Sequence record: OR980947
Source of the DNA: Shigella phage Tf
Reading direction: 5' to 3' (one strand)
Length of the DNA stretch: 64,000 nucleotides
In this document: positions 1 to 64,000 of the stretch, piece after piece
Layout of the letters: every line of letters starts with the position of its first letter
Numbering within the stretch: position 1 is the first letter of the stretch
The notes under the pieces: model-generated
Database searches by the model: none
What the model saw: the letters and a program-made list of their open reading frames with translations, nothing else
What the model was told of the DNA's origin: nothing
Translations under genes and position numbers: made by a program

Positions 1-1
1 T

Positions 2-244
2 GTTGGTGTTGGTCATGCCTTCCCTAACGTATCTATGCTGGGTGAAGCTAACAACATCTTCGAAGTGGCATATGGCCCATGTCCTAAGATGGGTTATGCA
101 AATACACTTGGTCAGGAACTGTACGTATTCGAATACGAAAAAGACCGTGACGAAGGTATTGACTTCGAAGCTCACTCTTACATGCTGCCATACTGTACTC
201 GTCCTCAGTTGCTGGTAGATGTTCGTGCTGACGCCAAAGACTAA
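2..244 (+). CDS. 3' end of an upstream structural gene (partial; possibly major capsid protein)
   Basis: Open frame runs from the window start with no stop until 244; position just upstream of the head-tail and tail genes. Confidence 0.3.
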   Translation, partial: VGVGHAFPNVSMLGEANNIFEVAYGPCPKMGYANTLGQELYVFEYEKDRDEGIDFEAHSYMLPYCTRPQLLVDVRADAKD

Positions 245-265
245 TATTCTTAAGGAGGGTTATGA

Positions 266-715
266 ATGTGTTATACAGGCGACCCAGCCAATAACCCTCT
301 TGATAGAGTAAGAATCCTCTGCACAGACACCAATAATGATGAAATTCTTATTGAACAGTCTGTGCTAGAGTGGTTCTATCTAGAATCTGGAAAGGATGAA
401 AAGAAAGCAGCCATCAAAGCTCTTAAATATTTACTCTTTCAAGTAGCCAAGATGGGAGATGAGAAGGTTGGTGGTGTTTATTTACGTAACTCTTCCAGAT
501 TCAAATCTCTGAAAGCTGTTTATGACGACCTTGTTAAAAGCTCTGTTTCAGGACTACCTTATGCAGGTGGTATTAATCAGTGTGAAATTGATATGCGTCG
601 TCAGAATCCTTGCTCTGTCAAGAAATACACAGAATATGGTGATGCTGCCAGATACGAAGGCAGAGATTACTGCAACCGTGTTAATGGCGTATTTATTATC
701 GAGCGAGATGAATAA
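266..715 (+). CDS. hypothetical virion protein (head-tail joining region)
   Basis: ORF with RBS aaggaggg upstream; tightly packed with neighbouring structural genes. Confidence 0.3.
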   Translation: MCYTGDPANNPLDRVRILCTDTNNDEILIEQSVLEWFYLESGKDEKKAAIKALKYLLFQVAKMGDEKVGGVYLRNSSRFKSLKAVYDDLVKSSVSGLPYAGGINQCEIDMRRQNPCSVKKYTEYGDAARYEGRDYCNRVNGVFIIERDE

Positions 716-1197
716 TGGTTAAAAGGGTTATTCACCCCGCTAGAGCAAAATTAGTCGGGGCTATGAAGAACTTGCAGACGGCTAATGCTCAAGTTGGGTA
801 TTTTCAAGAACAAGGTCAACATAGCTCTGGTTTTTCTTATCCTGCTTTAATGTATTTACAAGAAGTTATTGGGGTTCCTTCAGCTTCTGGTAAAGTATAT
901 CGTAGGTTGTTTGAAATCACTATGATGCTAAACAAACAGACCTTGTTAGAGCAGACTAAGAAGAATCTATATAAGCAACTTAGTAGTCTCAACACAGACC
1001 CTTCAGATACCTTAGAAGCATTTGCAAAGAATGCTCAAAAGGCAATTAAAAGGGGCTTTGGTAATTCTGCTATCCTCCCTCCTAACGCACCTTCCACAGT
1101 CAAGAAAAAAGGCTTTAATGCACCTCTTGTTGAGACAGGTGACTTAAGGGATAACCTTGCTTATAAAATTTCTACTAAGAAGGGTATTAAGAAATGA
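715..1197 (+). CDS. hypothetical virion protein (head-tail region)
   Basis: Start overlaps previous stop (translational coupling); structural module position. Confidence 0.3.
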   Translation: MVKRVIHPARAKLVGAMKNLQTANAQVGYFQEQGQHSSGFSYPALMYLQEVIGVPSASGKVYRRLFEITMMLNKQTLLEQTKKNLYKQLSSLNTDPSDTLEAFAKNAQKAIKRGFGNSAILPPNAPSTVKKKGFNAPLVETGDLRDNLAYKISTKKGIKK

Positions 1198-1595
1198 GAC
1201 TCTTAAACAGACACAGCTTTGTAGTAAAGCGTAAAGTCTCTGAAGACGGTTATTATAACGATGATGGTGATTGGGTAGCTTCACAAGATGTTGTAGAGGT
1301 TAACTGTAAAGGTAATATCCAGCCATATATCAAAGGTTCTGTAAAGAACGGTACACAGATTGCTTTACCGGAAGGTATTAGACTTACTGATACAAGAATC
1401 CTGTATACCACATATAAACTTAGAACTTCAGATGATGTAGAGTGGAATGAGTCTGACATTGTTATGATTGATGGTCATGAGTATGAAGTATTTATGACTA
1501 TGGATTGGTCACAGCAATTAGCCCATACGTCCCATTATGAATATATCATTATTAGAAGGGATAAAATGAATGCAGTTAGAAACAGCAGAACTTGA
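1194..1595 (+). CDS. hypothetical virion protein (head-tail region)
   Basis: Overlapping start/stop with neighbours; structural module. Confidence 0.3.
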   Translation: MRLLNRHSFVVKRKVSEDGYYNDDGDWVASQDVVEVNCKGNIQPYIKGSVKNGTQIALPEGIRLTDTRILYTTYKLRTSDDVEWNESDIVMIDGHEYEVFMTMDWSQQLAHTSHYEYIIIRRDKMNAVRNSRT

Positions 1596-2169
1596 AAAAG
1601 GTCTAGTTAGAACCTTAGTGGATGTTATTGGTCACAGACTAGCTCGTGATAAGAATAATAGACCAAACGTAATTAGAGCTTACCCTTCTGATAACTCAAA
1701 TGACAAAGGTTTAAAACCTGACCAGCCATTTATTACCGTATATTGTCAAGATGCTGCAACACCTTATGGTTGGGTTCTTGATAAGTTTGTTGAGGATGAT
1801 GTAGTTTGCTACAGAATTGCTTTTCAGATTCCAGTATTAATTACGGTGAATGGTAAAGGTGCTCACAGTATTATGCTTGAGCTTAAACAACGATTAGAGA
1901 TGAGTTCAGTCAGGGATTTAATTCTTGAAGAGACAGGAGCTACAGTTTTAGACACTGGAGCTATTCCAAATGACTATACTTATCTTAATACAGATTTCGA
2001 AAATTCTGCGCCTCTTGTTGTAACTCTTGTAAAAAATTCAGTCCTGAAAGATGAACGTGGAAGTATTATTGAGCGTGTCATTGTTGATGGTGAATTAGTT
2101 TACGAAGAAGGACAAGAGCCACCAGAATATACTATCCATCTAGATGTAGACTCCAAAGGGGTAAAATAA
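1570..2169 (+). CDS. hypothetical tail completion-like protein
   Basis: Position immediately upstream of the putative sheath gene. Confidence 0.3.
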   Translation: MQLETAELEKGLVRTLVDVIGHRLARDKNNRPNVIRAYPSDNSNDKGLKPDQPFITVYCQDAATPYGWVLDKFVEDDVVCYRIAFQIPVLITVNGKGAHSIMLELKQRLEMSSVRDLILEETGATVLDTGAIPNDYTYLNTDFENSAPLVVTLVKNSVLKDERGSIIERVIVDGELVYEEGQEPPEYTIHLDVDSKGVK

Positions 2170-3522
2170 ATGTGGAATCCAATTGTTAATGTAGATATTA
2201 CATTGAACACCGCAGGAACTACAAGAGAAGGTTTTGGGCTACCACTATTTTTAGCTTCAACAGATAACTTTGAAGAAAGAGTCCGTGGTTACACTTCCTT
2301 AACTGAAGTTGCTGAAGATTTCGATGAGAGGTCTGCTGCATATAAGGCTGCTAAACAACTTTGGAGTCAGACTCCTAAAGTAACTCAGCTTTATATTGGT
2401 AGACGTGCTATGCAGTACACTGTATCAATTCCTGATGCCGTTACTGAGAGCACTGATTATTCTTTAACTGTAGCTGTGAGCGGTGGAATCTCTCAGCCAT
2501 TCCAGTACACTTCACAGGCATCAGATACCGCTGAGAAGGTGTTACAGCAGATTAAAACACAGATTGAAGCAGAACCTTCTGTAAAAGACCTTGTTACTGT
2601 CAATGTAACTGGTACTGGTGGTTCAGCGACAATGGTAATCACCAAAGCTGGTGTGAACGACTTCGTGAAGGTTACTACTACAGCACAAACAGTGTCAATT
2701 GCAAGTACAACTGCTGACACAGCATCGACTGCTCTGGCAGCTATTGAAGCTTATTCAACTGACTGGTATTTCATTGCAGCGGAAGACAGAACTCAACAGT
2801 TTGTCTTAGCAATGGCTTCTGAGATTCAAGCTCGTAAGAAGATTTTCTTTACAGCTAACTCTGATGTAACAGCCCTACAAGGTACAGAATTAGCCAGTGC
2901 AAATGATGTTCCAGCACAGCTTGCTAAGAATATGTACACTCGTACAGTTTGCTTGTGGCATCACACAGCAGCAGAGGATTATCCAGAAATGGCATACATT
3001 GCTTATGGTGCTCCATATGATGCAGGTTCGATTGCTTGGGGTAATGCACAGTTAACTGGTGTAGCTGCTTCTCTACAGCCAGCTAATAAGAGACCTCTGA
3101 CAAGTATTCAGAAGTCAGCTTTAGATGCACGTCACTGTAACTTTATTGACCTTGATGGTGGTGTTCCAGTGGTTCGTAGAGGGATTACTTCTGGTGGGGA
3201 ATGGATTGATATCATCCGTGGTGTTGACTGGTTAGAATCAGACCTGAAAACTTCTCTGAGAGACTTGCTAATTAACCAGAAGGGTGGTAAGATTACTTAT
3301 GATGATACTGGTATTACCCGTATTCGTCAAGTCATTGAAACCTCTCTGCAAAGAGCAGTCAACAGAAACTTCCTGTCATCTTACACAGTTAATGTTCCTA
3401 AAGCCTCTCAAGTTGCTTTGGCAGACAAGAAAGCACGTATCCTGAAAGACGTTACCTTCGCAGGTGTCTTAGCAGGGGCTATCTTGGATGTTGACTTGAA
3501 AGGTACAGTGGCTTACGAATAA
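2170..3522 (+). CDS. putative tail sheath protein
   Basis: 450 aa ORF directly upstream of a ~150 aa tube-sized ORF, chaperones and tape measure (P2/Mu-like order). Confidence 0.5.
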   Translation: MWNPIVNVDITLNTAGTTREGFGLPLFLASTDNFEERVRGYTSLTEVAEDFDERSAAYKAAKQLWSQTPKVTQLYIGRRAMQYTVSIPDAVTESTDYSLTVAVSGGISQPFQYTSQASDTAEKVLQQIKTQIEAEPSVKDLVTVNVTGTGGSATMVITKAGVNDFVKVTTTAQTVSIASTTADTASTALAAIEAYSTDWYFIAAEDRTQQFVLAMASEIQARKKIFFTANSDVTALQGTELASANDVPAQLAKNMYTRTVCLWHHTAAEDYPEMAYIAYGAPYDAGSIAWGNAQLTGVAASLQPANKRPLTSIQKSALDARHCNFIDLDGGVPVVRRGITSGGEWIDIIRGVDWLESDLKTSLRDLLINQKGGKITYDDTGITRIRQVIETSLQRAVNRNFLSSYTVNVPKASQVALADKKARILKDVTFAGVLAGAILDVDLKGTVAYE

Positions 3523-3537
3523 TAGAGGTAAATTGGA

Positions 3538-3984
3538 ATGGCTATGTATCAGCAATATTCCCCTAAAGACGTTGTATGTAGCTGGAATGGTATTGCCATT
3601 GAAGGCTTTGCCCCAGACTCATTCTTGCGTCTACAGAGAACATCACCACTTATCACACCAGTTGTAGGTGCAGGTGGTCAAGTTGCTCTGACAAGAAATG
3701 CAGACAAGACAGGTACTATTGAGATTGAGCTAATGCAGACTTCTCTCTCTAACCAGATGCTTTCTGCAATTCAAGCTAAACAAGACAATATGGAACTTGA
3801 AGAAGATATCTCTTCTAACTTCGTAATCTACGACCCATCAGGCTCTGTTCTGGCAACTGGTATTAATGCTTGGTTGCAGGAATTACCACAGATTGAACTT
3901 GGTCGTGACCAGAACTCTAAAACTTGGATTTTTGGTTGTGAGAAGTTAGACTACACTTCTACAATTCCAGCGTCAAGTGTTTAA
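3538..3984 (+). CDS. putative tail tube protein
   Basis: 148 aa ORF between sheath-sized gene and chaperone/tape-measure genes; followed by a terminator. Confidence 0.5.
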   Translation: MAMYQQYSPKDVVCSWNGIAIEGFAPDSFLRLQRTSPLITPVVGAGGQVALTRNADKTGTIEIELMQTSLSNQMLSAIQAKQDNMELEEDISSNFVIYDPSGSVLATGINAWLQELPQIELGRDQNSKTWIFGCEKLDYTSTIPASSV

Positions 3985-3995
3985 TAAATCCTATA

Positions 3996-4029
3996 AGGGG
4001 GAGACTTTAAAAGGTCTTCCCCTTTTTTG
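3996..4029 (+). terminator. rho-independent terminator
   Basis: GC hairpin gggggagac...gtcttcccc followed by tttttt. Confidence 0.6.
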
Positions 4030-4057
4030 TTTCTTTTAAAAGTATTAAGGAATCACA

Positions 4058-4456
4058 ATGAAAACAGAATCTAGAGTAATTAATGGTAAGAAAGTAAATA
4101 TCGTTCTGCTTGGGGCGAGAGATGGTATTAAGATGTCTATGAAGTTGGGTAAAATTGTTGTTCCAACCTTTGCACAGATGCTGTCAAGTCTGACTGATAA
4201 AGATAAGAAAGAAGCTCCAATGGTTCCATTTAAAGAACTTGTTGAAGCTTGTTTTGACAGAATTGAAGAAATTAACCTTGAAGAAATGGCTACACTATTA
4301 TTTCAAGGGGCAACTGTTGATGACTTCCCACTTAATATTGATACATACTTCCAAGCAAACTACGGTGAATTTATTGATTACTTAGCATTTGCGCTGGAGG
4401 CAAACTTCGGAAGTTTTTTCGAAGCAAGCATTTTCAAAAGCCTAACTTCTCAGTAA
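4058..4456 (+). CDS. putative tail assembly chaperone
   Basis: 132 aa ORF immediately upstream of tape measure gene. Confidence 0.4.
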   Translation: MKTESRVINGKKVNIVLLGARDGIKMSMKLGKIVVPTFAQMLSSLTDKDKKEAPMVPFKELVEACFDRIEEINLEEMATLLFQGATVDDFPLNIDTYFQANYGEFIDYLAFALEANFGSFFEASIFKSLTSQ

Positions 4457-4458
4457 AC

Positions 4459-4696
4459 ATGGGTAATACTCTACAGACACCACTGACTGATGCTGCTGTA
4501 GAGGCAACCTATGAAGAAGCAGACGAGATGAAATTTGTGCTTGCTATTTATGGTATGGAAGGGTGTAAAGAAACACTTGACCAACTCTTTGCTATGACAT
4601 TCTCTGATTTATTATCATTGAGACAATTTCTTGAAATTCAGAGGTCGTATAAAGAGGAAATTGCTTACAACGAACTTAGAAGAGCAGGAAAATGTA

Positions 4697-4716
<20 letters not shown>
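4459..4716 (+). CDS. putative second tail assembly chaperone-like protein
   Basis: 85 aa ORF between chaperone and tape measure; overlaps tape measure start by about 20 nt. Confidence 0.3.
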
Positions 4717-10060
<5,344 letters not shown>

Positions 10061-10061
<1 letters not shown>

Positions 10062-11530
10062 TGGCAGGACTAACTACAACAGGATTACAAACTCTAAGAT
10101 ATCAGGAGATTTTTGATAATATCAAATCAAGGCTTCTTAGAGATATTTCACCCAACCTTGACGTGTCTGAAGATAGTCAATTAGGACTCTTCCTAGCTTC
10201 AATTGCAAGGTCTTTAGCAGATACTCATGAGATTCTATCAGAAATCTACGATGGGGGTACAATTGATAAGGCTGAAGGCTTTAACCTTGATGATATTACC
10301 GCTTTAAACGCTGTATATAGGTATGTTGCACAGGCAACAAGAGGTCAGGTGGAGTTTACTGGAACCACTGGTGCTACTATTCCTTCAACAACAAGATTAA
10401 GAAGTACTGCCGGAAACATCTTTTACCCAGTTAACAACATTACCCTTACCCCATCATATTGTGTTGAAGCTGTCCTTGAAGTTAACTCTTTACGAACTGA
10501 TGCAGATTATGTTATTATTATTGATAACGTCATTTTCTCATATAAACCAACCTCATCAGACACAATCACCATACTTCTAACAAAATTAGCAGAAGCTATT
10601 AATGGTGGTATTGTAGCAAAGGCAGAAGTAATTAATGACGGAGCCTCATTAAGAATCTATAAAGATGAGGGTGATATCATTGCAAGAACAAACCCTATGG
10701 TTGTCACTGCGACAACGTTTCTTACCTTTACAAAAATTACAACTATTTCAGATGTAGTAGCTGAAGAGGTGGGTGCTACCCCTGCTTTAGCTGGTACGCT
10801 TATTGAGATTGAGACAACTGTTGATGGTCTTGACAGTATTTATAACAGGTATGATTTAACAACTGGTAGAAACGAAGAAACTGACACAGAACTCAGACAG
10901 AGATATTTAGAGTCTTTAGCAGTTACTGGTGTAGGTACTTTGGATGCAATTGTAGCTGCTGTTAAAAGAGTTCAAGGGGTCTCAGATGCTTCAGGTGTTG
11001 AAAATGATACTGAAGAGACAAACTCAGAAGGTCTTCCACCAAAATCTTTTAAGATTGTTGTAGTTGGTGGTCAAAATGATAATGTTGCTCAAGCAATCTG
11101 GGATACAAAACCTGCTGGTATCAGGGCTTATGGCTCAATTTTTGGTACAGCCTATGATTTAGGTGGTCTGGCACATAATATCTATTTTAGCAGACCAACA
11201 CCAAAATACGCATTTGTTAAGGTGTCTTACTCATTATATGACGAAGAAAGTTTGACAATCCCTGAAGAGGATATCAGAGACAGCATTGTACAAGGTATTA
11301 ATGCTTATGGGAGAACTCTTAAGGTTGGTAATGATGTTATCCCTAACAGAATCTATGGATATATCTATGACGTAATTAAAGGTATTGAGATTAATGAGGT
11401 TAAAGTAGCCTTATCAAACAGCCAATCAGTTCCACCTAGTGACGGGCAGTATACTACAGCAAGAATTACTGTTGACGGTGACCAATATACTGTATGGGAA
11501 AGTAGTCAGTACACCATTGCTAAGGAGTAA
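10061..11530 (+). CDS. putative baseplate J-like protein
   Basis: 489 aa ORF following gpW-like gene; size and position typical of baseplate J. Confidence 0.5.
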
Positions 11531-11532
11531 TA

Positions 11533-12387
11533 ATGTTTCAGAAAATTGATGATGTCTACTATAAGACTCTTGACGAAAGAACTGTAACACAGTTTAAAGA
11601 TAAATTTATCTATACAAGTATCTTGAAAGCAATCACTGATGAATTACAAACTCTAGAAGATGTTTGCTGGCAGATGCACACAGAGAGAAATATCAGGACG
11701 TCAGTAGGCCAACAACTTGATAACATTGGCTCACTGATTAAAGTTCCTAGACCTTTAGGTGCAGATGATGAAACATATAGGGCTATGCTTTATATTCAAA
11801 TCTTCCTAAGACGCTCTGACACTACTCCAACATTCTTGCAAAAAGCAATTATGACACTATATGGTGCAACTTTCTCTCAGATTTTTGAGCATATTACTCC
11901 TAAGACTGGTGGTATCGTTATCCGTATTAACACCAGAAAGAGCGTTCTTGATGCTGCATATACACTGTCAAAGATTTCTGCAACAACTACTGGTTCTGCT
12001 GTTATCTTAAGAGATGTTACTTTAAATGGAACTGCTTGGACACCTGTAGAGGTTGCTGATTCAGCACTTGCCATTGTTGATGATAAAGAGAACTGGTTTG
12101 TAACTGATGCTAACAGAGGTCTGGTAACAAATAACACTGGTGGCTCTCTGGAGTCCAACCTAGTAGGGAGTCTTACAGATGCTGGTGTTATTGATGGTTA
12201 CTTTAAGGTTGACAGAACAGCAAACTCACAGAGTGATGATTATATGACTGTAGATAGGTCCAATAATAGTGGCTATTTCATCGTTGGTAAAGAAGCTATT
12301 GCAGGTGGTGCATATGGAATCATGGCTGAGGTTGCACAAATTGTCAAAGGCAGAAAAGATAAATCACAACAAGAAGGAAATTCTTAA
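11533..12387 (+). CDS. putative baseplate/tail fibre-associated protein (gpI-like)
   Basis: Synteny: follows J-like gene and precedes tail fibres. Confidence 0.4.
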
Positions 12388-12689
12388 TGGCAGTTTTAAA
12401 TTGGTCTACAAATGAAGTAGATACTGATGGTAACCAGTTAAAAGTTTTACCACCACCGGAAGTTCAAGAGACAGGTCTTTTAAAGGGTGAACCTATGGGT
12501 AGACAGTGGTTCAACTATATTATCAACTACCTGCTTAATAAAGTAAACGGCACTGTTGGTGAAGTTCGCTCATATGCAACTCAGCAACCAGATTTAGTAG
12601 CCAATGGCTGGAAACTAATTAAGTCTGAGACAGGGACTGCAACAACAAGTACAAAGAACCTTTACACATATGAATATGTAGGAGCTTAA
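12387..12689 (+). CDS. hypothetical tail fibre-associated protein
   Basis: 100 aa ORF coupled to flanking tail genes. Confidence 0.3.
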
Positions 12690-12691
12690 TA

Positions 12692-13867
12692 ATGGCAGTC
12701 GGTGAAATTCAAATTAGTGCCTTGCCACAAGCGGCATTACCAGTTGATTTAAGTGATATCTTCCATCTTAAGCAAGGTGTTGAAGATAAAAGATGTACAC
12801 TTGAACATTTGTTAGCACCTCACGCATCTTTAAGGAATAACCCCCATGGCGTAACCAAATCGCAAGTGGGTCTTGATAATGTTATTAACTCTCTTCAATT
12901 AGTTGCAGATAATAACTTGTCAGATATTGTAAATGTTGCTGAGGCAAGAGCAAATCTACAAATTATGTCGTCAGAAGAAGTGAATAGTTTAATTCAGCGA
13001 CATATTGACGACAAAAGTAACCCACACAATACAACGAAAGCACAGGTCGGTTTAAGTAATGTTCAGAACTGGACAACATCCAATCTGTACAATGAAGATG
13101 CTGATAAATATGCTACCGCGAAAGCAGTTAATAATTTATACAAAGCTATCCAAGCGTCATATCCAGTAGGGACTATTCATCTATCTGTTAACTCTGCTAA
13201 CCCATCCACTTACTTACTTTGTGGAGGTACTTGGGAGTTAGTCTCTAAAGGTAGAGCACTAGTTGGTTATGATACAGATTCTAGACCTGTTGGTTCAACG
13301 TTTGGTTCTCAGACTGTAGCATTAACAAATAATAATTTACCAGCACATACACACTCTATCTATTTAACAGGTGGTGGTCACACACACTCTGCAAGCGTAT
13401 CTATCTCTAGTTTTGATTATGGTTCAAAAAGTACATCAACTTTTGATTACGGTACAAAAACGACTAATAGTGCTGGTGCTCATACTCACACGTTTAGTGG
13501 CACAACAAGTAATGCTGGTAACCACAACCACAGAGTACCTATGAGGGGTAATGATAGAGGTGGTACAAATGCTATTACTGCATCTGCTGATGCTGGTGTT
13601 GGTAATGCTATGTATACTGATTTAGCTGGTGCTCACACCCATAGCTTCTCAGGCACAACTGCATCATCTGGTGCTCATAGTCATACTGTTGCAATTGGTG
13701 CTCATAGTCACACTGTCAATATTGGTTCACACAGTCATACTGGCACTGTTACTGTTTCTAGCTCTGAGCATACACACTCAGGGACATCTGGTTCTGTTGG
13801 TGGTGGTCAAGCTTTCAGTGTTGAGCAACCATCTTTTGTAGTATATGTATGGCAGAGAACAGCTTAA
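12692..13867 (+). CDS. tail fibre protein with C-terminal His-x-His repeat domain
   Basis: C-terminal repeats HTHS/HSHT/HNH (LPAHTHS, GAHTHTFSGTT, GAHSHTV) and FDYG(S/T)K repeats, resembling metal-binding fibre tips; terminator follows. Confidence 0.55.
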   Translation: MAVGEIQISALPQAALPVDLSDIFHLKQGVEDKRCTLEHLLAPHASLRNNPHGVTKSQVGLDNVINSLQLVADNNLSDIVNVAEARANLQIMSSEEVNSLIQRHIDDKSNPHNTTKAQVGLSNVQNWTTSNLYNEDADKYATAKAVNNLYKAIQASYPVGTIHLSVNSANPSTYLLCGGTWELVSKGRALVGYDTDSRPVGSTFGSQTVALTNNNLPAHTHSIYLTGGGHTHSASVSISSFDYGSKSTSTFDYGTKTTNSAGAHTHTFSGTTSNAGNHNHRVPMRGNDRGGTNAITASADAGVGNAMYTDLAGAHTHSFSGTTASSGAHSHTVAIGAHSHTVNIGSHSHTGTVTVSSSEHTHSGTSGSVGGGQAFSVEQPSFVVYVWQRTA

Positions 13868-13877
13868 TTTCTTTACA

Positions 13878-13897
13878 GGGGCTTTGTAGCCCCTTTT
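13878..13897 (+). terminator. rho-independent terminator
   Basis: Hairpin ggggct ttgt agcccc followed by tttt. Confidence 0.55.
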
Positions 13898-13913
13898 AAG
13901 AGGAAAATTTATA

Positions 13914-16274
13914 ATGGCAGATTACAAATTGAGTCAATTAAACTCAATCGACACAATTCGTTCAGAAGACCTATTGCACATCAGAGTTAAGAAAAGACCT
14001 GAAATGTTGGGTGACGAAGACCGTCGAATGACCTATCAAGACTTCTTAGCATCTTTTAAACTAGAAAGATTTGTTCAGATTGCTGGTAGCACTATGACGG
14101 GTGACTTAGGAATTGTTAAGTTACTTTATGGTGGTAAGGCAGTCTTTGACCCAACAGGCTCTTCTGAGATTAATATTGGTGATGTTTTAAAGACTTTTAA
14201 AATCAACGCAAATGGTCTTAAGTTAACCGTTGCAGATGCTTCAAGGTCTGCAACTGTTTATCATACTCTTAATAAACCAAGCCCTAATGAACTTGGGATG
14301 AGAACCAATGAAGAGAACGATGCAAGGTATGCAAAACTATCTGCAAATAACATCTTTACATCCCAACAAACTATCCAAGCAAATGGTGAAGCTATTAGGT
14401 TAAAAAACTCTTCTGAGAACTCACCGTTGTATATCAGAGGTCAGGATAGTGCTGGTGAGAATAGATGGTATATCGGTAATGGTTCAGGGGGTGATAATGT
14501 TACTATCCGCAACCACAAGACAGACTGTGAAGTTATTCTATCTAGTGTCGTGGCTATCAATAAAACATTAAGCATCACGGGTCAAGTCAAACCTTCTGAC
14601 TTCTCTAACTTAGATGCTAGATATTTCACTCAGACAGTCGCTAATCAGAGATTTGCACAGTTAGCTGGCAATAACACCTTTACAGGTGCTAACACATTTA
14701 GGACTATGAGTGTTATTTCAAATGCTGCTGCCATCACACTGCAATGTGCATCAGCAAACGAATCCCTGTATCTACTTGCAAAAGATTATGAAGGTGGAAA
14801 CTTATGGTATCTTGGTAAAGATAGTTCAGGTGCTGGTGTAACTATCTACAACTATACCACTAACACCTCTTTGTTCTTAGATGCTGCTGGGGTATCAGCA
14901 AATAAAAATGTCAGAATCACTGGACAAGTTCAACCTTCAGATTGGACTAACATTGACTCTAGATACATTCCAGTAGCTACTTTGAGCAATCTTGCTAAAA
15001 TTAATGTGTCTAACACTTTCACAAATGTGCAGACTATTGTATCAAATAATGAAGGTGTAGTATTAAAGAACTTAACACAGGGACAGCCGCAATATATCCG
15101 TGGTGTTGATACTGCGAACGTATCTAGGTGGTGGGTAGGTGTAGGTGATGCAAATTCTACTGATGTAGCCTTAAACAACAGCTTCTCTGGGACTCAAATT
15201 ACTCTTATGACTTCAGCGATTAAGGCTAATAAGAATCTAACCATTACTGGTCAAGTACAACCTTCTGATTGGTCTAACTTAGATGCTAGATATTTCTTGA
15301 AAACAAAACTATTAAACCAATCTTTAATGACAAGGACAGCTAATAGACTGGATGACCCATCATCATTCAACAAAGATTATTCAGGGTTTGTAAGAAATAA
15401 TAACATAGAGCAGGGTCTGAAAGATTTAGCCATCCATGTAGCACATGCTGCTGGTATTGCTCATGCCAGAGGTATTGCTTTTGAATATGGGTCTACAGGT
15501 CTTAATGTCTTCACATATGCCTATGGCAAAAATGGTGACTATGCCGGAGAAGCACAGATTTATACAACTGCTTTTAAACCAACCCCTTCAGAAATTGGTG
15601 CATACACTAAAGCTGAAACTGACCAGAAGATTGCAGAAGCGATTAGTGACTCTACAGACCTTAATAAAATCTATCCAGTAGGTATTGTAACGTGGTTTAA
15701 CAGTAATGTTAACCCTAATACAGCACTTCCTGGTCTAACTTGGACGTACCTGAATAATGGTGTTGGTAGAACTATTAGAATTGCAGCAGCAAACGGTTCA
15801 GATGTTGCTACAACTGGTGGTTCAGACTCTGTAACGTTGTCTGTTGGTAACTTACCTTCACACACGCATAGTTTCTCTGGAACGACTTCTTGGTTTGACT
15901 ATGGAACTAAGTACACAGACGGTCAGGGTGCTCACGACCATGACAGAGGTAACATGGAAATCTCTGGTGACTTTGGTTTCTTCAGAAGTGATGCAAATAA
16001 CTTTTATACAGCAAGTGGGGCATTCGCTATCTCAGGTTCACAAGCCTCTAGGGGTTTTACTGGCTCTAAGTTCACTTATGGTACACCTGTCAACTTCTAC
16101 GCATCAAGAACTTGGACAGGGAGAACAAGCTGGGTAGGTGCTCATGCACATGGTGTAGGTATTGGTGCTCACAACCATACGGTAAGTGGTAACACAGGTG
16201 TCACAGGTTCTGGTTCAGCATTTAGTGTCACTAACCAATTCTATAAGTTAATGGCTTGGGTAAGAACTGCTTAA
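13914..16274 (+). CDS. long tail fibre protein with triplicated internal repeat and HxH C-terminal domain
   Basis: Three copies of ITGQV(K/Q)PSD(F/W)(S/T)N(L/I)D(A/S)RY; C-terminus shares LPSHTHSFSGTT and GAHAHGVGIGAHNHTV motifs with ORF 12692..13867. Confidence 0.55.
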   Translation: MADYKLSQLNSIDTIRSEDLLHIRVKKRPEMLGDEDRRMTYQDFLASFKLERFVQIAGSTMTGDLGIVKLLYGGKAVFDPTGSSEINIGDVLKTFKINANGLKLTVADASRSATVYHTLNKPSPNELGMRTNEENDARYAKLSANNIFTSQQTIQANGEAIRLKNSSENSPLYIRGQDSAGENRWYIGNGSGGDNVTIRNHKTDCEVILSSVVAINKTLSITGQVKPSDFSNLDARYFTQTVANQRFAQLAGNNTFTGANTFRTMSVISNAAAITLQCASANESLYLLAKDYEGGNLWYLGKDSSGAGVTIYNYTTNTSLFLDAAGVSANKNVRITGQVQPSDWTNIDSRYIPVATLSNLAKINVSNTFTNVQTIVSNNEGVVLKNLTQGQPQYIRGVDTANVSRWWVGVGDANSTDVALNNSFSGTQITLMTSAIKANKNLTITGQVQPSDWSNLDARYFLKTKLLNQSLMTRTANRLDDPSSFNKDYSGFVRNNNIEQGLKDLAIHVAHAAGIAHARGIAFEYGSTGLNVFTYAYGKNGDYAGEAQIYTTAFKPTPSEIGAYTKAETDQKIAEAISDSTDLNKIYPVGIVTWFNSNVNPNTALPGLTWTYLNNGVGRTIRIAAANGSDVATTGGSDSVTLSVGNLPSHTHSFSGTTSWFDYGTKYTDGQGAHDHDRGNMEISGDFGFFRSDANNFYTASGAFAISGSQASRGFTGSKFTYGTPVNFYASRTWTGRTSWVGAHAHGVGIGAHNHTVSGNTGVTGSGSAFSVTNQFYKLMAWVRTA

Positions 16275-16353
16275 TCCCTTGTTGACTGATTGTTAAGATG
16301 GTGTTAATATTCTTTATGGGTATTCTCACCATCTTGGCTGATGAGGTGATTAA

Positions 16354-16548
16354 ATGCCTACAATCCTAGCAATTCTTCTAAAAAATCTAGGTAGCTTCTT
16401 CTGGAAACTCATTTTATCCCTTCTAAGTGAATACATGATTGAGAAAGTGTTCTTTAAGCTTGCAAGATATCTTGCGAGTAAAACAGACACACCTATTGAT
16501 GATGAGTTCGTAGATAACTTAGAAAAAGCTTTTAAGGGGGAGAAATAA
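16354..16548 (+). CDS. putative holin-like small membrane protein
   Basis: 64 aa, N-terminal hydrophobic segment and charged C-terminus; follows the tail fibre genes. Confidence 0.3.
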   Translation: MPTILAILLKNLGSFFWKLILSLLSEYMIEKVFFKLARYLASKTDTPIDDEFVDNLEKAFKGEK

Positions 16549-16920
16549 ATGAAGTGGCTAGAGGAAGCTTTTAAAAATAATATTGGTGCAATTGTAGTTG
16601 GTATTTTTAGTGTTATCGGAATGTATACCACGATGCAAGTGTCAAGTGGTAAACAAGAGGTGTCTGTCAAAACAAAGTTACAACAGTTGGATAATTACAC
16701 AAGTAGTAACTATTCAGCTATTCGTGATTTACAGTCTGACATTAGACTTATTCAGTTAGGGATGGAGAACCAGAAAGTTCAGTTAGAGAATGTTAAGGGT
16801 GAGAACGCAAAACTTACTAAAACCCTTGATAAATTTTCTGATAGTGTGAACAATCTGGCTCAATCAGTATCAGCCCTCCAAGCTATTACTGAAAAGAACA
16901 CAAAGAATACTGAAAAATAA
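16549..16920 (+). CDS. membrane-anchored coiled-coil protein (possible lysis accessory)
   Basis: N-terminal TM helix IGAIVVGIFSVIGMY then coiled-coil-like sequence. Confidence 0.3.
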   Translation: MKWLEEAFKNNIGAIVVGIFSVIGMYTTMQVSSGKQEVSVKTKLQQLDNYTSSNYSAIRDLQSDIRLIQLGMENQKVQLENVKGENAKLTKTLDKFSDSVNNLAQSVSALQAITEKNTKNTEK

Positions 16921-16926
16921 AATTTT

Positions 16927-16960
16927 AAGGCTCCCGTAAAAAGGAGCCTTTTTTGTTTTT
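16927..16960. terminator. bidirectional rho-independent terminator between convergent gene blocks
   Basis: Hairpin aaggctcc cgtaaaaa ggagcctt flanked by A/T runs on both sides; lies between + gene ending 16920 and - gene ending 16960. Confidence 0.6.
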
Positions 16961-17859
16961 TACTTACCTACTGATAAAGGTGCTTCAATCTTCCCTGCAT
17001 GTTGGTAGTTGTTAATGCCACCAATAAAATCACTTGCAGTAAGATGTTTAAGGTCACTTAGAGTGTTAAGCTGTACACCAATCTCAAAAGTTGGTGCATG
17101 GAACTCTTCGTTGTTCAGTAGTTCATAAACCTGTTTCATGTGGTTCTGATAAATCTGAGTATCTCCAAAGACACCTATCAAGTACCGTGGAGTGTATCCA
17201 GTCATCTTACAAAGAACTTCCAGAATAAAACCGTAAGATGCAATATTAAACGGAAGTCCTAAAAAGGTATCTACTGAACGTTGATACCATTGTAAGTCAA
17301 CTTCACCTTCGTTGGTGATATAAATCTGAAACAGAACATGACAAGGTGCTAAAGCCATTGAGTTAGTTGCAATATCTGCTGCATTCCAAGCATTAACAAG
17401 CATGTAACGGTCTGTGATATCACCTTTCATCTTCGTTACTAAGGTTTCTAACTGGTCTACAACACAACCATTATGACCTTCAAAGTTTCTCCACTGAACC
17501 CCGTAGATTCTCCCACCTGCATCTTCTAACCAGTCTTGTTCAGAAGAATAGTTAGAGCTTAACCATCGTTTAAAATCATCTGACCAGATAGTCCAGCGTT
17601 CTCCATCATTTTCACCCCAAGTACGGTAACGAAGTTCACCAAGCTTATTCTCACCGTTCAGGAACCATAAAGCTTCACCAATAACTTGCCGTGTAAACAC
17701 CTGTTTAGATGTTAAGAGCGGGAAACCAGTACGCATATCAAAACGAAACTGTGGTGGAGCAAATGCAGAGATAACATCTCCAGTTCGTGTAGTACGCAGT
17801 TCACCAACGGATAAAACATGGTTCAGGATATTTTTGTAACTTGAATCTGCTTGTGACAT
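16960..17859 (-). CDS. thyA: thymidylate synthase
   Basis: ThyA motifs: RTGTG-like RTTRTGDVIS, IYGVQWR, active-site APCH; DHFR gene adjacent. Confidence 0.85.
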   Translation of the reverse strand: MSQADSSYKNILNHVLSVGELRTTRTGDVISAFAPPQFRFDMRTGFPLLTSKQVFTRQVIGEALWFLNGENKLGELRYRTWGENDGERWTIWSDDFKRWLSSNYSSEQDWLEDAGGRIYGVQWRNFEGHNGCVVDQLETLVTKMKGDITDRYMLVNAWNAADIATNSMALAPCHVLFQIYITNEGEVDLQWYQRSVDTFLGLPFNIASYGFILEVLCKMTGYTPRYLIGVFGDTQIYQNHMKQVYELLNNEEFHAPTFEIGVQLNTLSDLKHLTASDFIGGINNYQHAGKIEAPLSVGK

Positions 17860-17860
17860 A

Positions 17861-18406
17861 TCAAAAGTGTCCTTTTACTTGTGGAACATAAATTTCAAAA
17901 GTTGCTTTACCATCCTCTGATGGTTTTGACTGTACCTTTGTAAATACACGGTTATCATACAACTTCTCAAAAAAGTTTTCAAAAGGTAAATGCACAGTGG
18001 CCTCTTCAGTAACTTTATGGAAAACAGTATGGAACACCACACTAGCATACGGTAAAGCATTGACAAGGACACCTACACCACCAATTACAAAGACATCTTC
18101 ATCAATAGAGCTATCAAGATACTTTAAAAATGCTCCAAAGGACTCTTTACTAGCCTTAGCATACATTACATTGTCTTTGCCAAAGTCTATGCCTAAGTAT
18201 GGTACAGAATTTGTTAAGATTAGGTTTGCACGTTCTGGTAGAGGTTTACTACCCAGAGTCTTAAAAGTCTCATTACCCATGACTACTAAGTTATTTTTAG
18301 TGAGTCTCTTAAACTCTTGCATATCCTGTTTATGTCGAGGCCACGGCATACCAGTTGGAGTACCAAACTCCCCATTTTCACCACTTGCAAAGATTAATTT
18401 AATCAT
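17861..18406 (-). CDS. frd: dihydrofolate reductase
   Basis: DHFR signature GMPWP...VVMGNETFKTLGSKPLPER; adjacent to thyA. Confidence 0.8.
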   Translation of the reverse strand: MIKLIFASGENGEFGTPTGMPWPRHKQDMQEFKRLTKNNLVVMGNETFKTLGSKPLPERANLILTNSVPYLGIDFGKDNVMYAKASKESFGAFLKYLDSSIDEDVFVIGGVGVLVNALPYASVVFHTVFHKVTEEATVHLPFENFFEKLYDNRVFTKVQSKPSEDGKATFEIYVPQVKGHF

Positions 18407-18663
18407 TTTGTAAATCCTTTCTTAATGAACCAGTTGATAACATTCTTCACAGCTTTATTGCTATAGTAGATAAAATGTGGAGATGGTTGGTATGAACCAT
18501 AAGCCCAGAAAGCGATAATTTCATTACACCCTGTACACCTTGTACTCTCTTCAGCAATATGACCGTTGACTATTTCACTTACCTCACCTTGCAAGTCTGT
18601 ACACCCACAATGTGGACATCGGATAGGTGTTCCATCAGACTCGTAGCAGTGTTCAATTTTCAT
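18403..18663 (-). CDS. zinc-ribbon protein
   Basis: CPHCGC ... CTGCN cysteine pairs. Confidence 0.35.
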   Translation of the reverse strand: MKIEHCYESDGTPIRCPHCGCTDLQGEVSEIVNGHIAEESTRCTGCNEIIAFWAYGSYQPSPHFIYYSNKAVKNVINWFIKKGFTK

Positions 18664-19185
18664 CTATTTAACCTCAAAAACTGGCTCAAGAACCAATATA
18701 AAGTCTACACAGTCATCTTCTTCATCCAGAATACCATCAAAGTTCTTAGGAACGAAGTCGAAGAGGCTCATAACAAAACAGTCAGAAGTAACCCTGATAG
18801 CTCCTCCCATGTTCTCTACAGTTAACACTGTACGACTTTCTTTTACCTCCCTCAGAAGATTACCCACAAAGTCATCTAAGAAGTACTTCATCAGTGACTT
18901 AAAACCTTTAGGGTAATCTGTACCAGAGTATGTTTCAATCTGAGGCACAAGCTTAACATTTATACTAGTCTTTGTTAAGAATGCACTAGAGAACATACTA
19001 TCAGGTAGCTTACAAACAGTCTTTCCAGTACCTTCATGTTCAATCTCAACAAAACCAGCTTCATCGCCACATGTAACTATTTTAAAAGATGCTTCATTCT
19101 CATACTGTGAAGCCATAAACTTTTTAAGCATCACTTTAAGGAAGTCTGCATGAGCATCTTGTAAGTAGATATCAATCATAATCAA
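18664..19185 (-). CDS. hypothetical protein
   Basis: 173 aa ORF in minus-strand operon. Confidence 0.3.
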   Translation of the reverse strand: MIMIDIYLQDAHADFLKVMLKKFMASQYENEASFKIVTCGDEAGFVEIEHEGTGKTVCKLPDSMFSSAFLTKTSINVKLVPQIETYSGTDYPKGFKSLMKYFLDDFVGNLLREVKESRTVLTVENMGGAIRVTSDCFVMSLFDFVPKNFDGILDEEDDCVDFILVLEPVFEVK

Positions 19186-19192
19186 TCACCTA

Positions 19193-19552
19193 TTATGGGA
19201 ACAAGCACTTAATGTCATCGTTTTTGAAAACGAAACTTGTGTAGTTGTGACCATCAACATCCAACCAGACAGCCTGAACATCTACACCATCAAGGTTGTG
19301 GTAAAGCTCTTTGATGAAGTGGTCTTTTACAATCTGGCTGCTAGTTGTTTCCAGCTTAATGTTTGAGATTGCTGAACCTACAGCCATATAGCCCATGACA
19401 CGTTTCTTCTCAGTATGCTTAATCTTACCATCTTTGTAAGCCATAATGAGATTGGAGAGAATCTTCACACCATAATGCTTTTCAAGGTGAGTAGGTACAC
19501 CATAAAAGCCTAATGCAAAGTTTTCAGAGTGGATAATGTTTTCACGTTTCAT
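19193..19552 (-). CDS. hypothetical protein
   Basis: 119 aa ORF in minus-strand operon. Confidence 0.3.
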   Translation of the reverse strand: MKRENIIHSENFALGFYGVPTHLEKHYGVKILSNLIMAYKDGKIKHTEKKRVMGYMAVGSAISNIKLETTSSQIVKDHFIKELYHNLDGVDVQAVWLDVDGHNYTSFVFKNDDIKCLFP

Positions 19553-19553
19553 A

Positions 19554-19883
19554 TTAATCTGCCAACCTTAAATTAAAATTAACACCAAATTTTTCACATA
19601 CTTCCAACATATACTCAAGGGAGACATTACCAGTGAGATGGATTATGTTGGATACACGAGCTTGAGAGATACCACAAATTTTAGCGACTTGCTCTTGAGA
19701 AAGACCTCTGGATTTAATCTCTCTCTTAAAACGATGTGCAACGAAGTCTCTCATTTCGTCTACATCCATTGGACAAATATAACTCTCCATTTCAGCCTCT
19801 CTGTCAGCCTCCCAATCATCTTGTGGAGCATAAGGGTCAAAGAACTCATTCATCTTTCTTCTTCCGTTTGCGTGGAGTATCAA
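19554..19883 (-). CDS. helix-turn-helix (XRE-like) DNA-binding protein
   Basis: HTH motif LSQEQVAKICGISQARVSNI. Confidence 0.45.
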   Translation of the reverse strand: MILHANGRRKMNEFFDPYAPQDDWEADREAEMESYICPMDVDEMRDFVAHRFKREIKSRGLSQEQVAKICGISQARVSNIIHLTGNVSLEYMLEVCEKFGVNFNLRLAD

Positions 19884-20058
19884 TCAATGAATCTATGTTT
19901 GTAGCCCTAACCTTTTCACGTTCATCATTAAGATAATCATCAAGAGCCTTCTCAATCTGTGAATCATCTTGACAGATAACTGTAAAGACTGTAAAGCCAT
20001 CTGTATCGTCAATTATCTTACCATAACCGCTTCTGGGATGTAACTTTTTAAGAGCCAT
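19846..20058 (-). CDS. hypothetical protein
   Basis: 70 aa ORF with basic C-terminus. Confidence 0.25.
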   Translation of the reverse strand: MALKKLHPRSGYGKIIDDTDGFTVFTVICQDDSQIEKALDDYLNDEREKVRATNIDSLIDTPRKRKKKDE

Positions 20059-20059
20059 A

Positions 20060-20443
20060 TCAAATACCTGTGCAGCTTCTGTTTTCTAAGAAATACTCAA
20101 CACCATACATAGCTTTTTGCATCAAATCTTCTTTAAACTGGATACGATGATTGAGCATAGCTTGTACATCAATATCGTCATGGTGTTTCTCTTTGATATT
20201 TGCAGATTGTAAGAAATACTCTGCAAGGACACGATACTGATAGTCAGTTACCTTATCAGTCATCTCTGTTAAAGACTCTTCAGAGATTGGTTTAAGTAGC
20301 TCGCCATTAGCTAGAGCAACACCTTTAACAATCTGACAAGTGTCTTCTGGAACACCTGATAAGTTCACATTTGGAAGTTCTGTTGCATTGACTGGTAAAT
20401 TCATTGCCATAACCATTGCAGCAGATAATAAAATCTTTTTCAT
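20060..20443 (-). CDS. secreted/periplasmic protein of unknown function
   Basis: N-terminal signal peptide MKKILLSAAMVMAMNLPVNA. Confidence 0.35.
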   Translation of the reverse strand: MKKILLSAAMVMAMNLPVNATELPNVNLSGVPEDTCQIVKGVALANGELLKPISEESLTEMTDKVTDYQYRVLAEYFLQSANIKEKHHDDIDVQAMLNHRIQFKEDLMQKAMYGVEYFLENRSCTGI

Positions 20444-20731
20444 AATGACCTCAAAGTTATATTAAATTTTGTATTACGTTGAGTATAAAAATAAGCTATA
20501 ACACCTGACTTGTCAACAGACTTTATAGCTTATTTGGCAGATTTTTTATAAGGCTACTGCCATCCTTCCATACATTACCATACCTCACCGGACCCTACCC
20601 GACCGGGCCTCACCCTGCCTTGCCAAACATCACTTAAAAATCCTCTTAGAAGACTCTTAAGTGATGCTGGTGAGTACCCGTTGGTTTATGCTGCTCAGTA
20701 TACTCACCAAATTTTCTATGTCAACAACTTT

Positions 20732-21836
20732 TTATTCGTAATCTCGAATAACTAACCCAACAGGGAACTGTAAAGACCCCTTACGAGTCATCTTCTGGAA
20801 CTGTACCGTCAAAGGTTTCCCGATAAACTCTTCAGGATGTTCAGCAAGATACTGTTTTTTCTCGTGTGTAGTTTTCCATGAAACATCTACAAAGACGTTA
20901 GGAAGAGTCTCTACAACGAACTTGCCATGACCACGTTTATCAGTCTTTACACCAGTCACTTTAAACTCTTCAGTGTGCATCTTCTTGTGCTTAATCAAGA
21001 AGTATGAACGGTGACAACACTCATAGAAGGAGTCTTCAGAGATTGAACGGTACATTGCACCTTCAAACTGAGCTTCAACCCACTTATCATGGGCTTCATC
21101 AAACTCTTCCCAAGAATTTACACGACGAGACTTAACAGGAACAACTTTACAGCCGTCTCTGAAGTCATTCAATGGTGAAGTCTCGATAATATCTCTACGC
21201 TCAGGCCACGTCTTAGTGCTGTCACAGATATCGTACCAGTAGAACTTAAGTAAGTGTCTGTCAGGATTGTCTTCATTTTTAATCATGGAGACAATATCTT
21301 CTAAGTCCCACCCATGAGCATAAATCTCTCCATCAAATTCATCAACATCTTTGTGGAGCCTTAACATTGCCATAATGTCGGGTATTAGTTCAGTAGGGAT
21401 TTTATAAACAGTATTCTCACGAGAGTATGCTGTGAATACACTACCAATGCTTAAGTGTCTTGAAATTCTACAACGTACACCATCAAGCTTCGGTTGGGCA
21501 TCAGCAGGAAATTTCAAATACTTTGCATGGCTAACCTTTGCAGCATCATGAGCAAGCTGTACACCTACCTTTTCAGTATTCTGTGCAGACTCTTTTGTGT
21601 AAGCATAACCTTTGCGGTCAACCTGCTTTTTATACTTAGCAGCAACTTCAAAGAGAGCTTGCTGTTCAGCGTTACGCTCATTCTTTTTACCGATGTTTTT
21701 AGGTTCTGCTGTATACTCTTCAAACATCATCTTGCCATTTTCTTTACCGTAGGTTGTAATAACTTTGTCACCTACAGCAACGCATGACCAGACGTTAAAA
21801 GAGCCATCTTTATTTTGTTTGTACAGAATTGTCATT
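20732..21836 (-). CDS. ATP-dependent DNA ligase
   Basis: Nucleotidyltransferase motif I KLDGVRC (active-site lysine); T7-ligase-like size; probable ATG start at 21836 with gaggt RBS. Confidence 0.7.
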
Positions 21837-22028
21837 TTTAACCTCTGAGTGATACCAAGTGTAACAAGCATTACATGCGTAAAGCTCTAAGTCATTTTTA
21901 TCTGGTTTATGGAAACAGTTTGACCCACAACGACACCGGAATAGTTTACCATCAACACGAAGAATGAATGTTTCAAGCTCACCATCTTCTGTAAGAACTG
22001 CGTTCTTAAATTTATCTTCTACAGTCAT
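21810..22028 (-). CDS. small zinc-ribbon protein
   Basis: CRCGSNC ... CNAC cysteine motifs. Confidence 0.3.
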   Translation of the reverse strand: MTVEDKFKNAVLTEDGELETFILRVDGKLFRCRCGSNCFHKPDKNDLELYACNACYTWYHSEVKNDNSVQTK

Positions 22029-22231
22029 TTTCTCTTACCACCAATCTCTACGTCAATCACTTGAACATCACCAGCAACATCAAACTTATGAATGATGCTT
22101 TCCACAGTGTAAGTCCAACCCTCGATTCGAACCAACTCACCTTCTCGTGGGACGATTGGGTTACGTTGAGCTACGGTTGTAGTGGAGTGAACAACATCAT
22201 AACAGTAGATATAGTTTACTAGGACTTCCAT
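22025..22231 (-). CDS. hypothetical protein
   Basis: 68 aa ORF, coupled to neighbours. Confidence 0.3.
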   Translation of the reverse strand: MEVLVNYIYCYDVVHSTTTVAQRNPIVPREGELVRIEGWTYTVESIIHKFDVAGDVQVIDVEIGGKRK

Positions 22232-22240
22232 ATCTTCACC

Positions 22241-22495
22241 TTAAAAGAATAAGTCAGATGCTTTTGGGTTGATTAAACTCATGCAGTTTTGAAGCATGGC
22301 TTCATTGTACCCATCTTGGCAAACTACGTAGAGTTTATCGAAAGTTTCTTTTGATACTGGGTAGACTGATAACTCTTGGCATACACTAAGATACCATTCG
22401 TAATCTAAGCCTCTGCTCCAAGCGTCAGCGATTAGGGCTGTAGCTTTGTCTTTGCTTCTGATAACTTCATCAGACTTTTCAATTTTACTGTTCAC
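22241..22495 (-). CDS. hypothetical protein
   Basis: 84 aa ORF, GTG start. Confidence 0.3.
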   Translation of the reverse strand: MNSKIEKSDEVIRSKDKATALIADAWSRGLDYEWYLSVCQELSVYPVSKETFDKLYVVCQDGYNEAMLQNCMSLINPKASDLFF

Positions 22496-22640
22496 GATGT
22501 TCTACCTCTCTGTACGTTCGTCGATAGTATATGATAAGCTGTGCTAACTCGTTGCTTTTAACATCTGAACGTAGCAGTTGCCAATCAAAACCTTTACCGA
22601 CTCTTCCATATAAGCTAAATAATTTTACTTTGCGTTTCAT
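22485..22640 (-). CDS. small hypothetical protein (51 aa, not in ORF track)
   Basis: ATG at 22640 preceded by gggag RBS; MKRKVKLFSLYGRVGKGFDWQ...; stop overlaps next start. Confidence 0.3.
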   Translation of the reverse strand: MKRKVKLFSLYGRVGKGFDWQLLRSDVKSNELAQLIIYYRRTYREVEHREQ

Positions 22641-22657
22641 TTTGGTACTCCCAATAC

Positions 22658-22885
22658 TCAGAGACCAATACTAATACGTTCACCCTTAAGAACTCCAGTA
22701 CGGTCTTTTGCAATCTTCCCTTCAACAATAAGAATGTGTGCAGACCTTAAAGTGTCACTGTTAAAACCTTTTACGAACTTACTAGGCATCACTACAATAG
22801 ACATCTCCTGAATCAAATCTGGAGTGTAGCAATTGTCGTGAAGTTGCTGAATAACGTCTGCAAGTGTCATTTTTGATGTCTCCAA
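22658..22885 (-). CDS. hypothetical protein
   Basis: 75 aa ORF. Confidence 0.3.
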   Translation of the reverse strand: METSKMTLADVIQQLHDNCYTPDLIQEMSIVVMPSKFVKGFNSDTLRSAHILIVEGKIAKDRTGVLKGERISIGL

Positions 22886-23076
22886 TACTCAATGTCAATA
22901 AGTTCTTGTGCAATGCTTTTCAGATTACCTTTCAAGAAAACCTTCTCAGAACCTGAAAGAGATGAATTGTCAATTAACCTGTTCATTCTCTCAAACAACT
23001 TCTGCTTACGATTCTTGATAGTTTCCTTTGAAGCACCTTTCATCATCGCTGCATGGGTTCTTCCACGGTGGCTCAT
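22867..23076 (-). CDS. hypothetical basic protein
   Basis: 69 aa ORF. Confidence 0.25.
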   Translation of the reverse strand: MSHRGRTHAAMMKGASKETIKNRKQKLFERMNRLIDNSSLSGSEKVFLKGNLKSIAQELIDIEYWRHQK

Positions 23077-23127
23077 AAGCCCTCCTATACAAGATATAGT
23101 ATAAGGTACTCTTCCATGAGCACCTTG

Positions 23128-23640
23128 TCAAATTAGTTTTGCAAACTCTCCGTGGAGTTTAATAGCAGCTTCACAGTAAGCTTTATGGGCTTCTTCAGGC
23201 GTGTCAAACATACCAAGATGATAGTTTTTACCTTGTAAACGTATCATTGCTCGAAACCTTTTATTTATCTTCTGTACACCTTTTGGCAACCCAGATAGGG
23301 ACTTTCTTGACCGATTGCAAGAGTTTTGTGAAGCTGTACAAACCCTTAAATTCAAGTACCTATTGTCCCAACCATCCCCATTCTTATGGTCAACCTGTAA
23401 GGTTTTATCAGGCAGATATCCATCAATATACAAGATAACTAAACGATTTGCTTGGTAACTCCTTCCATCAATCAGCAACTGAACTGACTTGTGTCCATCA
23501 GTATTTGTTCTGTAGTTTCCAGCCCTCTTACCTCCAAATCTAGAGTTAAAATTTGCATTACCTTCTCTAAACTTCCAAGTAAAGACCCCTGTTTCGGGGT
23601 CGTAGTCCAATAGCTCCTTAAGACGAATTTCTGTAATCAT
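23128..23640 (-). CDS. HNH homing endonuclease with AP2-like DNA-binding domain (free-standing)
   Basis: LLDYDPETGVFTW N-terminus, HNH core VDHKNGDGWDNRYLNLRVCTASQN, AP2-like GMFDTPEEAHKAY; probable start at 23640 within tracked ORF ending 23679. Confidence 0.75.
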   Translation of the reverse strand: MITEIRLKELLDYDPETGVFTWKFREGNANFNSRFGGKRAGNYRTNTDGHKSVQLLIDGRSYQANRLVILYIDGYLPDKTLQVDHKNGDGWDNRYLNLRVCTASQNSCNRSRKSLSGLPKGVQKINKRFRAMIRLQGKNYHLGMFDTPEEAHKAYCEAAIKLHGEFAKLI

Positions 23641-23650
23641 TTCAACACCA

Positions 23651-24207
23651 TCAATGTACCTCATACCAGCTCTTACCAACCTTACCTGTGCCAGTTACAA
23701 GCGTCTCACTCTTCAAACCTAAATTCTTAGATGCCTGACCATACATCCAGTCAGTTATGGCTTTAACTTCTTGAGTCATACTTTCTGGGCATTCCCAACT
23801 GTTCTCATCGTGGTATGCCAGCAAAAGTCTAGCACCAATTGCTGGTTTCCGTCCATTTAATTTTGTCAACCCTTCTTCACATGCTCTTCTACAAGCAAGG
23901 TTAATTGCCTCGTTCTGAATCTGACTTTCCGAACCCATGAGCAAATAATTCAACAACTTATGTGGAGATTTACACCACAACCAAGCTCCAGCAACCTTTA
24001 CAAAACCCCCTTTAGAGATTGCAGCAGTCTTACCAAACACCTCTTCAAGAGCCTTTTTAGTTGCTTTGTAGTCAGCTTCCAAGTCATCTAGCAGCTTCTT
24101 AATCTTTGGCAAACGCACAAAGTAAGTCTGTTTAGTTAATGCACCTTCCTGAGTAGTGGCTGCCTTAATAGTTTTAGCAAACTTTTCATCACCTGCACCG
24201 AACAATA
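23651..24207 (-). CDS. DNA polymerase (family A), exon 2
   Basis: Begins with motif B continuation LFGAGDEK (T7 pol FLYGAGDEK) and contains motif C YHDE; in-frame stop immediately upstream. Confidence 0.8.
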
Positions 24208-24518
24208 CATCTGGTCAATACACTCGCAAGGTGTACCAGTTCTCTTATGAACTTCTCCGCATTTCTACGGAGTGTCGGACTATATCACGTAGTAGTAATA
24301 CTACCGTTGCACTTGGGAATGGTCATTAGCTTACCACCCTACTCTACTCAGTTCATACATTAAGTATGCTTTTCGATAGTCTCTGAACGTTTCTCTGTTA
24401 GGAATCTCTATAGTTATGTTATTTGCTTTAGGAGTCCTAACAGAGACTTCGCTGCTGATTACCATATCTTTACAGACTTAGGCTTCCAGCAATTCACAAC
24501 GTTTTACATGCGCCACTG
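24208..24518 (-). ncRNA. group I self-splicing intron (ORF-less) in DNA polymerase gene
   Basis: Conserved group I elements on the minus-strand RNA: P gaattgctggaa, Q aatcagcagc, R gttcagagacta, S gatatagtcc; 5' splice after U, terminal G at 3' end; joining exons gives IYALLFGAGDEK. Confidence 0.75.
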
Positions 24519-26694
24519 ACGCATAGATACCATTCTTAGCCTTCTTGCGGCCTTTACTAATCTCATGAAGAAGATTCTCATCCTGAGTAGCTCGACAAGT
24601 CAAGATGTCCTGCTCATCATTCAAGCTAAAGTAAATACTGTTCAGTGTATGTGCATCAGTCCCTGAATAGACAACGTACAGGTCATTCTCAGAGTCATAG
24701 CGCAGGTACTTATCAATCTCTGGGTTGAGGTACTCATCAAAATGTTTACAGTAATAACGTCCATCTTCTTGACGAATAAACTCAATCTCTTCTTTACCTT
24801 GCGTTACCGCTTTGGTGAACTCTTTATCACCCATAAAGTTACAAAGTAGAACTAACTGGGCTGAGTTCATATCAACAGAGACTACGTTGGTTCCCTCTTC
24901 ACAAATCCACACCTCCCTCATAGGTGCTCCATAGACAGCAGCACCAGACGGTACGTTTACAATACCATATTGTGTCATTCGTCCAGTTGAAGTACCAAAC
25001 ACCATTGCACCAGCACTAAGGCGACCATCAGGACGAATCTGGTTCAACCAACCTTTTTCACCATCCTTTGAGTTCTCAATAGTTCTGCGTCGGTGCATCA
25101 AAGTATAGTACTTAGCAATCTTCTGTCCAAGCTCACCTTCAATCGTATCATAAGAAGACTCAGTAAGTTTTGGTGAAGTACGGATTAAGCAAGGTTCAAG
25201 CAAATCTGTGTACTTCTTCACAGACCAGTTATGCTCAATGTACTGTACACCTTCATGTTCAACATAGCTCAAACCACACCGCTCAACCATTTCCTGCCAC
25301 TTAGGATGTTTTGTAATCATCTTTTTATTGTCTTTGAAACGACAAACTTTGACAGGGCGACCGTCTGAGTCTTTCTTGTAGTTCCAGTCATCTGGAATCC
25401 AACCAACTGATTTCAAGTAGTCTTTAACAACTGCTACCTGAGTCATACGAGAAACTTCAAAATCAATTGGTGTATATGGTGCATCAATCAAACCTGTGTA
25501 GCGACTTGACTCAAGTTCAAAGTGGTTAACAACGTGACTGTTATAGTACTTCACAGTTTTAACTGTTTTTACTGGCTTCCAGTCTTTGCATTTCTTACCA
25601 ATCTTTGCATTCAACTCATTGCAAATTGCACGAGCATCCTTCATTGCTACAAAGCCTTCCTTGTACTCTTCACCAGTTACAGAGTTGGTTGGTGTATAGC
25701 AATTTCTCTTTTCAATGTTAAAAATCTTTGTAGTTGGCTTACCAAATGGCTTGATTTCATATGTCTGCATCTCACCGTTACGTACCTGCTGACGATACTT
25801 TGTCTTAGGGTACTTGGTAATTCTTTTCAGTCCATCTGCATGACCAAATGTTTCAACATACTCATTCCAAGCTTTTGCAAACTCTTCTCCAGTGACTTTA
25901 CCTTTGGTCTTAATAGTTGGAGGAAGATGTGGTTCAACTTCTGAAGCAAGCTCATTAGTCAACTTGTCAAGTTCCTTTACATGGAACTCCATAAGTTCTT
26001 TATCAGCTTTCCAACCATTGATAGCCTGTTGACTCATCCAGAAAGATGTTTCTTTAGCTCGCATGTAGGTTTCATAAGTGTCTATGCCACACTTCTTAAG
26101 CTTGAGATACTCATTATCAAGTGCCCGTTTAGTTTTGGCGTTAATACGGATATCTTCTACAACACGAGTGAAGATTTCTGCATTCCACACACCCCAATGC
26201 TCAATCTCTGGTTTACGAACACCAACACGAGCACCCCATGCAGCCAAACCATGAGCACCTTTATAACCCTTTGGAGTTGGTCTATCCATCCACTGAACAC
26301 GAGACTGGATAAGAGAGTCCTGAAAGAAATTACTCCACGGTTTACACTTTGGGTTATCAAAGTTCCATAAATCAGGTGCAATGTGATTGAAAACCCACCA
26401 GTCATAACCGAGACCGTTATGGATGCAAAGACGTTTTGCCTTTAACGCAAATTCAACGCCTTCACGCAAACCACCTTTAATGTACTTGGTATACTTGTGA
26501 CCGAGGATAGGCTCATCTGTAAAGACCCATACAGGCGGCTCTTCATCGTCAGATTTATAGTCTGCGAAAGCCATTACGTGCACTTTAGTGAACTCAAGGA
26601 GTAAACCATCAGTTTCTGTATCACCAACCAAATGTAAGTTTTTAAAATCTACGTTTTCCATTTCTACTCCCTCTAAATCATTAACCTCATACAT
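24519..26694 (-). CDS. DNA polymerase (family A), exon 1 with 3'-5' exonuclease domain
   Basis: Exo I motif GDTETDG; pol motif A VSVDMNSAQL; motif B start RKKAKNGIYA; tracked ORF runs 13 codons into the intron before a stop; alternative start at 26661 with gaggga RBS. Confidence 0.8.
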
Positions 26695-26917
26695 TACTGC
26701 AAAAAATTATAAAAAGCAAGTTGACAATGCACTTGACAAGGTGTTAATCTTTGCGAAGTGGGTTTTTACTTAAAAGGTTACTTAACAGTTTAACTATACA
26801 GATACTTTAAAACTCTTAAAAGATTATTTAAAAGCTTTTAAAAAGCTTTAAAGTATAACGTATAGAATACGTTAAGATAAAAGATTAAAACTTAATAGTT
26901 ACTTAAAAGAGGCTTAC
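26695..26917. promoter_or_regulatory. AT-rich divergent intergenic control region with palindromes
   Basis: Lies between divergent gene blocks; palindromes aaagcttttaaaaagcttt (26831-26849) and aacgtatagaatacgtt (26857-26873); duplicated cttgacaa. Confidence 0.45.
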
Positions 26918-27340
26918 ATGCAGAAAATGTTTGTTCACCCAGACATAGCTGACTTTGTTAGAGCTTTGCAGAAGTTGGAAGAACTTGACATTGCTGCTCA
27001 ACGGGAATATGCTCACCATCACAGGAGAATGGTTGATATACAACATGAAATAGAGTTGTCTGAAAACTATGAAGATGACTTAAAATGCTCTGTATTTGAG
27101 CATATGAAAGATGTTGCTACAGCTAGACGTAAAGCCAAAGACACAGTTGCTTTACTAGATTCTCTTAAAAAGAGGTTGCAAAGTGGTACAGACCTGTGTA
27201 ATCTAGCGTCACTGATTAACGATGTTGAAACTTCTTGGGATAGACATTACTATCCACGTTCTGAAAAGACACTTGACTTTTCTTCATCCGAAAACTTAAA
27301 ATGTTCTAGAAAGAAACTTAACCAACTGAGAGAGAAATAA
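26918..27340 (+). CDS. hypothetical early protein
   Basis: RBS aaagagg upstream of ATG; 140 aa. Confidence 0.35.
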   Translation: MQKMFVHPDIADFVRALQKLEELDIAAQREYAHHHRRMVDIQHEIELSENYEDDLKCSVFEHMKDVATARRKAKDTVALLDSLKKRLQSGTDLCNLASLINDVETSWDRHYYPRSEKTLDFSSSENLKCSRKKLNQLREK

Positions 27341-27341
27341 T

Positions 27342-28142
27342 ATGAATATCGATGTAGAAAAGATGCTTGAAGAAAAAGGTGTTGATGAAGCATTCTTAAT
27401 CAATGCTGTAGAAAGCATGGCTATGATTCTTCGTGGTAACAACTACACAGAGCAGTTTATGCCTGCAAGCTATAACTTGCCTGAAGACAAGTCTGATAAC
27501 GGTGCTTTTGCAGAACAGGTCAACATGATGCTGTGTGACAAAAAACTTGCTTTAGCATCTATCGTTGTAGGTGTTGATGCTCTTGCAGAGTTCATTTTTT
27601 ATGAGATGCAGAAAAATGACTATATTGCCATGACCTCTGAAGAAAAAGACTCGCTACTACTCGCAGGTAATGATGAGCTAATTGACCTGTTAATTTCATC
27701 AACGAGTGCTGTTATGGCTGTTCTTGAGAAGCGCATGGAAGAGAAACTTTCACGATATGAAAAACTTGATTGGGGTGTAGAAGAACTAAACCCACGAATC
27801 AAGGAGATTATCCAGCAAACTAAAGAGTCTTTGGAAGAAGCTGTTGAAAATGACTCTGTAGCTGACATCGAACCACTTCAGGTGAAAGTTGCACTGATGA
27901 TTCCAGCTATCTCTACGATGATGAATATCGTTGCACTAATCCAACTGTCACAGATGATGGATGTGAGTATTGAGTTCATTGAAGAGATGACTGGTGGTGT
28001 CAGTATGCAAGCAATCAATGATGTTTTGGTGAACATTGGTGCTTCAATCATTGAAGAGAAACTACGCATTAACTTCGGTGATGATTTTGTGAAGCAAATC
28101 TCAGCTATGGCTGAAAAAGAGTATGCTGACCAACTGCACTAA
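27342..28142 (+). CDS. acidic hypothetical protein
   Basis: 266 aa, D/E-rich; start coupled to previous stop. Confidence 0.35.
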   Translation: MNIDVEKMLEEKGVDEAFLINAVESMAMILRGNNYTEQFMPASYNLPEDKSDNGAFAEQVNMMLCDKKLALASIVVGVDALAEFIFYEMQKNDYIAMTSEEKDSLLLAGNDELIDLLISSTSAVMAVLEKRMEEKLSRYEKLDWGVEELNPRIKEIIQQTKESLEEAVENDSVADIEPLQVKVALMIPAISTMMNIVALIQLSQMMDVSIEFIEEMTGGVSMQAINDVLVNIGASIIEEKLRINFGDDFVKQISAMAEKEYADQLH

Positions 28143-28203
28143 GTCTTTATAAATCTTACAAGCCTCCTTAGTTGGGGGCTTTTTAGCAATTAATGGAGAT
28201 AAA

Positions 28204-28947
28204 ATGAGTAGTATTATTGCATTTACTGGAAAGGCACGTTCTGGAAAAGACACCTCGTGTTCTATTGTGAAGAACATCTTAGAGGATGAGTATGGCTACA
28301 ATGTTGCTGTAATGGCCTTTGCAGACAACCTTAAGCTATCTGCATCAAAGATATTTGACCTGACTTGGAATGACCTGTATGGTGAAACTAAAGAGACTCC
28401 ACAGGTTTTTGACTTATCATATCCTGAACTGATGTTCAAAGTTACAGAAGCTATGGAGTTCACCTTCAAAGGTGAGCGTTACCATATGGATTTTAAGCTT
28501 ATGTCAGAACTAACCGGACGATTAATTATGGAATTGAAGAAGGTTGCTAAACCGACTCTATTGACACGTCTGGGATTTAGCAATAAGTATAAATTCTCAT
28601 CAAGACAAATTCAACAGATTTGGGGTACTGAAGTCATCCGTAAAGTTATGGGTGACAAATTCTGGGCTAAAGACCTTGAAAAACGAATGGCTCGCTTCTT
28701 TGAATCTTGTTCACTTATGAATCAAGAAGGTGTTGTTTTAATCAGTGATTTAAGATTTGATTCTGAAGCTGAGTGGCTGAGTAGATTTGCACACCAAACC
28801 ATTGAAGTAAAAAGAGACAATGTGGACAAAGTTTCGTCACATGTTTCAGAAAATGGGATTTCTACAAAATATGAGCGTGACATTATCCATAATAATGGTA
28901 CTCTTGCAGACCTTGAAAGTAAGCTAAGAGCTATCCTGAAGATTTAA
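28204..28947 (+). CDS. deoxynucleoside monophosphate kinase (T4 gp1-like)
   Basis: P-loop AFTGKARSGKDT matching T4 dNMP kinase GVKRSGKDT. Confidence 0.65.
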   Translation: MSSIIAFTGKARSGKDTSCSIVKNILEDEYGYNVAVMAFADNLKLSASKIFDLTWNDLYGETKETPQVFDLSYPELMFKVTEAMEFTFKGERYHMDFKLMSELTGRLIMELKKVAKPTLLTRLGFSNKYKFSSRQIQQIWGTEVIRKVMGDKFWAKDLEKRMARFFESCSLMNQEGVVLISDLRFDSEAEWLSRFAHQTIEVKRDNVDKVSSHVSENGISTKYERDIIHNNGTLADLESKLRAILKI

Positions 28948-28955
28948 AAGAGAGA

Positions 28956-29156
28956 ATGAAGATGAGAGTAAAAGACAATTTTAAAGTTATTGACCACCGT
29001 TTAGTGGAACTCTCATCTCTTTCCAATGAGGTAATGATTGAACGTCTTAAGAGAGTTGAATCACGAAGGAAAGAGATTGCAGATGAAATTCATGAACTGG
29101 ACAAGATTGAAAATGGATTGAAGGCAGAACTACAACGAAGAGGTGCTAATGTCTAA
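28956..29156 (+). CDS. small coiled-coil protein
   Basis: 66 aa ORF upstream of primase-helicase. Confidence 0.3.
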   Translation: MKMRVKDNFKVIDHRLVELSSLSNEVMIERLKRVESRRKEIADEIHELDKIENGLKAELQRRGANV

Positions 29157-31134
29157 AGGTCGTAAATTGAAAGAGGCTGGTCAGTTTATTGGTCATTGTG
29201 CATGTCCACGTTGTGGTTCATCAGATGCTGGTTCAATCTATCATCATGACGATGATTCTTATTCGATGACTTGCTTTAGCTGTAACAAAGGTTTCCCAGA
29301 GTGGGATTTTGATAAAGGACAAATCGTGAGCACTTATTCTACTGGTTCAGATAACAAAAACCGTACTTTCCGTGGAATGGATTTAGACGATGTAAAAGAA
29401 AACCTTGAAGCAATGGACTTAAAAGACAGGAAAATCCCTGCAAAAGTCCTTGAACGCTTAGGTATCAAGGTTGACATTGACAGTGATGGTGAAATTGACG
29501 CACATTTCTATCCAACTTACAAACGTAATGAAGATGGCAAGCTAGAACATGTTGGCTACCGTGTTCGTCACCGTTACCCAGAAGACCATCCAAAAGAGCA
29601 CCTACGTGGTAAGTTAAAGGACTTTTCTGGTGGTGTTGGAGACATTAAAGGTGAACTGGCAATGTTCGGTTCATGGATTGCTCCAGAAGGTGGTAACCGT
29701 CTATTCATCTGGGAAGGTGAGATGGAATGTGCGACAGCAATCTACATGACTTCTCTGGCAATTAAGGACAAATCTCGTCGTAAGAATTACTGTCACGTAT
29801 CTGTTCCATCAGGTGCAAACATCAAGTCTATCAAAGATAACTATCAGTACATTACATCATTTGATGAGATTTACTTGTGCTTTGATAACGATGAAGCAGG
29901 TGCTAAAGCCACTAAAGAGGCTGCTGGCATTCTCCCTATCGAGAAGGTTCGTTTATTCCAGTATCCAGAGGGTGTGAAAGACCTTAACGAGTGGTGGACA
30001 AAGTTCTATAAAGAGAAAGACACAGTTCTGGAAGGATTTAAGCAGCGTATCTACAACGCACCTCGTTACTGTCCTGCTGGTATCAAGAACTTTGCAGATG
30101 GTTTTGAGGCAATGAAGAATCGTGGTCAGATTCCATTGATTCCTTTCCCAGAATCTTTCGGGGATTTGAACAGACTGACTTATGGTGGTTACGGTTTAGG
30201 TGAGATTACAACTCTGGCAGCACCATCTTCAGTGGGTAAATCTGCATACACTCGTGAAATGATTTACACTGCTTGGAAAGATACCGATTACAATATTGGT
30301 GTAATTCCAGTTGAAGATACCTATGAAGAGTTGATGGAGATGCTCTGTGCAATTCACCTGAGCAAGCAGATTTCTGAGATTCCTTATGACGAACGTGATT
30401 GGGATGAATTGAAGGAAGCACATGCAGAACTGTCTAAAGGTCGTCGTATCCATATCGTTGACCATCAAGGGGCAATTGACCAAGATAACCTGCTGGAATT
30501 TGTTGACTATCTTGTTAACAGTTTAGACTGTAAGATTATCATTCTTGACCCTATCACGTTAGCTCTGTCACGTTCTGATACGGATGAAGAAGAAGTTTTG
30601 TCTGAGCTATTGCGTCGTTGCAAACGCTACCAGTATGCGCAGGTAAACGTATGTCACGTTCGTAAGAGTGCAGGTGGCCAGAAAGCTAACTCTGAAGGTG
30701 GGGATATCTCTGAAGAGGATATCAAGGGTTCTGGTGCGTATTTCCAGATTTCCATGAATAATATTTTGTTAATGCGTAACAAGGTTGACCCAGACCCTGT
30801 TAAGAAAAACTTGACAAAAATCAAGTTAACTAAATGTCGTCGTCACGGTAAGTCAACGGGTATTGCTGGTCATACTTGGTACAATCCAGATACAGGACGT
30901 CTTATCAAAGCTTCTGGATGTGGTGTTGATATTGATGGTGCAGCAGAAAATATCCGTCAACAGTTTGGTATTGGTGAAGCTGAAGACCATTACGATGACT
31001 CTTTGCCACATTATGAGGATGAAGTGTTTGACCGTGAGACTGGTGAAGTCTATACTGAAGAGCAGCGTCAAAGCTCAACGATTCCACCTGTATTAAGTGA
31101 GGATGCAGATGACTGCCCGTTCGAAACTGAGTGA
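29149..31134 (+). CDS. DNA primase-helicase (T7 gp4-like)
   Basis: N-terminal zinc ribbon CPRCGSSD...CFSCN, central primase region, C-terminal helicase Walker A AAPSSVGKSAY and Walker B IIILDP; ATG at 29149 (tracked ORF starts 29143). Confidence 0.8.
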   Translation: MSKGRKLKEAGQFIGHCACPRCGSSDAGSIYHHDDDSYSMTCFSCNKGFPEWDFDKGQIVSTYSTGSDNKNRTFRGMDLDDVKENLEAMDLKDRKIPAKVLERLGIKVDIDSDGEIDAHFYPTYKRNEDGKLEHVGYRVRHRYPEDHPKEHLRGKLKDFSGGVGDIKGELAMFGSWIAPEGGNRLFIWEGEMECATAIYMTSLAIKDKSRRKNYCHVSVPSGANIKSIKDNYQYITSFDEIYLCFDNDEAGAKATKEAAGILPIEKVRLFQYPEGVKDLNEWWTKFYKEKDTVLEGFKQRIYNAPRYCPAGIKNFADGFEAMKNRGQIPLIPFPESFGDLNRLTYGGYGLGEITTLAAPSSVGKSAYTREMIYTAWKDTDYNIGVIPVEDTYEELMEMLCAIHLSKQISEIPYDERDWDELKEAHAELSKGRRIHIVDHQGAIDQDNLLEFVDYLVNSLDCKIIILDPITLALSRSDTDEEEVLSELLRRCKRYQYAQVNVCHVRKSAGGQKANSEGGDISEEDIKGSGAYFQISMNNILLMRNKVDPDPVKKNLTKIKLTKCRRHGKSTGIAGHTWYNPDTGRLIKASGCGVDIDGAAENIRQQFGIGEAEDHYDDSLPHYEDEVFDRETGEVYTEEQRQSSTIPPVLSEDADDCPFETE

Positions 31135-31204
31135 TAGCTATAAAAGGGAGGGGTTCACACCCTTCTTTGAAGAAAAAAGTTTAAATAAATTTCAGGAAGA
31201 GTGT

Positions 31205-31233
31205 TTGACAAAGGTTGATAGGTTCTATAGAAT
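31205..31233 (+). promoter_or_regulatory. sigma70-like promoter (ttgaca-N17-tagaat)
   Basis: gtgtttgaca, 17-nt spacer, tagaat; sits inside a probably spurious tracked ORF. Confidence 0.55.
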
Positions 31234-31386
31234 GCTCTACATGAAATGTGATGGATGCGTTGAGGCAGAAGAAAAGTTCCATCACAGCATAATCACAGTC
31301 ACCATTACTATACCTAAACATAATATTGGTTGGCTCTTTATAATTAAAGAAAATGTGTTTGAATATCAAGTATATCGGAGAATATC

Positions 31387-31536
31387 ATGAAACACTCTAA
31401 AGCATTTGAAAAAGTTTTTGGGGATTCCTTAAAAGCCACTGCTGGTAAACCAGCAAAATACTATGAAGAAAAACGTGTAAGAACTGGAAAAACTGCACGT
31501 AAAGCAGCTTCTAAAGATAAGCACAACTTCCAGTAA
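31387..31536 (+). CDS. small basic protein (49 aa, not in ORF track)
   Basis: ATG preceded by ggaga RBS; MKHSKAFEKVFGDSLKATAGKPAKYYEEKRVRTGKTARKAASKDKHNFQ; flanked by two consensus promoters. Confidence 0.4.
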   Translation: MKHSKAFEKVFGDSLKATAGKPAKYYEEKRVRTGKTARKAASKDKHNFQ

Positions 31537-31543
31537 TTAGTGT

Positions 31544-31572
31544 TTGACAATAGAGTATCAACAAACTAGAAT
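31544..31572 (+). promoter_or_regulatory. sigma70-like promoter (ttgaca-N17-tagaat)
   Basis: gtgtttgaca, 17-nt spacer, tagaat upstream of the SSB-like gene. Confidence 0.55.
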
Positions 31573-31608
31573 TGGTACTCTTCATAAATTGAGATAGAGG
31601 TTTAAATA

Positions 31609-32466
31609 ATGTCTAAAGTTGTTAAAATGAAAGCTCCGGTAGAGAAGTACAACGGTACTGAACGTCAAACTCTGCGTTACCTGCTGAAAGATGTCTGGTT
31701 TTATTACCTGAATACTTCACCACGTCCGGGAAAAGGTAAGTCTATTGATAAGAAATTCCCAGGAAAAGATTGTAACTACAGCGTATCAATTCTGGCAGAA
31801 GACGGTAACAAGCTCTTTAAAGAGTTTACTAAGTCTAAGAAAAATCCAGAAGGCTGGGATAAAGTCACTACTGAAGCAGTTGATGCAGACGACTTTGAAG
31901 AGAAGTTTGGTTGTAAACCACCTTTTGAAGCAGACACTTACTACATCTTGAAAGTAAGTCGTGCAGCAGCTTATAAAGATGGTGCTGTGTGGACAGCTAA
32001 ACAGTCATTCCCTGTAATGCTGATTGAAGAAGTAAATGGTAAGCGTGTAGCTGTTAAGCAGCCGATGAAGAAAATCAAAGCTCAAGCATCTGACAAACAT
32101 GAAGATGATAAGAACTATGATGTAATTCATCCAGATATTGCAGTTGGTAACGGTTCTTTTGGTAGTGTGATTCTTTCTACTCACTTCTACACTTTTGAGA
32201 ACAATGTCTTGACAAAGCCTATTCAGGAACAGTTTATCATTGATACTCTTGTACCTTACACTGGTGGTAACGGTGCTAACGGTGAACCTGAACTGGATGA
32301 AGATGAACTGGCTATGCTTGGTCTTGATGGTGTTGAAGATAACGGTGAAATCACTGAAGAAGATGCAAAAGACCACAAACCTTCGAATGATTCTGATGAT
32401 GGTGACGATGAAGACTTGCCAGACCCAGATGACGAAGGAGATGAAGGCTTCGATACAGAAGACTAA
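31609..32466 (+). CDS. putative single-stranded DNA-binding protein with acidic C-terminal tail
   Basis: Very acidic C-terminus DDGDDEDLPDPDDEGDEGFDTED; position between primase-helicase and exonuclease as in T7-like replication modules. Confidence 0.45.
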   Translation: MSKVVKMKAPVEKYNGTERQTLRYLLKDVWFYYLNTSPRPGKGKSIDKKFPGKDCNYSVSILAEDGNKLFKEFTKSKKNPEGWDKVTTEAVDADDFEEKFGCKPPFEADTYYILKVSRAAAYKDGAVWTAKQSFPVMLIEEVNGKRVAVKQPMKKIKAQASDKHEDDKNYDVIHPDIAVGNGSFGSVILSTHFYTFENNVLTKPIQEQFIIDTLVPYTGGNGANGEPELDEDELAMLGLDGVEDNGEITEEDAKDHKPSNDSDDGDDEDLPDPDDEGDEGFDTED

Positions 32467-32483
32467 TCTCTAAAAGTTACTTT

Positions 32484-32513
32484 AAAGCCCTGTACTTAGT
32501 ATGGGGCTTTTTC
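32484..32513 (+). terminator. rho-independent terminator
   Basis: Hairpin agccctgtact...atggggct followed by ttttt. Confidence 0.5.
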
Positions 32514-32528
32514 ATATGGAGAGTCACA

Positions 32529-33569
32529 ATGGAGAAGTATACGTTAACAAAACTTCCCGATTCAGTTACACATGTCTTTATTGACTCTGACAGTATTGCC
32601 TATAAAGGTGCTTGTGTAGTTGAGAAAGCAAAATATAAATACGTCAATAAACTCACAGCAGAAGAATCTGAATCATTTGATAATGCGAAAGATGCTGCAA
32701 GATGGTTAGCAGACCAGAGAATCCTTGTGGAAGAACTTGGCCTGACATTTGATGAAGATGAATGGGAAAGACAGACTTGGAAAGAAGCTAAGAGTGAAAA
32801 AGAAGCTATCATGGCTACTCAACAGGTGCTTCAGGAATGGCTTAAGGTTGTTGGTAAAGAGAGAACTTGGGTAGGTTATTTAACAGAGAAAGGTGTGCAT
32901 AAACATAAAGACATTAAAGGTCTTGAGCACCAATATCAAGGGAACCGTAAAGATGCTGTCACACCAACACACTTAGTCGCTTGTCGTGAATACCTTCTGT
33001 CAAGACCAGAGTTCAAGCTCTTAAGGGGCGGCTTCGAAGCCGATTCAATCGTAATTGCTAAAGCTGAAAAGATGGGTAAGAAAGCTGCTCTGATGAGTAT
33101 TGACAAAGACCTTCGACAAGCTGAAGGAACTTATTGCATTGATATGACTTATGAAAAGTCACCACTAATTTTTATCGCTGATAATAATGTTGGTGATATC
33201 TGGGATTGCCCTATCAAGTCAAAACCAAAAGCTGCAAAAACAGTTGGTGTAGGTTTTAAATTCTTGTGCTATCAGGCTGTTGCTGGAGATAATGCAGACA
33301 ACTACTTCGGCCTTAAAGGTGCTGGAAAAGTAGCTGTGATGAATGCTTTAGATGGTAAAGAGACCTATAAAGAGTGTCTTGACGCTATCTATGAACTCTA
33401 TGCTAAAAAAGACTCTTACACCTATGTATCATGGGATGGACAGACTGTTACAAAGACACCGTTAGAGCTAATGGAACAGCATTTCTTCCTAGCTTATCAA
33501 GAAAGAAATCCAAAAGATAATTTCTCTTTTAAGAAATATAATTGGGAGCCGTGTATGAATGAAGATTAA
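32529..33569 (+). CDS. 5'-3' exonuclease / flap endonuclease (T7 gp6-like)
   Basis: SIDKDLRQ and YQAVAGDNADNYFGLKGAG align to T7 gp6 ISCDKDFK and FQTIKGDITDGYSGIAGWG. Confidence 0.6.
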   Translation: MEKYTLTKLPDSVTHVFIDSDSIAYKGACVVEKAKYKYVNKLTAEESESFDNAKDAARWLADQRILVEELGLTFDEDEWERQTWKEAKSEKEAIMATQQVLQEWLKVVGKERTWVGYLTEKGVHKHKDIKGLEHQYQGNRKDAVTPTHLVACREYLLSRPEFKLLRGGFEADSIVIAKAEKMGKKAALMSIDKDLRQAEGTYCIDMTYEKSPLIFIADNNVGDIWDCPIKSKPKAAKTVGVGFKFLCYQAVAGDNADNYFGLKGAGKVAVMNALDGKETYKECLDAIYELYAKKDSYTYVSWDGQTVTKTPLELMEQHFFLAYQERNPKDNFSFKKYNWEPCMNED

Positions 33570-34056
33570 AGGATTTGGCAATTGTCCCACCTATGGTCAT
33601 TGGGTATCTTTATGTGGGGAAGTTGACCCCACTAAACATTTTGGCTTTGTCTATTTAGTGCACTGTAAGAAAACTGGGCAATACTATATAGGAAGGAAAC
33701 AGTTTAACAGTGTTACCAAAAGAAAAGTTGCTGGGAAGACTCGGAAGAAGGTAGTCACTAAGGAAAGTGATTGGATGACTTACGAGACTTCTTCTGAGTA
33801 TATTAAAAAAGATATTGAGAGCTTTGGAAAAGAATTTTTTGACTTTTACATTATCCAAACCTACTACACAAAAGGTGGCCTAGTTTATGGTGAAGCAAAC
33901 CTTCAACATAAGTTCGATGTAATGACAAAAAGGATTGACTCGAAGCTCAGACTCTTCTACAATGCCAATATTGCAGCAATTAAGTTTATCACTAAAGAAA
34001 CTTATGAAGATGCTGAAAAAAGAATCCATAAGGTAATGAAAGCAAATTGTGCTTGA
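33559..34056 (+). CDS. GIY-YIG homing endonuclease (free-standing)
   Basis: GIY-YIG motif FVYLVHCKKTGQYYIGRK near the N-terminus; overlaps 3' end of exonuclease gene. Confidence 0.6.
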   Translation: MKIKGFGNCPTYGHWVSLCGEVDPTKHFGFVYLVHCKKTGQYYIGRKQFNSVTKRKVAGKTRKKVVTKESDWMTYETSSEYIKKDIESFGKEFFDFYIIQTYYTKGGLVYGEANLQHKFDVMTKRIDSKLRLFYNANIAAIKFITKETYEDAEKRIHKVMKANCA

Positions 34057-34062
34057 TAACTA

Positions 34063-34326
34063 TTGAGAGAGAATAAAATGTTTAACAAAAGCAAAGCTGT
34101 GAGTCATGTAGCAAAAGTTGACAGCAAGATTGAAGAACTTGAGCGCATCCTTGCAAATGCTAGAGAGTCAATAATCAAAGAAGTTGAAGCTGTTGAATCT
34201 CAAATGCAGCACCTAATGCTTAAACGTCAAGAGCTACGTGAGCATCTGGAATATATTGAAACACGAGAGCTAAAAGTTAACAGATATTTTAAGGAGTCCG
34301 AATGTTTAACTCAAGAGAATCAGTAA
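34063..34326 (+). CDS. small coiled-coil protein
   Basis: 87 aa ORF. Confidence 0.3.
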   Translation: MRENKMFNKSKAVSHVAKVDSKIEELERILANARESIIKEVEAVESQMQHLMLKRQELREHLEYIETRELKVNRYFKESECLTQENQ

Positions 34327-35057
34327 AAAACTGGAATCTTCGTTGCGGAAACACCCAAAAGCAACCTTACAGTGATGAGTATTGGGAATCTTTGAAATCC
34401 CAGTCTCTGTGTATGCTTGAAGAAGCAAAAGAGCTTGTAAAAGCAATTGAAGAGAAAGACCCCATTGAGACACTGGATGCTCAGGCAGATTTGCAATATG
34501 TTCTTGACGGTTTGATTTACCTGTCACAACATGACCATAACGGTGCTATGAAAGCTGTTTGCCATAATAATGACCTGAAGTATACAGACGACTATGAAGA
34601 AGCTTTAAAACGTCTTGCAGATATTGAGAAGCGTACTGGTCAAGAGTGTATCATCAGAATGTCAGTAGTTGATGGTAAAGAGTGGTATGCAATTGTTCGT
34701 GCAGCCGATGGGAAGATTATGAAGCAATCAAATCTCCCTAAAGTACAGCTTGGTGAATACATTGTAGAGCTTGAAAGCCAAGAACTTTTTGTGGTAGTAT
34801 CTGAGACATGCGTTATCTGCAAAGGTATTGTATGTAGCTTAAAGGATTTGGGTGTAGATGGTTTTGTAGAAGTTAATCCAATTACCTCTAAAGCAGATAA
34901 AGATTTCTGTAAAGAGAATGGACTATGGATTGCAGATATTGTCTACTATGATGGTGAGCAGTTCCATGTAACCTCATACCCAAAACTGAATTATGATGCT
35001 AATAACCTGAAGTGCTGGTTAAAAGGGGTTGGTTATAATGGATTCACAGAACATTAA
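34302..35057 (+). CDS. MazG-like nucleotide pyrophosphohydrolase domain protein (tentative)
   Basis: EExxE-type helix LEEAKELVKAIEEKDPIETLDAQADLQYVLDGLIY typical of all-alpha NTP pyrophosphatases. Confidence 0.35.
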   Translation: MFNSRESVKNWNLRCGNTQKQPYSDEYWESLKSQSLCMLEEAKELVKAIEEKDPIETLDAQADLQYVLDGLIYLSQHDHNGAMKAVCHNNDLKYTDDYEEALKRLADIEKRTGQECIIRMSVVDGKEWYAIVRAADGKIMKQSNLPKVQLGEYIVELESQELFVVVSETCVICKGIVCSLKDLGVDGFVEVNPITSKADKDFCKENGLWIADIVYYDGEQFHVTSYPKLNYDANNLKCWLKGVGYNGFTEH

Positions 35058-35361
35058 TAAAGAGGGTGTGGCTCAGAAGAGCCACTTCTCAAACTACAAT
35101 ATTTCTATGACGGTGTTTATGAATGACCCGTTACTTGAAAAATATGGTGAGACTCCAGATACACTTCTGGATAATGAACAAGTTTTAAAAGCAGTCCTGT
35201 ACAAATACGGGATTGATATTGAGAAAGAGTATTCCTTTGAAATCTGCCAACACAGGAATACTTTCGGTAAAGTTGTGATGGCTCCACTCTTTATGGGTGT
35301 AGAAAGGACTGACTATGGTTGGTTGTATCTAAAAAGAAACTTGGAGAAATACCGTGCCTAA
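35029..35361 (+). CDS. hypothetical protein
   Basis: 110 aa ORF. Confidence 0.3.
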   Translation: MVIMDSQNINKEGVAQKSHFSNYNISMTVFMNDPLLEKYGETPDTLLDNEQVLKAVLYKYGIDIEKEYSFEICQHRNTFGKVVMAPLFMGVERTDYGWLYLKRNLEKYRA

Positions 35362-35689
35362 AGCAAAAAAGCTATCTTATGATGACATTATCTCAGGTGC
35401 TAAGTTAGGTGTTGACAGTATCGGACAAGATTTCAAGCACGGGGACACAGTGATGTACTGTGATGACCGAAGAGGAAGAAGTGCAATCTTGTTTGGAAGA
35501 ATTGTTTGCAAAATGCGAGGTAATTACGTTGTTGCAGACATGGATGTGAATGCCACACAAAAACTTGAAACAATTATGGATGCTAGTACACCATCATGGT
35601 TCCTGAATTGTATGCACACTTCTTCAGTCACAAAGGTAAGTGATAAGTTTTACGATATGTGGCAGAATGAGCAAATTTTCAAGATTTAA
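35354..35689 (+). CDS. hypothetical protein
   Basis: 111 aa ORF followed by terminator. Confidence 0.3.
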   Translation: MPKAKKLSYDDIISGAKLGVDSIGQDFKHGDTVMYCDDRRGRSAILFGRIVCKMRGNYVVADMDVNATQKLETIMDASTPSWFLNCMHTSSVTKVSDKFYDMWQNEQIFKI

Positions 35690-35693
35690 ACTA

Positions 35694-35718
35694 GGGAGCC
35701 TCTTCGGAGGCTCTTTTC
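35694..35718 (+). terminator. rho-independent terminator (UUCG tetraloop)
   Basis: gagcctc ttcg gaggctc followed by ttttc. Confidence 0.6.
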
Positions 35719-35735
35719 ATCTGTAGGATTTAAAA

Positions 35736-37970
35736 ATGATTAAGACAATTAAAAAATCAAACGGTACAGTAGTAAACTTTGACCCAGAAAGACTGAATAA
35801 GTGGGCATCATGGGCAGATAAGCGTGGTATTATCTGGTCAGAAGTCACTATGGAAGCCATGAAACGTGTCTATGAAGGTTGCACTACAAAAGAGATGCAC
35901 CAAGCCATGATTGATGTTTGTGTTGATAAACAAACTCAAGAGTACTCAGATATGGCTGGACGGCTACTTCTGGGGATTATCTACAAAGAAGCCTTTGGAG
36001 GCTTTACTAAGGTTCCTACACTGGTTACCTTCGTTAAAAATATGGAGAGAGCAGGACTTTGGGAGAAGATGGACTATTCACAAGAAGAGCTTGAATATCT
36101 GCAAGGTTACATCGTACACTCAAAAGATATCTCTTACGGTTATGCAGTCTTGAAACAGTTCAGAGACAAGTACGGTATCCGTGATATTAAAACTGGAAGA
36201 CTTTTTGAGTCACCACAGTTTATGTTTATGGGTATGGCTATGAAAGCCTTTGAGAAGCAACCAAAGCACCGTAGACTGCAAGATGTTATCAAGCTGTACA
36301 CTTACCTATCTGACCTAAAGATTAACGCCCCTACACCTTATTTAAACGGTTTAAGAGCTACTAAATCAGGTTATGCGTCATGTTGTTTGATTAAGGCAAA
36401 TGATACTGCTGAATCACTCGGTATTGCTGCAAAGGTTGCTTATGATATGACTACAAAGCAAGCTGGTATCGGTATGCTGATGGAGACTCGTACTATTGGT
36501 GATGGTATCCGTCAAAACACCATTGAGCACATGGGTAAACTACCTTATTATAAGCTTGTACGTTCATCTGTAGAGGCAAATAAACAGAAGAGTCGTGGTG
36601 GCTCAGCTAATAACTTCTACACTGCTCTAGACCCGCAGATTGAAGATTTACTGCGTTTGAAGCACCCTACAACGGTCCCTTCTAAACGTATTAATGAGAT
36701 GGACTACTCATTCGGTACAAACGATTATTTCTGGCAGTGTGTTCAATATGATACAGACTGGTTGCTATTCTCTTACAAGGATGCACCAAAACTCTATGAC
36801 ATGTTCTACACAGCATCTGCTGATGAGTTTGCTATGGCAGTTGGTCACGCAGTACATTCAGGTGTTAAGCACAGAAGAGTAAAGGCTCGTGAAATTGCTA
36901 AACTATTTATTCAACAGCGTTATGCAACAGGTCGTGTGTATCCATTCTTCACGAATAATGCGAACACACATACACCATTTAAAGAACCATTGAAGATGTC
37001 AAATCTTTGTATGGAGATTGTGTTGCCAGTATATGGCTTTGAGAAGGAGACAGACCTTTACAGAGATGATGCTGTGAAAGAGGATGGTGAGGTAGCTCTT
37101 TGCTTCCTAGCTAGTTTGGTTGCAGGGAGAATTTCAGAAGATGAATACGCTGACGTTGCTTATTATGCTCTTGCAATGGTTGACTCCGTTATTGACCTTA
37201 TGGATTATCCGTATCCGTCGATGCGTAACCATGTTCAGAAGCGTCGTTCTGTTGGGATTGGCCTTACAAATGTGGCTCATTACCTTGCGAAGAACTACGT
37301 GAACTACTCTTCAAGAGCAGGTAAGACGAAGCTTCATGAGCTTGCTGAAATGCACTCTTACTACTTACACGAAGCTTCTTTAAGACTTGCTAAAGAACGT
37401 GGTGTGCCTGAGTATATGCAGTTCACTAAGTATCCTGAAGGTTGGGTTCCTCCAAAGACAGCTAACAAGAAGATTGATGAAAAGCATGATGCAAAACTAC
37501 GATATGATTGGGATGACTTAGCACAACGTATCAAAGAAAATGGTGGAATCCGAAACTCTGTATTAGAAGCTTACATGCCTAATGAGAGTTCTTCACTAGC
37601 AACTAATACGACAAATGGCTTGTACCCAATTCGTGACTTTATTTTAACTAAAAAGTCTGCAACTGGTAACGTACTGTTTATTGTTCCAGATTATGAAGAG
37701 TTGAAGTATGTCTATGAAATTGCTTGGGATATCGACACCTTTGACCTAATTGATTGTTATGCAATTGTTCAAAAGTTCACTGGTCAAGCTATCTCTTCAG
37801 ATTTCTATGTTGACTATGCAAAGTCTAAGAAGGTATCATTGGCTCAAGCTCTGAAGTACATGATTTATGCCAACTCGGTAGGTATGAAAACCATGTACTA
37901 CCTTAACAGTCGCATTGGTGTAGGTAAATCTGCACTGCAAGATGCTTATTGCGAGGGTTGTGGTGTTTAG
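35736..37970 (+). CDS. nrdA: ribonucleotide reductase class Ia large subunit
   Basis: 744 aa; active-site region SNLCMEIV; followed by nrdB and a glutaredoxin. Confidence 0.85.
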   Translation: MIKTIKKSNGTVVNFDPERLNKWASWADKRGIIWSEVTMEAMKRVYEGCTTKEMHQAMIDVCVDKQTQEYSDMAGRLLLGIIYKEAFGGFTKVPTLVTFVKNMERAGLWEKMDYSQEELEYLQGYIVHSKDISYGYAVLKQFRDKYGIRDIKTGRLFESPQFMFMGMAMKAFEKQPKHRRLQDVIKLYTYLSDLKINAPTPYLNGLRATKSGYASCCLIKANDTAESLGIAAKVAYDMTTKQAGIGMLMETRTIGDGIRQNTIEHMGKLPYYKLVRSSVEANKQKSRGGSANNFYTALDPQIEDLLRLKHPTTVPSKRINEMDYSFGTNDYFWQCVQYDTDWLLFSYKDAPKLYDMFYTASADEFAMAVGHAVHSGVKHRRVKAREIAKLFIQQRYATGRVYPFFTNNANTHTPFKEPLKMSNLCMEIVLPVYGFEKETDLYRDDAVKEDGEVALCFLASLVAGRISEDEYADVAYYALAMVDSVIDLMDYPYPSMRNHVQKRRSVGIGLTNVAHYLAKNYVNYSSRAGKTKLHELAEMHSYYLHEASLRLAKERGVPEYMQFTKYPEGWVPPKTANKKIDEKHDAKLRYDWDDLAQRIKENGGIRNSVLEAYMPNESSSLATNTTNGLYPIRDFILTKKSATGNVLFIVPDYEELKYVYEIAWDIDTFDLIDCYAIVQKFTGQAISSDFYVDYAKSKKVSLAQALKYMIYANSVGMKTMYYLNSRIGVGKSALQDAYCEGCGV

Positions 37971-38283
37971 TTTTAACAACTATGAGGGTCGTAAAAGACC
38001 CTCTAAAAATAACTTTGGAGAGACCATGAAAGATTTAATAGAAAAACATGAGCGGCCTATATACTTGCTCCACAAGCCTCGGAAAACGATGTACTATGTG
38101 GGTAGCACAGATATGATGATAAAACAAAATGATGACTCATGGGTTGCTGGTATCTCTTACATCTCTACAGCAGATGGTAAAATCTACGCAAGACCTTATG
38201 AGATGTTTAACAAAGAAAATTGGGAAGTTCTAGACCGAAAACAAGCCTTAGAAATGATAAAGAAAGGAGAAATCACACTATGA
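37942..38283 (+). CDS. hypothetical protein
   Basis: 113 aa ORF between nrdA and nrdB. Confidence 0.3.
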   Translation: MLIARVVVFSFNNYEGRKRPSKNNFGETMKDLIEKHERPIYLLHKPRKTMYYVGSTDMMIKQNDDSWVAGISYISTADGKIYARPYEMFNKENWEVLDRKQALEMIKKGEITL

Positions 38284-39353
38284 TTAACCAGCACCCAATC
38301 TTTTTAGGTGGTGAGAGAAAAACTTTTGACTCACTTAATAAACACTACCCAAAAATCTTTGAACTTTATAAACAACAAAAAGCACAAGACTGGTCAGAAG
38401 ATGAGTTCCCTTTTGAACAATCACGTCTTGATTTTGAGAGTGTCCCAGCATCAATGTCAGGTGTAATGCTTGAGATTCTTAAGTGGCAATGGGAAGCAGA
38501 CACCCAAGTTGCTAAGAGCTTGGCATTTGCCTTTGCACCATTTATCTCTGATGACATCTATGCAACTGCAATTATGAAGCAGTCTGAGATTGAAAACCTA
38601 CATGCTCTTACTTACTCAGAGATTGTAAGGCAATGTATTAAAAACCCTGAAACAATCTTAGATGAGATTAACCAGAATGTTGCTGTACAAGACCGATTAA
38701 AAACTGTGAATCGTGTTCTTGAAGAATTACTGGATGAAGGTATAAACTATCGTCTGAGTTATGTGCGTGATTCACTTCTGGACAAAGACCCTTTACACTT
38801 CCATAAAGTGATTCTGAAAGGGCTGTTTGCAGTGACTGCACTTGAAGGTATATCTTTTATGGCATCCTTTGCATGTACTTTTGCACTTGATGCTCAAGAT
38901 AAATTTCAGGGTATTGCTCAAGCTGTTCAGAAAATTATGCTTGATGAAATCCTTCACACTAAAATTGATATTGAAGTTTTAAAAGAAACTTTAAGAGACG
39001 ATGAGTGGCAAAAAGCTTTCCAACAAATTCTTCCAGAGATTAAAGTAATCTTAGATGAAGAAGTTGAAAGCGAAGAAAAATGGTCGTATTATATCTTCTC
39101 CGAAGGACGTGCTGTAGTTGGTTTAAATACAAAGCTTCTTCATGAGTGGGTTTACTATAATGCTGCCCCACTGTATGATATGTTTGGCATTCCCAGAGAT
39201 TTTGTAGCTCCTAAAGAACCACCTTTGAAGTACATGATTAAGAAGATGGAAATTGATAAAGAGCAGAATGCTAATCAGGAGCAACAGAACGGTGCGTATT
39301 TATTGAATACTGTTGTAGATGATTTGAATAGTGGATTTTTAGAGGTTCCTTAA
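38280..39353 (+). CDS. nrdB: ribonucleotide reductase class Ia small subunit
   Basis: 357 aa from ATG at 38280 with aaaggaga RBS; ferritin-like helices; synteny with nrdA. Confidence 0.8.
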   Translation: MINQHPIFLGGERKTFDSLNKHYPKIFELYKQQKAQDWSEDEFPFEQSRLDFESVPASMSGVMLEILKWQWEADTQVAKSLAFAFAPFISDDIYATAIMKQSEIENLHALTYSEIVRQCIKNPETILDEINQNVAVQDRLKTVNRVLEELLDEGINYRLSYVRDSLLDKDPLHFHKVILKGLFAVTALEGISFMASFACTFALDAQDKFQGIAQAVQKIMLDEILHTKIDIEVLKETLRDDEWQKAFQQILPEIKVILDEEVESEEKWSYYIFSEGRAVVGLNTKLLHEWVYYNAAPLYDMFGIPRDFVAPKEPPLKYMIKKMEIDKEQNANQEQQNGAYLLNTVVDDLNSGFLEVP

Positions 39354-39595
39354 TGACTTATGTAATTTACTCCAAAACTGGATGCCCTCAGTGTGAGACT
39401 GCAAAGAATTTTGCGAAAGCTCGTGGTATTGACCATGTTGTGAGAATGTTAGGGCAGGATTATGAACTGTCAGACCTGATGGACATTGCACAGATGCCAG
39501 TTCGTCAGATGCCATTCATCATGAAAACTGACGGTCAAAACTTAAAACCTGTTGGTACGCTACAGAATTTTATGGCAGAGGTGAATAATGCTTAA
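39353..39595 (+). CDS. glutaredoxin-like protein (NrdH-like)
   Basis: Thioredoxin-fold CPQC active site at N-terminus; start overlaps nrdB stop. Confidence 0.6.
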   Translation: MTYVIYSKTGCPQCETAKNFAKARGIDHVVRMLGQDYELSDLMDIAQMPVRQMPFIMKTDGQNLKPVGTLQNFMAEVNNA

Positions 39596-39794
39596 ACGCA
39601 TTTGGGAAGGTTTGGTTGTTGATGCACCAGCTATTGTGATTGGTATGCTTATTGTTAACCTGTTTACTGACTTTGAACAAGGTTCATTGTTTGGAGCTAT
39701 GTTACTATGGGTTATCTTTGAAATATTAGAGATACAGTTAGGCATCACTGAAAAACTAAGAGAACTCTTTTCGAAGTTTTCTAAAAAGATTTAA
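39588..39794 (+). CDS. small membrane protein
   Basis: 68 aa, two hydrophobic segments; terminator follows. Confidence 0.3.
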   Translation: MLKRIWEGLVVDAPAIVIGMLIVNLFTDFEQGSLFGAMLLWVIFEILEIQLGITEKLRELFSKFSKKI

Positions 39795-39799
39795 AATGA

Positions 39800-39824
39800 A
39801 AGGGTCTCTTCAGAGACCTTTTTA
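39800..39824 (+). terminator. rho-independent terminator
   Basis: aagggtctct tc agagacctt followed by ttt. Confidence 0.55.
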
Positions 39825-39842
39825 GCATGTAAAGGGGCAATA

Positions 39843-41039
39843 ATGAACAAAGTACAGATTATTAAAAAGAATGGCTCACTTGAAGAACCTGATATCAAAA
39901 AAGTTTTAGCGGCAGTAACAAAGTCAGCTAACAGGGTTGGATATAAAGAACTGCCACCAGATGTTACCCAAGCTCTTGAGTCAGCATTTATGAGGATTCT
40001 GGTAAAATCCACTAAGCAGAATAACTTACTCGTTTCAGTAAATGATATTCACAGTATTGTTGAGGGTGCTTTGGCAGAAGTCAATCACGAGATTTATGAG
40101 TCTTACTCAACATATAGAAATTATCGTAAAGAGGTTGCTCAAAATTGGGATGAGCTTTACCAAAAGACTAGAGACACACTCTTCTTAGGTGACCGTGAAA
40201 ATGCTAACTTTGACAGCAGTTTAATTTCTACAAAAGGTTCAATTATTCGTGGTTACCTGACTAAAGAAATCTTTAAACAGTACCATTTAACACCAGAGGA
40301 ACTTGAAGCCATTGAAAAAGGGTTTATCTACATCCATGACTTAAGAGACCTGATTTTTGGTGGTATCAACTGTTGCCTGTTTGACATTGGTAAAGTGCTG
40401 AAGGGTGGCTTTGAAATGTCTGGCATCGAATACTGTGAACCAAAGTCTGTGCTGTCGGCCTTGCAGGTTATTGGTGACGTAGTTCTTTCAGCAACTGCAC
40501 AGCAATTTGGTGGCTTTACTTTAGCAGAGATTGATAAGGTACTTGTACCGTATGCTAAGAAGTCTCTACGCTATCATGCTGAGAAAGCAGCATCTTATGG
40601 TATTCCTAAAGAACATTACCACAATTATGTCATGGAGCAGTTACAGATTGAACTAACTCAAGGTTTCCAGTCACTTGAAATGAAACTAAATACTGTACCT
40701 TGTAGCCGTGGGGATTTTGCATTTACAACTTTGACATTCGGGTTACTTGATTCAGATATGTCTAATGAAGATAACCGACTGCAATACATGATTGCAAGTA
40801 CTCTCCTAGATGTTCGTATGAATGGACAAGGCAAGAGTAAAAAACCTGTTGTATTCCCTAAACTGGTTTATATTTATGACCAGAAGAGACATGATGAGAA
40901 TATCTGTCAAGGTCACCTGTACAGTAAAGCTATTGAGTGTTGCTCTAAAGCAATGTACCCAGATTTCTTAAGTGTGTCTGGTCATGGTGCTGTAGCAGAG
41001 GCTTTTGAGCGTTCTGGTAAGGTAATTTCACCGATGGGT
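39843..41039 (+). CDS. nrdD: anaerobic ribonucleoside-triphosphate reductase, exon 1
   Basis: NrdD-like sequence YIHDLRDLIFGGINCCLFD; exon ends ...ISPMG, stop follows within intron. Confidence 0.8.
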
Positions 41040-41781
41040 TAACAAGCTCTATAGCTCATCTAAAACGTGCCTAAACAGGGAAACTCTACAGATGTAGACA
41101 ATCCTGTGCTAAATGATGTACGATGTAAGAAACTATACAACATAGGAGTATTACATGCCAAATTATCATGTTACTGAGGACGGAAGGGTCTTTAGGAAAA
41201 ATGGTGTAGAACTTACGCAGTGGAAATCCAACACTGGTTATATGAAAGTAAGGTTTTATGGAAGGAAGAATCGTGACATGTATGTCCATAGGTTAGTTGC
41301 TGAAAAGTATGTACCTAACCCTAACAATCTTCCAATTGTAAAACACAAAGATGATAACAAACTGAACAACCATGCTTCTAACTTAGAATGGGGAACTCAT
41401 TCTGAGAATGTTAAAGAAGGCTATGAGAATGGTTGCTACAAGTTTTGTAAGCGTTCATATGCTGTGAAGGCTACACATAAAGTGACAAAAGAAGTTATTG
41501 TTGCTAAGTCAATACGAGAGTTATCCAATATACTCGGATATAATCGCAAGACTATCTCTTCAATATTGAAGGGTGTAAAAGAACATAATAACTTTGAACA
41601 TGAATTTGAATACATCTAAATGCCGAACGACTAACCGTGATGAATGTAGCGGTGTAGGGTCAAGCGACTCGAAATGGTACGCTACTTAGAAATAAGTAGA
41701 AGATATAGTCTGGACTTACTGGCGACAGTAAGCAGCTTGAATAAAGCGGGGTAAGCTTAGCGAACTTACCTGAACAACAAG
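41040..41781 (+). mobile_element. group I intron in nrdD carrying an HNH homing endonuclease ORF
   Basis: P4 pairing cagggaaa / caatcctgtg upstream of the ORF; R-like cgaacgactaac and S-like agatatagtct downstream; 5' splice after U, 3' terminal G; joined exons read ISPMG-CRAFLSPYHNEYGEEFYVGRANIGAASLNLP. Confidence 0.7.
41155..41619 (+). CDS. HNH homing endonuclease (intron-encoded)
   Basis: HNH motif HKDDNKLNNHASNLEWGTHSENV; taggag RBS; located in intron loop. Confidence 0.75.
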   Translation: MPNYHVTEDGRVFRKNGVELTQWKSNTGYMKVRFYGRKNRDMYVHRLVAEKYVPNPNNLPIVKHKDDNKLNNHASNLEWGTHSENVKEGYENGCYKFCKRSYAVKATHKVTKEVIVAKSIRELSNILGYNRKTISSILKGVKEHNNFEHEFEYI

Positions 41782-42729
41782 TGTAGAGCATTTTTATCAC
41801 CATACCATAACGAATATGGAGAAGAGTTTTACGTTGGTCGTGCTAATATTGGTGCTGCATCTTTGAACTTACCAATGATTTACCAGTATTCTAAAGAGAA
41901 TGGTTTAGATTTCTGGAAAGAGCTTGATAAGTACCTAGAAATGATTCGCAGCTTCCATAAGAAACGTTACGAAATGATTGCCAATATGCCAGCAAGTTCT
42001 AACCCTCTTGCATTCACACAAGGTGGTCTGTATAAAGGGACTAAGAAGCCTACTGACAAGGTTGGTTGGGATATTGTGAAATCCTTCACAGCTTCTTTTG
42101 GGGTTACTGCTCTTGATGAGTTATCTGTTCTTGCTGAAGGTAAACGACTTCATGAAGTTGGAAGTTCTAGTTTTGCATACGATGTTCTGGCATACATTAA
42201 CATGAAAACTGAAGAGTTTAAGAATGAAGATGGCTTCCTGTATGCAGTATATGGCACTCCAGCAGAGTCATTGTGTGGAACTCAGCTAAAACAGTTCAGA
42301 GATATGTTTGGTGTTATTAAAGGCGTTTCTGACAAGGAATACTTTACAAACAGCTTCCATATGAATGTTGCAGCAAACATCTCACCATTTGAGAAGCAGG
42401 ACTTAGAAGAGCCATTCTTCCATATCTGTAGAGGTGGCAGAATCCAGTATGTAAGGGTAGCTAACCCAGAAAACTTACCAGCACTTAAGAGTTGTATTAC
42501 CAGAGGGATGTTGAAGGGTTTTTATCAGGGACTTAACTTTGACTTAGCAATCTGTGAGCATTGTGGTAACAGACCAAAGGCTGATGTTGAAGAGTGTGAG
42601 GTTTGCCATTCACATGATATCTCTGTGATTAACAGGGTGTGTGGGTACTTGTCATTCACAAAAATTAAAGGTCAGTCTCGAATGAATGACGCTAAGATGG
42701 CAGAAATTAAGGATAGAGTCTCTATGTAA
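41782..42729 (+). CDS. nrdD: anaerobic ribonucleoside-triphosphate reductase, exon 2
   Basis: Zinc site CEHCGN...CEVCHSHD and glycyl-radical motif RVCGYLSF at C-terminus. Confidence 0.8.
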   Translation, partial: CRAFLSPYHNEYGEEFYVGRANIGAASLNLPMIYQYSKENGLDFWKELDKYLEMIRSFHKKRYEMIANMPASSNPLAFTQGGLYKGTKKPTDKVGWDIVKSFTASFGVTALDELSVLAEGKRLHEVGSSSFAYDVLAYINMKTEEFKNEDGFLYAVYGTPAESLCGTQLKQFRDMFGVIKGVSDKEYFTNSFHMNVAANISPFEKQDLEEPFFHICRGGRIQYVRVANPENLPALKSCITRGMLKGFYQGLNFDLAICEHCGNRPKADVEECEVCHSHDISVINRVCGYLSFTKIKGQSRMNDAKMAEIKDRVSM

Positions 42730-42738
42730 AACTTGACA

Positions 42739-42778
42739 AGGTGATGTGGGTCTTGATAGGCTTACATCACCTTTTTTA
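42739..42778 (+). terminator. rho-independent terminator
   Basis: aggtgatgt ... acatcacct followed by tttttt. Confidence 0.55.
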
Positions 42779-42883
42779 TTGGATGTTAGACATGGCAGAG
42801 AGTATTATTGGGTTGTTCATAGGTTCTGTCTTACTAGGGTTCTTTTTAGGACTCTCTTATTGTGAGTTGAGAGATAAGTTAAA

Positions 42884-43084
42884 ATGTTTAAAATACCAAA
42901 AACGTTGATATACATACTCCATATTCTAATCTTCTTCTTTGGGGTTAGTGTTATGGTATGGGGTTTTTCAGACCCACAATGGGGTTTCTCATATCATGGT
43001 CAGATGGATTTATGGTCATGCTTCAAACCATTTTTAGGGTTAGCCATAGCATTCAGTACATTACCAACTAAGGTGAAATTATGA
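42884..43084 (+). CDS. small membrane protein
   Basis: 66 aa hydrophobic ORF. Confidence 0.3.
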   Translation: MFKIPKTLIYILHILIFFFGVSVMVWGFSDPQWGFSYHGQMDLWSCFKPFLGLAIAFSTLPTKVKL

Positions 43085-43296
43085 TTAAGTTGAACCAAAA
43101 ACAGTTAGAGTGGATTAAAGATAACGCTTCAGAGTACGGCTCTTGTGAAAAGAATCATGTAAGATACTCAACATTCCGCACGACATTTACATTGTACATC
43201 AGTGACAACGTTCTAAGTAAATCCATAGAAGATGGTGCAGCGTTGCCTAATGAGTTGCTTGACAAATTAGTTGTAGTCACTGGAACTTGGTCTTAA
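43081..43296 (+). CDS. hypothetical protein
   Basis: 71 aa ORF. Confidence 0.3.
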   Translation: MIKLNQKQLEWIKDNASEYGSCEKNHVRYSTFRTTFTLYISDNVLSKSIEDGAALPNELLDKLVVVTGTWS

Positions 43297-43535
43297 GAAG
43301 ACGGTCACGAACTATCTAACGATGTTGTCTTCTACAGTATTGATAACATTATGAATCCAGAGTACATTATGCTAATGACTTGTGCACAAGACTGTGTTCC
43401 ATTACAAAACTTCATTAAAGAGCACTGTGAAGAGTTTATTACTAAACAGGTTCCTTGTCAGGTAGTGTTTGAATGAGTAAAACAATTCGAAGAAAAGGTT
43501 TAAAGAACATTTATATTTATTGGTGAGGTAACTAG

Positions 43536-44021
43536 ATGAATTACATGGAGATTAGACCATTTGACACGGCTAATGGTGAAGGGGTTCGTGTAAGCCTCTT
43601 CGTAGCTGGCTGTAAACATCACTGTGAAGGCTGCTTTAACAGGGAGTCTTGGAAGTTTAATGCTGGTAAAGAGTTTACTTATGCAAACCTCTACGGCATC
43701 ATTAAATTAATGGATGATGAAGCCATCAGTGGGTTGTCAATACTTGGTGGAGAGCCTCTTGATGACAGAAACATTCAAGAAGTTACCAATATATGCAAAC
43801 GTATTAAAACCGTTTACCCAGAAAAATCTATCTGGCTCTGGACAGGTTTTCAGTTACACGAAAAAATTCACCTAGATGTTATGAAATATGTTGACGTGGT
43901 GATTGATGGTAAGTATGATTCTTCTAAACCAACAGTTAAACCATATCGTGGTTCTGATAACCAAAACCTCTGGAGAAAAGAGTATGGATGGCAAGGCGAT
44001 TGTCAATGGCGAGCAGAGTAA
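43536..44021 (+). CDS. nrdG: anaerobic ribonucleotide reductase activating protein (radical SAM)
   Basis: Cysteine cluster CKHHCEGCFN near N-terminus; size ~160 aa; follows nrdD. Confidence 0.75.
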   Translation: MNYMEIRPFDTANGEGVRVSLFVAGCKHHCEGCFNRESWKFNAGKEFTYANLYGIIKLMDDEAISGLSILGGEPLDDRNIQEVTNICKRIKTVYPEKSIWLWTGFQLHEKIHLDVMKYVDVVIDGKYDSSKPTVKPYRGSDNQNLWRKEYGWQGDCQWRAE

Positions 44022-44361
44022 ATCTCGTCGTAAAATTGGCTACGGTAAAGGTGAGATAATGATTATCTCTTTTAATAGTGCTTTATTAGGTACTTACAAA
44101 GTTAAGGCCGAGCTACTTGATGAATGGAGAAAGTATACAAACTCCCTTTTCGGTAATGTTGGAATGGAAGCCTTAGCAGAGCTTGAGAAGGCTGGAACAT
44201 TTGAAGTTGTCGGTAAAGGTAACTACACAATGTTCTACAAAACAAATTTAAACGTTGGTGACAGTATTGTTGGTGTCACTGAAGAAGAACTTAAAACATT
44301 TTGTGAAAAGATTGAGAGAGATGCGAAATGGGACTCTGGAGCAGTTTTAAATCAAAAGTAA
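43984..44361 (+). CDS. hypothetical protein
   Basis: ATG at 43984 within tracked ORF 43903..44361; overlaps nrdG 3' end. Confidence 0.3.
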   Translation: MDGKAIVNGEQSKSRRKIGYGKGEIMIISFNSALLGTYKVKAELLDEWRKYTNSLFGNVGMEALAELEKAGTFEVVGKGNYTMFYKTNLNVGDSIVGVTEEELKTFCEKIERDAKWDSGAVLNQK

Positions 44362-44585
44362 AAGCAGCACTAGCTTCATTAGGTATGCTCACTGGTGTTG
44401 ATGTGACTCATCTTATGCAGAACTTCAAAATGGATGAGAAGCTGGCTAATGAGATTATGAAAAGTATCTATGTAGGCCGTGGCAAAGGTGGTAAGAAACA
44501 AGCCCACCGTCCGTCTGGTGCAGCAGCTATTAAACGAGCAGCTAAGAAAGCTCGTAACCGTAAACGTAATAAGAAGGCTAAATAA
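44328..44585 (+). CDS. small highly basic protein
   Basis: C-terminus AAIKRAAKKARNRKRNKKAK. Confidence 0.3.
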   Translation: MGLWSSFKSKVKAALASLGMLTGVDVTHLMQNFKMDEKLANEIMKSIYVGRGKGGKKQAHRPSGAAAIKRAAKKARNRKRNKKAK

Positions 44586-44587
44586 TC

Positions 44588-44908
44588 ATGAGCAAAGTTT
44601 ATAACACTCGTAAATTACAGATTTTCGTACTGTGCCAGTTTATGGCTAAAGAGTATAACTACTACTATTGTGGCACAGGGTTCATTAGTGATAATGACGG
44701 CTCATACCTCCCATTCAAAGAAGCTGTAAAACTCTTTAATGAAGAGAAAAGCCCTAAGAAAGATATTGAAAAGGTTAAGCTAACCTACAGCAAGAAAGAT
44801 AAGAAGATTATCTGCCTAGATAACTTTGTAAAAGTTACTGGAGAAGCAAAAGAGTTTATGGATGAGAGTGAAATCTCATTCACAAGCATCTTGAAAGTAG
44901 CTCAGTAA
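44588..44908 (+). CDS. hypothetical protein
   Basis: 106 aa ORF followed by hairpin and T-run. Confidence 0.3.
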   Translation: MSKVYNTRKLQIFVLCQFMAKEYNYYYCGTGFISDNDGSYLPFKEAVKLFNEEKSPKKDIEKVKLTYSKKDKKIICLDNFVKVTGEAKEFMDESEISFTSILKVAQ

Positions 44909-44959
44909 ACAGATACTATAAGGGGACTGTAAAGGTTCCCTTTTTATTTTGGAGATAAT

Positions 44960-45475
44960 ATGTATCTGTCAAATCTAAAACGTTCGGCTGCAATGTCAGT
45001 GTTAAGGCTCAGCTTTGAGGAACGTCAAGAGTTCATTGACTCCCACCAATATGACCCTTCCAACTCCAATCACATGATTCTCTGGAATCGTGAGAGTACT
45101 CGTGAAAGAGCATTATTCCGATATTACCCATACTACACCATAGACAACCTGTATGAGTGTTTTGTTGTGAAGAACACCATTACAGTACTCAATAAACTTT
45201 GCAGATATACAGGTAGTCAATCCTTCACATTAGGCCACCACAAACCTGTTACAAAGGGTGGTGAGCACCACTGTGCAAACTGGTTTATCCAGACTAAACT
45301 TGATAACCAGAAGCAAGGGGATAATCTTCTAAGCACTCCTAAGATGACCTACGAAGAGCAAGAGAAATATATCAAAAATAATATGCCAGATGTGCTTGAC
45401 AACAACTATACAGATTTGGCAATATCTCTCCTGTTGAAGTTCGAGACAGTTTATAGGGCAACTTACAATGGCTAA
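44960..45475 (+). CDS. HNH-motif nuclease family protein
   Basis: HNH-like core GHHKPVTKGGEHHCANWFIQTKLDNQ. Confidence 0.4.
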   Translation: MYLSNLKRSAAMSVLRLSFEERQEFIDSHQYDPSNSNHMILWNRESTRERALFRYYPYYTIDNLYECFVVKNTITVLNKLCRYTGSQSFTLGHHKPVTKGGEHHCANWFIQTKLDNQKQGDNLLSTPKMTYEEQEKYIKNNMPDVLDNNYTDLAISLLLKFETVYRATYNG

Positions 45476-45746
45476 AGAGAAGTGGGAGATTTTACCATTA
45501 GTCAGTGAAGGCGGTAATGGTTGTGAAATGTACATGATACGTGGTCATGTTCCAGAACCAATTGCACTTGAGATGGTAAACAACTTTACAGATGGCTCTT
45601 ACAAAGATTTAGGAGAACCAACTGTCAAGCAACAATGGGTTAAACCTGTACCAGACAGCACAGGTAACTGTAGTGTACTTTATCACGTTGTAGACCCTGC
45701 AAAATGCAAATCTGCAATGGCAGTAACAAACGTAACTTTTGATTGA
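45468..45746 (+). CDS. hypothetical protein
   Basis: 92 aa ORF. Confidence 0.3.
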   Translation: MAKEKWEILPLVSEGGNGCEMYMIRGHVPEPIALEMVNNFTDGSYKDLGEPTVKQQWVKPVPDSTGNCSVLYHVVDPAKCKSAMAVTNVTFD

Positions 45747-45758
45747 GAGAAAAAAACT

Positions 45759-46640
45759 ATGAAGACATCTATTCGTGTTATAATTCATTCACCGACAAAA
45801 GGGTCTCATGAAGAAGAGTTTAACATCATCCAGTTCCCTTCTGGTGAGATTGGTGGACACTTTTCACAAGAGCTTGTTGATTTTACTGCTTATGCAGCAT
45901 CATCTATCAACAATGTGATTATGATTGTAAAAGGTTATGATAAGGACACATTGTTTGCTGTGGCACTCGCTAAAGAAGCAATTGATGATTTAATTCCTCA
46001 TGATTATGCCTTAAAGACTGTCATCTTTTACTACTTACCAAATGCACGATATGACCGTCACATGTTTAAAGGTGATGCAGCAGCTTTGAAGGTTTTTGCT
46101 AAACAGGTTAACGCAATGGGGTTTGGTGCAGTATGTGCAGTTGACCCTCACAGCTATGTACCAGATAACCTGTTTGACTGCTTCCAAAGTATTCCTCAAA
46201 ATGAAATTGCAGTCCACTATGCAAATGACCCACTGGTTGATTACTTAGTAGCCCCAGATGCAGGTGCTGCTAAGAAGATTGCAGAGACTGCTAAAGAGGT
46301 GGATAAACCATATATCACAATGTCTAAGGTGCGCAACCTTAAAACTGGTGAAATTACTGGTATGCGAATCCTTGATGATGTTGATTTGACAGATAAAACT
46401 GTTATGATTCTTGATGATATCTGTGATGGTGGTCGAACCTTCATAGAAGCAGCTAAACATCTTCGTGAAGCAGGTGCAAAACGTGTTGAGCTTTATGTAA
46501 CACATGGTATCTTCTCTAAAGGTGTTGAAAACCTTCTTGACAATGGTATCGACCATATTTACACTACAAACTCTTTAGGAGAAGCTAAAGACCGTAGCTT
46601 AACACATTATAGTCAAGTTACTGTAGCAAACCTTGATTGA
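45759..46640 (+). CDS. prs: ribose-phosphate pyrophosphokinase-like protein (Prs-like; possible ADP-ribose pyrophosphokinase)
   Basis: PRPP-binding motif VMILDDICDGGRTF; ~290 aa; adjacent to NAMPT-like gene. Confidence 0.55.
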   Translation: MKTSIRVIIHSPTKGSHEEEFNIIQFPSGEIGGHFSQELVDFTAYAASSINNVIMIVKGYDKDTLFAVALAKEAIDDLIPHDYALKTVIFYYLPNARYDRHMFKGDAAALKVFAKQVNAMGFGAVCAVDPHSYVPDNLFDCFQSIPQNEIAVHYANDPLVDYLVAPDAGAAKKIAETAKEVDKPYITMSKVRNLKTGEITGMRILDDVDLTDKTVMILDDICDGGRTFIEAAKHLREAGAKRVELYVTHGIFSKGVENLLDNGIDHIYTTNSLGEAKDRSLTHYSQVTVANLD

Positions 46641-46648
46641 AAGTTTAT

Positions 46649-46670
46649 AGGGGCTTGAAAGCCCCATTTT
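46649..46670 (+). terminator. putative terminator/attenuator hairpin
   Basis: ggggctt gaaa gcccc followed by atttt. Confidence 0.4.
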
Positions 46671-46685
46671 GAGAGAGATTAAAAG

Positions 46686-48467
46686 ATGACTAAATCACTT
46701 TATGCAGTACCAGCAGGTTTAAACGCGGACGCTTACAAGGCATCACATATATATCAGTATCCAGATGCTACGCAATACCTTATGTTGAACCTGACACCAC
46801 GTAGTGACAAATGGTTTAACAGCCCTTTGGCAATTGACGGTGTAGTGGCTTTTGGTATTCAACGTTTCGTTAAAGATTACTTGATAGACCACTGGAACGC
46901 CACTTTCTTTGAACGTGATAAAAAAGAAGCAATTGACGAAATCTTAGAAGTCATGAATGGTGTTCTGGGTAAAGATGCTATCGGTCGAGAGCATTGGGAA
47001 GCACTTCACGACTTAGGTTATCTACCAGTTGAAGTATACGCTGTAGAAGAAGGTACAGTTGTTCCTATGCGTGTACCAATGATTGTCTTCCAGAACACTG
47101 TTTCAGGTTTCCATTGGGTAGCGGGATATCTGGAAGATGCTTTCTCTGCTGAGATTTGGAAGGCTTGTACCATTGCAACTATTGCATTGCATTATAAACG
47201 CATCTGTAAGAAGTGGGCTGACCTTACTTGCGACAATGACTTACATTTACCTTATCAGTGTCATGACTTTGCTATGCGTGGTATGTCCGGCTTTACTGAT
47301 GACGCATTTAATGCTGTAGGCCACTTGACCAGCTTTAAAGGAACTGATAGCTTCCCTGCTGTATACACGGCTAAACGCATCTACGGACAGTCTTACCCAG
47401 TCTCTGATATTGGTGGTTCTGTACCAGCCACTGAACACTCTGTAATGTGTGCAAACATTGCTTGGGAAGGTGGTAATGAATTGATTGAAGAGGAAAGACG
47501 CTTTAAAGGTGAGTTACAAACCTTCCGTCGTTTCTTAACAGAAACTTACCCAACTGGTATTGCAAGTGTTGTTTCAGATACTTATAACTTCTGGAGAACT
47601 GTATCAGTCATATTGCCAGAACTCCGTAAAGAGATTATGGAACGTGATGGCAAACTGGTAATTCGTCCTGATTCTGGAGACCCTGTACATATTGTCACAG
47701 GATACAAAGCAATCCATTTAGAGTGTGCTAAAAAGGCTTATTACGAACACCTAAGTAAGCTGGAAGCCAGCGACACAATGCTGAATGCTGTTCTGAACAT
47801 GAAGCTTGAAAACATCAATTATGGCATTGCTGGATGGCTACTGTCAGAAGGCTACGAAATGGTTGTTGACAGAGAAGACTTTGAAGTTGCTGATACAGTG
47901 CTGTTGAAAAATGCTTATATGGTTGGTTCTGCAAACGTTGTAACACGTCCTGTAGCGGAGATTGATGGAGCTATCAAGACACTGTATAACATCTTTGGAG
48001 GAACTATCAACTCTAAAGGTTTTAAAGTACTGGATGAGCATATCGGGCTTATTTATGGTGACTCTATCACGTTGGAACGTGCAAACGAAATACTGAAGCG
48101 TTTGTATGAAATGGGTTTTGCAAGCTCTAACGTAGTATTTGGTGTAGGTTCTTACACTTACCAGTACATGACTCGTGACACTTTTGCATTTGCTGTCAAA
48201 GCAACTCTTGCAAGCATTGGTGGTAAAGAGATTATGCTTGCAAAAGACCCTAAAACAGACAGTGGCGTTAAGAAATCTGCCTTTGGTGGTGTAGCACCTA
48301 TGTGGGATGGTGATAAGCTGAAAGCTGTAGATGGCTATGGATTCCAGAGTTTTGCAGATGTACTTGACCACCCAGCTTGTGCTTTACGTTTAGTCTTTAG
48401 TGACTCTGAGCAGTTCGGTTACACAACTCTTGGTGATATTCGAAATAATATTGACAAGCAGCTTTAA
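46686..48467 (+). CDS. nadV: nicotinamide phosphoribosyltransferase-like protein (NadV/NAMPT family)
   Basis: 593 aa; general NAMPT-like architecture; adjacent to prs-like gene as in other large lytic phages; family assignment by inspection only. Confidence 0.5.
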   Translation: MTKSLYAVPAGLNADAYKASHIYQYPDATQYLMLNLTPRSDKWFNSPLAIDGVVAFGIQRFVKDYLIDHWNATFFERDKKEAIDEILEVMNGVLGKDAIGREHWEALHDLGYLPVEVYAVEEGTVVPMRVPMIVFQNTVSGFHWVAGYLEDAFSAEIWKACTIATIALHYKRICKKWADLTCDNDLHLPYQCHDFAMRGMSGFTDDAFNAVGHLTSFKGTDSFPAVYTAKRIYGQSYPVSDIGGSVPATEHSVMCANIAWEGGNELIEEERRFKGELQTFRRFLTETYPTGIASVVSDTYNFWRTVSVILPELRKEIMERDGKLVIRPDSGDPVHIVTGYKAIHLECAKKAYYEHLSKLEASDTMLNAVLNMKLENINYGIAGWLLSEGYEMVVDREDFEVADTVLLKNAYMVGSANVVTRPVAEIDGAIKTLYNIFGGTINSKGFKVLDEHIGLIYGDSITLERANEILKRLYEMGFASSNVVFGVGSYTYQYMTRDTFAFAVKATLASIGGKEIMLAKDPKTDSGVKKSAFGGVAPMWDGDKLKAVDGYGFQSFADVLDHPACALRLVFSDSEQFGYTTLGDIRNNIDKQL

Positions 48468-48480
48468 AAGTATATGATAA

Positions 48481-48505
48481 GAGGCTCCTACGGGAGCCTT
48501 TTTAA
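48481..48505 (+). terminator. rho-independent terminator
   Basis: gaggctcc tacg ggagcctt followed by ttt. Confidence 0.6.
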
Positions 48506-48520
48506 TTTCTGGAGAAAACT

Positions 48521-48856
48521 ATGAAAATCAAAGAGATGAATATCAACATTGTCTTAGAAGAACGTTGGGAGAACATTAAGAAACCTAAAGATGGTAAAAA
48601 ATTCCTTAACAAAATTTTAGTAGCAGCTAAAGAAGAACTGACTGGCAAGATTGCAGCAGCAATCACAATAAAAGTCTGTGTAAAAGGTCTTCCACAACAT
48701 CACCAATTTGCACTTGACGAGTTTAAAGAAAGCTTCTACAATCCAAACAAACAGATGCTTGAAAGTAACTTTGCAGTGTCTACAAGTATCGTCCATGACA
48801 GAAGCTTTATCCTTTACAAAAATATGAGAGGTGAGTCATGCAAGCATATTGGATAG
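48521..48856 (+). CDS. hypothetical protein
   Basis: 111 aa ORF. Confidence 0.3.
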   Translation: MKIKEMNINIVLEERWENIKKPKDGKKFLNKILVAAKEELTGKIAAAITIKVCVKGLPQHHQFALDEFKESFYNPNKQMLESNFAVSTSIVHDRSFILYKNMRGESCKHIG

Positions 48857-49014
48857 AAATTTTACTGTCACTTGGTAGTGTAGCAGTATTTGTTTACCTT
48901 CTTTGCAAGTACTATGCAGAACACAAAAAATGTGACTTCTGTAATGGGGAAGGATATACAAGAGCAGGCTGTTGCCCTATCTGTGGCGGTTCTGGTAAAA
49001 TGTTTAATAAGTAA
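48838..49014 (+). CDS. small membrane-anchored zinc-finger protein (58 aa, not in ORF track)
   Basis: Strong RBS gaggtgag; N-terminal TM helix then two CxxCxGxG motifs (CDFCNGEG, CPICGGSG) as in DnaJ zinc fingers. Confidence 0.4.
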   Translation: MQAYWIEILLSLGSVAVFVYLLCKYYAEHKKCDFCNGEGYTRAGCCPICGGSGKMFNK

Positions 49015-49042
49015 TTTAACAGTAAACTAAGAGGAAAGTATT

Positions 49043-51409
49043 ATGCGCATGGTAAACGACCACGCAGAAGTGATTAAGAGTTCAACTTCTTTAGAGACGT
49101 CTCAAGCACAGATTACAATGACACCTGAAATGTTCAGCCTTTTGAGTTCTGGTGTATATACCTTTAAAGAAAGGGCAGTGATTCGTGAACTGTCATGTAA
49201 CGCAGTAGATGCTCAGAAAGAAGCTGGAAAAGAGAACATCCCGTTCCATGTGCATTTACCTACTCGTTTTGAGCCTTACTTTGAAGTTCGTGATTTTGGA
49301 ACTGGATTGACTCATGATAAAGTTATGAGTTTGTACCTAAACTACGGGGCTTCTACGAAGAATGACTCTAATGACTACATTGGTGCAATGGGTATCGGCT
49401 CAAAATCACCATTTGCAATCGCTCAGTCATTCACAGTATCTAGCTATGTTGACGGTGTTGTTAATAAGTACTCTGTTTATCTTGAGAATGGTATTCCTCA
49501 AGTAACTAAGCTGACTACCAACCCAACAAAGGAACCTAATGGCTTAGCTGTACGTGTAGCAGTTGCTGACCATCGTATCTCAAAATTCTTTGAAGAGGCT
49601 GGTCAGGTATACTCATACTTTACTGTAAAACCAGAAAGTAATATCGTGTATGATGATGTATTAGCAGACATGAACGTCATTGCCCGTGAAGAAGGTGTTT
49701 ATGATGCCATGATTCATAAGCAAAGCTGGCGTTCTAGTAGTAACAGGACAGGGTTTAATGTGGTGATGGGTAACATTGCCTACCCAGTTAACATGGAAGC
49801 ATTGCTTGGTGATGATTTCTTCGAAGTCTTGCCAGAATTTTTCCGTAGGAGTGTAGACCTTGTAAACATTTACATGCCTATTGGCTCAGTTGCCATTGCA
49901 GCTTCTCGTGAAGCATTACAGATGAATGATACGACAAAAAATGTTATCATCGAGGCTACTAAAAAGATAACTGAAGCAATTACAAAGGATGTTATCAAGA
50001 AAGTTAACAGTCAACCTACACTCATGGATGCTGCACAGGCTTATGCGGAGTTACGTTTGAACTCACGAGAAATGTTTAATGCTGTGTGTCCAAAGCTAGA
50101 GTGGGGAGGTGTTAAGCTTGATTCTCTGGAAGAAGAATTGCTAAACATTCGTCGTGGGATTATCTACGCAGAAGACGGCTCAGTCATTTATGAACGTGAC
50201 GGTAAAGGTAATATTAAGGTTGATAGGAACGGGAACAATATCCCTAAAGTAGATTATCTTTATGACCCAGTTGCTTATGTCAAGTTCAACTCTTTAGAGA
50301 GTAAGATTCGTGCAACAGCACTTTCCTACACTCAAGAGGCAAGTATGTTCAATATCTTTGGTGCAATGCGTAAAAGCCAAATTGAACAGTTTTTGTTTGT
50401 TATAAATGACCGTCGCAATAAAAACGGTACTGAGAAGACTGTAGGCCGCAATCAGATTCTGCGTGGTGCATGTCGAGACTATGCCAGTGAGTCGAGTATG
50501 TTTCACAGATACAATGGTATTGTCTTCGTATTCTCTACTGAGAAAGAGTTAGACGACCTAATCAATCTGCACAAACTTGATAAAAGCTTGTTAAAGATTG
50601 TGAAGATGTCTGATAAGGAACACCACTATCAGCGTAAAGAAGCTGTAAGGGGTGTTGTAAAACTCTGGAAAGCTGTTCCAGCAGAAACCAACGCTTCATA
50701 CAAAGAGGTGTCAGAAGACTTAGACACAATTGAAGAGCCTCAGCTTTATATTAAGGCAGTAGGTGACACAGTTGATGGTAGATGTTTTTGCTCATCTCCA
50801 GAGGATGTAGCTAAGTCAGTTGCTAATGTTACAGGTAAGACAGTCTATGTTTTCCGAAAAGCAAATTGGAAAAAGATACCAGAAGACTGGATTGAAGTAG
50901 ATGAGAAGCTCTTGAACGACAGCTTAACTGATGTTCATTGGATTAACCATAACAGGTATATGACACGCATCTACATGAATGGTATTCTTGACCTTACAAG
51001 TAGCTGGATTATTGCCAGAAACTTCACATTCAATAACAGGAAGATTTCTCGTGGTTATTGCTATTCACGGGATACAAACAAAACTATCTTCCTAGAAGGT
51101 AATGAAGAGGCTGTAGAGGCAATGTTTGGTAAGATTCAGTATGTGGCTGCACCGTTTGCATACACTTACACTGTCAGCGTTCTTCAGGATTTGAAGTCAT
51201 GCCTCGACAATGACACAAAACTGTACAAGAAGATTAAGAAAGCAGGTGACCGCATGGTTATCAAGTTGACAAACTATCTTTCAAAAAGAAAACAAGAAAA
51301 CTTCTTGCTTTCACACTTAGATTGGAATAAAGTTTCACCTATCGAGGTGAGTAAGTTTTTAGGCTTTAATGTGAAATGTGTTCCAGAAGGTACAACAATT
51401 TACGATTAA
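49043..51409 (+). CDS. rIIA: rIIA-like protein with N-terminal GHKL ATPase-like domain
   Basis: HATPase-like motifs ELSCNAVDA, VRDFGTGL, GAMGIGSKS; ~790 aa; followed by rIIB-sized gene. Confidence 0.55.
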   Translation: MRMVNDHAEVIKSSTSLETSQAQITMTPEMFSLLSSGVYTFKERAVIRELSCNAVDAQKEAGKENIPFHVHLPTRFEPYFEVRDFGTGLTHDKVMSLYLNYGASTKNDSNDYIGAMGIGSKSPFAIAQSFTVSSYVDGVVNKYSVYLENGIPQVTKLTTNPTKEPNGLAVRVAVADHRISKFFEEAGQVYSYFTVKPESNIVYDDVLADMNVIAREEGVYDAMIHKQSWRSSSNRTGFNVVMGNIAYPVNMEALLGDDFFEVLPEFFRRSVDLVNIYMPIGSVAIAASREALQMNDTTKNVIIEATKKITEAITKDVIKKVNSQPTLMDAAQAYAELRLNSREMFNAVCPKLEWGGVKLDSLEEELLNIRRGIIYAEDGSVIYERDGKGNIKVDRNGNNIPKVDYLYDPVAYVKFNSLESKIRATALSYTQEASMFNIFGAMRKSQIEQFLFVINDRRNKNGTEKTVGRNQILRGACRDYASESSMFHRYNGIVFVFSTEKELDDLINLHKLDKSLLKIVKMSDKEHHYQRKEAVRGVVKLWKAVPAETNASYKEVSEDLDTIEEPQLYIKAVGDTVDGRCFCSSPEDVAKSVANVTGKTVYVFRKANWKKIPEDWIEVDEKLLNDSLTDVHWINHNRYMTRIYMNGILDLTSSWIIARNFTFNNRKISRGYCYSRDTNKTIFLEGNEEAVEAMFGKIQYVAAPFAYTYTVSVLQDLKSCLDNDTKLYKKIKKAGDRMVIKLTNYLSKRKQENFLLSHLDWNKVSPIEVSKFLGFNVKCVPEGTTIYD

Positions 51410-51414
51410 AGTGT

Positions 51415-51444
51415 TTGACAAGGGGATTTGAAGCCCCTTAGAAT
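51415..51444 (+). promoter_or_regulatory. sigma70-like promoter (gtgtttgaca-N18-tagaat)
   Basis: Third copy of gtgtttgaca -35 context with tagaat -10; spacer contains hairpin gggg...cccc. Confidence 0.45.
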
Positions 51445-51488
51445 AACCTCACAAAATGATTTATTAACTAACAAGAGAGAGTAACAAG

Positions 51489-52595
51489 ATGACTACTAAA
51501 ACTAAAGCACAGATTGACGCAGAAATTTACGAACTGGTTAAAGAAGGTAAGCTGACTAAAACAGCTATCGCACAGAAGTTCAATACTTCAACCCGTTCAG
51601 TTGGTCGTGCTGTAGAGCGTCATGAAGCAACCTTAAAAGGTAAGAAAAAGGTAGTTTCTAAACCAGCTACGAAGACTTTGAAGCAAGTTGCTAAGACTCT
51701 TAAAAAGAAAGCTGACAAGCCAGTTAAAAAGGCTGTTAAAGAGTCTGTACAGAAAGCTCCGGTAAATAAACTGCATGAAGCTATGCAGAATGGCGACCAG
51801 ATTGAGTACATGATTACTGGTGACTCTGTTATCATGACTTTCGGTGCAGATTCTGAAATTGTTGAATCTACCCATCCGAACTACAAAGAAATCGTGATGG
51901 CTGTTGTATCCGGTGAGTATAAGAAAGCTTTCGAACTGATGAACATTCGTAAGTCTATCGAAAACTTCACTCAGGGTACTATCACCATCAAAGGTGACAA
52001 GTTATTCTACGGTGCTGTTGAGATGCGTTCTACTCTGGTTGACCGTATTCTTCATATGATGAAGACTGGTGATAAAGGTTTCAAACGCCTTGTAATGTTC
52101 TTCGAAAAACTGATGGAAAACCCATCTAAAGGTTCTGTAGAACAACTGTGGGGATTCATATCTCACCTTGATGTTGAAATTGATGAAGAAGGTTACATTA
52201 TCGGTTGGAAAAAGGTACAAAGTAAAGCTGACGGTTCTCTGGTAGACAGTCACACTCATAAAGTACCTAATGACTTGGGTAACCTAGTTGAGATGCCTCG
52301 TTGGATGGTTGATAGTGACCCTAACCGCACTTGCTCTCAGGGTTTACATGTTGGTGCATGGGAATACGTATCATGTTTTGGAGGTGATACCATCCTGAAA
52401 GTTCGTGTCCATCCACGAGATGTTGTATCTGTCCCGATTGATTACAACGATATGAAGATGCGTGTATCAGCTTATGAGTCTTTTGCGATTGTTGACAGCA
52501 ACCGTAGAGTTATCAAGACTCACTCTGGCTCTGGTGGGTATCGTGTGGTGATTGGTTCTCGCGGTGAGTTAATCTCCAAGACAGCACGCGTTTAA
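51489..52595 (+). CDS. rIIB: rIIB-like protein (tentative)
   Basis: Synteny directly downstream of rIIA-like gene; 368 aa. Confidence 0.4.
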   Translation: MTTKTKAQIDAEIYELVKEGKLTKTAIAQKFNTSTRSVGRAVERHEATLKGKKKVVSKPATKTLKQVAKTLKKKADKPVKKAVKESVQKAPVNKLHEAMQNGDQIEYMITGDSVIMTFGADSEIVESTHPNYKEIVMAVVSGEYKKAFELMNIRKSIENFTQGTITIKGDKLFYGAVEMRSTLVDRILHMMKTGDKGFKRLVMFFEKLMENPSKGSVEQLWGFISHLDVEIDEEGYIIGWKKVQSKADGSLVDSHTHKVPNDLGNLVEMPRWMVDSDPNRTCSQGLHVGAWEYVSCFGGDTILKVRVHPRDVVSVPIDYNDMKMRVSAYESFAIVDSNRRVIKTHSGSGGYRVVIGSRGELISKTARV

Positions 52596-52606
52596 TAGTT
52601 TACAAT

Positions 52607-52630
52607 AGGCTACTTCGGTAGCCTTTTTTG
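52607..52630 (+). terminator. rho-independent terminator (UUCG tetraloop)
   Basis: aggctac ttcg gtagcct followed by tttttt. Confidence 0.6.
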
Positions 52631-52644
52631 ATATGGGAGGATGA

Positions 52645-53544
52645 ATGGCTAAAGCAGAACTTGATAAATACTACACACCAGACGAAGTAATAAGTGTGTG
52701 TGAAGAGAAGCTACAAAAGGTCTTTAAAGGCTCTATTTCGTGCATTATAGACCCCTGTGCAGGTGACGGAAGATGGAAAGACTCTTTTAAGAGGGTTTGT
52801 CAAGATGTTGTGCTATACGACATCGAACCAGACTCTGAAGATGTTAGCACAAGAGACTTCCTGAAAGATGACTTAGAAATTCCAGATAAGCCTTTTGCGA
52901 TTGTTACCAACCCTCCATTTGGTAAGGCAAACAGTCTGTCTACAAAGTTCTTTAACAAGGCTGCTACAATGAATCCAGACTACATTTGCTTCCTAGTTCC
53001 TATTAACTTTGGGAAGAAGAATCTTAGCAGACTTAGCAGAGAGTACACCTGCATTGATGAAGTAGAGCTACCTAACCTTCATTTTGAAAGGATTGATGGA
53101 GTTGCCTACTCAGCAAAAGAGTCATCACTACGCTGTAACTTCCAAATCTGGAAGAGACAAAAACGGATAGATAAAATTTGTAAGATTGTACCTGTGATAG
53201 TTGATGGTGTAAGAGTCTATAAGCGTGAGAAATTCACACTATACAGACCACCATGTCACAAGATTGATGGTAAAGAGCAGCCAGTTGGTGTTTTAGGTAA
53301 ACTAGATGGCAAAGACTTGTTCACGATTATCACGCATGGTCGCAAGGCTGGTACTGTGAAGGTTTTTGAACCAGATAAAGACAAGGTGTCAGTGAAACAG
53401 TTTATCGAACCACACATAGAAGGACTTTACTCAGCAATCAAACAAGAATGGTTTAATGATTTGAGAGATGGTTTTGCACTGAGTTATGCAGGCTCTATCA
53501 ACTCACAAGAAATCATAAATACTTTAGAAAAACACTTGCATTAA
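52645..53544 (+). CDS. DNA N6-adenine methyltransferase (gamma-class, TaqI-like motif order)
   Basis: N-terminal YYTP, SAM motif IDPCAGDG, catalytic NPPF (TNPPFG). Confidence 0.7.
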   Translation: MAKAELDKYYTPDEVISVCEEKLQKVFKGSISCIIDPCAGDGRWKDSFKRVCQDVVLYDIEPDSEDVSTRDFLKDDLEIPDKPFAIVTNPPFGKANSLSTKFFNKAATMNPDYICFLVPINFGKKNLSRLSREYTCIDEVELPNLHFERIDGVAYSAKESSLRCNFQIWKRQKRIDKICKIVPVIVDGVRVYKREKFTLYRPPCHKIDGKEQPVGVLGKLDGKDLFTIITHGRKAGTVKVFEPDKDKVSVKQFIEPHIEGLYSAIKQEWFNDLRDGFALSYAGSINSQEIINTLEKHLH

Positions 53545-53601
53545 TAAAAGAATTTATATAGTATACCTGTAAACAAACCTAGTAGACGAGAGAGAGCAAC
53601 T

Positions 53602-54441
53602 ATGAAATTCAAAGAGTTCCAGAGCAAAACACCTTGCAAGATTGATTTCGTTTGTGGTGTAGCTTCCTTCTTCATGGGGTACATGGATTGGGCTAACTGT
53701 GCAAAGCCTTACTCAGCAAACCGTAGCATTGAACGACGAATTGCTAAACCTTACCTTAATGAAGAACTTCGTGAGGTGGATTTACGTTCCCGTGTTACGG
53801 GTGTACTGTTCAATGGAGAAGTTATCAACATTGATTCTCATGCGCGTGTAGAGAACTGGAAGAATGGGAAGTTAGGTGCTCCCAAGAACGGCCTTGTCTA
53901 TGTGACCCTGTTTGCTGTTAATTCACAGGAAGAAGTAGATTTCCTCTACGACCAAGAAAACTCACTGGACTCACGAGCCACAAATGGTGACCAAGTTACA
54001 ACTGCAATACTACGCTCTGGTTATAAGCCACAGACAGCGTTCACCAAGAAATTTACTGGTGCTGGCGTGTGGGCCTTATTAGGTCTCCGTGGATGCCTTG
54101 ATGAAGCATTTGTACTCTATCAAGAAGAGCTTAAACTTATTGATGCACTCGGCATTGATAAGGATGAGATGGATAAGTACAAAGAGAAGACTGTAAACGG
54201 TGTTAAGCAGAAGTGTGAACTGCGTAAAAAGTACTCTGCTCCAATTATGGCAGCAATGCTTAAGAGCTTCAAAGAAAACCCTGAAAAAGCTACAAAGTTC
54301 TGGTTGGACTACCGTGATGATGATAAGTCTGTAAGCAGCTTCTTAGATGCTATGAAGACCCAGTATGACCAGAATGGTGGTGTGTTTCAAGGTTATGTAA
54401 TGTCACAAGCTGACGTTGCATTTAGAGCTTATAAGGACTGA
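53602..54441 (+). CDS. ParB/Srx-like domain protein, paralog A (function unknown)
   Basis: ParB-like motif INIDSHARVENW; homologous over most of its length to ORF 57492..58223 (KYSAPIMAAML vs KYSSGIRAAML, FWLDY vs FWEDY); directly downstream of a methyltransferase. Confidence 0.35.
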   Translation: MKFKEFQSKTPCKIDFVCGVASFFMGYMDWANCAKPYSANRSIERRIAKPYLNEELREVDLRSRVTGVLFNGEVINIDSHARVENWKNGKLGAPKNGLVYVTLFAVNSQEEVDFLYDQENSLDSRATNGDQVTTAILRSGYKPQTAFTKKFTGAGVWALLGLRGCLDEAFVLYQEELKLIDALGIDKDEMDKYKEKTVNGVKQKCELRKKYSAPIMAAMLKSFKENPEKATKFWLDYRDDDKSVSSFLDAMKTQYDQNGGVFQGYVMSQADVAFRAYKD

Positions 54442-54442
54442 T

Positions 54443-54676
54443 ATGCAAGTTAAAAAGATGATGGTCAGAGTTGCTCTCAAGTATCTGGGGGCAGCTACAC
54501 AATACGAAGTAGCAGAGTACCTCTCTGCAAAGTTTGGTAAGAAATATCTCCCATCGGATTTTACACAGACCTTTATAGACTTAGAGAAGACGAAAACTAT
54601 CACTAAGTTACCTGTTAAGCGTCGTAACTTTCGTAATGGGAAACCTACAGGTTTTGGGAACCTCTATGTAATGTAA
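54443..54676 (+). CDS. small putative winged-helix DNA-binding protein
   Basis: ATG overlaps upstream stop (tgatATG); LKYLGAATQYEVAEYLSAKFG resembles an HTH. Confidence 0.3.
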   Translation: MQVKKMMVRVALKYLGAATQYEVAEYLSAKFGKKYLPSDFTQTFIDLEKTKTITKLPVKRRNFRNGKPTGFGNLYVM

Positions 54677-54680
54677 CTAA

Positions 54681-54706
54681 AAGGCTGCTTCGGCGGCCTT
54701 TTTTAT
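54681..54706 (+). terminator. rho-independent terminator (UUCG tetraloop)
   Basis: ggctgc ttcg gcggcc followed by ttttttatttg. Confidence 0.6.
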
Positions 54707-54765
54707 TTGTATTTTGTGCAGAGTGCTGTATAATTGTTGTCACGATAAACTAAACAGGAGAACCA

Positions 54766-55314
54766 ATGAAGAAATTGATTCTAGGTTTGTGCTTAATGTT
54801 TACAGCACACTTATCTTATGCAGTTGACTGCCCAGAGCTATCAATTAGCCAAAAAGTAAACATGTTAAAAGCTTACCAGTATGGTGAGAATAATATGGGG
54901 AAAGGCTGGGGTATTACTCTAGCAGCTATAGCCTTACAAGAGTCAGAGTTAGGTCTGAAGGTAGAGAATAAAAAGACCCACGACTATGGTATTTTCCAGA
55001 ATCACTTGAAGACTGTTGTAAAGCGTAACAAAATTAGTCCTAATGTGGCTAAAAAGAAACTCTTAAAAGATTTTGATTATGCCGCTAAAGAAACACATAA
55101 AGAGCTTGAGTTTTGGACAAAGGTGCATGGTCAGCCAAAGTCAAAGAAGACTTTACAAAAAGTTTTAGCATCATATAATGCTGGGTATTCGTACAAAATT
55201 CCTAAAGCTAAGAAATACTCTCAAGATGTCTATAACAATATGAAAGTCATCGCTCAATGTGAATTTGCAACAAACATTTCTAAGGTAAACCATGAAAAAA
55301 TTAAGAAAGTCTGA
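54766..55314 (+). CDS. secreted lysozyme-like / lytic transglycosylase-like protein (candidate endolysin)
   Basis: Signal peptide MKKLILGLCLMFTAHLSYA; ALQESELG...DYGIFQ resembles SLT/lysozyme catalytic region. Confidence 0.35.
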   Translation: MKKLILGLCLMFTAHLSYAVDCPELSISQKVNMLKAYQYGENNMGKGWGITLAAIALQESELGLKVENKKTHDYGIFQNHLKTVVKRNKISPNVAKKKLLKDFDYAAKETHKELEFWTKVHGQPKSKKTLQKVLASYNAGYSYKIPKAKKYSQDVYNNMKVIAQCEFATNISKVNHEKIKKV

Positions 55315-55987
55315 TGAAGTATTGTGTCATGCTTATGACTTGCATCCTCATGAGTTAGGTCTTGATTCCTGTGTATGGACTCCAGAACAGTGCAGGGATT
55401 TTGAAGACACTGCAAGAGAAGTTGTATGTTCACTTGAAGAGTTCCACACTTCAGAACCAGTTGTGAACGTTGTGGATAAAGAGACGGGGCAATCTATAGG
55501 TGTAAGACGTGACAGTTTAGTCATAGTCAATAAAGACCTTGTAGAAAAAGGTAACCTCATCTTAGCAGATATTGATGGTGTTCTTACAAATTTTAATCAC
55601 GAAGATTGCTCAACGGAACTGATTGATGGTTCATTTTCACAGTACACTAATTTGCTTGACTCTGTAAGTGCAAAACCAACGTATGTTTTCAATATTATTG
55701 ACGCAATCTCTAATCATGCTACTATTGGACTCTTGACAGCGAGGGGTGAATCTCAGAGAATACCTACTGAGATGTTTTTAAGGCATTACATAGAGCATGA
55801 TTACATGCTTTTTATGCGTGGTTTTGGAACTAACTCTATAAGTGCAGAAAGTTTAAAGGTTAGGATGATTCAGTCTTGCATTCTTCCTTATTTTAATATA
55901 GTATGCTTTATAGAAGATACAGAGAAGAATGTTCAGAAGGTAAACAGAATCCTTCCACACATCAAAACCATGTTAGTTAAACATTGA
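55292..55987 (+). CDS. HAD-superfamily phosphatase-like protein (possible nucleotidase)
   Basis: HAD motif I DIDGVLT, motif II GLLTARG, downstream acidic motif; Cys-rich N-terminal extension. Confidence 0.45.
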   Translation: MKKLRKSDEVLCHAYDLHPHELGLDSCVWTPEQCRDFEDTAREVVCSLEEFHTSEPVVNVVDKETGQSIGVRRDSLVIVNKDLVEKGNLILADIDGVLTNFNHEDCSTELIDGSFSQYTNLLDSVSAKPTYVFNIIDAISNHATIGLLTARGESQRIPTEMFLRHYIEHDYMLFMRGFGTNSISAESLKVRMIQSCILPYFNIVCFIEDTEKNVQKVNRILPHIKTMLVKH

Positions 55988-55997
55988 GAGAAAACTT

Positions 55998-56462
55998 ATG
56001 AACAATATCATTACGGTAGCACTGGACGTTACGGCAAACAAATCTGAAGTGGTTCGTAACATTATCAAGAACAACTTCGAGGGTAAAATCTTTCGTGCTG
56101 TCAATGTAAAAGCAGATGGTAACATTCGGGAGTATCGTGCTCTTTTGAATGTTAAGAAACACGTAAAAGGTTCTGGCTCAACGACAGCACACAAAGAAAA
56201 CCTGATGACTATCTATGATATGGGGATGGCTTCAGAGTTAGGTGCTGAAGGTATCGTTAAAGAAGGTGCTCCGTATCGCTCTTTCAATCTGGAAACTGCT
56301 CTTATGCTTTCCTTTACAAGTGGTTCTAAAACAACTACTTATCTCTTTACTGATGCTGCAACGGTATCTGCTATTAAGGATAGCACTGTCAAAGCTGGGG
56401 TAGCTGCTGCTGCAAAAGCTTCTTCGATGGCTGCGAATATCCTTGCTAAAGTCCTCGGTTAA
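55998..56462 (+). CDS. hypothetical protein
   Basis: 154 aa ORF followed by strong terminator. Confidence 0.3.
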   Translation: MNNIITVALDVTANKSEVVRNIIKNNFEGKIFRAVNVKADGNIREYRALLNVKKHVKGSGSTTAHKENLMTIYDMGMASELGAEGIVKEGAPYRSFNLETALMLSFTSGSKTTTYLFTDAATVSAIKDSTVKAGVAAAAKASSMAANILAKVLG

Positions 56463-56473
56463 GGTTAAGATAC

Positions 56474-56496
56474 AGGCTCCTTCGGGAGCCTTTTTA
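56474..56496 (+). terminator. rho-independent terminator (UUCG tetraloop)
   Basis: ggctcc ttcg ggagcc followed by ttttt; identical to the hairpin at 58229. Confidence 0.65.
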
Positions 56497-56513
56497 AATT
56501 TCAAGGAGTATTA

Positions 56514-57398
56514 ATGAAGCCGATGTTCAAATATCTTGGTGGTAAAACAAGAATATTAAAAGAGTATGAGCGTTTAGGTGTCTTTCCAGACAACTGTACA
56601 AACTTCTATGACCTGTTTTCAGGTGGTGGTTCAGTGGCTATCTGGGCTTATAACAGATACCCAGAGGCAAAAGTGTTTATTAATGAGATAAATAAACATA
56701 TTATAGGTCTTTACACAACTTTCAGAGATGACTATGAAAACTTCATGGAAGAATTTGAGTACTTGTCAAAAAGGTACTTAGCCTTACCTATGCAGGAAGA
56801 GTATGCCGTGAAAGGTCAGCGTCATAACCGTCTACGCTATAAAATGTATTACAGTGTAAGAGAGGAACTTCTTTTGCTTGGTGAAGAGGGAGCATATGAC
56901 TACAGATACTATGCCAGACAGTTTTTCCTTCAAAAACTAAGTTTTGGTGGTGTATGGCAGACAACTAAAGAGATGAAAGGTCACTATGCAACACCTTGCG
57001 GGTATTTGCTGGAAGAAGAGATTTTCTTCACAAAAACTAAAGAATCACTATCCGAGTTTTACAGTTTTATCACCGATGAAAGGGTAATACTTAGCAGTGA
57101 ACCTTATGACAGGGTTGACATAGAACATGGAGGAGGTACAGTTATTTACTGTGACCCCCCGTATATCAACACCAACCAGAAATATGGTGCAAAGTTTGAC
57201 ATTGAGATGTCTGTAAAATTATGCGAAGATATGATTTCTTGGGGGGAGTTAGGCTCTAAAGTTTTGATGTCAAACTCTCAGTGGGATGGATGGGCAAAGC
57301 TAATTCCTGAAAATTTTAACTTGACAGAGGTTAGTCATTCATACACAATACATGCACAGAGAAGCAAAGATATTAACGAAGTAATTATTCACAACTAA
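56514..57398 (+). CDS. dam: Dam-family DNA N6-adenine methyltransferase (alpha-class)
   Basis: N-terminal YLGGKTRIL, SAM motif DLFSGGGSV, C-terminal catalytic DPPY. Confidence 0.75.
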   Translation: MKPMFKYLGGKTRILKEYERLGVFPDNCTNFYDLFSGGGSVAIWAYNRYPEAKVFINEINKHIIGLYTTFRDDYENFMEEFEYLSKRYLALPMQEEYAVKGQRHNRLRYKMYYSVREELLLLGEEGAYDYRYYARQFFLQKLSFGGVWQTTKEMKGHYATPCGYLLEEEIFFTKTKESLSEFYSFITDERVILSSEPYDRVDIEHGGGTVIYCDPPYINTNQKYGAKFDIEMSVKLCEDMISWGELGSKVLMSNSQWDGWAKLIPENFNLTEVSHSYTIHAQRSKDINEVIIHN

Positions 57399-57491
57399 GG
57401 TATCAAGTTATGGCAAACAGCATCAATGTAGCACTGAATGGCAAGGTTGTTAAAATTCACACTAAGATTATCAGTGTCGAGGATTTCCTTA

Positions 57492-58223
57492 ATGAAAAAC
57501 GTTACAAAGAAAAACCCTCGTCAACGAAATACACTTAAGCGTCTGAAAAGCAAACACCTTAATGGTGACGTATCACCAGACCAAACAGTAGTCCATGTGG
57601 CTAAGTTCGGTAGTTCACTGTTCATCATTGATGGTCACTCACGTCGAGAGGCGTGGAAAGTTGGTAACCTGACACGACCAGAAAACTTGATTGCAGTTAT
57701 ATACCATGTGAACTCCATATTGGATGTCACAGATTTGTACACTCATTTTGACTCTGAGTTAGCAAGAGAAAAACCCTCAGAAGTTTATTACGGAAATATG
57801 AAGATGATTTCTTTCAACCCAGAGTCAGAACTGATGAAAGCATCTTGGGCAACTGCTATTAAATATGTTGCTGCATACTACGGTGTACAACAAGTATCTA
57901 ACACTGAAACAGTTAAATATCTTAATGACTTTAAAAATGAGCTGGAACAAATTGATTCTCTTGAAGTACAGCTTAAAGGTGTAGTAAACGCAAAACGGAA
58001 ATATTCTTCTGGGATTCGTGCAGCAATGTTAATTACACTACGCCTATATGGTGATGCTGCATTTTCCTTTTGGGAAGACTATAATGACTACTGTGAAGGT
58101 ATGTCTAACAAATATGTTACAGAGGTATACCAACTGGCATTACAAGCTGGTCGCGGAGCACAGGCTGATAAGTTGTTGATGAATCAAGCGATTTCACTTG
58201 TCAACTATTACAGTCAAGAATAA
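57492..58223 (+). CDS. ParB/Srx-like domain protein, paralog B (function unknown)
   Basis: Motif FIIDGHSRREAWKVGNL; paralog of ORF 53602..54441; probable ATG at 57492 (gagga RBS) within tracked ORF 57438..58223; directly downstream of Dam methyltransferase. Confidence 0.35.
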   Translation: MKNVTKKNPRQRNTLKRLKSKHLNGDVSPDQTVVHVAKFGSSLFIIDGHSRREAWKVGNLTRPENLIAVIYHVNSILDVTDLYTHFDSELAREKPSEVYYGNMKMISFNPESELMKASWATAIKYVAAYYGVQQVSNTETVKYLNDFKNELEQIDSLEVQLKGVVNAKRKYSSGIRAAMLITLRLYGDAAFSFWEDYNDYCEGMSNKYVTEVYQLALQAGRGAQADKLLMNQAISLVNYYSQE

Positions 58224-58228
58224 TACAC

Positions 58229-58251
58229 AGGCTCCTTCGGGAGCCTTTTTC
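58229..58251 (+). terminator. rho-independent terminator (UUCG tetraloop)
   Basis: ggctcc ttcg ggagcc followed by ttttt. Confidence 0.65.
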
Positions 58252-58269
58252 ATTTCAGGAGATTGTTAA

Positions 58270-58617
58270 ATGACATTTAAAGAGTTCTGTCAAGCTACTT
58301 TCATAATTGTTTTCTTAGTTGGGACAGGTGTCTGGGGAGGATACTCTTACAGAGACTACCAAGTTGCTGAAACTGAGCTAAATAATGAGAAACTAATAAG
58401 TGTTGCTAAAGATGCTTATCAGGAAGGTTTAGTTACACTGAGCACCAATTACAAAAATGATTTGAAAGATGTGCTTGCTAAGAATAAGCACACAAAAGAG
58501 GTAATAACATATGAAAAGACTAAGCCAGAGTTTTATAATGTTTGTGTTACTGATAATTATGTCAGGGTGTTCAACGAACAAAGTGAGCAGTACATTCAAA
58601 AACTCCCAAGTAAGTGA
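58270..58617 (+). CDS. putative i-spanin (Rz-like)
   Basis: N-terminal TM helix FIIVFLVGTGVWGG then periplasmic charged/coiled region; o-spanin ORF overlaps its 3' end. Confidence 0.45.
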   Translation: MTFKEFCQATFIIVFLVGTGVWGGYSYRDYQVAETELNNEKLISVAKDAYQEGLVTLSTNYKNDLKDVLAKNKHTKEVITYEKTKPEFYNVCVTDNYVRVFNEQSEQYIQKLPSK

Positions 58618-58780
58618 GAGTGATAAGTACACTCAAGAGGAATCAAGATTCACTGTCAAAGGTAATACTGGCAGCGATGTGGCAGCAGCCCTTGAGTTTT
58701 ATCGTGACGGCTTTTACCAGTGCACAATCAAAGCTAATAACCTTATTGACATGATTTTATTAGGAAATAAACAGCAATGA
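58511..58780 (+). CDS. putative o-spanin lipoprotein (Rz1-like), overlapping i-spanin in another frame
   Basis: Lipoprotein signal with lipobox LLIIMSGC; starts inside the i-spanin gene and extends beyond it. Confidence 0.5.
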   Translation: MKRLSQSFIMFVLLIIMSGCSTNKVSSTFKNSQVSESDKYTQEESRFTVKGNTGSDVAAALEFYRDGFYQCTIKANNLIDMILLGNKQQ

Positions 58781-59046
58781 CAGAGAATGAAGACACTTTC
58801 TATGTAGAGGGTTACTTACTGTTGCCACGACCAAAAGAAACTTATATGCGGGTTGATTTCTCACCAACCATTATGGATAATGTGATGTGCCATATCTTTA
58901 TGCAAGGTGTCACAGCACAGCTTAAGCATGTTGGTAAAGAGTGCAAAATAAAGGTTGACACTCATCCAGAAATCAAAGAGAATCACTACACATGGTTCTT
59001 ACCAGACTCTAAAGAAATCTTAGCAGTTCTAAAAACGAGGAAGTAA
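58777..59046 (+). CDS. hypothetical protein
   Basis: 89 aa ORF, start overlaps previous stop. Confidence 0.3.
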   Translation: MTENEDTFYVEGYLLLPRPKETYMRVDFSPTIMDNVMCHIFMQGVTAQLKHVGKECKIKVDTHPEIKENHYTWFLPDSKEILAVLKTRK

Positions 59047-59048
59047 CT

Positions 59049-59375
59049 ATGCAGATTAATGGAAGAGAATTTGTAGCCGTTTACTATGAGAACGAGAAAG
59101 AAGTTGGTGTAGCACAGGTAACCTATGGTAATGGTAAGTGGCTATATGGGACAATTGCAGTAGTCGGAACAAGAAGTGATACAAAAACTTTTAAAGATTG
59201 TGTTGACCTTCTTGAAGAATCCATCCAGAATCATTGGTGTCTGATATGGATGACTGACAACGAAGTGATGGAGCGTTTCAAAAAGATTGGTGTCAACATT
59301 GACAGTATTGAGCATGTTGATTTATATGAGCTAACTGAGATGGTAAACTATGAAAGTAATACTAGCCAGAGATAA
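59049..59375 (+). CDS. hypothetical protein
   Basis: 108 aa ORF. Confidence 0.3.
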   Translation: MQINGREFVAVYYENEKEVGVAQVTYGNGKWLYGTIAVVGTRSDTKTFKDCVDLLEESIQNHWCLIWMTDNEVMERFKKIGVNIDSIEHVDLYELTEMVNYESNTSQR

Positions 59376-59577
59376 AAAGACACGAAAAATTATCCGGTCA
59401 GCAGTACTCATTGGAAGAAATGAAGTGATTCCTTTTACAGCAAATGATGTGATAATCTACAGGAAAAAATTAGCATTCAGTTATTGCTTACGTGGCTTTA
59501 TCTCCCAGCCATTGGAAGACTTTAAAAGTCGTTGTGGTAAAGGTATCATCATTCAAGAGGCAATTATTCATGGCTGA
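59350..59577 (+). CDS. hypothetical protein
   Basis: 75 aa ORF. Confidence 0.25.
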   Translation: MKVILARDKKTRKIIRSAVLIGRNEVIPFTANDVIIYRKKLAFSYCLRGFISQPLEDFKSRCGKGIIIQEAIIHG

Positions 59578-59770
59578 TTTCTGCAAGAAGTGTGCAATAG
59601 AACATTTTGGTGTTGATACAGGGGACTTGAAAGGTCTCTTCACCAAAGAAGAGTTTGAAGCTGGTTCAGCTATGCCAGTAATCTGTGAAGGTTGTGGATG
59701 TATCTGGGTAGACCATGAAGGGCAACGTGTAAAACCTTCAGAAGATAAAGAATCTTGGGAGAGATGTTAA
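59570..59770 (+). CDS. small cysteine-rich (zinc-binding) protein
   Basis: ATG at 59570; CKKC ... CEGCGC cysteine motifs; 66 aa. Confidence 0.3.
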   Translation: MADFCKKCAIEHFGVDTGDLKGLFTKEEFEAGSAMPVICEGCGCIWVDHEGQRVKPSEDKESWERC

Positions 59771-60556
59771 ATGGGTATTGTAAAAATCATCAATGGTGAT
59801 ATCTTTAATGCTTTTGATAAAGGTAAGTTTGACATCATTGGTCACGGTTGTAATTGTATGAATTTAATGGGTGCAGGTATCGCTGACAAGATTTCTAAAC
59901 TTTACCCAAAAGCATATGAGACCGATACAGAAGTTTACCTATATGCAGGTGGCATAGGTCACAAACCCTGTGAAAATTTACTGGGTAATTTCTCTGTAGC
60001 ACGTTTAAAACAAGGTCGTATAGCTAACCTTTACACTCAGCTTAAAACTGGTAAAGATGCCAGATACAGTGCTTTAGAGTCATCTTTGAAGCAGCTTAAC
60101 AGATACTGTGAAGTTAATCAGTTGAAGAAAGTCGGTTTACCTATGATTGGTGCAGGTATCGGTGGGTTGGACCCTCAAGCCGTCACAGTTATCATCAATC
60201 AGGTGATGAAGAGTGTAGATGTTTATCTATATGTCTATGAAGGAGAGATGTACCACAAGTTACGCTCAGGTTGGAAGAACTACTGTGAACCAGAATACTT
60301 TGCAGGTGTAGTTGTGTTCACGGATAATGCAGTTACCCTCTTCAGACGAAGAAAAGGTAAGATACATCAAAGTAACCCTCCGGTTGAAAAGATGTCTCTG
60401 AGTAACGCTCTAGTTACCCACCTGTCGAAGAGCAATCACAGGATTGCAGTAACATTTGGCAGCGATGCAGATACTTACATCTATGCAAGAACTGATGAGG
60501 ATATCGAAGCAATTTTCTCTTCACCAGAAGTTACCTTCTTAGACGCAAAGAACTAA
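59771..60556 (+). CDS. macrodomain protein (ADP-ribose binding/hydrolase family) with C-terminal extension
   Basis: Macro motifs GDIFNAFDKGKFDIIGHGCNCMNLMGAGIADKI and GLPMIGAGIGGLDP. Confidence 0.6.
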   Translation: MGIVKIINGDIFNAFDKGKFDIIGHGCNCMNLMGAGIADKISKLYPKAYETDTEVYLYAGGIGHKPCENLLGNFSVARLKQGRIANLYTQLKTGKDARYSALESSLKQLNRYCEVNQLKKVGLPMIGAGIGGLDPQAVTVIINQVMKSVDVYLYVYEGEMYHKLRSGWKNYCEPEYFAGVVVFTDNAVTLFRRRKGKIHQSNPPVEKMSLSNALVTHLSKSNHRIAVTFGSDADTYIYARTDEDIEAIFSSPEVTFLDAKN

Positions 60557-60586
60557 GAAACTCTGTAGAATATTCACAATAGATTA

Positions 60587-60635
60587 AGCCTTCCTTATCT
60601 GGTAAATTTTTCAGGTAAGGAAGGCTTTTTTATTT
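60587..60635 (+). terminator. rho-independent terminator
   Basis: agccttcctta ... taaggaaggct hairpin followed by ttttttattt. Confidence 0.65.
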
Positions 60636-60639
60636 CAAG

Positions 60640-60825
60640 ATTGTGCAGGTAGAGTTCTGTAGAGAAATCTGTAGAGAAAATTTTGAACTCCAAAGAGAAA
60701 ATTCATTTTCAAACTGTGCAGGTAATCTCCAAAGAGATTTTTCATTTTCAAAACGTGCAGAGAAAAATCAGGTCGGGCAAGAAAAATCATTTTAGAATTG
60801 TGCAGGTAGGTGGGTGCAGGTGGGG
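60640..60825. repeat. iteron-like direct repeat cluster in a ~500-bp noncoding region
   Basis: gtgcag(g) recurs at about 60643, 60715, 60746, 60800, 60814; tandem ctgtagagaaa x2; cattttcaaaac x2. Confidence 0.6.
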
Positions 60826-60984
60826 ATGTCGCCATTTCTCACAAGGCTACCACATCTGAAAAGAAAAGTCAACAGAAAAATTTGTAGCGGATTGAAAAAT
60901 AATTCTTGATTTGTGTTCTGTTTTGTGGTATTCGCGCGCACCCGTTTCATTACATTTTTGCCAAAAATATTTTTAAAATTTTTC

Positions 60985-61013
60985 TTGACTATTCGAACGG
61001 GGTTATCTAGTAT
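60985..61013 (+). promoter_or_regulatory. early promoter (ttgact-N17-tagtat) with conserved leader
   Basis: -35 ttgact, 17-nt spacer, -10 tagtat; leader hairpin ggagagggaatgaccttcccc and shared RBS leader ccttaaactaggagattcaaaaATG. Confidence 0.55.
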
Positions 61014-61077
61014 TTGCATCAACGGAGAGGGAATGACCTTCCCCACTAAATTAACCCTTAAACTAGGAGATTCAAAA

Positions 61078-61266
61078 ATGGTATCAAGAAAAATTAAAGT
61101 TGGCGATGAGGTTAACATTAAGCACGAATACTCTTACAAAATGCTAACTATACGCTCTTATAAGGTTTATCAGGTGGAAGCTATCCACAAAGATAATACT
61201 TTTTCCTTAAAAGGGTATAGCGAACGTTTCCCCGCTGAACTCTTTGAGAAATGGAGCGCGAAATAA
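61078..61266 (+). CDS. small early protein (62 aa)
   Basis: ATG preceded by taggag RBS within conserved leader. Confidence 0.4.
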   Translation: MVSRKIKVGDEVNIKHEYSYKMLTIRSYKVYQVEAIHKDNTFSLKGYSERFPAELFEKWSAK

Positions 61267-61472
61267 TGCTTTACAGTCGTGAATTGATGGTTACAAATAA
61301 CGTTAACACAAATGTAAAACGTTTTTACATGAAAATCTGTGGTGTATGGTCCAGAATATCAGAAGCCGACTATTGCAACTATGTAGAAACGGCAATCAAC
61401 TCTGATTGTTATCTTACAAAGAATACTAAAAAATTTACGAGACAGACAGCAGTTTACTACTACGATATCTAA
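61266..61472 (+). CDS. small early protein (68 aa)
   Basis: ATG overlapping upstream stop (taATG). Confidence 0.3.
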   Translation: MLYSRELMVTNNVNTNVKRFYMKICGVWSRISEADYCNYVETAINSDCYLTKNTKKFTRQTAVYYYDI

Positions 61473-61560
61473 TAAAGTACTTTACAAGGGGCTTATAGTT
61501 CGATAAAGTAAGCCCCAGATAAAGAGCTTTACCACTAAATCCTAAATTGGAGAACTTAAA
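61472..61560 (+). repeat. intergenic repeat cassette type A (hairpin + promoter/RBS leader), copy 1
   Basis: aaagtactttacaaggggcttatagttcgataaagtaagccccagataaagagctttaccactaaatcctaaattggagaac; near-identical at 63129 and 63926, variant at 61816. Confidence 0.6.
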
Positions 61561-61561
61561 A

Positions 61562-61819
61562 ATGGCTATTATCAAAAACGTTGTAATTACTGTAAAGACT
61601 CGTGATGACGCTCGTATCATGGCTAAAAAGTTATGCGGGAAAGTGGTTGACAACGGAAAACAATCTGCTGTAAGGTGGGGCGTGAAGGTTGATAAACAAC
61701 TAACCTTAAAACGCAGTTCAAACAACCTTTTTAAAGGTGTAAAATCACTCGGTAAAGTGAACGTTTTTACCAAAAAAGGCTATAAAATGCACTTATCATT
61801 AACTGGCAATTTAATCTGA
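61562..61819 (+). CDS. small early protein (85 aa)
   Basis: ATG after conserved cassette with ggagaa RBS. Confidence 0.4.
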   Translation: MAIIKNVVITVKTRDDARIMAKKLCGKVVDNGKQSAVRWGVKVDKQLTLKRSSNNLFKGVKSLGKVNVFTKKGYKMHLSLTGNLI

Positions 61820-61908
61820 TAAAGTACTTTACAGGGGGCTTAAAAGCTGATATCTTAAGCCCCAGATAAAGAGCTTTACTAACTAACCTTAAACTAGGAG
61901 ATTCAAAA
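61816..61908 (+). repeat. intergenic repeat cassette type A (variant), copy 2
   Basis: ctgataaagtactttacagggggcttaaaagctgatatcttaagccccagataaagagctttac followed by shared leader ccttaaactaggagattcaaaaATG. Confidence 0.55.
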
Positions 61909-62421
61909 ATGAAAACTGTAGACGCTACCTTTGAAGTTGTAAAAGAAAAATTTTCCATCATTTACGAAGCTGTCAACTGCTACGAACCAAGTCATGCCCT
62001 TGAAGATTGGGAATTTACAGATGACCATCAAGGCGGGGTAACTATAAAAAATCCTAACTATCAACACAATGCATTTAAATATGCAATCCCTTTACATTAC
62101 AGCCTGAAACAGCTTTCGAGTGACTATGCAAAACAAGGCCGGGCAAATCCATCCCGTGAGGCTTATATCAGCTTACAGGAAGAACTGCAAAGGGATTTAG
62201 AAGCTTCAGAATATTACCTATCTGCAAAAGTTGTCGATGCAAACGGGAAAACGGTTTTAGATAGTTTTTCTATTGGTTACGCTTTCGATTGGTGCTATAG
62301 TGACGGCGTCGATTTAGCGGATAGACTAAAAGAGGAAGTGAGCAATTCAGGCGCAGAATCTGAAGTTATGGAACAATTAGAAGCCTTAAAAGATTCAGTG
62401 ATGAATATCTTTAAAAATTAA
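61909..62421 (+). CDS. early protein (170 aa)
   Basis: ATG after shared leader. Confidence 0.4.
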   Translation: MKTVDATFEVVKEKFSIIYEAVNCYEPSHALEDWEFTDDHQGGVTIKNPNYQHNAFKYAIPLHYSLKQLSSDYAKQGRANPSREAYISLQEELQRDLEASEYYLSAKVVDANGKTVLDSFSIGYAFDWCYSDGVDLADRLKEEVSNSGAESEVMEQLEALKDSVMNIFKN

Positions 62422-62437
62422 ATTAAGAGGAAACAGC

Positions 62438-62770
62438 ATGTTAATGATGGGTATCACTGCAATCATTGCCATTGTAGCACTTTATAAGGCATATAAAGCC
62501 TATAATCTGGCAAGTAAGGCAATCACACAACAGGTTAGCAATAGCCTTGTAGAGAGCTTTCTGGAGCGTTTAAGCAATGAGCAATTAAAACGGTTAGAAA
62601 TGAGCTTCAGATTCCAATCAAAAACTTATCAAATCAGCGACATTTTTAAAGAGGATTTTCAGCTTGTCGATGATTATAATTCACTGATAAATGCTTTAAA
62701 TGTCAGTGACTTAAAAGACTACTACGCTGTAATTGTTCAAGAACTGAGCAAACGAAAACAAAATGCTTGA
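62438..62770 (+). CDS. small early protein with N-terminal TM helix (110 aa)
   Basis: Hydrophobic N-terminus MLMMGITAIIAIVALY; stop overlaps next promoter. Confidence 0.35.
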   Translation: MLMMGITAIIAIVALYKAYKAYNLASKAITQQVSNSLVESFLERLSNEQLKRLEMSFRFQSKTYQISDIFKEDFQLVDDYNSLINALNVSDLKDYYAVIVQELSKRKQNA

Positions 62771-62859
62771 CACTGGTTTTTAGATAGATTAAATTACACA
62801 TCAACGGGGAGGGAATGGCCTTCCCACTAAATAAAGTCCTTAAACTAGGAGGTTCTAAA
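62758..62859 (+). repeat. promoter cassette type B, copy 2 (ttgaca-N17-taaatt + leader hairpin)
   Basis: cttgacactggtttttagatagattaaattacacatcaacggggagggaatggccttccc; near-identical to 63624..63727; related to 60981..61077. Confidence 0.6.
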
Positions 62860-63132
62860 ATGTATACTACTAACAACGGTCGCACTTTAAATGCCACACT
62901 ACGTCACTATGTAGATGGTGTCATGCACTTTGAGGATTTACAAGCTGAGCAACACATCTTAGATTGGCAAGTCGCAGGACTCCAAAAAACTGCTACCGGA
63001 TACGGTAAAAAGATTCCAACTAGTTGGAAAGTACACTACGAAGGCCGTTTGCGCAGAATTTATCAGGATGTGCAAAGCAATAGTGCATCGAGTTACATCA
63101 TGGTAAAAGGTAAAAAGCTGCATCTAGTGTAA
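62860..63132 (+). CDS. small early protein (90 aa)
   Basis: ATG after taggag RBS in conserved leader. Confidence 0.4.
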   Translation: MYTTNNGRTLNATLRHYVDGVMHFEDLQAEQHILDWQVAGLQKTATGYGKKIPTSWKVHYEGRLRRIYQDVQSNSASSYIMVKGKKLHLV

Positions 63133-63218
63133 AGTACTTTACAAGGGGCTTATAGTTCGATAAAGTAAGCCCCAGATAAAGAGCTTTACCACTAAATCCT
63201 AAATTGGAGAACTTGAAA
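63129..63218 (+). repeat. intergenic repeat cassette type A, copy 3
   Basis: Near-identical to 61472..61560 including hairpin ggggcttatagttcgataaagtaagcccc. Confidence 0.6.
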
Positions 63219-63623
63219 ATGGCTATTAATAACCGTGAATTATCAATTTTAAAAGCACGTTTGACCGTTAACCGGATTAATGTTATTACGTCATCAGCAC
63301 CAGATGAAACATTGCACAACATTATTGGGAAGATTCAAAGTGTTATCTTAGACGTTGAAAACGTGAAAAACTCATTAACTGACGTTGCAGTAGGTATCAC
63401 GCTAGACGGTGCACAATACGAAATGGCTGACATGTTGGGCAAATCTAAGGTAATGAATAAAGAGCTGGATTTGAAAATGTTTCGTTTTGCCGTGAAAGTA
63501 TGGCTATCCGTCGAATATGATGCTAATTATGCAATCGCTGACTTTTTCGCCACTTGGTTGCAGCGTAATTTGACAAATCACGATTTTCGTAATATCTGCG
63601 ATGCAATCTATTCAGAACTTTAA
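63219..63623 (+). CDS. early protein (134 aa)
   Basis: ATG after conserved cassette. Confidence 0.4.
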   Translation: MAINNRELSILKARLTVNRINVITSSAPDETLHNIIGKIQSVILDVENVKNSLTDVAVGITLDGAQYEMADMLGKSKVMNKELDLKMFRFAVKVWLSVEYDANYAIADFFATWLQRNLTNHDFRNICDAIYSEL

Positions 63624-63727
63624 AAAATTTTCTTGACACTGGTTTTTAGATAGATTAAATTACACATCAACGGGGAGGAAATGACTTCCCCACTAAATAA
63701 AAACCCTTAAACTAGGAGATTCAAAAA
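63624..63727 (+). repeat. promoter cassette type B, copy 3
   Basis: tcttgacactggtttttagatagattaaattacacatcaacggggaggaaatgacttcccc then shared RBS leader. Confidence 0.6.
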
Positions 63728-63925
63728 ATGGCTATTGTTAACGGTTTAAACATTGAAACTACTCACATCAAAGATATCAAAGTCGGTGATATAGTCCTTT
63801 TTCACGGCGTAGAAAGAACTGTTACTGAAAAGGATATCAAGGAGGATTCATTCATGGGCCGGACTCTCTTTGGTGATTCATATTGCTTAGGTTACCTTGC
63901 AGTTTTAAAAGTTGTCAAAAATTAA
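63728..63925 (+). CDS. small early protein (65 aa)
   Basis: ATG after shared leader. Confidence 0.4.
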   Translation: MAIVNGLNIETTHIKDIKVGDIVLFHGVERTVTEKDIKEDSFMGRTLFGDSYCLGYLAVLKVVKN

Positions 63926-64000
63926 CTGATAAAGTACTTTACAAGGGGCTTATAGTTCGATAAAGTAAGCCCCAGATAAAGAGCTTTACCACTAAATCCT
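63926..64000 (+). repeat. intergenic repeat cassette type A, copy 4 (truncated by window end)
   Basis: ctgataaagtactttacaaggggcttatagttcgataaagtaagccccagataaagagctttaccactaaatcct. Confidence 0.55.

Follow-up and report, generated by a model that had tools for sequence, protein, structure and literature searches.

The closest described counterparts of the locus studied here are the promoter-early stem-loops (PeSLs) of the phages RB49/phi1, T4/PST, and KVP40/nt-1 (Arbiol et al., 2010, PMC2839356; Comeau et al., 2014, PMC4122927). In T4-like phages, the only group in which PeSL-type cassettes have been described so far, a strong sigma70 promoter is combined with a stem-loop placed between the -35 and -10 hexamers or over the -10, G-T pairs are present, and both terminator and promoter activity were demonstrated through lacZ fusions (PMC2839356, PMC4122927). 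For the Felix O1-like family, an own RNA polymerase is not known to be encoded, and temporal control and the passage of terminators were not understood at the time of the 2010 Felix O1 genome paper (PMC3185647). An RT-PCR survey of Felix O1 recorded ORF101, ORF104, and ORF105 as transcribed, with ORF102 and ORF103 marked NT, which we read as not tested. Transcript 5′/3′-end or transcriptome mapping in Felix O1-like phages was sought in the searchable literature and nothing relevant was found.

Here, we analyzed the junction between the primase/helicase gene and a putative single-stranded DNA-binding protein (SSB) gene. Our reading, which we hold at a probability of roughly 0.65, is that this junction carries two genes and sigma70 promoters, that P2 and the distant site P3 are promoter/stem-loop cassettes, and that P1 is an internal promoter. 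Its basis is sequence matches and conservation, together with coding signatures, covariation in the hairpins, and similarity of fold.

Genome context and gene order

The window (the whole stretch of 64,000 nucleotides that was analyzed) is a Felixounavirus genome, with 97% identity to phage wV8 and other Felixounavirus genomes. Felix O1-like phages are in wide use for typing and biocontrol of Salmonella and E. coli. A search of 5,426 complete E. coli genomes yielded zero copies of the region, which is therefore not prophage-borne. The only match in Rfam, to the S15 leader, was sub-threshold (17 bits vs. a gathering score of 39.5, E = 0.23) and was regarded as a chance match.

The region is a primase/helicase–SSB gene junction that holds two small conserved genes; the view of it as spacer DNA around a single orphan ORF does not apply. 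The order of primase gene, ~93-aa ORF, 45–49-aa ORF, and ~285-aa gene was kept in Felixounavirus, Suspvirus, Mooglevirus, Yersinia P778, and Pectobacterium Wc4-1; the Erwinia relatives were without the ORF93–ORF49 module between the primase and SSB genes. The genes and associated features are as follows:

29149..31134, + strand: DNA primase/helicase gene, homologue of Felix O1 ORF101, annotated in wV8, Felix O1, and others; its final 26 nt overlap ORF93
31109..31390, + strand: ORF93 (Felix O1 ORF102, FelixO1p246; wV8 gp110; phrog_4982), 93 aa from the ATG at 31109
31239..31350, + strand: hypervariable island, ORF93 codons 45–81, which would form the leader of any P1 transcript
31377..31381, + strand: Shine-Dalgarno sequence GGAGA of ORF49, 5 nt before its ATG
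31387..31536, + strand: ORF49 (Felix O1 ORF103, FelixO1p245; wV8 gp111; phrog_4424), 49 aa, basic
31609..32466, + strand: 285-aa gene (Felix O1 ORF104; phrog_3877), putative T7 gp2.5-type ssDNA-binding protein
32487..32512, + strand: intrinsic terminator t104, GCCC...GGGGC followed by TTTTT, which closes the P2 unit; annotated in wV8

Putative promoters and their shared pattern

The first-pass annotation had reported two near-perfect sigma70 sites with a common sequence context, and both were recovered exactly, with -35 hexamers starting at 31205 and 31544: GTGTTTGACA-N17-TAGAAT matched without mismatch at 31201-31233 (P1) and 31540-31572 (P2). With up to two mismatches allowed, 2 matches were found vs. 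0.09 expected, and a count of 2 was reached in 0 of 100 shuffles. The third copy that had been placed at 51415 was present at 51411-51444 (P3), but with a spacer of 18 nt rather than 17. The promoter-like sites and stem-loops are:

31028..31056, + strand: P0, promoter-like TTGACC-N17-TATACT within the 3′-terminal part of the primase gene, 47 nt ahead of the ORF93 start codon
31145..31168, + strand: SL1, 10-bp stem-loop with three G.U pairs, ORF93 codons 13–20
31201..31233, + strand: P1, -35 at 31205-31210 and -10 at 31228-31233, ORF93 codons 31–42, predicted start ~31239-31241
31540..31572, + strand: P2, -35 at 31544-31549 and -10 at 31567-31572, in the gap between ORF49 and the SSB gene, predicted start ~31577-31580
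31552..31581, + strand: SL2, 10-bp stem-loop with arms AGAGTATCAA and TTGGTACTCT
51411..51444, + strand: P3, GTGTTTGACA-N18-TAGAAT between rIIA (49043..51409) and rIIB (51489..52595)

On both strands of the 64-kb window, TTGACA-N15-19-TANAAT occurred only at P1, P2, and P3 (3 vs. 0.61 expected; 3 reached in 0 of 100 shuffles). Each of these combines TTGACA with TAGAAT, an 11/12 match to the consensus, and the three have 16 specified bases in common and no more. The spacers of P1 and P2 were 17 nt long in all sequences examined. The GTGT prefix before the -35 was not conserved; relatives carry RTRT there, and the exact 10-mer identity in the window genome is therefore partly haplotype luck. The sequence GTGTTTGA was not over-represented in total (6 copies vs. 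4.5 expected); four of the six copies clustered in 31024-31547, at least two of them explained by Val-Phe-Asp/Glu codons. From these matches we infer that P1, P2, and P3 are sigma70-type promoters that would be active with the host polymerase at the predicted starts.

P1 and promoter-like sites in coding DNA

The hexamers of P1, which has an A/T-rich tract upstream and is located inside ORF93, 154 nt before ORF49, were invariant in all 23 distinct Felixounavirus sequences. Since ORF93 evolves as coding sequence (see below), P1 lies within a gene. The most serious alternative to our reading is that only P2 (and P3) are promoters and that P1, like P0, is a silent or irrelevant codon by-product of the segment ...EECLTK...FYRML, with the corollary that ORF49 would be expressed only from the primase operon, coupled to ORF93. 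P1 does lie wholly inside a conserved protein segment, and its equivalent in Suspvirus and Mooglevirus sequences and two unplaced contigs, TTGAC(T/G)-N17-TAAAGT, keeps the contact bases in a way that is confounded by coding constraint; the Suspvirus and Mooglevirus changes fall at third codon positions, as such constraint predicts. P1 was absent from Yersinia P778 and Pectobacterium Wc4-1, though both ORFs are kept there, and a search for a stem-loop overlapping P1 found none (z = +0.86), unlike at P2 and P3. The ATGA overlap of the two ORFs offers an alternative route to ORF49, and the occurrence of one consensus-like site in 60 kb of coding sequence would not be improbable by itself.

Codon usage within P1 argues against a mere by-product. 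Leu33 of ORF93, in the -35, was encoded by the minority codon TTG (17% of Leu codons) in 26/26 sequences, the first T of the -10 was kept while its codon varied among Tyr, Cys, Gly, and Ala, and the rare codon CTC was kept for Leu43, just 3′ of P1. P1 was also still intact in the sequences in which ORF93 is interrupted, and it is one of three sites in the window with an 11/12 consensus match, its 17-nt spacer being optimal. Near-consensus sites of this kind are generally used by E. coli RNA polymerase. We therefore consider a silent P1 possible but unlikely, and P1 is plausibly a sigma70-type promoter. It would most likely be a promoter internal to ORF93, overprinted on the conserved part that encodes the N-terminal half, and would supply ORF49 with its own transcript, extending from ~31240 to the P2 stem-loop.

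Upstream of P1, SL1 begins 11 nt past the primase stop, and its 3′ edge lies 36 nt before the P1 -35. The SL1 fold was recovered (z -1.1 to -3.5) in representatives of Felixounavirus, Suspvirus, and Mooglevirus as well as two unplaced contigs, with a closing pair that alternates between C-G and T-A, and it contains the rare codons GGG (6% of Gly; kept in 19/26) and CCC (2% of Pro; 25/26). It is a candidate terminator or attenuator for primase transcripts. A hairpin in the P1 leader (31247-31286, TGTGATGGA...TCCATCACA) falls in the hypervariable island and was dropped because it is not conserved. P0 corresponds to 'P102' at Felix O1 67839-67867 (PMC3185647), which was mapped exactly to the window through sequence L008. 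Its -10 had decayed to TACACA in three of four Mooglevirus-type sequences, the fourth, L035, having TTGACA-N17-TACACT; because P0 is coding sequence, its function as a promoter is uncertain.

P2, P3 and their stem-loops

P2 lies in the region's only true intergenic gap, 37 nt before the ATG of the SSB gene, and is annotated as a promoter in record MZ726791. Among 12 sequences from six lineages, the only invariant hexamer bases were TTG in the -35 and T, A, and T in the -10, together with one A just after the -35. The contact bases T-12, A-11, and T-7 and the TTG of the -35 were thus kept against a diverged background. P2 is the best-supported of the promoters and very probably a real sigma70-type promoter.

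A hairpin surrounds the -10 of P2 in every lineage, with compensatory changes, which is a new finding of this study, as is the hairpin in the P3 spacer (see below). The P2 spacer contains the left arm of SL2, the loop holds the -10, and the right arm falls on the predicted start. The P2 region folded as a 9–11 bp hairpin in all 12 sequences (-9.6 to -15.2 kcal/mol, per-sequence folds). At fixed positions of the left arm, pairs switched among A-T, G-C, T-A, and G.U, and compensatory switches were found at six or more stem positions, a count that rests on our own per-sequence folds. Shuffle tests gave p = 0.001–0.02 per lineage (Fisher combined p 2e-10). The fold was more stable on the + strand than on the - strand in 11/12 sequences, which points to sense RNA.

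Alignment-based methods did not reproduce this hairpin across the lineages. RNAalifold predicted 0 pairs in an ungapped alignment of the 12 P2 regions anchored on the -35 and -10, because the hairpin register shifts by 1–3 nt between lineages. A covariance model built from five sequences of one register (SUSP1, L031, L032, L034, and L035) detected the hairpins of Felixounavirus (E = 1e-3 to 1e-2) and only just that of Wc4-1; the Yersinia and Erwinia hairpins were not recovered and the alignments were contaminated by chance matches. The per-sequence folds were therefore used for SL2.

The inverted repeat at the P2 -10 could alternatively serve, at the DNA level, as the operator of a dimeric regulator from phage or host rather than as an RNA stem-loop. 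Arms that flank the -10 and the start occupy a classic repressor position, symmetric half-site changes could come from co-evolution with a protein, and the Felix O1 equivalent of SL2 is a palindrome with Watson-Crick pairs only and has its greater stability on the - strand. Among lineages, however, SL2 varied in arm sequence, arm length (9–11 bp), loop length (5–11 nt), and register relative to the -10, and many G.T pairs allow pairing on the + strand only, in keeping with the greater stability of that strand noted above. The stems of P3 and of the 57-bp cassettes (see below) are, moreover, unrelated to that of SL2. We regard the operator as improbable. GAGTA-N-TACTC, considered as a repeated operator, was rejected, since it was not enriched in the genome (3 vs. 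2 expected).

Since RNAs initiated at P2 begin at the right arm, they would lack the left arm, which falls within the spacer, and hence escape SL2; the stem-loop would form only in RNA that enters from upstream. SL2 would most likely attenuate, terminate, or 3′-stabilize primase/ORF93/ORF49 transcripts. In Felixounavirus, its A/U-rich stem is followed by UCAUAAAUU instead of a U-tract, and a simple terminator scan flagged neither SL2 nor the P3 stem-loop; efficient intrinsic termination by SL2 is therefore doubtful. The tails were UUCUUUAAG in Yersinia, UCUUUUAAG in Erwinia L037, and UCGUUUGAG in Erwinia L038, and were U-rich only in Yersinia and in one of the two Erwinia versions. Neither SL2 nor the P3 stem-loop has the G+C-rich stem with an immediate U-tract that marks an intrinsic terminator. 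The terminator or attenuator role of SL2 is one that we infer. P2 may be viewed as a composite cassette heading a compact unit that consists of P2, a 30-nt leader, the SSB gene, and the terminator t104, which also appears in Table 2 of PMC3185647.

P3, 45 nt before an ATG and likewise in an intergenic gap, would have the same composite design as P2, with the hairpin within the spacer. Its spacer, 18 nt in Felixounavirus vs. 17 nt in Suspvirus and Mooglevirus loci, is filled by a stem-loop at 51420-51439. This hairpin, GGGGC-loop-GCCCC with a variable loop, was kept in the Felixounavirus, Suspvirus, and Mooglevirus loci and in further unplaced contigs; its G/C-rich stem is followed by UAGAAUAA. 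In UAB_Phi87, P3 is listed among the predicted promoters (TTGACA / CCTTAGAAT).

The two small genes

The 49-aa basic ORF with a GGAGA ribosome-binding site was present at 31387..31536 as the first-pass annotation had described it. Its designation there as unannotated holds only for the ORF track used at that stage: ORF49 has been known since the 2010 Felix O1 annotation and was found in 262 phage records. The protein is 100% identical to that of Felix O1 and matched phrog_4424 with E = 7e-36; its dN/dS of 0.08–0.2 indicates strong purifying selection. The sequence ATCGGAG (31374-31380) was kept in Felixounavirus, Suspvirus, and Mooglevirus sequences and two unplaced contigs. Neither Pfam nor NCBIfam gave a match, the predicted fold consists of three helices, and matches in BFVD were to its own family only. 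Genomes with ORF49 excised between P1 and P2 were looked for and none was found. On this sequence evidence, ORF49 is a real gene.

The overlapping 97-aa ORF (31097..31390, from GTG) was also present, sharing sequence with the 3′ end of the primase gene and with P1, but its dismissal as probably not real does not stand. Public records begin at the ATG at 31109, which gives the 93 aa of ORF93. The reading frame was open in 26 of 29 sequences (three genera and two unplaced contigs), with 4–13 stops in the other frames; it matched phrog_4982 with E = 6e-49 and relatives within the genus at 80–96% identity. ORF93 is conserved in its N-terminal half and hypervariable in its C-terminal half. Its dN/dS was 0.28–0.41 within the genus and 0.15–0.35 in the hypervariable part, and lay below that of both off-frames in 7/7 comparisons of the hypervariable island, though not in every comparison of the N-terminal half. 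Among Felixounavirus genomes with only 0–5% difference in the flanks, the island diverged by 11–46% (7–46% per 56-nt bin), and it sets in 6 nt past the P1 -10, at the predicted start of P1. The interruption of ORF93 in 3 of 23 distinct Felixounavirus sequences indicates either a dispensable gene or sequencing errors. Given its coding-like evolution, ORF93 is probably a real gene. Its stop codon and the start codon of ORF49 are merged in the sequence ATGA, through which the two may be translationally linked.

The view that 31135-31608 is a regulatory spacer, with the ORF over P1 an artifact and the 49-aa ORF a novel one between twin promoters, draws on the likeness of SL1, the A/T-rich tract, and P1 directly past the primase stop to an intergenic terminator/promoter cassette, and on the interruptions of ORF93, its weak third-position bias (p = 0.04), and its lack of relatives in Pfam, NCBIfam, and PDB searches, but is very improbable given the 92–93 codons open across three genera despite ~40% amino-acid identity, the in-frame omega in the hypervariable part, the Shine-Dalgarno sequence, ATG, and ATGA junction of ORF93, and the annotation of both ORFs, with PHROG families, since the Felix O1 re-annotation.

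The gene behind P2

Searches of the 285-aa protein against Pfam, NCBIfam, and PDB sequence profiles gave nothing useful. The nine best Foldseek matches of its predicted structure in the PDB were all gp2.5-type SSBs or DUF2815 relatives (E = 4e-4 to 7e-2, probability 0.82–1.0, low TM-scores of 0.38–0.56 on target), obtained with a model of only moderate confidence (pLDDT 67). The protein resembles T7 gp2.5 (1je5), the Enc34 SSB (5odj/5odk/5odl), and DUF2815 (4klk) in its mostly beta, OB-fold-like core and in a C-terminal tail that is acidic and has a Phe close to its end; the tail, ...DDGDDEDLPDPDDEGDEGFDTED, is disordered, with conservation of the F and of the acidic residues flanking it. As for T7-type SSBs, its gene adjoins that of a T7-like primase/helicase. 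It differs in being ~100 residues longer than the matched chains (166–185). A T7 gp2.5-type ssDNA-binding protein is thus the probable identity according to the structural model, and the missing SSB of the Felix O1-like family may be the product of this strongly conserved gene.

Comparison with known promoter systems

The present findings provide precise coordinates for three strong putative host-type promoters, two of which are conserved promoter/stem-loop composites, and clarify both small ORFs as genes, real in the case of ORF49 and probably so for ORF93; major concepts are unchanged by them. With the classical sigma70 early promoters of phages (T4 early, T5, T7 A1–A3, and lambda PL/PR), the sites have in common that they agree with TTGACA-N17-TATAAT at 11 of 12 positions, follow an A/T-rich region, and depend (here by prediction) on host RNA polymerase.

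The closer likeness is to PeSLs, with which the layout of stop codon, A/T-rich tract, near-consensus sigma70 promoter (N17), Shine-Dalgarno sequence, and ATG is shared, as are frequent G-runs and C-runs and G-T pairs in the stem-loops. Three placements of PeSL stem-loops have counterparts here: in the -35/-10 gap (P3), over the -10 (P2), and upstream of the -35 (SL1/P1). A stem-loop over the -10 also occurs in the 57-bp cassettes of the window at 61481, 61828, and 63138. The proposed role is the same as well, namely to terminate or attenuate upstream transcription and start a new transcript.

In contrast to PeSLs, the cassettes of the window belong to Ounavirinae and not to T4-like phages and have shown no cassette-mediated deletion or mini-circle. 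P1, P2, and P3 share ~16 nt vs. ~100 nt in PeSLs, and are located in the conserved replication and rII modules, PeSLs in hyperplastic regions; P1 and SL1, moreover, lie within a protein-coding gene. The multi-copy character of a PeSL family (~50–100 nt shared, flanking ORFans) is not seen in P1–P3, but fits the repeated 57-bp and 39-bp cassettes at 61.4–63.7 kb (PMC3185647). A bolder view, which as a whole is tentative and rather doubtful, would hold that Ounavirinae carry a PeSL-type family of their own, with at least one cassette (SL1 and P1) overprinted by a gene and held by rare codons, that the island at the P1 start reflects cassette-bounded allelic exchange, and that the ORF93–ORF49 module is a cassette-delimited insertion. 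If the cassettes act like the PeSLs of T4, a regulatory and recombination design would be common to unrelated myovirus lineages.

Genomic context

A 1.2-kb stretch around the finding shares 97% identity with Escherichia phage wV8 and has matches in 257 phage records, almost all from Felix O1-like phages (Felixounavirus, Ounavirinae); no copy of the region was found in complete E. coli genomes. The gene order annotated in wV8, Felix O1 and other records is DNA primase/helicase, hypothetical proteins of 93, 49 and 285 aa, a terminator, and an exonuclease. The features discussed here are:

31109-31390, + strand: ORF93, 93 aa from ATG (97 aa from GTG 31097)
31145-31168: SL1, a 10-bp stem-loop 11 nt past the primase stop and upstream of P1
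31201-31233, + strand: P1, a promoter-like site on ORF93 codons 31-42 (E-E-C-L-T-K...F-Y-R-M-L)
31387-31536, + strand: ORF49, 49 aa
31540-31572, + strand: P2, a promoter-like site between ORF49 and the 285-aa gene
31552-31581: SL2, a stem-loop at P2
31609-32466, + strand: 285-aa gene, a probable single-stranded DNA-binding protein (SSB) gene
32487-32512: t104, a terminator
51411-51444, + strand: P3, a promoter-like site between rIIA and rIIB

Promoter-like sites

The promoter-like sites are real and non-random by their motif statistics. As the first-pass annotation claimed, the exact context GTGTTTGACA-N17-TAGAAT recurs at P1 and P2, i.e., two matches against 0.09 expected, a count reached in 0 of 100 shuffles. 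The third copy that it listed, P3, is present, but with a spacer of 18 rather than 17 nt. P1, P2, and P3 are the only TTGACA-N15-19-TANAAT sites on either strand of the 64-kb window (three vs. 0.61 expected) and belong to the six 11/12 consensus matches of our own promoter scan. Because the GTGT prefix reads RTRT in relatives, the 10-mer identity of the sites is partly a haplotype property. The octamer GTGTTTGA occurs six times in the window, four of them on the + strand inside 524 nt (31024, 31201, 31355, and 31540), 154-185 nt apart; a -10-like hexamer follows the -35 of each at 17-18 nt. For the two copies that encode Val-Phe-Asp/Glu (31024 and 31355), coding coincidence is a possible explanation.

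The Felix O1 genome paper lists, instead of P2, a "P102" that maps to 31028-31056 inside the primase gene (PMC3185647). The UAB_Phi87 promoter table includes P3 and lacks both P1 and P2, and the wV8 paper lists no promoters. P2 is already annotated as a promoter in one GenBank record, MZ726791.

Composite cassettes at P2 and P3

P2 lies in the only real intergenic gap, with 37 nt between its -10 and the ATG at 31609. An alignment anchored on the promoter covered 12 distinct sequences from six lineages (three Felixounavirus variants, SUSP1, two Mooglevirus, two unplaced contigs, Yersinia P778, Pectobacterium Wc4-1, and two Erwinia-phage-like contigs). The columns invariant across these were TTG in the -35, a single A immediately behind it, and T, A, and T in the -10, and the spacer was constant at 17 nt. 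Such conservation is the pattern expected of sigma70 contacts, and P2 is a well-supported promoter prediction.

In SL2, AGAGTATCAA (31552-31561) pairs with TTGGTACTCT (31572-31581), which places the -10 of P2 within the loop and the right arm at the predicted start. A hairpin of 9-11 bp (-9.6 to -15.2 kcal/mol) was found at the P2 site in 12 of 12 sequences, with switches among A-T, G-C, T-A, C-G, and G.U pairs at fixed left-arm positions. When the -10 was held fixed and the rest shuffled, p was 0.001-0.02 in each of the six lineages; Fisher's combined p of 2e-10 is overstated, since the lineages are related. In 11 of 12 sequences G.T pairs made the + strand fold stabler than its - strand counterpart, which speaks for a structure in sense RNA rather than for a protein operator. 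Since the left arm precedes the start site, SL2 would be formed only by RNA arriving from upstream. At P3, a GGGGC-loop-GCCCC hairpin occupies the spacer; its stem is conserved and its loop variable at Felixounavirus, Suspvirus, and Mooglevirus loci and in further unplaced contigs, and a more distant relative carries a different hairpin, over the -10. These comparisons identify P2 and P3 as conserved composites of a predicted promoter and a stem-loop. A proper U-tract is absent from both hairpins in the window genome, for which reason we propose that they would act as attenuators or 3'-end stabilisers rather than efficient terminators. Below the Rfam threshold, 31551-31662 matched the ribosomal S15 leader (17.2 bits vs. 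a gathering score of 39.5, E = 0.23); this match, which overlaps SL2 and the 5' end of the SSB gene, was most likely due to chance.

The 285-aa protein behind P2 (phrog_3877; Felix O1 ORF104) is 89-94% identical in Suspvirus and Mooglevirus representatives and 44% identical in P778; a transcript of ORF104 has been detected in Felix O1 (PMC3185647). No sequence-level family was found in Pfam, NCBIfam, or a PDB sequence profile search. AlphaFold predicts a mostly beta structure (pLDDT 67, 75-85 in the core) ending in a disordered acidic C-terminal tail, and the nine best Foldseek PDB matches were all gp2.5-type SSBs or DUF2815 relatives (DUF2815 4klk and 4jg2; Enc34 SSB 5odj/5odk/5odl; T7 gp2.5 1je5), with probabilities of 0.82-1.0, E-values of 4e-4 to 7e-2, and low TM-scores. 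The modelled fold suggests that this is probably an unannotated SSB of Felix O1-like phages. The homologue in Yersinia phage P778 (PP693300) is labelled 'methyltransferase'. With P2 upstream and t104 downstream, the gene forms a compact unit adjoining the T7-like primase/helicase.

In two more distant, Erwinia-phage-like IMG/VR contigs of ~84.6 kb (L037 and L038, 1340-1450), both small ORFs are missing, and a P2-like cassette (TTGCAA-N17-TAAGAT, stem GGTGGGTA...TACTCACC, tail UCUUUUAAG in L037 and UCGUUUGAG in L038) comes immediately after the primase stop, ahead of an SSB-like gene. ORF93-ORF49 is thus an insertion or deletion relative to these contigs.

The two small ORFs

The 49-aa ORF and its GGAGA (31377-31381) are as first described. 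It is not unannotated, as had been stated, being Felix O1 ORF103 (FelixO1p245), wV8 gp111, and phrog_4424 (E = 7e-36); the 2010 Felix O1 supplement gives "49 aa, pI 10.2" and the RT-PCR entry "NT", apparently "not tested" (PMC3185647). A tblastn search returned 262 phage records, 170 of them with at least 99% identity, and homologues were confined to Ounavirinae-type phages (16 clusters). Its dN/dS was 0.08-0.2 between genera, within-genus changes were all synonymous, and variable sites were enriched at third codon positions. By these coding signatures the gene is genuine, and it is long annotated. Neither Pfam nor NCBIfam gave a match, and the predicted structure (three short helices, pLDDT 69) had no informative match in a structure search. 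The product of ORF49 is a small basic protein of the early region and is very conserved.

The 97-aa ORF had been judged probably not real; an open frame kept across genera and a low in-frame dN/dS indicate instead that the 93-aa gene is probably real. It corresponds to Felix O1 ORF102, wV8 gp110, and phrog_4982 (E = 6e-49), starts behind GAGG, shares 26 nt with the primase 3' end, and ends in a TGA that overlaps the ORF49 ATG (ATGA). ORFs of 92-104 codons occupy this position in Felixounavirus, Suspvirus, Mooglevirus, Yersinia phage P778, and Pectobacterium phage Wc4-1, with only ~40% identity to the window protein in Suspvirus and Mooglevirus. The frame was stop-free in 26 of 29 sequences, the other two frames holding 4-7 and 9-13 stops. 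Within the genus, dN/dS was 0.28-0.41; for the N-terminal half between genera it was 0.21-0.48 in five of six comparisons (off-frames 0.4-1.5 for the same pairs), the sixth pair (L029 vs. L031) giving an in-frame omega of 1.46. Weak points are a modest third-position bias (p = 0.04) and a frameshift or nonsense codon in 3 of 23 distinct Felixounavirus sequences, which may reflect either a dispensable gene or sequencing errors. These three IMG/VR contigs (L018, L022, L023) carry a 1-nt deletion in an A-run, GAG to TAG at codon 52, and GAA to TAA at codon 81 (BPS17W1); all three keep an intact P1 and ORF49. Overall, the 93-aa gene should not be dismissed. In Escherichia phage SP22 (L002, LC519489), a ~94 bp tandem duplication (1220-1410) of the primase 3' end and ORF93 start has abolished the overlap of the two genes; the product names in this record ('DCMP deaminase' for the 49-aa ORF, 'recombination endonuclease subunit' for the primase) are implausible.

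Among Felixounavirus genomes, a hypervariable island at 31239-31350, starting 6 nt past the P1 -10, diverges by 11-46% (7-46% by 56-nt bin), its flanks by 0-5%. Omega in the ORF93 frame was 0.15-0.35, below both other frames in seven of seven comparisons; this purifying selection identifies the island as old allelic diversity of a coding segment rather than decay. The pattern suggests that old alleles have been exchanged within limits set by conserved regulatory sequence.

A possible promoter inside ORF93

The P1 hexamers were invariant in 23 of 23 distinct Felixounavirus sequences, three of which have an interrupted ORF93; in Suspvirus, Mooglevirus, and two unplaced contigs the site reads TTGAC(T/G)-N17-TAAAGT. 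The Leu33 codon was TTG in 26 of 26 sequences (17% of Leu codons in the phage), the first T of the -10 was retained though its codon varies among Tyr, Cys, Gly, and Ala, and Leu43, just downstream, retained the rare codon CTC. Conservation of SL1 extends over the Felixounavirus, Suspvirus, and Mooglevirus representatives and two unplaced contigs. The pair that closes it is C-G in some and T-A in others, and the stem-loop is held with two very rare codons, GGG (6%) and CCC (2%). Together with the A/T-rich tract that follows SL1, this placement superimposes a terminator-like hairpin and a consensus promoter on the conserved N-terminal coding part of ORF93. On balance, at odds slightly better than even, P1 is a probable internal promoter; it would provide ORF49 with its own transcript, from ~31240 to the P2 stem-loop. 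P1 may instead be a silent by-product of coding, since it is missing in P778 and Wc4-1 and has no overlapping hairpin; as a promoter, P1 is a plausible candidate.

Other candidate cassettes in the window

A survey of intergenic gaps located a ~57-bp cassette in three copies (61481-61540, 61828-61890, and 63138-63200), each in the gap ahead of a small ORF. It consists of TTTACA-N17-TAAAGT (TATCTT in the 61828 copy) and a 9-bp stem, GGGGCTTA...TAAGCCCC, enclosing the -10. Given only as direct repeats in the Felix O1 paper (PMC3185647), these elements look like promoter/stem-loop cassettes of the promoter-early stem-loop (PeSL) type in a small-ORF region. The 39-bp repeats of that paper (PMC3185647) correspond to TTGACActggtttttagatagatTAAATT at 62767-62795 and 63633-63661, 20 and 67 nt ahead of small ORFs and without an overlapping hairpin.

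At 48451-48510, a consensus-like TTGACA-N16-TATGAT, a predicted promoter in the UAB_Phi87 listing (30,949), overlaps the end of the upstream gene. No more than 4 nt downstream comes a strong canonical terminator (AAGAGGCTCC-TACG-GGAGCCTTTTT; -16.7 kcal/mol, z = -3.5), and the start would fall in its left arm. On the minus strand, the survey gave one further promoter/stem-loop cassette: TTGACA-N16-TATACT (20697-20724) lies in a 288-nt gap, and a hairpin (GGTGAGTAT...GTACTCACC, 20660-20710) starts in its -10; the stem resembles the P2 stem of the Erwinia and Yersinia relatives (GGTGGGTA...TACTCACC).

Comparison with promoter-early stem-loops

No description of PeSL-like cassettes in Felix O1-like phages turned up in the limited literature searched, so novelty is not proven, and any would be confined to recognising this design and a likely gp2.5-type SSB in these phages. 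The PeSLs of T4-like phages combine strong sigma70-like promoters with stem-loops containing G-T pairs, mostly between the -35 and -10 or over the -10; in lacZ fusions the stem-loops terminate or attenuate and the promoters are active, and PeSLs have been proposed as mediators of modular shuffling (PMC2839356; PMC4122927). In predicted structure, P2 and P3 share this design. They differ in not forming a long repeated family flanking ORFans, a feature that the cassettes of 57 and 39 bp near 61-64 kb do show.

What the first reader, a model, noticed from the sequence alone, without database searches (positions are those of the whole stretch)
41040..41781. Group I intron with an HNH homing endonuclease gene inside nrdD
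nrdD is split into 39843..41039 and 41782..42729. The intervening 742 nt carry an HNH endonuclease ORF (41155..41619) with its own RBS, a P4-like pairing upstream and R/S-like P7 elements downstream (cgaacgactaac, agatatagtct). The predicted ligated exon sequence ISPMG-CRAFL...GRANIGAASLNLP is continuous NrdD-like sequence. An intron in the same gene family is known in T4 (nrdD/sunY), which makes this a plausible mobile-intron insertion.
Basis: partly seen in the sequence, partly recalled or inferred. Interest (0 to 1): 0.6.

Follow-up and report, generated by a model that had tools for sequence, protein, structure and literature searches.

The report
HNH-carrying group I intron in nrdD
The anaerobic ribonucleotide reductase gene of this Felix O1-like phage is interrupted, just before the codon for its catalytic cysteine, by a self-splicing-type (group I) intron carrying its own DNA-cutting "homing" enzyme; it is a genuine mobile element, but the same one has already been reported in sister phages.

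Summary
nrdD is split into 39843..41039 and 41782..42729 by a 742-nt insert (41040..41781) that carries a 154-aa HNH ORF (41155..41619).

The insert is a group I intron of the T4 td-like (IA2) type.
- All core helices (P1, P3–P9.2, P10) are present.
- A contiguous 15-nt internal guide pairs with both exon ends.
- The 5' exon ends in U and the intron ends in G.
- Natural ORF-deleted copies of the same intron in sister phages pass Rfam's curated threshold. The window copy does not, because the ORF fills the P6 loop.

The ORF resembles I-HmuI, a nicking homing endonuclease, and is under strong purifying selection.

The insertion site is immediately before the codon matching T4 NrdD Cys290. This is not the T4 nrdD (sunY) intron site. 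Homologous intron+HNH units occupy the same site in a Vequintavirus and a Vibrio phage.

Within Felixounavirus there are intron+ORF, ORF-deleted and intron-less alleles. A short tract on the 3' side of the site diverges in step with intron presence, which fits homing.

Splicing and cleavage are inferred, not shown.

The element is already annotated and briefly published for phage Meda, so novelty is low.

The parts
39843..41039 (+). nrdD exon 1 (399 codons: ATP-cone plus the N-terminal half of the NrdD barrel); ends ...AUG GGU
   Evidence: ORF and Pfam; boundary fixed against the intron-less wV8 allele
41040..41781 (+). Group I intron, 742 nt, T4 td-like (IA2); starts UAA (an in-frame stop for exon 1) and ends in G41781 (omega-G)
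   Evidence: Rfam partial hits; ORF-less alleles pass the RF00028 threshold; helix check
41033..41060 (+). P1: exon GAUGGGU (41033-41039) pairs with intron GCUCAUC (41054-41060), with a U·G wobble at the 5' splice site
   Evidence: P1 conserved in phiWec191 and F96
41046..41060 (+). Internal guide sequence GCUCUAUA|GCUCAUC. The 5' 8 nt pair with the first 8 nt of exon 2 (P10, 41782-41789); the 3' 7 nt pair with the last 7 nt of exon 1 (P1)
   Evidence: 15/15 pairs; 1 of 200,000 shuffles; unique in the window. P10 covaries with synonymous exon codons in F96
41066..41120 (+). 5' strands and hairpins of the core: P3 5' 41066-41071; P4 41075-41080/41103-41107; P5 41084-41089/41094-41099; P6 5' 41115-41120
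   Evidence: Rfam P4-P6 hit at 41075-41172
41144..41148 (+). Shine-Dalgarno AGGAG of the HNH ORF, 6 nt upstream of the ATG
   Evidence: sequence
41155..41619 (+). HNH homing-endonuclease ORF (154 aa), I-HmuI-like, looped out of P6. Its last codons form the P6 3' strand (41611-41616) and its stop codon lies in J6/7
   Evidence: Pfam HNH_3; PHROG 59; PDB 1U3E E 4.5e-10 over aa 3-145; pN/pS 0.05-0.11
41624..41781 (+). 3' catalytic half: P7 41629-41633/41706-41710; P7.1 41634-41637/41650-41653; P7.2 41657-41661/41666-41670; P3' 41676-41681; P8 41682-41688/41693-41699; P9 41715-41721/41726-41732; P9.1 41735-41738/41744-41747; P9.2 41750-41755/41765-41770; omega-G 41781
   Evidence: Rfam alignment; about 71% identity to the T4 td intron
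41782..42729 (+). nrdD exon 2 (315 codons). It starts with the Cys codon equivalent to T4 NrdD Cys290 and contains the glycyl-radical domain
41782..41841 (+). Intron-linked divergent exon tract (co-conversion or target-site tract). Synonymous differences at +3, +12 and +18 are fixed between intron-bearing and intron-less alleles

Best explanation
A mobile group I intron of the T4 td-like IA2 type interrupts nrdD between Gly399 and Cys400, the residue equivalent to T4 NrdD Cys290.

Proposed mechanism:
1. After transcription the intron folds, with the roughly 490-nt ORF region looped out of P6.
2. Its 15-nt internal guide holds the end of exon 1 (P1, U·G at the splice site) and the start of exon 2 (P10).
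3. Two guanosine-dependent transesterifications remove the intron and restore the ...SPMG-CRAFL... reading frame.
4. The intron's own gene makes an I-HmuI-like HNH endonuclease. In a mixed infection this enzyme nicks or cuts the intron-less nrdD allele next to the insertion site, probably on the exon 2 side.
5. Recombinational repair copies the intron, plus a few tens of bases of exon 2, into the recipient.
6. Once the intron is fixed in a lineage the ORF can be lost by deletion while the ribozyme is kept.

What is shown: the sequence anatomy, the homology, the covariation, the allele polymorphism, and the selection on exons and ORF.
What is inferred: splicing itself, endonuclease activity, strand and position of cleavage, and ongoing homing.
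For: Ribozyme:
- Partial RF00028 hits to both halves of the core.
- Naturally ORF-deleted copies of the same intron (97-98% identical in the retained parts) score 55.4-60.4 bits against a threshold of 50.
- All helices P1, P3-P9.2 and P10 form in the window and in the homologs from phiWec191, Vibrio phage F96 and T4 td.
- 229 of 232 helix cells pair and 28 of 58 positions carry compensatory double changes. The shuffle control averages 184.8 with a maximum of 201.
- The guide sequence pairs 15/15 (1 of 200,000 shuffles).
- P10 tracks synonymous codon changes in exon 2 between the window and F96.

Gene still functional:
- The ligated ORF equals the intron-less gene in length.
- Exon pN/pS is 0.035/0.057 in intron-bearing alleles and 0.024/0.060 in intron-less ones.
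- The first 27 codons of exon 2, including the Cys, have no in-frame start codon upstream of them.

Endonuclease:
- HNH_3; full-length match to I-HmuI, PDB 1U3E.
- H64, N76 and N85 are invariant.
- pN/pS is 0.05-0.11.

Mobility:
- Three allele classes occur in one genus.
- Two independent ORF deletions have occurred.
- Between-class divergence is 22% and 15% in the first two 30-nt windows of exon 2, against 6% gene-wide and with no excess upstream. Fixed synonymous differences lie at +3, +12 and +18.
- The rest of the gene does not partition by intron status.
- Homologous intron+HNH units sit at the identical site in NrdDs only 29-35% identical.
Against: - No RNA or biochemical data exist for this element.
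- The window copy itself is below Rfam's gathering score (36.9 against 50).
- The helix alignment used for covariation was made by hand and leans towards pairing. Only four independent lineages were used.
- The Asp that precedes the catalytic His in I-HmuI is Lys here and in phiWec191, and Cys in F96. That this Asp binds the metal ion in I-HmuI is from my memory, so activity is not assured.
- The NUMOD1 match is below its threshold.
- Some HNH-associated interruptions in phages do not splice: CB7_245 and Aeh1 nrdA (PMC7344957).
- The divergent exon 2 tract could be one ancestral haplotype kept in linkage rather than repeated co-conversion.
Confidence: 0.9

Rival explanations
1. The gene is split by a homing-endonuclease cassette and is not spliced. 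The two NrdD halves are translated separately and assemble after translation, as described for Aeromonas phage Aeh1 NrdA split by mobE.
For: - Most GenBank records annotate two separate nrdD CDSs plus an HNH gene.
- Non-splicing HNH interruptions exist (PMC7344957; PMC3653736).
- The exons remain under purifying selection, which a working split protein would also explain.
Against: - A complete, covarying group I core and a 15/15 splice guide are present.
- The ribozyme is retained intact when the ORF is deleted.
- Exon 2 has no in-frame ATG, GTG or TTG until 41863, so 27 conserved codons including the catalytic Cys could not be translated.
- The break lies between Gly399 and Cys400, the residue that counts to Cys290 in T4 numbering.
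Confidence: 0.04
2. The intron splices but is no longer mobile. The HNH protein has lost nuclease activity or taken on another role (maturase, regulator), and the allele pattern reflects vertical descent plus ordinary recombination and deletion.
For: - The Asp next to the catalytic His in I-HmuI is replaced by Lys.
- ORF-less derivatives are common.
- All intron-bearing alleles share a single flanking haplotype at +3, +12 and +18, which is compatible with one ancestral insertion.
Against: - Purifying selection on the ORF is strong (pN/pS 0.05-0.11).
- H, N and N are invariant across a subfamily that is 39-50% identical.
- The same Lys is found in phiWec191, whose ORF is intact at the same site.
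- The rest of nrdD does not partition by intron status, and the linked tract ends at different points in different phages, for example SME50. This fits repeated transfer into different backgrounds.
Confidence: 0.12
3. The intron is degenerate and does not splice, so nrdD is a pseudogene. The gene is dispensable under aerobic laboratory growth.
For: The window copy fails Rfam's gathering threshold. One record labels the gene only as a misc_feature 'similar to' nrdD (D1-2).
Against: - Both exons are intact in all 7 intron-bearing alleles examined and are as constrained as intron-less alleles.
- The low Rfam score is explained by the 490-nt ORF loop, because ORF-less copies pass.
- All core pairings are intact.
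Confidence: 0.02

Closest known systems
The nrdD intron with HNH gene of other Felixounavirus phages (Meda, UAB_Phi87, JH2, FSL SP-010/012, CRP22 and others)
   Same: It is the same element at the same site. The whole interrupted nrdD region is 94-96% identical, the 742-nt intron 93-98%, and the HNH protein 100% identical to that of phage CRP22. [quoted passage not shown] The split nrdD was noted for UAB_Phi87, HB-2014 and JH2 (PMC4837284).
   Different: Nothing substantive; this is another copy in a new isolate. In the papers I could search, none gave the intron class, its structure, the splice-site pairings, the catalytic-Cys location, the ORF-less derivatives or the flanking-tract signature.
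Phage T4 td intron with I-TevI
   Same: The ribozyme type matches: the P4-P6 and P7-P9.2 sequences are very similar (about 71% identity over the 3' 160 nt). P7.1 and P7.2 lie between P7 and P3'. The ORF is looped out of P6. The intron begins UAA and ends ...GAACA(U/A)(A/C)A(U/A)G.
   Different: The host gene differs (thymidylate synthase). The ORF is a GIY-YIG enzyme rather than HNH. td has a P2 hairpin, which is absent here: only 5 nt separate P1 from P3.
Phage T4 nrdD (sunY) intron with I-TevII
   Same: Same host gene family, and a phage group I intron carrying a homing endonuclease.
   Different: The insertion site differs: it lies at about residue 280/281 of this protein's numbering, 119 codons upstream. 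The endonuclease is GIY-YIG rather than HNH (PMC2988022). The two are not orthologous.
[quoted passage not shown]
   Same: The protein matches I-HmuI over its full length (1U3E, E 4.5e-10), with an N-terminal HNH and a C-terminal DNA-binding tail. As at that DNA polymerase site, related intron+HNH units occupy one identical site in very divergent phages (PMC3428280; here). Those enzymes nick in exon 2, the same side as the intron-linked substitutions here.
   Different: About 31% identity only. The target gene is different. The Asp before the catalytic His is Lys. Activity is untested.
nrdD introns with HNH genes in Vequintavirus phiWec191 and Vibrio phages F96/F93
   Same: The ribozymes are homologous, with identical P7, P7.1 and J6/7 sequences. 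The HNH proteins are homologous (47-50% and 39-42% identity). The insertion point is identical, after ATG GGT and before the Cys codon.
   Different: The host NrdD proteins are only 29-35% identical. The peripheral helices (P3, P6, P8, P9-P9.2, P10) have different sequences with compensatory changes. These copies are not annotated as introns in their records.

Membership tests
Group I intron (Rfam RF00028) | Match to the curated covariance model at or above the gathering score (50 bits) | tested here: inconclusive
   The window copy scores 36.9 bits for the 3' half and 17 bits for P4-P6, which is below threshold. Natural ORF-deleted alleles of the same intron in REP10, D1-2 and RPN213 score 55.4, 55.7 and 60.4 bits. 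The shortfall is explained by the 490-nt ORF in the P6 loop.
Group I intron (Rfam RF00028) | Conserved core helices P3-P8 in the canonical order, with the P7 guanosine-binding helix | tested here: met
   All helices were located and pair. In four lineages 229 of 232 cells pair and 28 of 58 positions carry compensatory changes, against a shuffle maximum of 201. The alignment was made by hand.
Group I intron (Rfam RF00028) | 5' splice site after a U that forms a U·G pair in P1; intron ends in G; an internal guide sequence pairs with both exons (P1 and P10) | tested here: met
   U41039·G41054 and G41781. The guide at 41046-41060 pairs 15/15 with the exon ends (1 of 200,000 shuffles).
Group I intron (Rfam RF00028) | Guanosine-initiated self-splicing that yields ligated exons | not testable with these tools
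   Needs RT-PCR or in vitro splicing. Indirect support: the exons are as constrained as in intron-less alleles.
Subgroup IA2 (T4 td-like phage introns) | Extra P7.1 and P7.2 hairpins between P7 and P3', P9.1 and P9.2 extensions, and sequence similarity to T4 td | tested here: met
   P7.1 is at 41634-41653 and P7.2 at 41657-41670. Identity to the td intron 3' region is about 71%. The definition of the subgroup is from my knowledge of the Michel-Westhof classification.
HNH homing endonuclease, I-HmuI-like | HNH motif with the catalytic His and the two conserved Asn residues | tested here: met
   Pfam HNH_3 at 40.2 bits against a cutoff of 24.8. H64, N76 and N85 are invariant in the alignment with I-HmuI and homologs.
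HNH homing endonuclease, I-HmuI-like | Asp adjacent to the catalytic His (metal ligand in I-HmuI, from memory) | tested here: not met
   The position is Lys63 in the window and in phiWec191, and Cys in F96. The significance is unknown because the whole nrdD-intron subfamily lacks this Asp.
HNH homing endonuclease, I-HmuI-like | C-terminal DNA-binding module (helix-turn-helix / NUMOD type) | tested here: inconclusive
   NUMOD1 scores 17.4 bits against a cutoff of 22.8. The alignment to I-HmuI nevertheless extends to residue 145.
HNH homing endonuclease, I-HmuI-like | Site-specific nicking or cleavage of the intron-less allele | not testable with these tools
   Needs a biochemical assay.
Mobile (homing) intron | Presence/absence polymorphism at one exact site among close relatives, with flanking exon markers linked to the intron | tested here: met
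   Three allele classes were found. Divergence is 22% and 15% in the first two 30-nt windows of exon 2, against 6% gene-wide. Fixed differences lie at +3, +12 and +18.
T4 nrdD (sunY) intron / I-TevII | Same insertion site and a GIY-YIG ORF | tested here: not met
   The T4-type site maps to residues 280/281 here, against 399/400. The ORF here is HNH.
Intein | In-frame insertion translated together with the host protein | tested here: not met
   The insert is 742 nt (not a multiple of 3) and begins with an in-frame TAA. The HNH ORF has its own RBS and start codon.
Free-standing endonuclease splitting a gene into two translated halves (Aeh1 nrdA/mobE type) | No ribozyme, and independent translation signals for the downstream half | tested here: not met
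   A ribozyme core is present. There is no in-frame start for the first 27 codons of exon 2.

The most novel reading that the evidence does not exclude
The intron, its HNH gene and its target site form one old, portable unit aimed at the codon of the catalytic cysteine of class III ribonucleotide reductases. This unit has crossed between unrelated phage groups (Felixounavirus, Vequintavirus and a Vibrio phage lineage). It is still homing within Felixounavirus with very short, one-sided co-conversion tracts. By analogy with the intron endonuclease of phage PhiPA3 (PMC11620839, seen only as an abstract), it may also act as a weapon against co-infecting intron-less relatives. The cross-lineage sharing of site, ribozyme and ORF is shown here; current activity and any competitive benefit are speculation.
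Probability: 0.4. Interest if true: 0.4.

Novelty: already known. Interest (0 to 1): 0.2.

Why it matters
For annotation: in most deposited Felixounavirus genomes this gene is filed as two 'nrdD' fragments plus an HNH gene, or as hypothetical proteins. The exact splice junction given here (41039|41782) allows a single joined CDS.

For biology, this is a tidy natural series of homing-element stages within one genus: intron with ORF, two independent ORF deletions that spare the ribozyme, and empty sites. The target is the codon of the catalytic cysteine, and related copies sit at the same site in distant phages. That makes it a convenient system for studying nicking-type HNH homing and co-conversion. 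It does not change any concept.

Tried and rejected
1. Rfam at the gathering threshold on the window found nothing at the locus. This was resolved with a permissive search and with natural ORF-less alleles.
2. Orthology with the T4 nrdD/sunY intron was rejected: the site and the endonuclease family both differ.
3. I looked for RBS sequestration by a hairpin, as seen for I-TevI. The 41105-41175 fold is no better than shuffles (z = -0.06), so no claim is made for this copy. phiWec191 does have a perfect ACUCCU/AGGAGU pairing over its SD; I saw this by eye and did not test it.
4. The MAFFT alignment of ORF-trimmed introns (A2) misaligned the variable hairpins, so I did not use the count of structure pairs or fold_alignment on it. 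I used explicit helix strands in a script instead, which leans towards pairing.
5. Intein and simple read-through were rejected on frame and stop codon.
6. I did not run the large protein-database searches, structure prediction or metagenome scans. The phage collection already answered the questions.

Full report
**What is there**

The window comes from a Felix O1-like phage (Felixounavirus). The nrdD region is at most 96% identical to any deposited genome; the best match is Salmonella phage Sl26.

- Exon 1 is 39843..41039, the insert is 41040..41781 (742 nt), and exon 2 is 41782..42729.
- Joining the exons gives a 2145-nt open frame, the same length as the uninterrupted nrdD of phage wV8.
- The junction reads ...ISPMG|CRAFL....
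- Pfam places the ATP-cone and NRDD profile positions 1-250 in exon 1. NRDD 264-560 and the glycyl-radical domain are in exon 2.
- The insert is not a multiple of three and opens with an in-frame TAA. Neither read-through nor an intein can rejoin the halves.
- Exon 2 has no in-frame ATG, GTG or TTG before 41863. Its first 27 codons can therefore only be translated after RNA splicing.

**Is it a group I intron?**

At Rfam's curated threshold the window gives no hit at this locus. A permissive search finds the two halves of the group I core separately.
- P4-P6 lies at 41075-41172 (17 bits).
- The P7/P8/P9 region lies within 41552-41732 (36.9 bits; E 1.4e-07 in the local search and 8.4e-06 against the whole window).
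- The HNH ORF lies between the two halves.

Sister phages supply a natural control. REP10, D1-2 and RPN213 carry the same intron with the ORF deleted (316 or 292 nt). These copies score 55.4, 55.7 and 60.4 bits, above the 50-bit threshold. The window copy falls short because of the roughly 490-nt loop, not because the core is defective.

I located every helix in window coordinates.

| Helix | Coordinates |
|---|---|
| P1 | 41033-39 / 41054-60, with a U·G pair at the splice site |
| P10 | 41046-53 / 41782-89 |
| P3 | 41066-71 / 41676-81 |
| P4 | 41075-80 / 41103-07 |
| P5 | 41084-89 / 41094-99 |
| P6 | 41115-20 / 41611-16 |
| P7 | 41629-33 / 41706-10 |
| P7.1 | 41634-37 / 41650-53 |
| P7.2 | 41657-61 / 41666-70 |
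| P8 | 41682-88 / 41693-99 |
| P9 | 41715-21 / 41726-32 |
| P9.1 | 41735-38 / 41744-47 |
| P9.2 | 41750-55 / 41765-70 |
| Terminal G | 41781 |

The guide GCUCUAUA|GCUCAUC (41046-41060) pairs without a gap with the first 8 nt of exon 2 and the last 7 nt of exon 1. One of 200,000 shuffles of the intron's first 40 nt did as well, and no other 15-mer on the + strand of the window does.

The architecture is that of the T4 td intron (subgroup IA2): P7.1 and P7.2 lie between P7 and P3', the ORF sits in the P6 loop, and P9.1 and P9.2 are present. The 3' 160 nt are about 71% identical to td. Unlike td, there is no P2.

**Comparative support**

Homologous introns with homologous HNH ORFs occur in two other phage groups:
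- Vequintavirus phiWec191 (762 nt; HNH 47-50% identical);
- Vibrio phage F96 (819 nt; HNH 39-42% identical).

With T4 td as a fourth lineage, 229 of 232 helix cells form standard pairs. Of 58 helix positions, 28 carry compensatory double changes. Shuffling partners among the sequences gives 184.8 ± 4.7 paired cells, with a maximum of 201. The helix strands were assigned by hand, which favours pairing, so this is supporting evidence rather than a stand-alone test.

One detail stands out. P10 follows the synonymous codons of exon 2: UGU-AGA pairs with CUAUA in the window and phiWec191, and UGC-CGA pairs with UUGGCA in F96.

**Where it sits**

Counting from the C-terminus of a T4-type NrdD puts the Cys of the PMGC motif at residue 290 and the glycyl-radical Gly at 580. 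From my knowledge of the T4 enzyme, these are the residue numbers of its active-site cysteine and its glycyl radical.

- The intron therefore lies immediately before the codon of the catalytic cysteine.
- The phiWec191 and F96 introns lie at exactly the same point, after ATG GGT, although their NrdD proteins are only 29-35% identical to this one.
- The T4 nrdD (sunY) intron is elsewhere, at residue 280/281 in this numbering. It encodes the GIY-YIG enzyme I-TevII (PMC2988022).

**The ORF**

- ORF 41155..41619 has AGGAG 6 nt upstream of the ATG.
- It matches Pfam HNH_3 and PHROG 59.
- It aligns over residues 3-145 with I-HmuI, PDB 1U3E (E 4.5e-10).
- Its last codons form the 3' strand of P6 and its stop codon lies in J6/7. 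This explains why both natural deletions keep the final 11 codons.
- H64, N76 and N85 are invariant. The Asp before the His in I-HmuI is Lys here, which is a caveat for activity.
- Among four Felixounavirus copies pN/pS is 0.05-0.11, so the protein is maintained by selection.
- A hairpin over the RBS is not better than chance.

**Signs of mobility**

Three allele classes exist in the phage collection (counts are approximate):
- about 60 records carry the full 742-nt intron;
- about 35 more carry only its ORF-less form;
- most of the roughly 235 records that match the ligated junction are uninterrupted.

The two ORF-less forms are different deletions. One removes 426 nt at an AAT microhomology. 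The other removes 450 nt between imperfect repeats.

I compared 13 alleles, 7 intron-bearing and 6 intron-less.
- Between-class divergence is 22.4% at +1..+30 and 14.8% at +31..+60 of exon 2.
- The gene-wide figure is 6.1%, and there is no excess upstream of the site.
- Elsewhere, between-class divergence equals within-class divergence.
- Three synonymous positions (+3, +12, +18) separate all intron-bearing alleles, including the ORF-less ones, from all intron-less alleles. Further downstream the association breaks at different points in different phages.

This is the pattern expected from homing with short, one-sided co-conversion, or from target-site changes. The tract lies on the side where I-HmuI-type enzymes nick; I-HmuI cuts 3 nt into exon 2 (PMC3428280). 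A single ancestral haplotype kept by tight linkage is not excluded.

Exons of intron-bearing alleles are as constrained as those of intron-less alleles (pN/pS 0.035/0.057 against 0.024/0.060). This argues that the interrupted gene still works.

**What is already known**

- The split nrdD with a homing endonuclease was reported for UAB_Phi87, HB-2014 and JH2 (PMC4837284).
- Homing-endonuclease insertions were noted as the main differences among Felix O1-like phages in 2013 (PMC3728262).
- Felix O1 itself lacks the insertion (PMC3185647).
- Phage Meda's GenBank record joins the two exons into one CDS.
- I found no paper giving the intron class, structure, splice-site pairings, catalytic-Cys location, cross-lineage conservation of the site, ORF-less derivatives or flanking tract. 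These are refinements of a known element.

**Verdict**

The mechanism is the standard one for a mobile phage group I intron carrying a nicking-type HNH endonuclease. Splicing and cleavage remain inferred, and some HNH interruptions in other phages do not splice (PMC7344957), so RT-PCR is the decisive test. Novelty is low (already known) and interest is about 0.2.

Noticed in passing
window 24255-24530 (- strand); flanking ORFs 24478-26694 (-) and 23651-24205 (-): A second group I intron without an ORF passes Rfam's threshold (62.9 bits, E 1.4e-13). It splits a family A DNA polymerase gene: the downstream piece matches Pfam DNA_pol_A positions 218-381 at 27.9 bits, below the 34.3-bit cutoff, and the 738-aa upstream piece has no Pfam hit. 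The same ORF-less polymerase intron is mentioned for phage Meda (PMC6486253). I did not define its exact splice sites.
   Followed up: partly
window 23128-23679 (- strand): A 183-aa HNH_3 + AP2-domain ORF lies directly downstream of the DNA polymerase exon 2 and overlaps its end. It looks like a free-standing homing endonuclease next to the ORF-less polymerase intron. This raises the possibility that it acts in trans on that intron's site, as mobE does for I-TevIII. Not tested.
   Followed up: no
L007 (Vibrio phage F96, OZ196197.1) 283-1441 and 1946-2764: The nrdD of this Vibrio phage carries two separate HNH-containing interruptions (HNH CDSs at 385-1314 and 2085-2591). The second is the homolog of the window's intron, at the same site. 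I did not examine the first, which lies near residue 230 of the window's NrdD numbering.
   Followed up: partly
L009 (Escherichia phage phiWec191, LC739540.1) 1208-4093: The two nrdD exons and the intron HNH gene of this rV5-like phage are annotated as 'hypothetical protein', 'endonuclease' and 'hypothetical protein'. The intron is 2369-3130. Its Shine-Dalgarno AGGAGU can pair perfectly with an upstream ACUCCU; I saw this by eye, and it resembles RBS sequestration in the T4 introns.
   Followed up: partly
search hits H42 (MG065668.1, 'Campylobacter phage A126', 43 kb) and H153 (MG065690.1, 'Campylobacter phage A135'): A record labelled as a Campylobacter phage (A126) contains a Felixounavirus-type nrdD, 96% identical, with the ORF-less intron. 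About 10-14 'Campylobacter' records match in all. They may be mislabelled or contaminated assemblies.
   Followed up: no
window 41155-41619 compared with 39843-42729: The HNH protein is 100% identical to that of phage CRP22, but the whole nrdD region is best matched by a different phage, Sl26, at 96%. Synonymous divergence within the ORF reaches 0.34 between copies while the ribozyme core is nearly invariant. The locus is a mosaic, as expected where homing and gene conversion are active.
   Followed up: partly
window 39797-39826 and about 42737-42775: GC-rich inverted repeats followed by T runs flank nrdD. They correspond to the rho-independent terminators annotated in wV8 and Meda. nrdD with its intron and the HNH gene may therefore be one transcription unit, with no obvious separate promoter for the HNH ORF. 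I did not run a promoter scan.
   Followed up: no

Follow-up and report, generated by a model that had tools for sequence, protein, structure and literature searches.

Two adjacent genes, which we designate adps and namat, lie on the plus strand of the window, i.e. of the whole 64,000-nt stretch analysed (Shigella phage Tf, sequence record OR980947), with a 45-nt spacer between them (Table 1). The window belongs to a Felixounavirus and covers about three quarters of a genome of approximately 87 kb; matches to the region were obtained in 257 phage records, with a top nucleotide identity of 95.6%. The first-pass annotation had placed a Prs-like and a NAMPT-like open reading frame here, and its coordinates were confirmed exactly, on the plus strand. 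Its family assignments are backed by profile searches: for the first product, Pfam Pribosyltran scores 44.7 bits, Pribosyl_synth scores 37.9 bits, and PHROG 619 ('ribose-phosphate pyrophosphokinase') is matched with E 5e-97; for the second, Pfam yields NAPRTase (119 bits) and NAMPT_N, while the PHROG matched, with E 1e-201, is 448 ('nicotinamide phosphoribosyl transferase').

Table 1. Features of the adps-namat locus and the distal Macro gene (positions in the window)
Feature	Position	Strand	Basis or remark
Divergent mosaic patch over Adps N-terminal domain	45700..46300	+	Sliding-window identity to Bas63
adps	45759..46640	+	Prs-like ORF, 293 aa
Adps catalytic-hairpin lysine K190	46326..46328	+	Equivalent to ICP1 K185, SpbetaL1 K162
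Adps PP loop DDICDGGRTF, aa 219-228	46413..46442	+	Alignment to ICP1 Adps
adps-namat spacer hairpin GGGGCT-TGAA-AGCCCC, then ATTTTG	46650..46671	+	Sequence; conserved in Bas63
namat	46686..48467	+	NAMPT-like ORF, 593 aa
Namat selectivity-clamp loop (SCL) TPRSDKWF	46794..46817	+	SCL rule, PMC12774641
Namat inserted alpha/beta subdomain, ~88 aa, aa 340-427	47703..47966	+	Alignment gap versus 9w5w
Namat selectivity-clamp motif GSYTYQYMTRD, aa 488-498 (Y490, Y494)	48147..48179	+	Consensus, PMC12774641
Sigma70-like promoter TTGACA-16-TATGAT	48451-48478		Abuts terminator-like hairpin on its upstream side
Intrinsic-terminator-like hairpin, 10-bp stem and T-run	48479..48502	+	12 nt past namat stop
Two-domain Macro protein, 261 aa	59771..60556	+	Unlinked to the pair, 11.3 kb downstream

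The spacer hairpin and the ATTTTGAGAGAGA following it are the same at every base in the Felixounavirus Bas63, and the spacers of the two phages differ by substitutions a few bases upstream and approximately 13 bases downstream of the stem. The hairpin is a possible attenuator or mRNA-stability element, as judged from its sequence. Beyond namat, the sigma70-like promoter presumably serves the genes that follow. The UUCG-loop hairpin next to it has at least four further copies, which makes five hairpins in total with the variant at 35696 included. Promoter and hairpin do not form a recurrent cassette, since just two of these hairpins have a strong promoter next to them. The neighbouring open reading frames (44960-45475 and 45468-45746 on one side, 48521-48856 and 48838-49014 on the other) belong to PHROGs of unknown function, and no Macro domain was found in these four.

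By Pfam, Adps has the two-domain fold of PRPS-like proteins, yet by NCBIfam it is not a Prs equivalog. All Prs equivalog cut-offs were missed widely (e.g. 93.7 versus 297 bits). This bears on the reading that the database names imply, namely canonical salvage, in which a true PRPP synthetase and a NadV/Nampt enzyme would make NMN and the host NadR or PncC/NadD would complete NAD+. Historical annotation speaks for it, all relatives being labelled 'ribose-phosphate pyrophosphokinase' and 'nicotinamide phosphoribosyltransferase' in GenBank, and so do two NCBIfam models whose cut-offs Adps exceeds, slightly for the subfamily model TIGR01251 (123.8 bits, cut-off 113) and more clearly for NF006629 (469 bits, cut-off 405). 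Adps shares 99.3% of residues with a protein of phage adrianh, 77% with gp79 of Bas63 (equal length) and 31-38% with Adps of ICP1 and IW18, compared with 23% for E. coli Prs. As regards the C-terminal alpha11-alpha12 regulatory/filament module of PRPS, whose loss counts among the features of NARP1 Adps, a five-sequence alignment has the window's Adps ending 13 residues short of E. coli Prs with a 7-residue gap, and retaining more C-terminal sequence than Adps of ICP1 and IW18.

A search of PDB with Adps returned only canonical Prs chains (best E 5e-18). Since solved Adps structures were not among these matches, residues were mapped through alignment with the ICP1 gene from GenBank. The DDICDGGRTF loop, pointed out already in the first-pass annotation, was found in the expected protein and corresponds to the PP loop of ICP1 Adps, whose residue roles have been described (PMC13586617). 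R97, H131, D167, K190, D219, D220 and D223 of Adps are equivalent to ICP1 R87, H121, D161, K185, D212, D213 and D216, and F26, C222 and F228 conserve ICP1 F18, C215 and F221. Adps residues whose importance mutagenesis has shown are retained. Mutation of the lysine to alanine abolishes function in ICP1 (K185A; PMC13586617) and likewise in SpbetaL1 (K162A; Osterman et al.). In the remodelled PP-loop donor site and at the adenine contacts of ICP1 Adps (C215-S220, F18, F92, F221 and F223), several positions differ: F92, which contacts adenine, is replaced by M102, the PP-loop residues A218, A219 and S220 by G, R and T, and F223 by E230. Every one of these substitutions is shared with the Bas63 protein, which has been validated in vivo.

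Sliding-window comparison with Bas63 revealed a patch with sharp edges over the N-terminal domain of Adps, where nucleotide identity is 65-79% as against 92-98% in the flanks. Identity of the two proteins is accordingly uneven, 66% for residues 1-180 and 95% for residues 181-293. Across Felixounavirus records, Adps identity is bimodal, and two N-terminal alleles that may circulate by recombination provide a lead for follow-up.

Namat is closer still to its Bas63 counterpart (97% identity with gp80, equal length) and matches the structures of SpbetaL1 Namat, 9w5w and 9w5x, with E 1e-128. Residues D15, Y17, F195, R198, D221, H251, R327 and D329 are equivalent to SpbetaL1 D13', Y15', F189, R192, D215, H245, R306 and D308, and A248 and G458-D459-S460 also match catalytic or NAD-contact residues of that enzyme. 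An adenine clamp, absent from Nampt enzymes, is present. According to the published rule, the residue of its SCL that stacks on adenine is either an Arg in position 3 or the one coming after a Lys/Tyr, and Bas63 Namat is cited as an example of the Lys type (PMC12774641). The loop analysed here reads S40-D41-K42-W43, with K42-W43 in the adenine-stacking positions, identically to Bas63. The comparison of the pair with Prs and NadV on one side and ADP-ribose pyrophosphokinase and nicotinamide-ADPR transferase on the other, proposed in the first-pass annotation, came out in favour of the latter: Adps is not a Prs equivalog, and Namat possesses the clamp.

Upon comparison with SpbetaL1, two insertions were detected in Namat. 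The smaller one comprises 15-20 residues (aa 256-275). The larger one is absent both from SpbetaL1 Namat and, judging by lengths across 41 homologs, from the bacterial forms of approximately 496 residues. It is confidently folded in the AF2 model (pLDDT 94-97, compared with 93 for the whole protein), and profile searches yielded no independent family match for it. This structured insertion in Ounavirinae Namat could possibly be a regulatory or inhibitor-evasion module and represents another lead.

Experimental data on close relatives weigh heavily against canonical salvage. The pathway NARP1 was discovered through deletion of genes 79-80 in Bas63 (Osterman et al. 2024), and literature data on that phage cover the phenotype of the deletion, NAD+ levels and ADPR-PP as a metabolite. 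Bas63 evaded SIR2-HerA in a host lacking pncC and nadR, i.e. independently of both host routes, and ADPR-PP was seen only when wild-type phage met SIR2-HerA (Osterman et al. 2024). Enzyme activities in vitro come from the SpbetaL1 and ICP1 homologs (Osterman et al.; PMC13586617). SpbetaL1 Adps converts ADPR and ATP to ADPR-PP and gives no product in the canonical Prs reaction, the substrate of which appears as ribose-5-phosphate in the legend of Fig. 2D and as 'PRPP' in the running text (Osterman et al.); SpbetaL1 Namat, offered both donors, makes NAD+ only (Osterman et al.). In favour of the canonical route, Namat homologs do convert some PRPP to NMN in vitro as long as no ADPR-PP is supplied (PMC12774641; Osterman et al.), and because of this activity a minor canonical contribution is possible. 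As the explanation of the locus, canonical salvage was rejected in view of the genetics and metabolomics of Bas63 together with the Namat clamp; for the Bas63 orthologs it had largely been refuted already, and we regard it as very improbable here.

Could the pair cooperate with a further NAD-related gene located elsewhere? In such a NARP2- or NARP3-like arrangement, the NAMPT-like enzyme would act with a phage NMN adenylyltransferase (NMNAT), or nicotinamide riboside import would be combined with a NadR-like enzyme. Both types occur in other phages (NadV plus NatV in KVP40, gp86/87 in Bas30), and a window of 64 kb leaves about a quarter of the genome aside. However, among the matches listed, which take in all those with E up to 0.004, Pfam detected no NMNAT/cytidylyltransferase, Nudix, NadR or PnuC family in the 96 open reading frames of the window. 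At this sensitivity, the earlier statement that the window encodes no NMN adenylyltransferase holds. The same families were absent, among the matches listed, from the 40 annotated coding sequences of the syntenic Bas63 genome that lie beyond the window. Moreover, the Felixounavirus Namats are classed as 'Adps-associated' and not as Nmnat-associated (Osterman et al., supplementary tables). As none of these families turned up among the matches listed for the window and for the remaining part of Bas63, NARP2 and NARP3 were rejected as improbable in the extreme.

We conclude that adps and namat very probably encode NARP1, the pathway with which a Felixounavirus counters host defence (probability roughly 0.93, on comparative grounds). 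This interpretation is supported by orthology to the Bas63 operon, by the signatures of Namat and Adps and by the absence of NMNAT. The proteins, the divergent N-terminal allele of Adps included, probably share the activities of their relatives. Under NARP1, once host defence systems (SIR2-HerA/Nezha, type I Thoeris, DSR1/2, SEFIR) cleave NAD+ to ADP-ribose and nicotinamide, Adps would transfer the beta,gamma-pyrophosphate of ATP to position 1'' of ADP-ribose, releasing AMP and forming ADPR-PP, and Namat would exchange the pyrophosphate of ADPR-PP for nicotinamide, giving NAD+ directly. Such a route would require neither an NMN intermediate nor an NMN adenylyltransferase.

The reading of the two genes as an NAD+ reconstitution pair, composed of an ADPR pyrophosphokinase and a nicotinamide-ADPR transferase, therefore stands, and the genes can be equated with NARP1 as orthologs of Bas63 genes 79-80. 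What does not stand is their description as a candidate, for this is an instance already catalogued. The adrianh Adps is listed as Namat-associated (Osterman et al., supplementary tables), and a namat gene lies next door in 97% of members of the Adps clade (Osterman et al.). The genes are orthologous to those that founded the pathway, they come from a phage of the same genus, and their allele already features in the tables of the founding paper. The finding is an ordinary one; the pathway is known and the window adds nothing new in principle.

The Macro gene, which had been presented as a third ADP-ribose-related function of the region, is real and its product is a homolog of Adpp, but it is situated outside the operon. 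The product matches Pfam Macro with 32.3 bits (cut-off 22). Residues 1-160 form a macrodomain of the Poa1p/DarG/TARG1 class, followed by a beta-rich C-terminal domain of about 100 residues without known fold. The best structural matches suggested a function of DarG/TARG1 type, which was rejected: their catalytic Lys aligns to an invariant Gln90, found in IW18 as well, so that DarG/TARG1 activity ranks below an activity of Poa1p/Adpp type. The Macro protein is a possible accessory ADPR-1''-phosphate phosphatase similar to Adpp. Poa1p Ser30 and Gly33 align to Leu32 and Ala35 of the Macro protein, given what we take to be the Poa1p sequence. Numbering of these two residues follows PMC12846349.

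These features raise the idea that Felixounaviruses possess an extended NARP1 in trans, the core pair acting as proposed above and the unlinked Macro protein supplying Adps with ADPR. The substrate would be ADPR-1''-phosphate, arising from RES-type defence (aRES), or other ADPR derivatives of RES-type or signalling defences. Such a function would be added to the core NARP1 reading and would not replace it. In NARP1-AP, an in-operon Adpp with a Macro domain turns ADPR-1P into ADPR and lets NARP1 overcome aRES. Homology to the in-operon Macro protein of IW18 (28% identity over ~155 aa, E 1e-14) is accompanied by the common motifs HxCNC...MGxGIA, N-x-Y-x-Q and P-x-IG-x-G and by Gln90 in place of the catalytic Lys. 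NARP1-AP is defined by a Macro gene of the Adpp/Poa1p class within two genes of the operon; the gene described here is of this class, and it is the only one, 11.3 kb away. It falls outside the published survey because that survey scanned two genes on either side of NARP1, and its tables include no Felixounavirus. Against the extension, about 17 open reading frames separate the Macro gene from the pair and place it in another transcription unit. The family is also widespread in phages with no Adps homolog among the matches listed, such as T4 and T6. With 34% identity, the Macro proteins of T4 and T6 resemble the one described here more than do the in-operon proteins of Vibrio phages among those matches. 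The residues presumed equivalent to Poa1p Ser30 and Gly33 have changed, and the additional C-terminal domain is of unknown function. On balance, we consider NARP1 extended in trans rather unlikely, though worth keeping in mind.

NARP1 is an important recent viral counter-defence, rebuilding NAD+ from ADP-ribose and nicotinamide against NAD-depleting immunity, and the present instance is useful for annotation, deposited relatives still carrying Prs and Nampt names. If the Macro protein does act in trans, the current estimate that 15% of NARP1 phages carry a phosphatase, which counts only genes within two of the operon, would be considerably too low, and phages similar to Bas63 would resist aRES. 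The distal Adpp-like Macro protein could in that case widen the range of NAD-targeting defences escaped by these therapeutically relevant phages.

Among known systems, NARP1 of Escherichia phage Bas63 (JohannRWettstein; bas63_0079-0080) is the nearest, with the same genus, gene order, gene lengths, 45-nt spacer and an identical hairpin, and with NMNAT detected in neither genome. It differs by the allele over Adps residues 1-180 and by a small extra open reading frame past namat, bas63_0081, which the window lacks. Bacillus phage SpbetaL1 and Vibrio phage ICP1 share the order adps-namat, the catalytic and substrate-contact residues and the SCH motif of Namat. SpbetaL1 Namat differs by having neither insertion and by Arg40 in the SCL where K42-W43 stands here; ICP1 Adps, structures of which are given in PMC13586617, is approximately 31% identical and differs by Phe instead of Met at the F92 position and by AAS instead of GRT in the PP loop. 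NARP1-AP of Vibrio phage Gary (Adps-Adpp-Namat) has the same three-gene layout as Adps-Macro-Namat of Vibrio phage IW18, and homology to the window extends to all three products (Adps 38%, Namat 40-45%, Macro 28%). There, however, Macro is part of the operon, whereas here it is distal and carries the added C-terminal domain. NARP2 of Vibrio phage KVP40 and canonical pairs of Prs with NadV/Nampt draw on the same superfamilies (PRPS-like proteins and type II phosphoribosyltransferases) and serve the same goal, more NAD+. They are set apart from the adps-namat pair by the lack of NMNAT in the window, by the adenine clamp of Namat, which Nampt does not have, and by the acceptor, ribose-5-phosphate for canonical Prs and ADPR for Adps orthologs (Osterman et al.).

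A Prs-like and a NAMPT-like gene had been singled out in the first-pass annotation as a candidate NAD+ reconstitution pair, in which ADP-ribose (ADPR) is pyrophosphorylated and then joined to nicotinamide. ORF calling, Pfam and PHROG place both genes exactly where claimed, on the + strand and 45 nt apart, and the loop DDICDGGRTF proves to be residues 219-228 of the Prs-like protein. The reading itself was right: by orthology and residues, the pair is the known NAD+ reconstitution pathway 1 (NARP1), made up of Adps (Prs-like) and Namat (NAMPT-like). This is the best-supported account, with a probability of about 0.93. Host NADases would split NAD+ into ADPR and nicotinamide, Adps would pyrophosphorylate ADPR at its 1'' position with ATP as donor, and on Namat nicotinamide would displace pyrophosphate, regenerating NAD+. 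What the analysis establishes for the window genes directly is their orthology, the motifs and residues they carry, the way they are arranged, and that no NMN adenylyltransferase (NMNAT) accompanies them.

Features of the gene pair and of other parts of the window
Feature	Position	Strand	Remarks
Split nrdD (anaerobic ribonucleotide reductase)	39843-41042 + 41863-42729
HNH homing-endonuclease ORF	41155-41619		interrupts nrdD
Terminator-like hairpin	44920-44942		upstream of four-ORF same-strand block
Small ORF	44960-45475		PHROG 3500; weak HNH-like match (E 3e-4)
Small ORF	45468-45746		PHROG 4726; directly before adps
Divergent patch vs Bas63	about 45700-46300		nt identity 65-79% vs 92-98% in flanks; sharp bounds
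adps, Prs-like, 293 aa	45759..46640	+	Pfam Pribosyltran, Pribosyl_synth; PHROG 619 'ribose-phosphate pyrophosphokinase'
Spacer hairpin	46650-46671		GGGGCT-TGAA-AGCCCC then ATTTTG; between adps and namat
namat, NAMPT-like, 593 aa	46686..48467	+	Pfam NAPRTase, NAMPT_N; PHROG 448 'nicotinamide phosphoribosyl transferase'
Namat insertion, 15-20 aa	47451-47510		aa 256-275, vs SpbetaL1 Namat
Namat insertion, ~88 aa	47703-47966		aa 340-427, vs SpbetaL1 Namat
Terminator-like hairpin, 10-bp stem	48479-48502		3' of namat stop codon
Near-identical UUCG/ACG-loop terminator hairpins	35696-35713; 48451-48502 (with promoter); 52607-52624; 56474-56491; 58229-58246
N6_Mtase-like protein	52645-53544
279-aa protein	53602-54441		no assigned function
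Dam-like D12-class adenine methyltransferase	56514-57398		Pfam 84 bits
261-aa protein	57438-58223		no assigned function
Two-domain Macro protein, 261 aa	59771..60556		Pfam Macro 32.3 bits (cut-off 22); PHROG 335 'phosphatase'

Adps of the window, of the Felixounavirus Bas63 and of the Vibrio phages IW18 and ICP1 were aligned with E. coli Prs, using the residue criteria of PMC13586617. The window protein stays below every NCBIfam Prs equivalog threshold and keeps the residues validated by mutagenesis in ICP1 Adps (PMC13586617): R97, H131, D167, K190, D219, D220 and D223 correspond to ICP1 R87, H121, D161, K185, D212, D213 and D216. F26, C222 and F228 likewise match ICP1 F18, C215 and F221. It departs from ICP1 at F92 (Met), the PP-loop AAS (GRT) and F223 (Glu), the same three departures being found in the in-vivo-validated Bas63 Adps. 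The patch divergent from Bas63 corresponds to the N-terminal domain of Adps. Compared with the window, Felixounavirus records form two groups by identity, some 158 with 90% or more and some 94 with 60-80%, a split that suggests two Adps alleles exchanged through recombination.

Hallmarks of Namat are a Nampt-like catalytic core and an adenine 'selectivity clamp' (PMC12774641). Both parts of the clamp are present in the window protein: the motif G488-SYTYQYMTRD-498, including Y490 and Y494, and the SCL S40-D41-K42-W43, identical in Bas63. The core residues D15, Y17, F195, R198, D221, A248, H251, R327, D329 and G458-D459-S460 align to contact residues of Namat from the Bacillus phage SpbetaL1. 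The crystallised SpbetaL1 enzyme and the ~496-aa forms differ in being devoid of both insertions of the window protein. The long form occurs throughout Ounavirinae-like phages, at identities as low as about 46%, and ~496-aa phage and enterobacterial forms have the SCH clamp motif and no insertion. The larger insertion is poorly conserved in sequence and is predicted to form a compact alpha/beta subdomain (pLDDT 94-97); its sequence has no family match, and it is not discussed in the Namat structural paper (PMC12774641).

Chromosomal ~496-aa proteins annotated as 'nicotinate phosphoribosyltransferase' in Klebsiella, Cronobacter, Kluyvera, Kosakonia and Erwinia (P0069, P0072, P0074, P0091, P0103) share 46-48% identity with window Namat (40% for Erwinia P0069) and carry a Namat-type SCH motif, GSFTYQYNTRD. 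Judged by this motif, they are consistent with the bacterial NARP1 homologs of PMC12774641.

That the window encodes no NMNAT was confirmed: all 96 non-overlapping window ORFs were translated and run against Pfam, and no cytidylyltransferase/NMNAT, Nudix, NadR or PnuC family was among the matches listed, which stop at about E 0.001-0.004. With only about three quarters of the genome falling inside the window, the 40 annotated Bas63 CDS outside its span were scanned too, with none of these families among the matches listed. Down to that level of match, the scan of the window ORFs rules out partners of NARP2 (Nampt and Nmnat) or NARP3 (PnuC-like and NadR-like; PMC13464706) type within the window.

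The pair closes a same-strand block that opens with two small ORFs, both kept in Bas63 (genes 77-78). With the terminator-like hairpin at 44920-44942 on one side of them and adps on the other, they may be co-transcribed with NARP1. The spacer hairpin is unchanged at every base in Bas63, although substitutions occur close by, a few bases before the stem and about 13 bases after it. The hairpin may act as an attenuator or as an mRNA processing or stability element.

The recurrent hairpin AGGCTCC-TTCG-GGAGCCT, followed by a T-run, punctuates the early/middle region. Directly ahead of those at 48479 and 52607 lie sigma70-like promoters (TTGACA-16-TATGAT scores 11/12), so that one transcription unit ends where the next starts. 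The ORFs in 52645-54676 and 56514-58223, for which the Bas63 annotation has nothing equivalent at these positions, probably represent accessory anti-restriction cargo. The interrupted nrdD is likewise annotated in the Bas63 record, as a joined CDS.

The macrodomain gene reported alongside the pair is also real. Cleavage of NAD+ by RES-domain defences (aRES) yields ADPR-1''-phosphate, a compound that is no substrate for Adps, and some phages carry a Poa1p-like Macro phosphatase, Adpp, within the NARP1 operon (NARP1-AP; 10.64898/2026.01.28.702374). The survey in that preprint covered two genes on each side of NARP1, and its tables name no Felixounavirus. The N-terminal part of the window protein is a macrodomain of the Poa1p/DarG/TARG1 class in which the motifs HGCNC...MGAGIA, NLYTQ and P-x-IGAG are invariant. 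This macrodomain has a homologue in the in-operon Macro protein of IW18 (28% identity, E 1e-14) and shares its motifs; where TARG1/DarG have their catalytic Lys, it has an invariant Gln. These resemblances leave room for an Adpp-like role in trans with NARP1, which we nevertheless consider rather unlikely: the gene lies 11.3 kb from the pair in a separate transcription unit, the family is frequent in phages outside the Adps matches (e.g. T4 and T6, 34% identity), and the protein has an extra beta-rich C-terminal domain. Neither a family nor a structure matches this domain (~100 aa), which within the phage collection is confined to Felixounavirus-like phages.

For NARP1 itself, chemistry and anti-defence phenotype come from the literature on orthologs, and we infer that the proteins of the window phage act like them. 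The discovery of the pathway was made with a Felixounavirus, the BASEL phage Bas63, also called JohannRWettstein (Osterman et al., bioRxiv 10.1101/2024.02.11.579819; later Nature 2024). According to that study, Bas63 lacking genes 79-80 becomes sensitive to SIR2-HerA and NAD+ recovery is abolished; host pncC and nadR are not needed, and ADPR-pyrophosphate (ADPR-PP) appears only when wild-type Bas63 infects cells with the defence system. In vitro, SpbetaL1 Adps makes ADPR-PP from ADPR and ATP, and SpbetaL1 Namat makes NAD+ from ADPR-PP and nicotinamide (10.1101/2024.02.11.579819).

Of the 257 phage records that match the region, nearly all are Felixounavirus (Escherichia, Salmonella, Shigella or Citrobacter phages), which places the window in a FelixO1-like myovirus genome some 87 kb long. 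Some interest remains in three features: the Adpp-like Macro protein encoded away from the pair, the insertion in Namat and the mosaic of Adps alleles. In Bas63 (MZ501086), bas63_0079 and bas63_0080 agree with the window ORFs in length (293 and 593 aa) and in their 45-nt spacer; gp80 (Namat) is 97% and gp79 (Adps) 77% identical to its window counterpart. Phage adrianh, the best nucleotide match (95.6%), has an Adps 99.3% identical to that of the window, and the supplementary tables of Osterman et al. (10.1101/2024.02.11.579819) list it as Namat-associated and its Namat as Adps-associated. A pair of exactly this kind has thus been catalogued before as NARP1, a known pathway whose first description came from Felixounavirus itself.

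What the first reader, a model, noticed from the sequence alone, without database searches (positions are those of the whole stretch)
59771..60556. Macrodomain protein in a phage: possible counter to ADP-ribosylation-based defence
The N-terminal ~140 aa carry macrodomain hallmarks (GDIF...GHGCNCMNLMGAGIADKI and GLPMIGAGIGGLDP). Macrodomains bind or hydrolyse ADP-ribose and ADP-ribosyl modifications. In a lytic phage that also encodes a Prs-like/NAMPT-like pair, this suggests removal of ADP-ribose marks or processing of ADP-ribose-derived molecules.
Basis: partly seen in the sequence, partly recalled or inferred. Interest (0 to 1): 0.5.

Follow-up and report, generated by a model that had tools for sequence, protein, structure and literature searches.

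The report
Felix O1-type phage macrodomain hydrolase
This Felix O1-like phage gene encodes an ADP-ribose-processing macrodomain enzyme fused to a small domain of unknown function; close relatives in other phages disarm bacterial NAD+/ADP-ribose defences, so it is most likely an ordinary counter-defence enzyme with one unusual add-on.

Summary
ORF 59771..60556 (+) encodes a 261-aa protein whose first ~156 residues are a genuine macrodomain (Pfam above cut-off; confident model; nearest folds TARG1, DarG, Poa1p). The window is a Felixounavirus, and the protein is 98.5% identical to Bas63 gp95 ("putative phosphatase").

The macro core belongs to a phage clade with invariant His25, Asn28 and Gln90. 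Two members have been tested: T4 Tk.4 ("AdfM") protects against DarTG2, and Vibrio phage Gary Adpp converts ADPR-1''-phosphate to ADPR for the NAD+-rebuilding pathway NARP1. The window carries NARP1 11.3 kb upstream. Sequence, phylogeny and profile scores cannot tell which role applies.

Residues 157-261 form an orphan domain with no fold or sequence match outside this family. It is under purifying selection but evolves faster than the core.

The gene is dispensable in the laboratory and is an allelic-replacement hotspot.

Verdict: a plausible counter-defence enzyme of a known kind, with a new architecture. No experiment exists for this family.

The parts
59771..60556 (+). Complete gene for the 261-aa macrodomain + C-terminal-domain protein, ortholog of Bas63 gp95 'putative phosphatase'
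   Evidence: ORF. It is 98.5% identical to bas63_0095. PHROG 335 E=1.6e-113. All 21 unique Felixounavirus alleles are intact.
59771..60238 (+). Macro domain, aa 1-156. Key codons are H25 (59843-59845), N28 (59852-59854), the MGAGIA loop (aa 33-38), N86-L-Y-T-Q90 (60026-60040) and the P124-x-IGAGIGGLD loop.
   Evidence: Pfam PF01661 32.3 bits. Foldseek matches TARG1, Poa1p and DarG. Invariant columns. Residue table against characterised enzymes. dN/dS 0.066.
60239..60553 (+). Linker helix plus orphan C-terminal domain, aa 157-261: six beta-strands and a C-terminal helix. Only P174 and G179 are invariant and Y236 is nearly so.
60586..60627 (+). Intrinsic-terminator-like hairpin (17-bp stem followed by a T-run) 30 nt after the stop codon. 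It ends the transcription unit.
   Evidence: sequence read.
58229..58246 (+). Upstream terminator-like hairpin. Between it and the macro gene lie the spanin genes and four small ORFs with no gap, so co-transcription is likely (inferred).
   Evidence: Bas63 annotation.
45759..46640 (+). Adps (Prs-like ADP-ribose pyrophosphokinase), first NARP1 enzyme. Not contiguous with the macro gene; a possible downstream user of its product ADPR (inferred).
   Evidence: Pfam Pribosyltran and Pribosyl_synth. It is 77.1% identical to the validated bas63_0079.
46686..48467 (+). Namat (NAMPT-like nicotinamide ADP-ribose transferase), second NARP1 enzyme. Its end lies 11.3 kb upstream of the macro gene start.
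   Evidence: Pfam NAPRTase and NAMPT_N. It is 97.3% identical to the validated bas63_0080.

Best explanation
The gene encodes a catalytically competent ADP-ribose hydrolase of the phage Tk.4/Adpp macrodomain clade. This clade is a sister of the cellular Poa1p/TARG1/DarG group. The enzyme is fused to a C-terminal domain found only in the Ounavirinae lineage.

Mechanism. The macro cleft binds the ADP-ribose moiety through the Gly-rich loops MGAGIA and IGAGIGG. With His25, Asn28 and Gln90 it hydrolyses whatever is attached to C1'' of the distal ribose and releases free ADP-ribose.

Biological role. It is a dispensable counter-defence enzyme with two candidate substrates that are not mutually exclusive. 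(a) ADPR-1''-phosphate made by RES-type NADases (aRES); the ADPR produced would then be turned back into NAD+ by the phage's own NARP1 enzymes acting in trans (about 40%). (b) ADP-ribosyl-thymidine placed on phage DNA by DarT2, as for T4 Tk.4/AdfM (about 45%). The C-terminal domain is probably a targeting or partner-binding module and not a second catalytic site.

Shown here: the fold, the motif conservation, clade membership, the genomic linkage to NARP1, purifying selection, and dispensability of the near-identical Bas63 gene. Inferred: catalysis, the substrate(s), the anti-defence role, and the function of the C-terminal domain.
For: Macro fold and family.

Shared active-site set. H25, N28, the MGxG[IV]A loop, N86 and Q90 are identical in the window protein, T4 Tk.4 and the Adpp proteins. 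In Gary Adpp the H24A mutation, equivalent to H25 here, was the inactivating Adpp mutant. A conserved active-site Asn matters in PhiKZ AdfM.

Homolog functions. A tk.4 knockout sensitises T4 to DarTG2. Purified Adpp converts ADPR-1P to ADPR and extends NARP1 against aRES.

Similarity. BLASTP E-values are 2e-23 to 2e-24 to Tk.4, 5e-20 and 5e-17 to NARP1-operon macros, and 1.6e-12 to Gary Adpp. NARP1-linked macros arise in at least three or four separate lineages of this clade, which suggests the phosphatase activity is widespread in it.

Context. NARP1 orthologs are present in the window and validated in Bas63. NARP1 lies 7.5-9.6 kb upstream in every Ounavirinae locus where the flank reaches that far. 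aRES homologs are listed from Escherichia and Salmonella genomes.

Accessory-gene signature. Bas63 gene 95 has PhageMaP scores of 0.6-1.1, where values below 0 mean essential. Some Felixounaviruses carry a replacement allele only 41% identical inside a backbone that is otherwise 96-99% identical (Namat, rIIA). dN/dS is 0.066 for the macro core and 0.185 for the C-terminal domain.
Against: No biochemical or genetic test exists for any member of this two-domain family. The PhageMaP paper's text never mentions DarTG, and aRES was described later.

The TARG1/DarG catalytic Lys is replaced by Gln and the TARG1 Asp by Gly. T4 Tk.4 has the same replacements, and its evidence is genetic only.

The gene is not in the NARP1 operon. 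It starts 11.3 kb downstream of Namat, beyond rIIA/rIIB and at least one terminator, and no Escherichia or Salmonella phage appears in the published NARP1-associated list.

The Kolesnikvirus ortholog has Gln in place of His25.

The gene follows the spanin genes with no obvious promoter of its own, so expression timing is unknown.

Phylogeny and DarG-profile scores cannot assign the substrate.
Confidence: 0.65

Rival explanations
1. Narrow reading A. The protein is purely a T4 Tk.4/AdfM-type DNA repair enzyme. It removes DarT2 ADP-ribose from thymidines in phage ssDNA, NARP1 is irrelevant to it, and the C-terminal domain targets DNA, the replisome or DarT2 itself.
For: The best characterised homolog by E-value is Tk.4. 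Like tk.4, the gene stands alone and is not in a NARP1 operon. The GGLD loop resembles the DarG GGLDW loop, whereas Tk.4 and Adpp have AGGDW. The Kolesnikvirus ortholog has an amide (Gln) at position 25, where DarG has Asn. An extra domain makes more sense for a macromolecular target. DarG is the only NCBIfam and PADLOC hit.
Against: The DarG catalytic Lys is absent. The DarG profile score is no higher than for the validated phosphatase Gary Adpp (47.8 vs 44.6 bits). The C-terminal domain has no conserved positive charge (pI 4.6-9.5) and no similarity to any solved structure. The T4 evidence is genetic only.
Confidence: 0.3
2. Narrow reading B. The protein is purely a trans-encoded Adpp. It is an ADPR-1''-phosphate phosphatase whose only role is to feed NARP1, against aRES-type NADases and possibly to recover phosphate-bearing breakdown products of the NARP1 intermediate ADPR-PP.
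For: NARP1 is present and validated in this genus. Poa1p-like macros have been recruited to NARP1 operons repeatedly from this clade. His25, the residue mutated to inactivate Adpp, is conserved. ADPR-cyclic-phosphate was seen as a decay product of ADPR-PP in Bas63 infections. Close single-domain relatives lie 0.3-3.6 kb from NARP1 genes (L046, L050).
Against: The gene is 11.3 kb and at least one terminator away from NARP1, and this arrangement is stable across the whole subfamily. Identity to the tested Adpp is only 26-27%. A small-molecule phosphatase has no obvious need for an extra domain. The Kolesnikvirus ortholog carries H25Q although NARP1 is present there.
Confidence: 0.25
3. The protein has an RNA-repair housekeeping role like yeast Poa1p. 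It clears ADPR-1''-phosphate generated when a 2'-phosphate is removed during repair of tRNA cut by host anticodon nucleases, working with the phage polynucleotide kinase.
For: A polynucleotide kinase gene lies 3.8 kb upstream in the same gene block, at 55292..55987. Poa1p is a structural neighbour. Such systems are predicted for phages in the literature.
Against: No Tpt1/KptA-type 2'-phosphotransferase, 2H phosphoesterase or RNA ligase turned up among the neighbouring genes I examined. The rest of the window was not screened. Sequence similarity to Poa1p is weak (E=2e-5, N-terminal 55 aa only).
Confidence: 0.07
4. The protein hydrolyses or sequesters an ADP-ribose-based immune signal, for example Thoeris II histidine-ADPR or cyclic ADPR isomers. 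This would blunt signalling and could also feed NARP1.
For: Macrodomains bind His-ADPR in ThsA. Another phage enzyme, RyDEP, converts cADPR signals into ADPR for NARP1. The hypothesis that phage macros target soluble ADPR derivatives is in the literature.
Against: No member of this clade has been shown to act on such signals. The window protein has no detectable similarity to ThsA macro models.
Confidence: 0.08
5. The GenBank labels are literally correct. The protein is a YmdB/MacroD-type O-acetyl-ADP-ribose deacetylase or an RNase III regulator that adjusts host physiology, or it reverses ADP-ribosylation by a phage-encoded transferase.
For: Some records are annotated 'ymdB: O-acetyl-ADP-ribose deacetylase'. 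Many macrodomains deacetylate OAADPr in vitro (established knowledge).
Against: The closest sequences and folds are TARG1, Poa1p and DarG, not MacroD or YmdB. The labels are generic pipeline names. No ADP-ribosyltransferase was noticed near the gene.
Confidence: 0.05

Closest known systems
T4 Tk.4, named AdfM in the HIDEN-SEQ preprint (10.1101/2025.11.20.689424)
   Same: It belongs to the same phage macrodomain clade, with 34-36% identity over ~155 aa (E=2e-24). H25, G26, C27, N28, C29, the MGxG[IV]A loop and N-L-Y-T-Q are identical. It is also a stand-alone gene and is likewise annotated 'phosphatase'.
   Different: Tk.4 is a single domain of 159 aa. The window protein has an extra 105-aa C-terminal domain, lacks the Trp of the GGDW loop (GGLDP instead), and carries an 8-10 residue insertion after helix 2. 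T4 has no NARP1. Anti-DarTG2 activity has not been tested for the window family.
Adpp, the ADPR-1''-phosphate phosphatase of the NARP1-AP operon (Vibrio phage Gary; 10.64898/2026.01.28.702374)
   Same: It is in the same clade and has the same His/Asn/Gln set. The His that was mutated in Adpp (H24A) is H25 here. Both phages encode NARP1.
   Different: Identity is only 26-27%. Adpp sits between Adps and Namat, whereas this gene starts 11.3 kb downstream in another transcription unit. Adpp has no C-terminal domain.
DarG antitoxin and the DarG-type phage protein PhiKZ gp104 (also named AdfM; PMC13309987)
   Same: All have a macro fold (target TM ~0.80). DarG is the only NCBIfam and PADLOC hit. The overall layout is the same as DarG: an N-terminal macro domain followed by a second domain. 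The GGLD loop is similar.
   Different: The window protein scores 47.9 bits against a 250-bit equivalog cut-off, and only the macro half matches. The DarG Lys is Gln here and the DarG Asn at position 25 is His. The C-terminal domain is unrelated to anything solved. There is no DarT partner. PhiKZ gp104 scores 132.9 bits on the DarG profile against 47.8 for the window protein.
Yeast Poa1p and human TARG1/OARD1
   Same: They are the nearest solved folds (TARG1 E=9e-11, target TM 0.83-0.87; Poa1p 0.77). Poa1p shares the H-x-C-N-C motif.
   Different: TARG1 K84 and D125 correspond to Q90 and G131 here. Poa1p has Ser at position 90 and Phe at 131. Both are cellular single-domain enzymes with other physiological roles.

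Membership tests
Macro domain superfamily (Pfam PF01661) | Profile match above the curated gathering score | tested here: met
   32.3 bits against a cut-off of 22, E=1e-7, aa 25-141.
Macro domain superfamily (Pfam PF01661) | Three-layer alpha/beta/alpha macro fold | tested here: met
   AlphaFold2 model with pLDDT 89. The top 50 Foldseek PDB hits are almost all macrodomains; the rest are designed serine hydrolases (OSH55 series). Target TM reaches 0.87.
Macro domain superfamily (Pfam PF01661) | Gly-rich loops that hold the ADP-ribose diphosphate | tested here: met
   M33-G-A-G-I-A38 and I126-G-A-G-I-G-G132 are invariant or nearly so in the family.
Macro domain superfamily (Pfam PF01661) | Binds ADP-ribose | not testable with these tools
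   Needs ITC, crystallography or a co-folding tool with ligands.
Phage Tk.4/Adpp macrodomain clade (PHROG 335; Poa1p-like) | H-x-[CA]-N-C ... MGxG[IV]A ... N-x-[YH]-x-Q ... P-x-[IM]G-x-G motif set | tested here: met
   All positions are present, and they are identical to T4 Tk.4 at positions 25-29 and 86-90. PHROG 335 E=1.6e-113.
Phage Tk.4/Adpp macrodomain clade (PHROG 335; Poa1p-like) | Single-domain protein of ~150-180 aa | tested here: not met
   The protein is 261 aa with a separate folded C-terminal domain. The two-domain proteins form their own clade with 100% bootstrap.
NARP1-AP pathway (Adps-Adpp-Namat) | Macro gene within the NARP1 operon (published criterion: within two genes) | tested here: not met
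   The gene starts 11.3 kb downstream of the end of Namat, with rIIA/rIIB and terminators between them. The same separation is seen in the Ounavirinae loci where the flank reaches NARP1. The family is absent from the published list.
NARP1-AP pathway (Adps-Adpp-Namat) | Adps and Namat present in the same genome | tested here: met
   Genes at 45759..46640 and 46686..48467 are 77% and 97% identical to the validated Bas63 proteins.
NARP1-AP pathway (Adps-Adpp-Namat) | ADPR-1''-phosphate phosphatase activity | not testable with these tools
   Needs an enzyme assay (LC-MS), as was done for Gary Adpp.
AdfM (anti-DarT factor, macrodomain) | Protects the phage against DarTG2, or removes ADP-ribose from DarT2-modified ssDNA | not testable with these tools
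   Shown only for T4 Tk.4 (genetics) and PhiKZ gp104 (biochemistry).
DarG antitoxin (NCBIfam NF048014) | Equivalog score of at least 250 bits over both domains | tested here: not met
   47.9 bits, covering model positions 3-153 of 338 only.
DarG antitoxin (NCBIfam NF048014) | Catalytic Lys in the F-P-T-K motif (K80 of Thermus DarG; numbering from the literature, recalled) | tested here: not met
   The aligned residue is Gln90.
DarG antitoxin (NCBIfam NF048014) | Adjacent DarT toxin gene | tested here: not met
   The neighbouring ORFs are 66-115-aa proteins of unknown function plus the spanins. None matches a toxin family.
TARG1/OARD1 | Lys84/Asp125 catalytic pair (numbering from the literature, recalled) | tested here: not met
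   These align to Gln90 and Gly131 in both phmmer and MAFFT alignments.
MacroD/YmdB O-acetyl-ADP-ribose deacetylases (label in some GenBank records) | Closest relatives are MacroD-type enzymes | tested here: not met
   The best sequence and fold matches are TARG1, Poa1p and DarG. MacroD-like viral Mac1 domains rank lower, and no YmdB chain appears among the listed hits.

The most novel reading that the evidence does not exclude
The fast-evolving C-terminal domain, which is exclusive to this family, may be a protein-binding module. In that case the protein would be a two-pronged 'orphan antitoxin' built like DarG. The macro half would reverse or recycle the product of a host NAD+-consuming defence enzyme. 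The C-terminal half would dock onto a variable host defence protein such as DarT2 or a RES-type NADase, or onto the phage's own NARP1 enzymes. The allelic replacement seen between otherwise near-identical Felixounaviruses would then reflect matching to different host variants.
Probability: 0.15. Interest if true: 0.65.

Novelty: new variant of a known kind. Interest (0 to 1): 0.4.

Why it matters
Felix O1-like phages are widely used for Salmonella and E. coli diagnostics and biocontrol. Their counter-defence repertoire affects which hosts they can infect.

If this enzyme feeds NARP1 in trans, the published operon-based count of extended NARP1 pathways (15% of NARP1 phages) underestimates them. 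Resistance to RES-type NAD+ depletion could then be a subfamily-wide trait of Ounavirinae.

If the enzyme instead reverses DarT2, it extends the newly described AdfM function to another large phage group.

The His/Asn/Gln active site raises a mechanistic question. One phage macro clade lacking the DarG/TARG1 lysine appears to handle both a phosphate ester and an N-glycosidic DNA adduct at C1''. How it does so could be tested directly with this protein and its natural divergent alleles.

The orphan C-terminal domain is the only truly unexplained part.

Tried and rejected
1. A word-index homolog search with the C-terminal 105 aa alone returned nothing, not even close relatives. This was a limit of the tool. 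The exhaustive profile search replaced it.

3. I tested the C-terminal domain as a conserved nucleic-acid binder. Net charge and pI are not conserved (4.6-9.5), so this is not supported.

4. I tested the small Cys-rich ORF abutting the start codon (59570..59770) as a conserved partner. It is not conserved in the distant homolog loci, so I rejected it.

5. Phylogeny cannot assign the protein to the AdfM or Adpp groups, because deep nodes have 2-45% bootstrap support.

6. DarG-profile scores do not discriminate, because the validated phosphatase Adpp scores the same as the window protein.

7. PhageMaP data for Bas63 gene 95 show dispensability only, and no relevant defence systems were in that panel.

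8. The Bas63 cryo-EM paper and the BASEL paper hold nothing on this gene.

9. Hits P0037, P0038, P0040, P0042 and P0043 from the C-terminal profile search are giant or repetitive proteins. I judged them to be noise.
Full report
**1. The observation**

An ATG-to-TAA ORF lies at exactly 59771..60556 on the + strand and encodes 261 aa. It contains the quoted strings GDIF, GHGCNCMNLMGAGIADKI and GLPMIGAGIGGLDP.
- Pfam Macro (PF01661) matches aa 25-141 with 32.3 bits, above the gathering score of 22.
- PHROG 335 ('phosphatase') matches aa 1-260 with E=1.6e-113.
- phmmer against PDB sequences finds TARG1/OARD1, Thermus DarG and coronavirus Mac1.
- An AlphaFold2 model built on 34 homologs is confident (pLDDT 89, pTM 0.88).
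- Its nearest solved folds are TARG1 (E=9e-11, target TM 0.83-0.87), DarG (~0.80) and Poa1p (~0.77).

The macro domain spans aa 1-156.

**2. Where the window comes from**

The region is 92-93% identical in DNA to about 200 Felixounavirus genomes (Felix O1-like myoviruses of E. coli and Salmonella). The protein is 98.5% identical to bas63_0095 of phage Bas63/JohannRWettstein, annotated 'putative phosphatase'. Other records call it 'O-acetyl-ADP-ribose deacetylase', 'ymdB' or 'hypothetical protein'. Full-length relatives occur in about 257 phage records. The N-terminal ~155 aa alone has relatives in about 2,800 records, mostly T4-like phages where the gene is tk.4.

**3. What the macro core is**

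An alignment of the family and its single-domain relatives leaves these residues invariant: H25, G26, N28, C29, M33, G36, A38, G72, N86, L87, T89, Q90, P124, G127 and G129.

I compared the protein with sequences of characterised enzymes. Poa1p was verified residue for residue against 6LFQ. The DarG sequences were taken from PDB alignments. The Adpp sequences came from the supplement of the aRES preprint. PhiKZ gp104 came from its GenBank record. The residue table shows the following.

| Position | Window, T4 Tk.4, Adpp | Poa1p | TARG1 | DarG | PhiKZ gp104 |
|---|---|---|---|---|---|
| 25 | His | His (H23) | His | Asn | Ile |
| 28 | Asn | Asn | Ser | Asn | Asn |
| 90 | Gln | Ser | Lys (K84) | Lys | Lys |

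At the position of TARG1 Asp125 the window protein has Gly131.

So the TARG1/DarG catalytic residues are absent. The His/Asn/Gln set of the phage clade is intact and identical to that of the two phage relatives that have been tested.

**4. What those relatives do**

- T4 tk.4 was the single significant HIDEN-SEQ hit for growth on a DarTG2 host. A clean knockout sensitised T4, and the gene was named adfM.
- Independently, the DarG-type macro protein PhiKZ gp104 was also named AdfM. It removes ADP-ribose from DarT2-modified ssDNA in vitro, and a mutant of a conserved Asn is impaired. gp104 is a true DarG relative (E=9e-25 to Mtb DarG; 132.9 bits on the PADLOC DarG model). It is only distantly related to the window protein (25% identity).
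- In the aRES preprint, RES-domain proteins cleave NAD+ to nicotinamide and ADPR-1''-phosphate, which NARP1 cannot use. About 15% of NARP1 operons carry a Poa1p-like macro gene, Adpp. The Vibrio phage Gary enzyme converts ADPR-1P to ADPR, and the three-gene operon overcomes aRES. H24A is the Adpp mutant built for the inactivation test.

The window protein gives these BLASTP E-values: 2e-23 to Tk.4, 5e-20 and 5e-17 to two NARP1-operon macros, and 1.6e-12 to Gary Adpp.

**5. Can the role be assigned?**

No.
- In a neighbour-joining tree the two-domain proteins form their own clade (100% bootstrap). This clade is separate from the Tk.4 clade (100%) and from at least three NARP1-associated lineages. 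Deep nodes have 2-45% support.
- The only NCBIfam and PADLOC hit is DarG, on the macro half alone (47.9 bits against a 250-bit cut-off). The validated phosphatase Gary Adpp scores the same (44.6 bits), other NARP1-operon macros score 40-54, and Tk.4 scores 27.5. Resemblance to DarG is therefore a property of the whole clade.
- Weak clues favour a DNA or other macromolecular substrate: the stand-alone position, a GGLD loop like DarG, Gln at position 25 in the Kolesnikvirus ortholog where DarG has Asn, and the extra domain.
- Weak clues favour the NARP1-feeder role: the genome context, and the repeated recruitment of this clade into NARP1 operons.

**6. Genome context**

The NARP1 pair lies at 45759..46640 (Adps) and 46686..48467 (Namat). 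These are 77% and 97% identical to Bas63 gp79 and gp80. Deleting those two genes sensitises Bas63 to SIR2-HerA, and their products rebuild NAD+ from ADPR and nicotinamide.

The macro gene starts 11.3 kb downstream of the end of Namat, after rIIA, rIIB, a polynucleotide kinase and the spanins. It ends a gene string bounded by terminator-like hairpins at 58229..58246 and 60586..60627. No convincing promoter of its own was found, so expression timing is unknown.

The same layout (NARP1, rIIA, rIIB, PNK, spanins, long macro gene) holds in distant homolog contigs (33-36% identity). It also holds in a Kolesnikvirus. All 30 long-ORF loci from IMG/VR sit in this rIIA/rIIB-PNK-macro synteny, and NARP1 lies 7.5-9.6 kb upstream wherever the flank reaches it. 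No two-domain gene lies inside a NARP1 operon. Some single-domain relatives lie 0.3-3.6 kb from NARP1 genes (L046, L050). The co-occurrence with NARP1 is thus complete, but it is a lineage effect and not independent evidence.

**7. The C-terminal domain (aa 157-261)**

The domain folds as a linker helix, six beta-strands and a C-terminal helix. Its pLDDT is 78-92 in the full-length model and 78 when modelled alone.
- It has no Pfam family.
- An exhaustive HMMER profile search of 1.84 billion representative proteins gave 11 hits. Only macro fusions or fragments of them were credible.
- The viral structure library matched only its own family.
- Only P174 and G179 are invariant, and Y236 is nearly so.
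- Net charge is not conserved (pI 4.6-9.5).
- It diverges faster than the core in every comparison: 54/50/24/17% identity against 78/75/50/37%.
- It is still under purifying selection (dN/dS 0.185 against 0.066 for the core; 21 unique intact alleles).

It is therefore a real, functional orphan module. Its properties suit partner binding or targeting better than catalysis. This last point is inference.

**8. Accessory-gene signatures**

PhageMaP scores for Bas63 gene 95 are 0.6-1.1 on laboratory strains and about 1.0 in the defence-strain columns retrieved. Values below 0 mean essential. DarTG does not occur in that paper's text, and aRES was described later.

Two IMG/VR Felixounaviruses (L038, L039) have Namat 98-99% and rIIA 96% identical to the window, yet their macro protein is only 41% identical. 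DNA homology stops at window position 59913, inside the gene, and resumes at 60742, beyond the terminator. Such allelic replacement is typical of genes involved in host-phage conflict.

**9. Verdict**

- I consider catalytic competence likely (about 0.8). The protein is a macrodomain hydrolase of the phage Tk.4/Adpp clade.
- A counter-defence role is probable (about 0.65).
- The physiological substrate is unresolved between DarT2-modified DNA (about 45%) and ADPR-1''-phosphate feeding NARP1 in trans (about 40%). The two are not exclusive.
- The macro half alone is a new member of a known kind. The conserved fusion to an orphan domain makes the protein a new architectural variant.
- No direct experiment exists for this family. 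The decisive assays are listed under next steps.

Noticed in passing
window 52645..54441 and 56509..58223: There are two insertions relative to Bas63 and other Felixounaviruses. Each is a methyltransferase-like gene followed by a PHROG 2615 protein. The first pair is 52645..53544 (weak N6_Mtase match) plus 53602..54441. The second pair is 56514..57398 (D12/Dam methyltransferase, E=1.5e-23) plus 57438..58223. DNA homology to relatives breaks at 56508 and resumes at 58213. They look like two related mobile two-gene modules.
   Followed up: partly
window 61017..64000: Small genes downstream of the macro terminator are each preceded by one of two repeated 80-100-nt cassettes. Each cassette has a promoter-like TTGACA/TTTACA box, a GC-rich hairpin and a conserved ribosome-binding site ending in AAAAATG. 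There are 3-4 copies of each type at 73-99% identity. They are probably repeated promoter/5'-leader units.
   Followed up: partly
window 60688..60805: Three imperfect 34-nt direct repeats (spacing 39 and 45 nt; 71-85% identity to the reference copy) lie immediately after the macro gene terminator. Their function is unknown.
   Followed up: no
window 59570..59770: A 66-aa Cys-rich ORF (CxxC...CxxCxC, zinc-ribbon-like; PHROG 2210; ortholog of bas63_0094) ends with a stop codon that directly abuts the macro ATG. One distant homolog locus (L005) also has a small CxxC...CxxC ORF in this position, but without sequence similarity. Another (L004) does not.
   Followed up: yes
window 45759..46640 versus 46686..48467: The two NARP1 genes differ sharply in similarity to Bas63. 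Adps is 77% identical and the adjacent Namat is 97%, so the NARP1 operon is itself mosaic.
   Followed up: no
L038 10001-10780 and L039 10001-10780 (IMG/VR Felixounavirus contigs): These loci carry a divergent macro allele, 41% identical overall (58/50/24% for aa 1-48, 49-156 and 157-end), in a backbone that is otherwise 90-99% identical. The recombination junction lies inside the gene, near codon 48.
   Followed up: yes
L011 13998-14780 (Erwinia phage vEam_W_25) and L041: The Kolesnikvirus ortholog (260 aa) has Gln in place of His25, the residue mutated to inactivate Adpp. Its C-terminal half is too diverged for BLAST to detect.
   Followed up: partly
window 55292..55987: A polynucleotide kinase gene (PHROG 3970, E=1.6e-134) lies in the same gene block and is conserved in synteny with the macro gene across Ounavirinae. 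It hints at an RNA-repair function nearby.
   Followed up: no
literature: The name AdfM has been given independently to two distantly related phage macro proteins. T4 Tk.4 has the His/Asn/Gln active-site type. PhiKZ gp104 is DarG-type with the catalytic Lys. This could mislead annotation transfer.
   Followed up: yes
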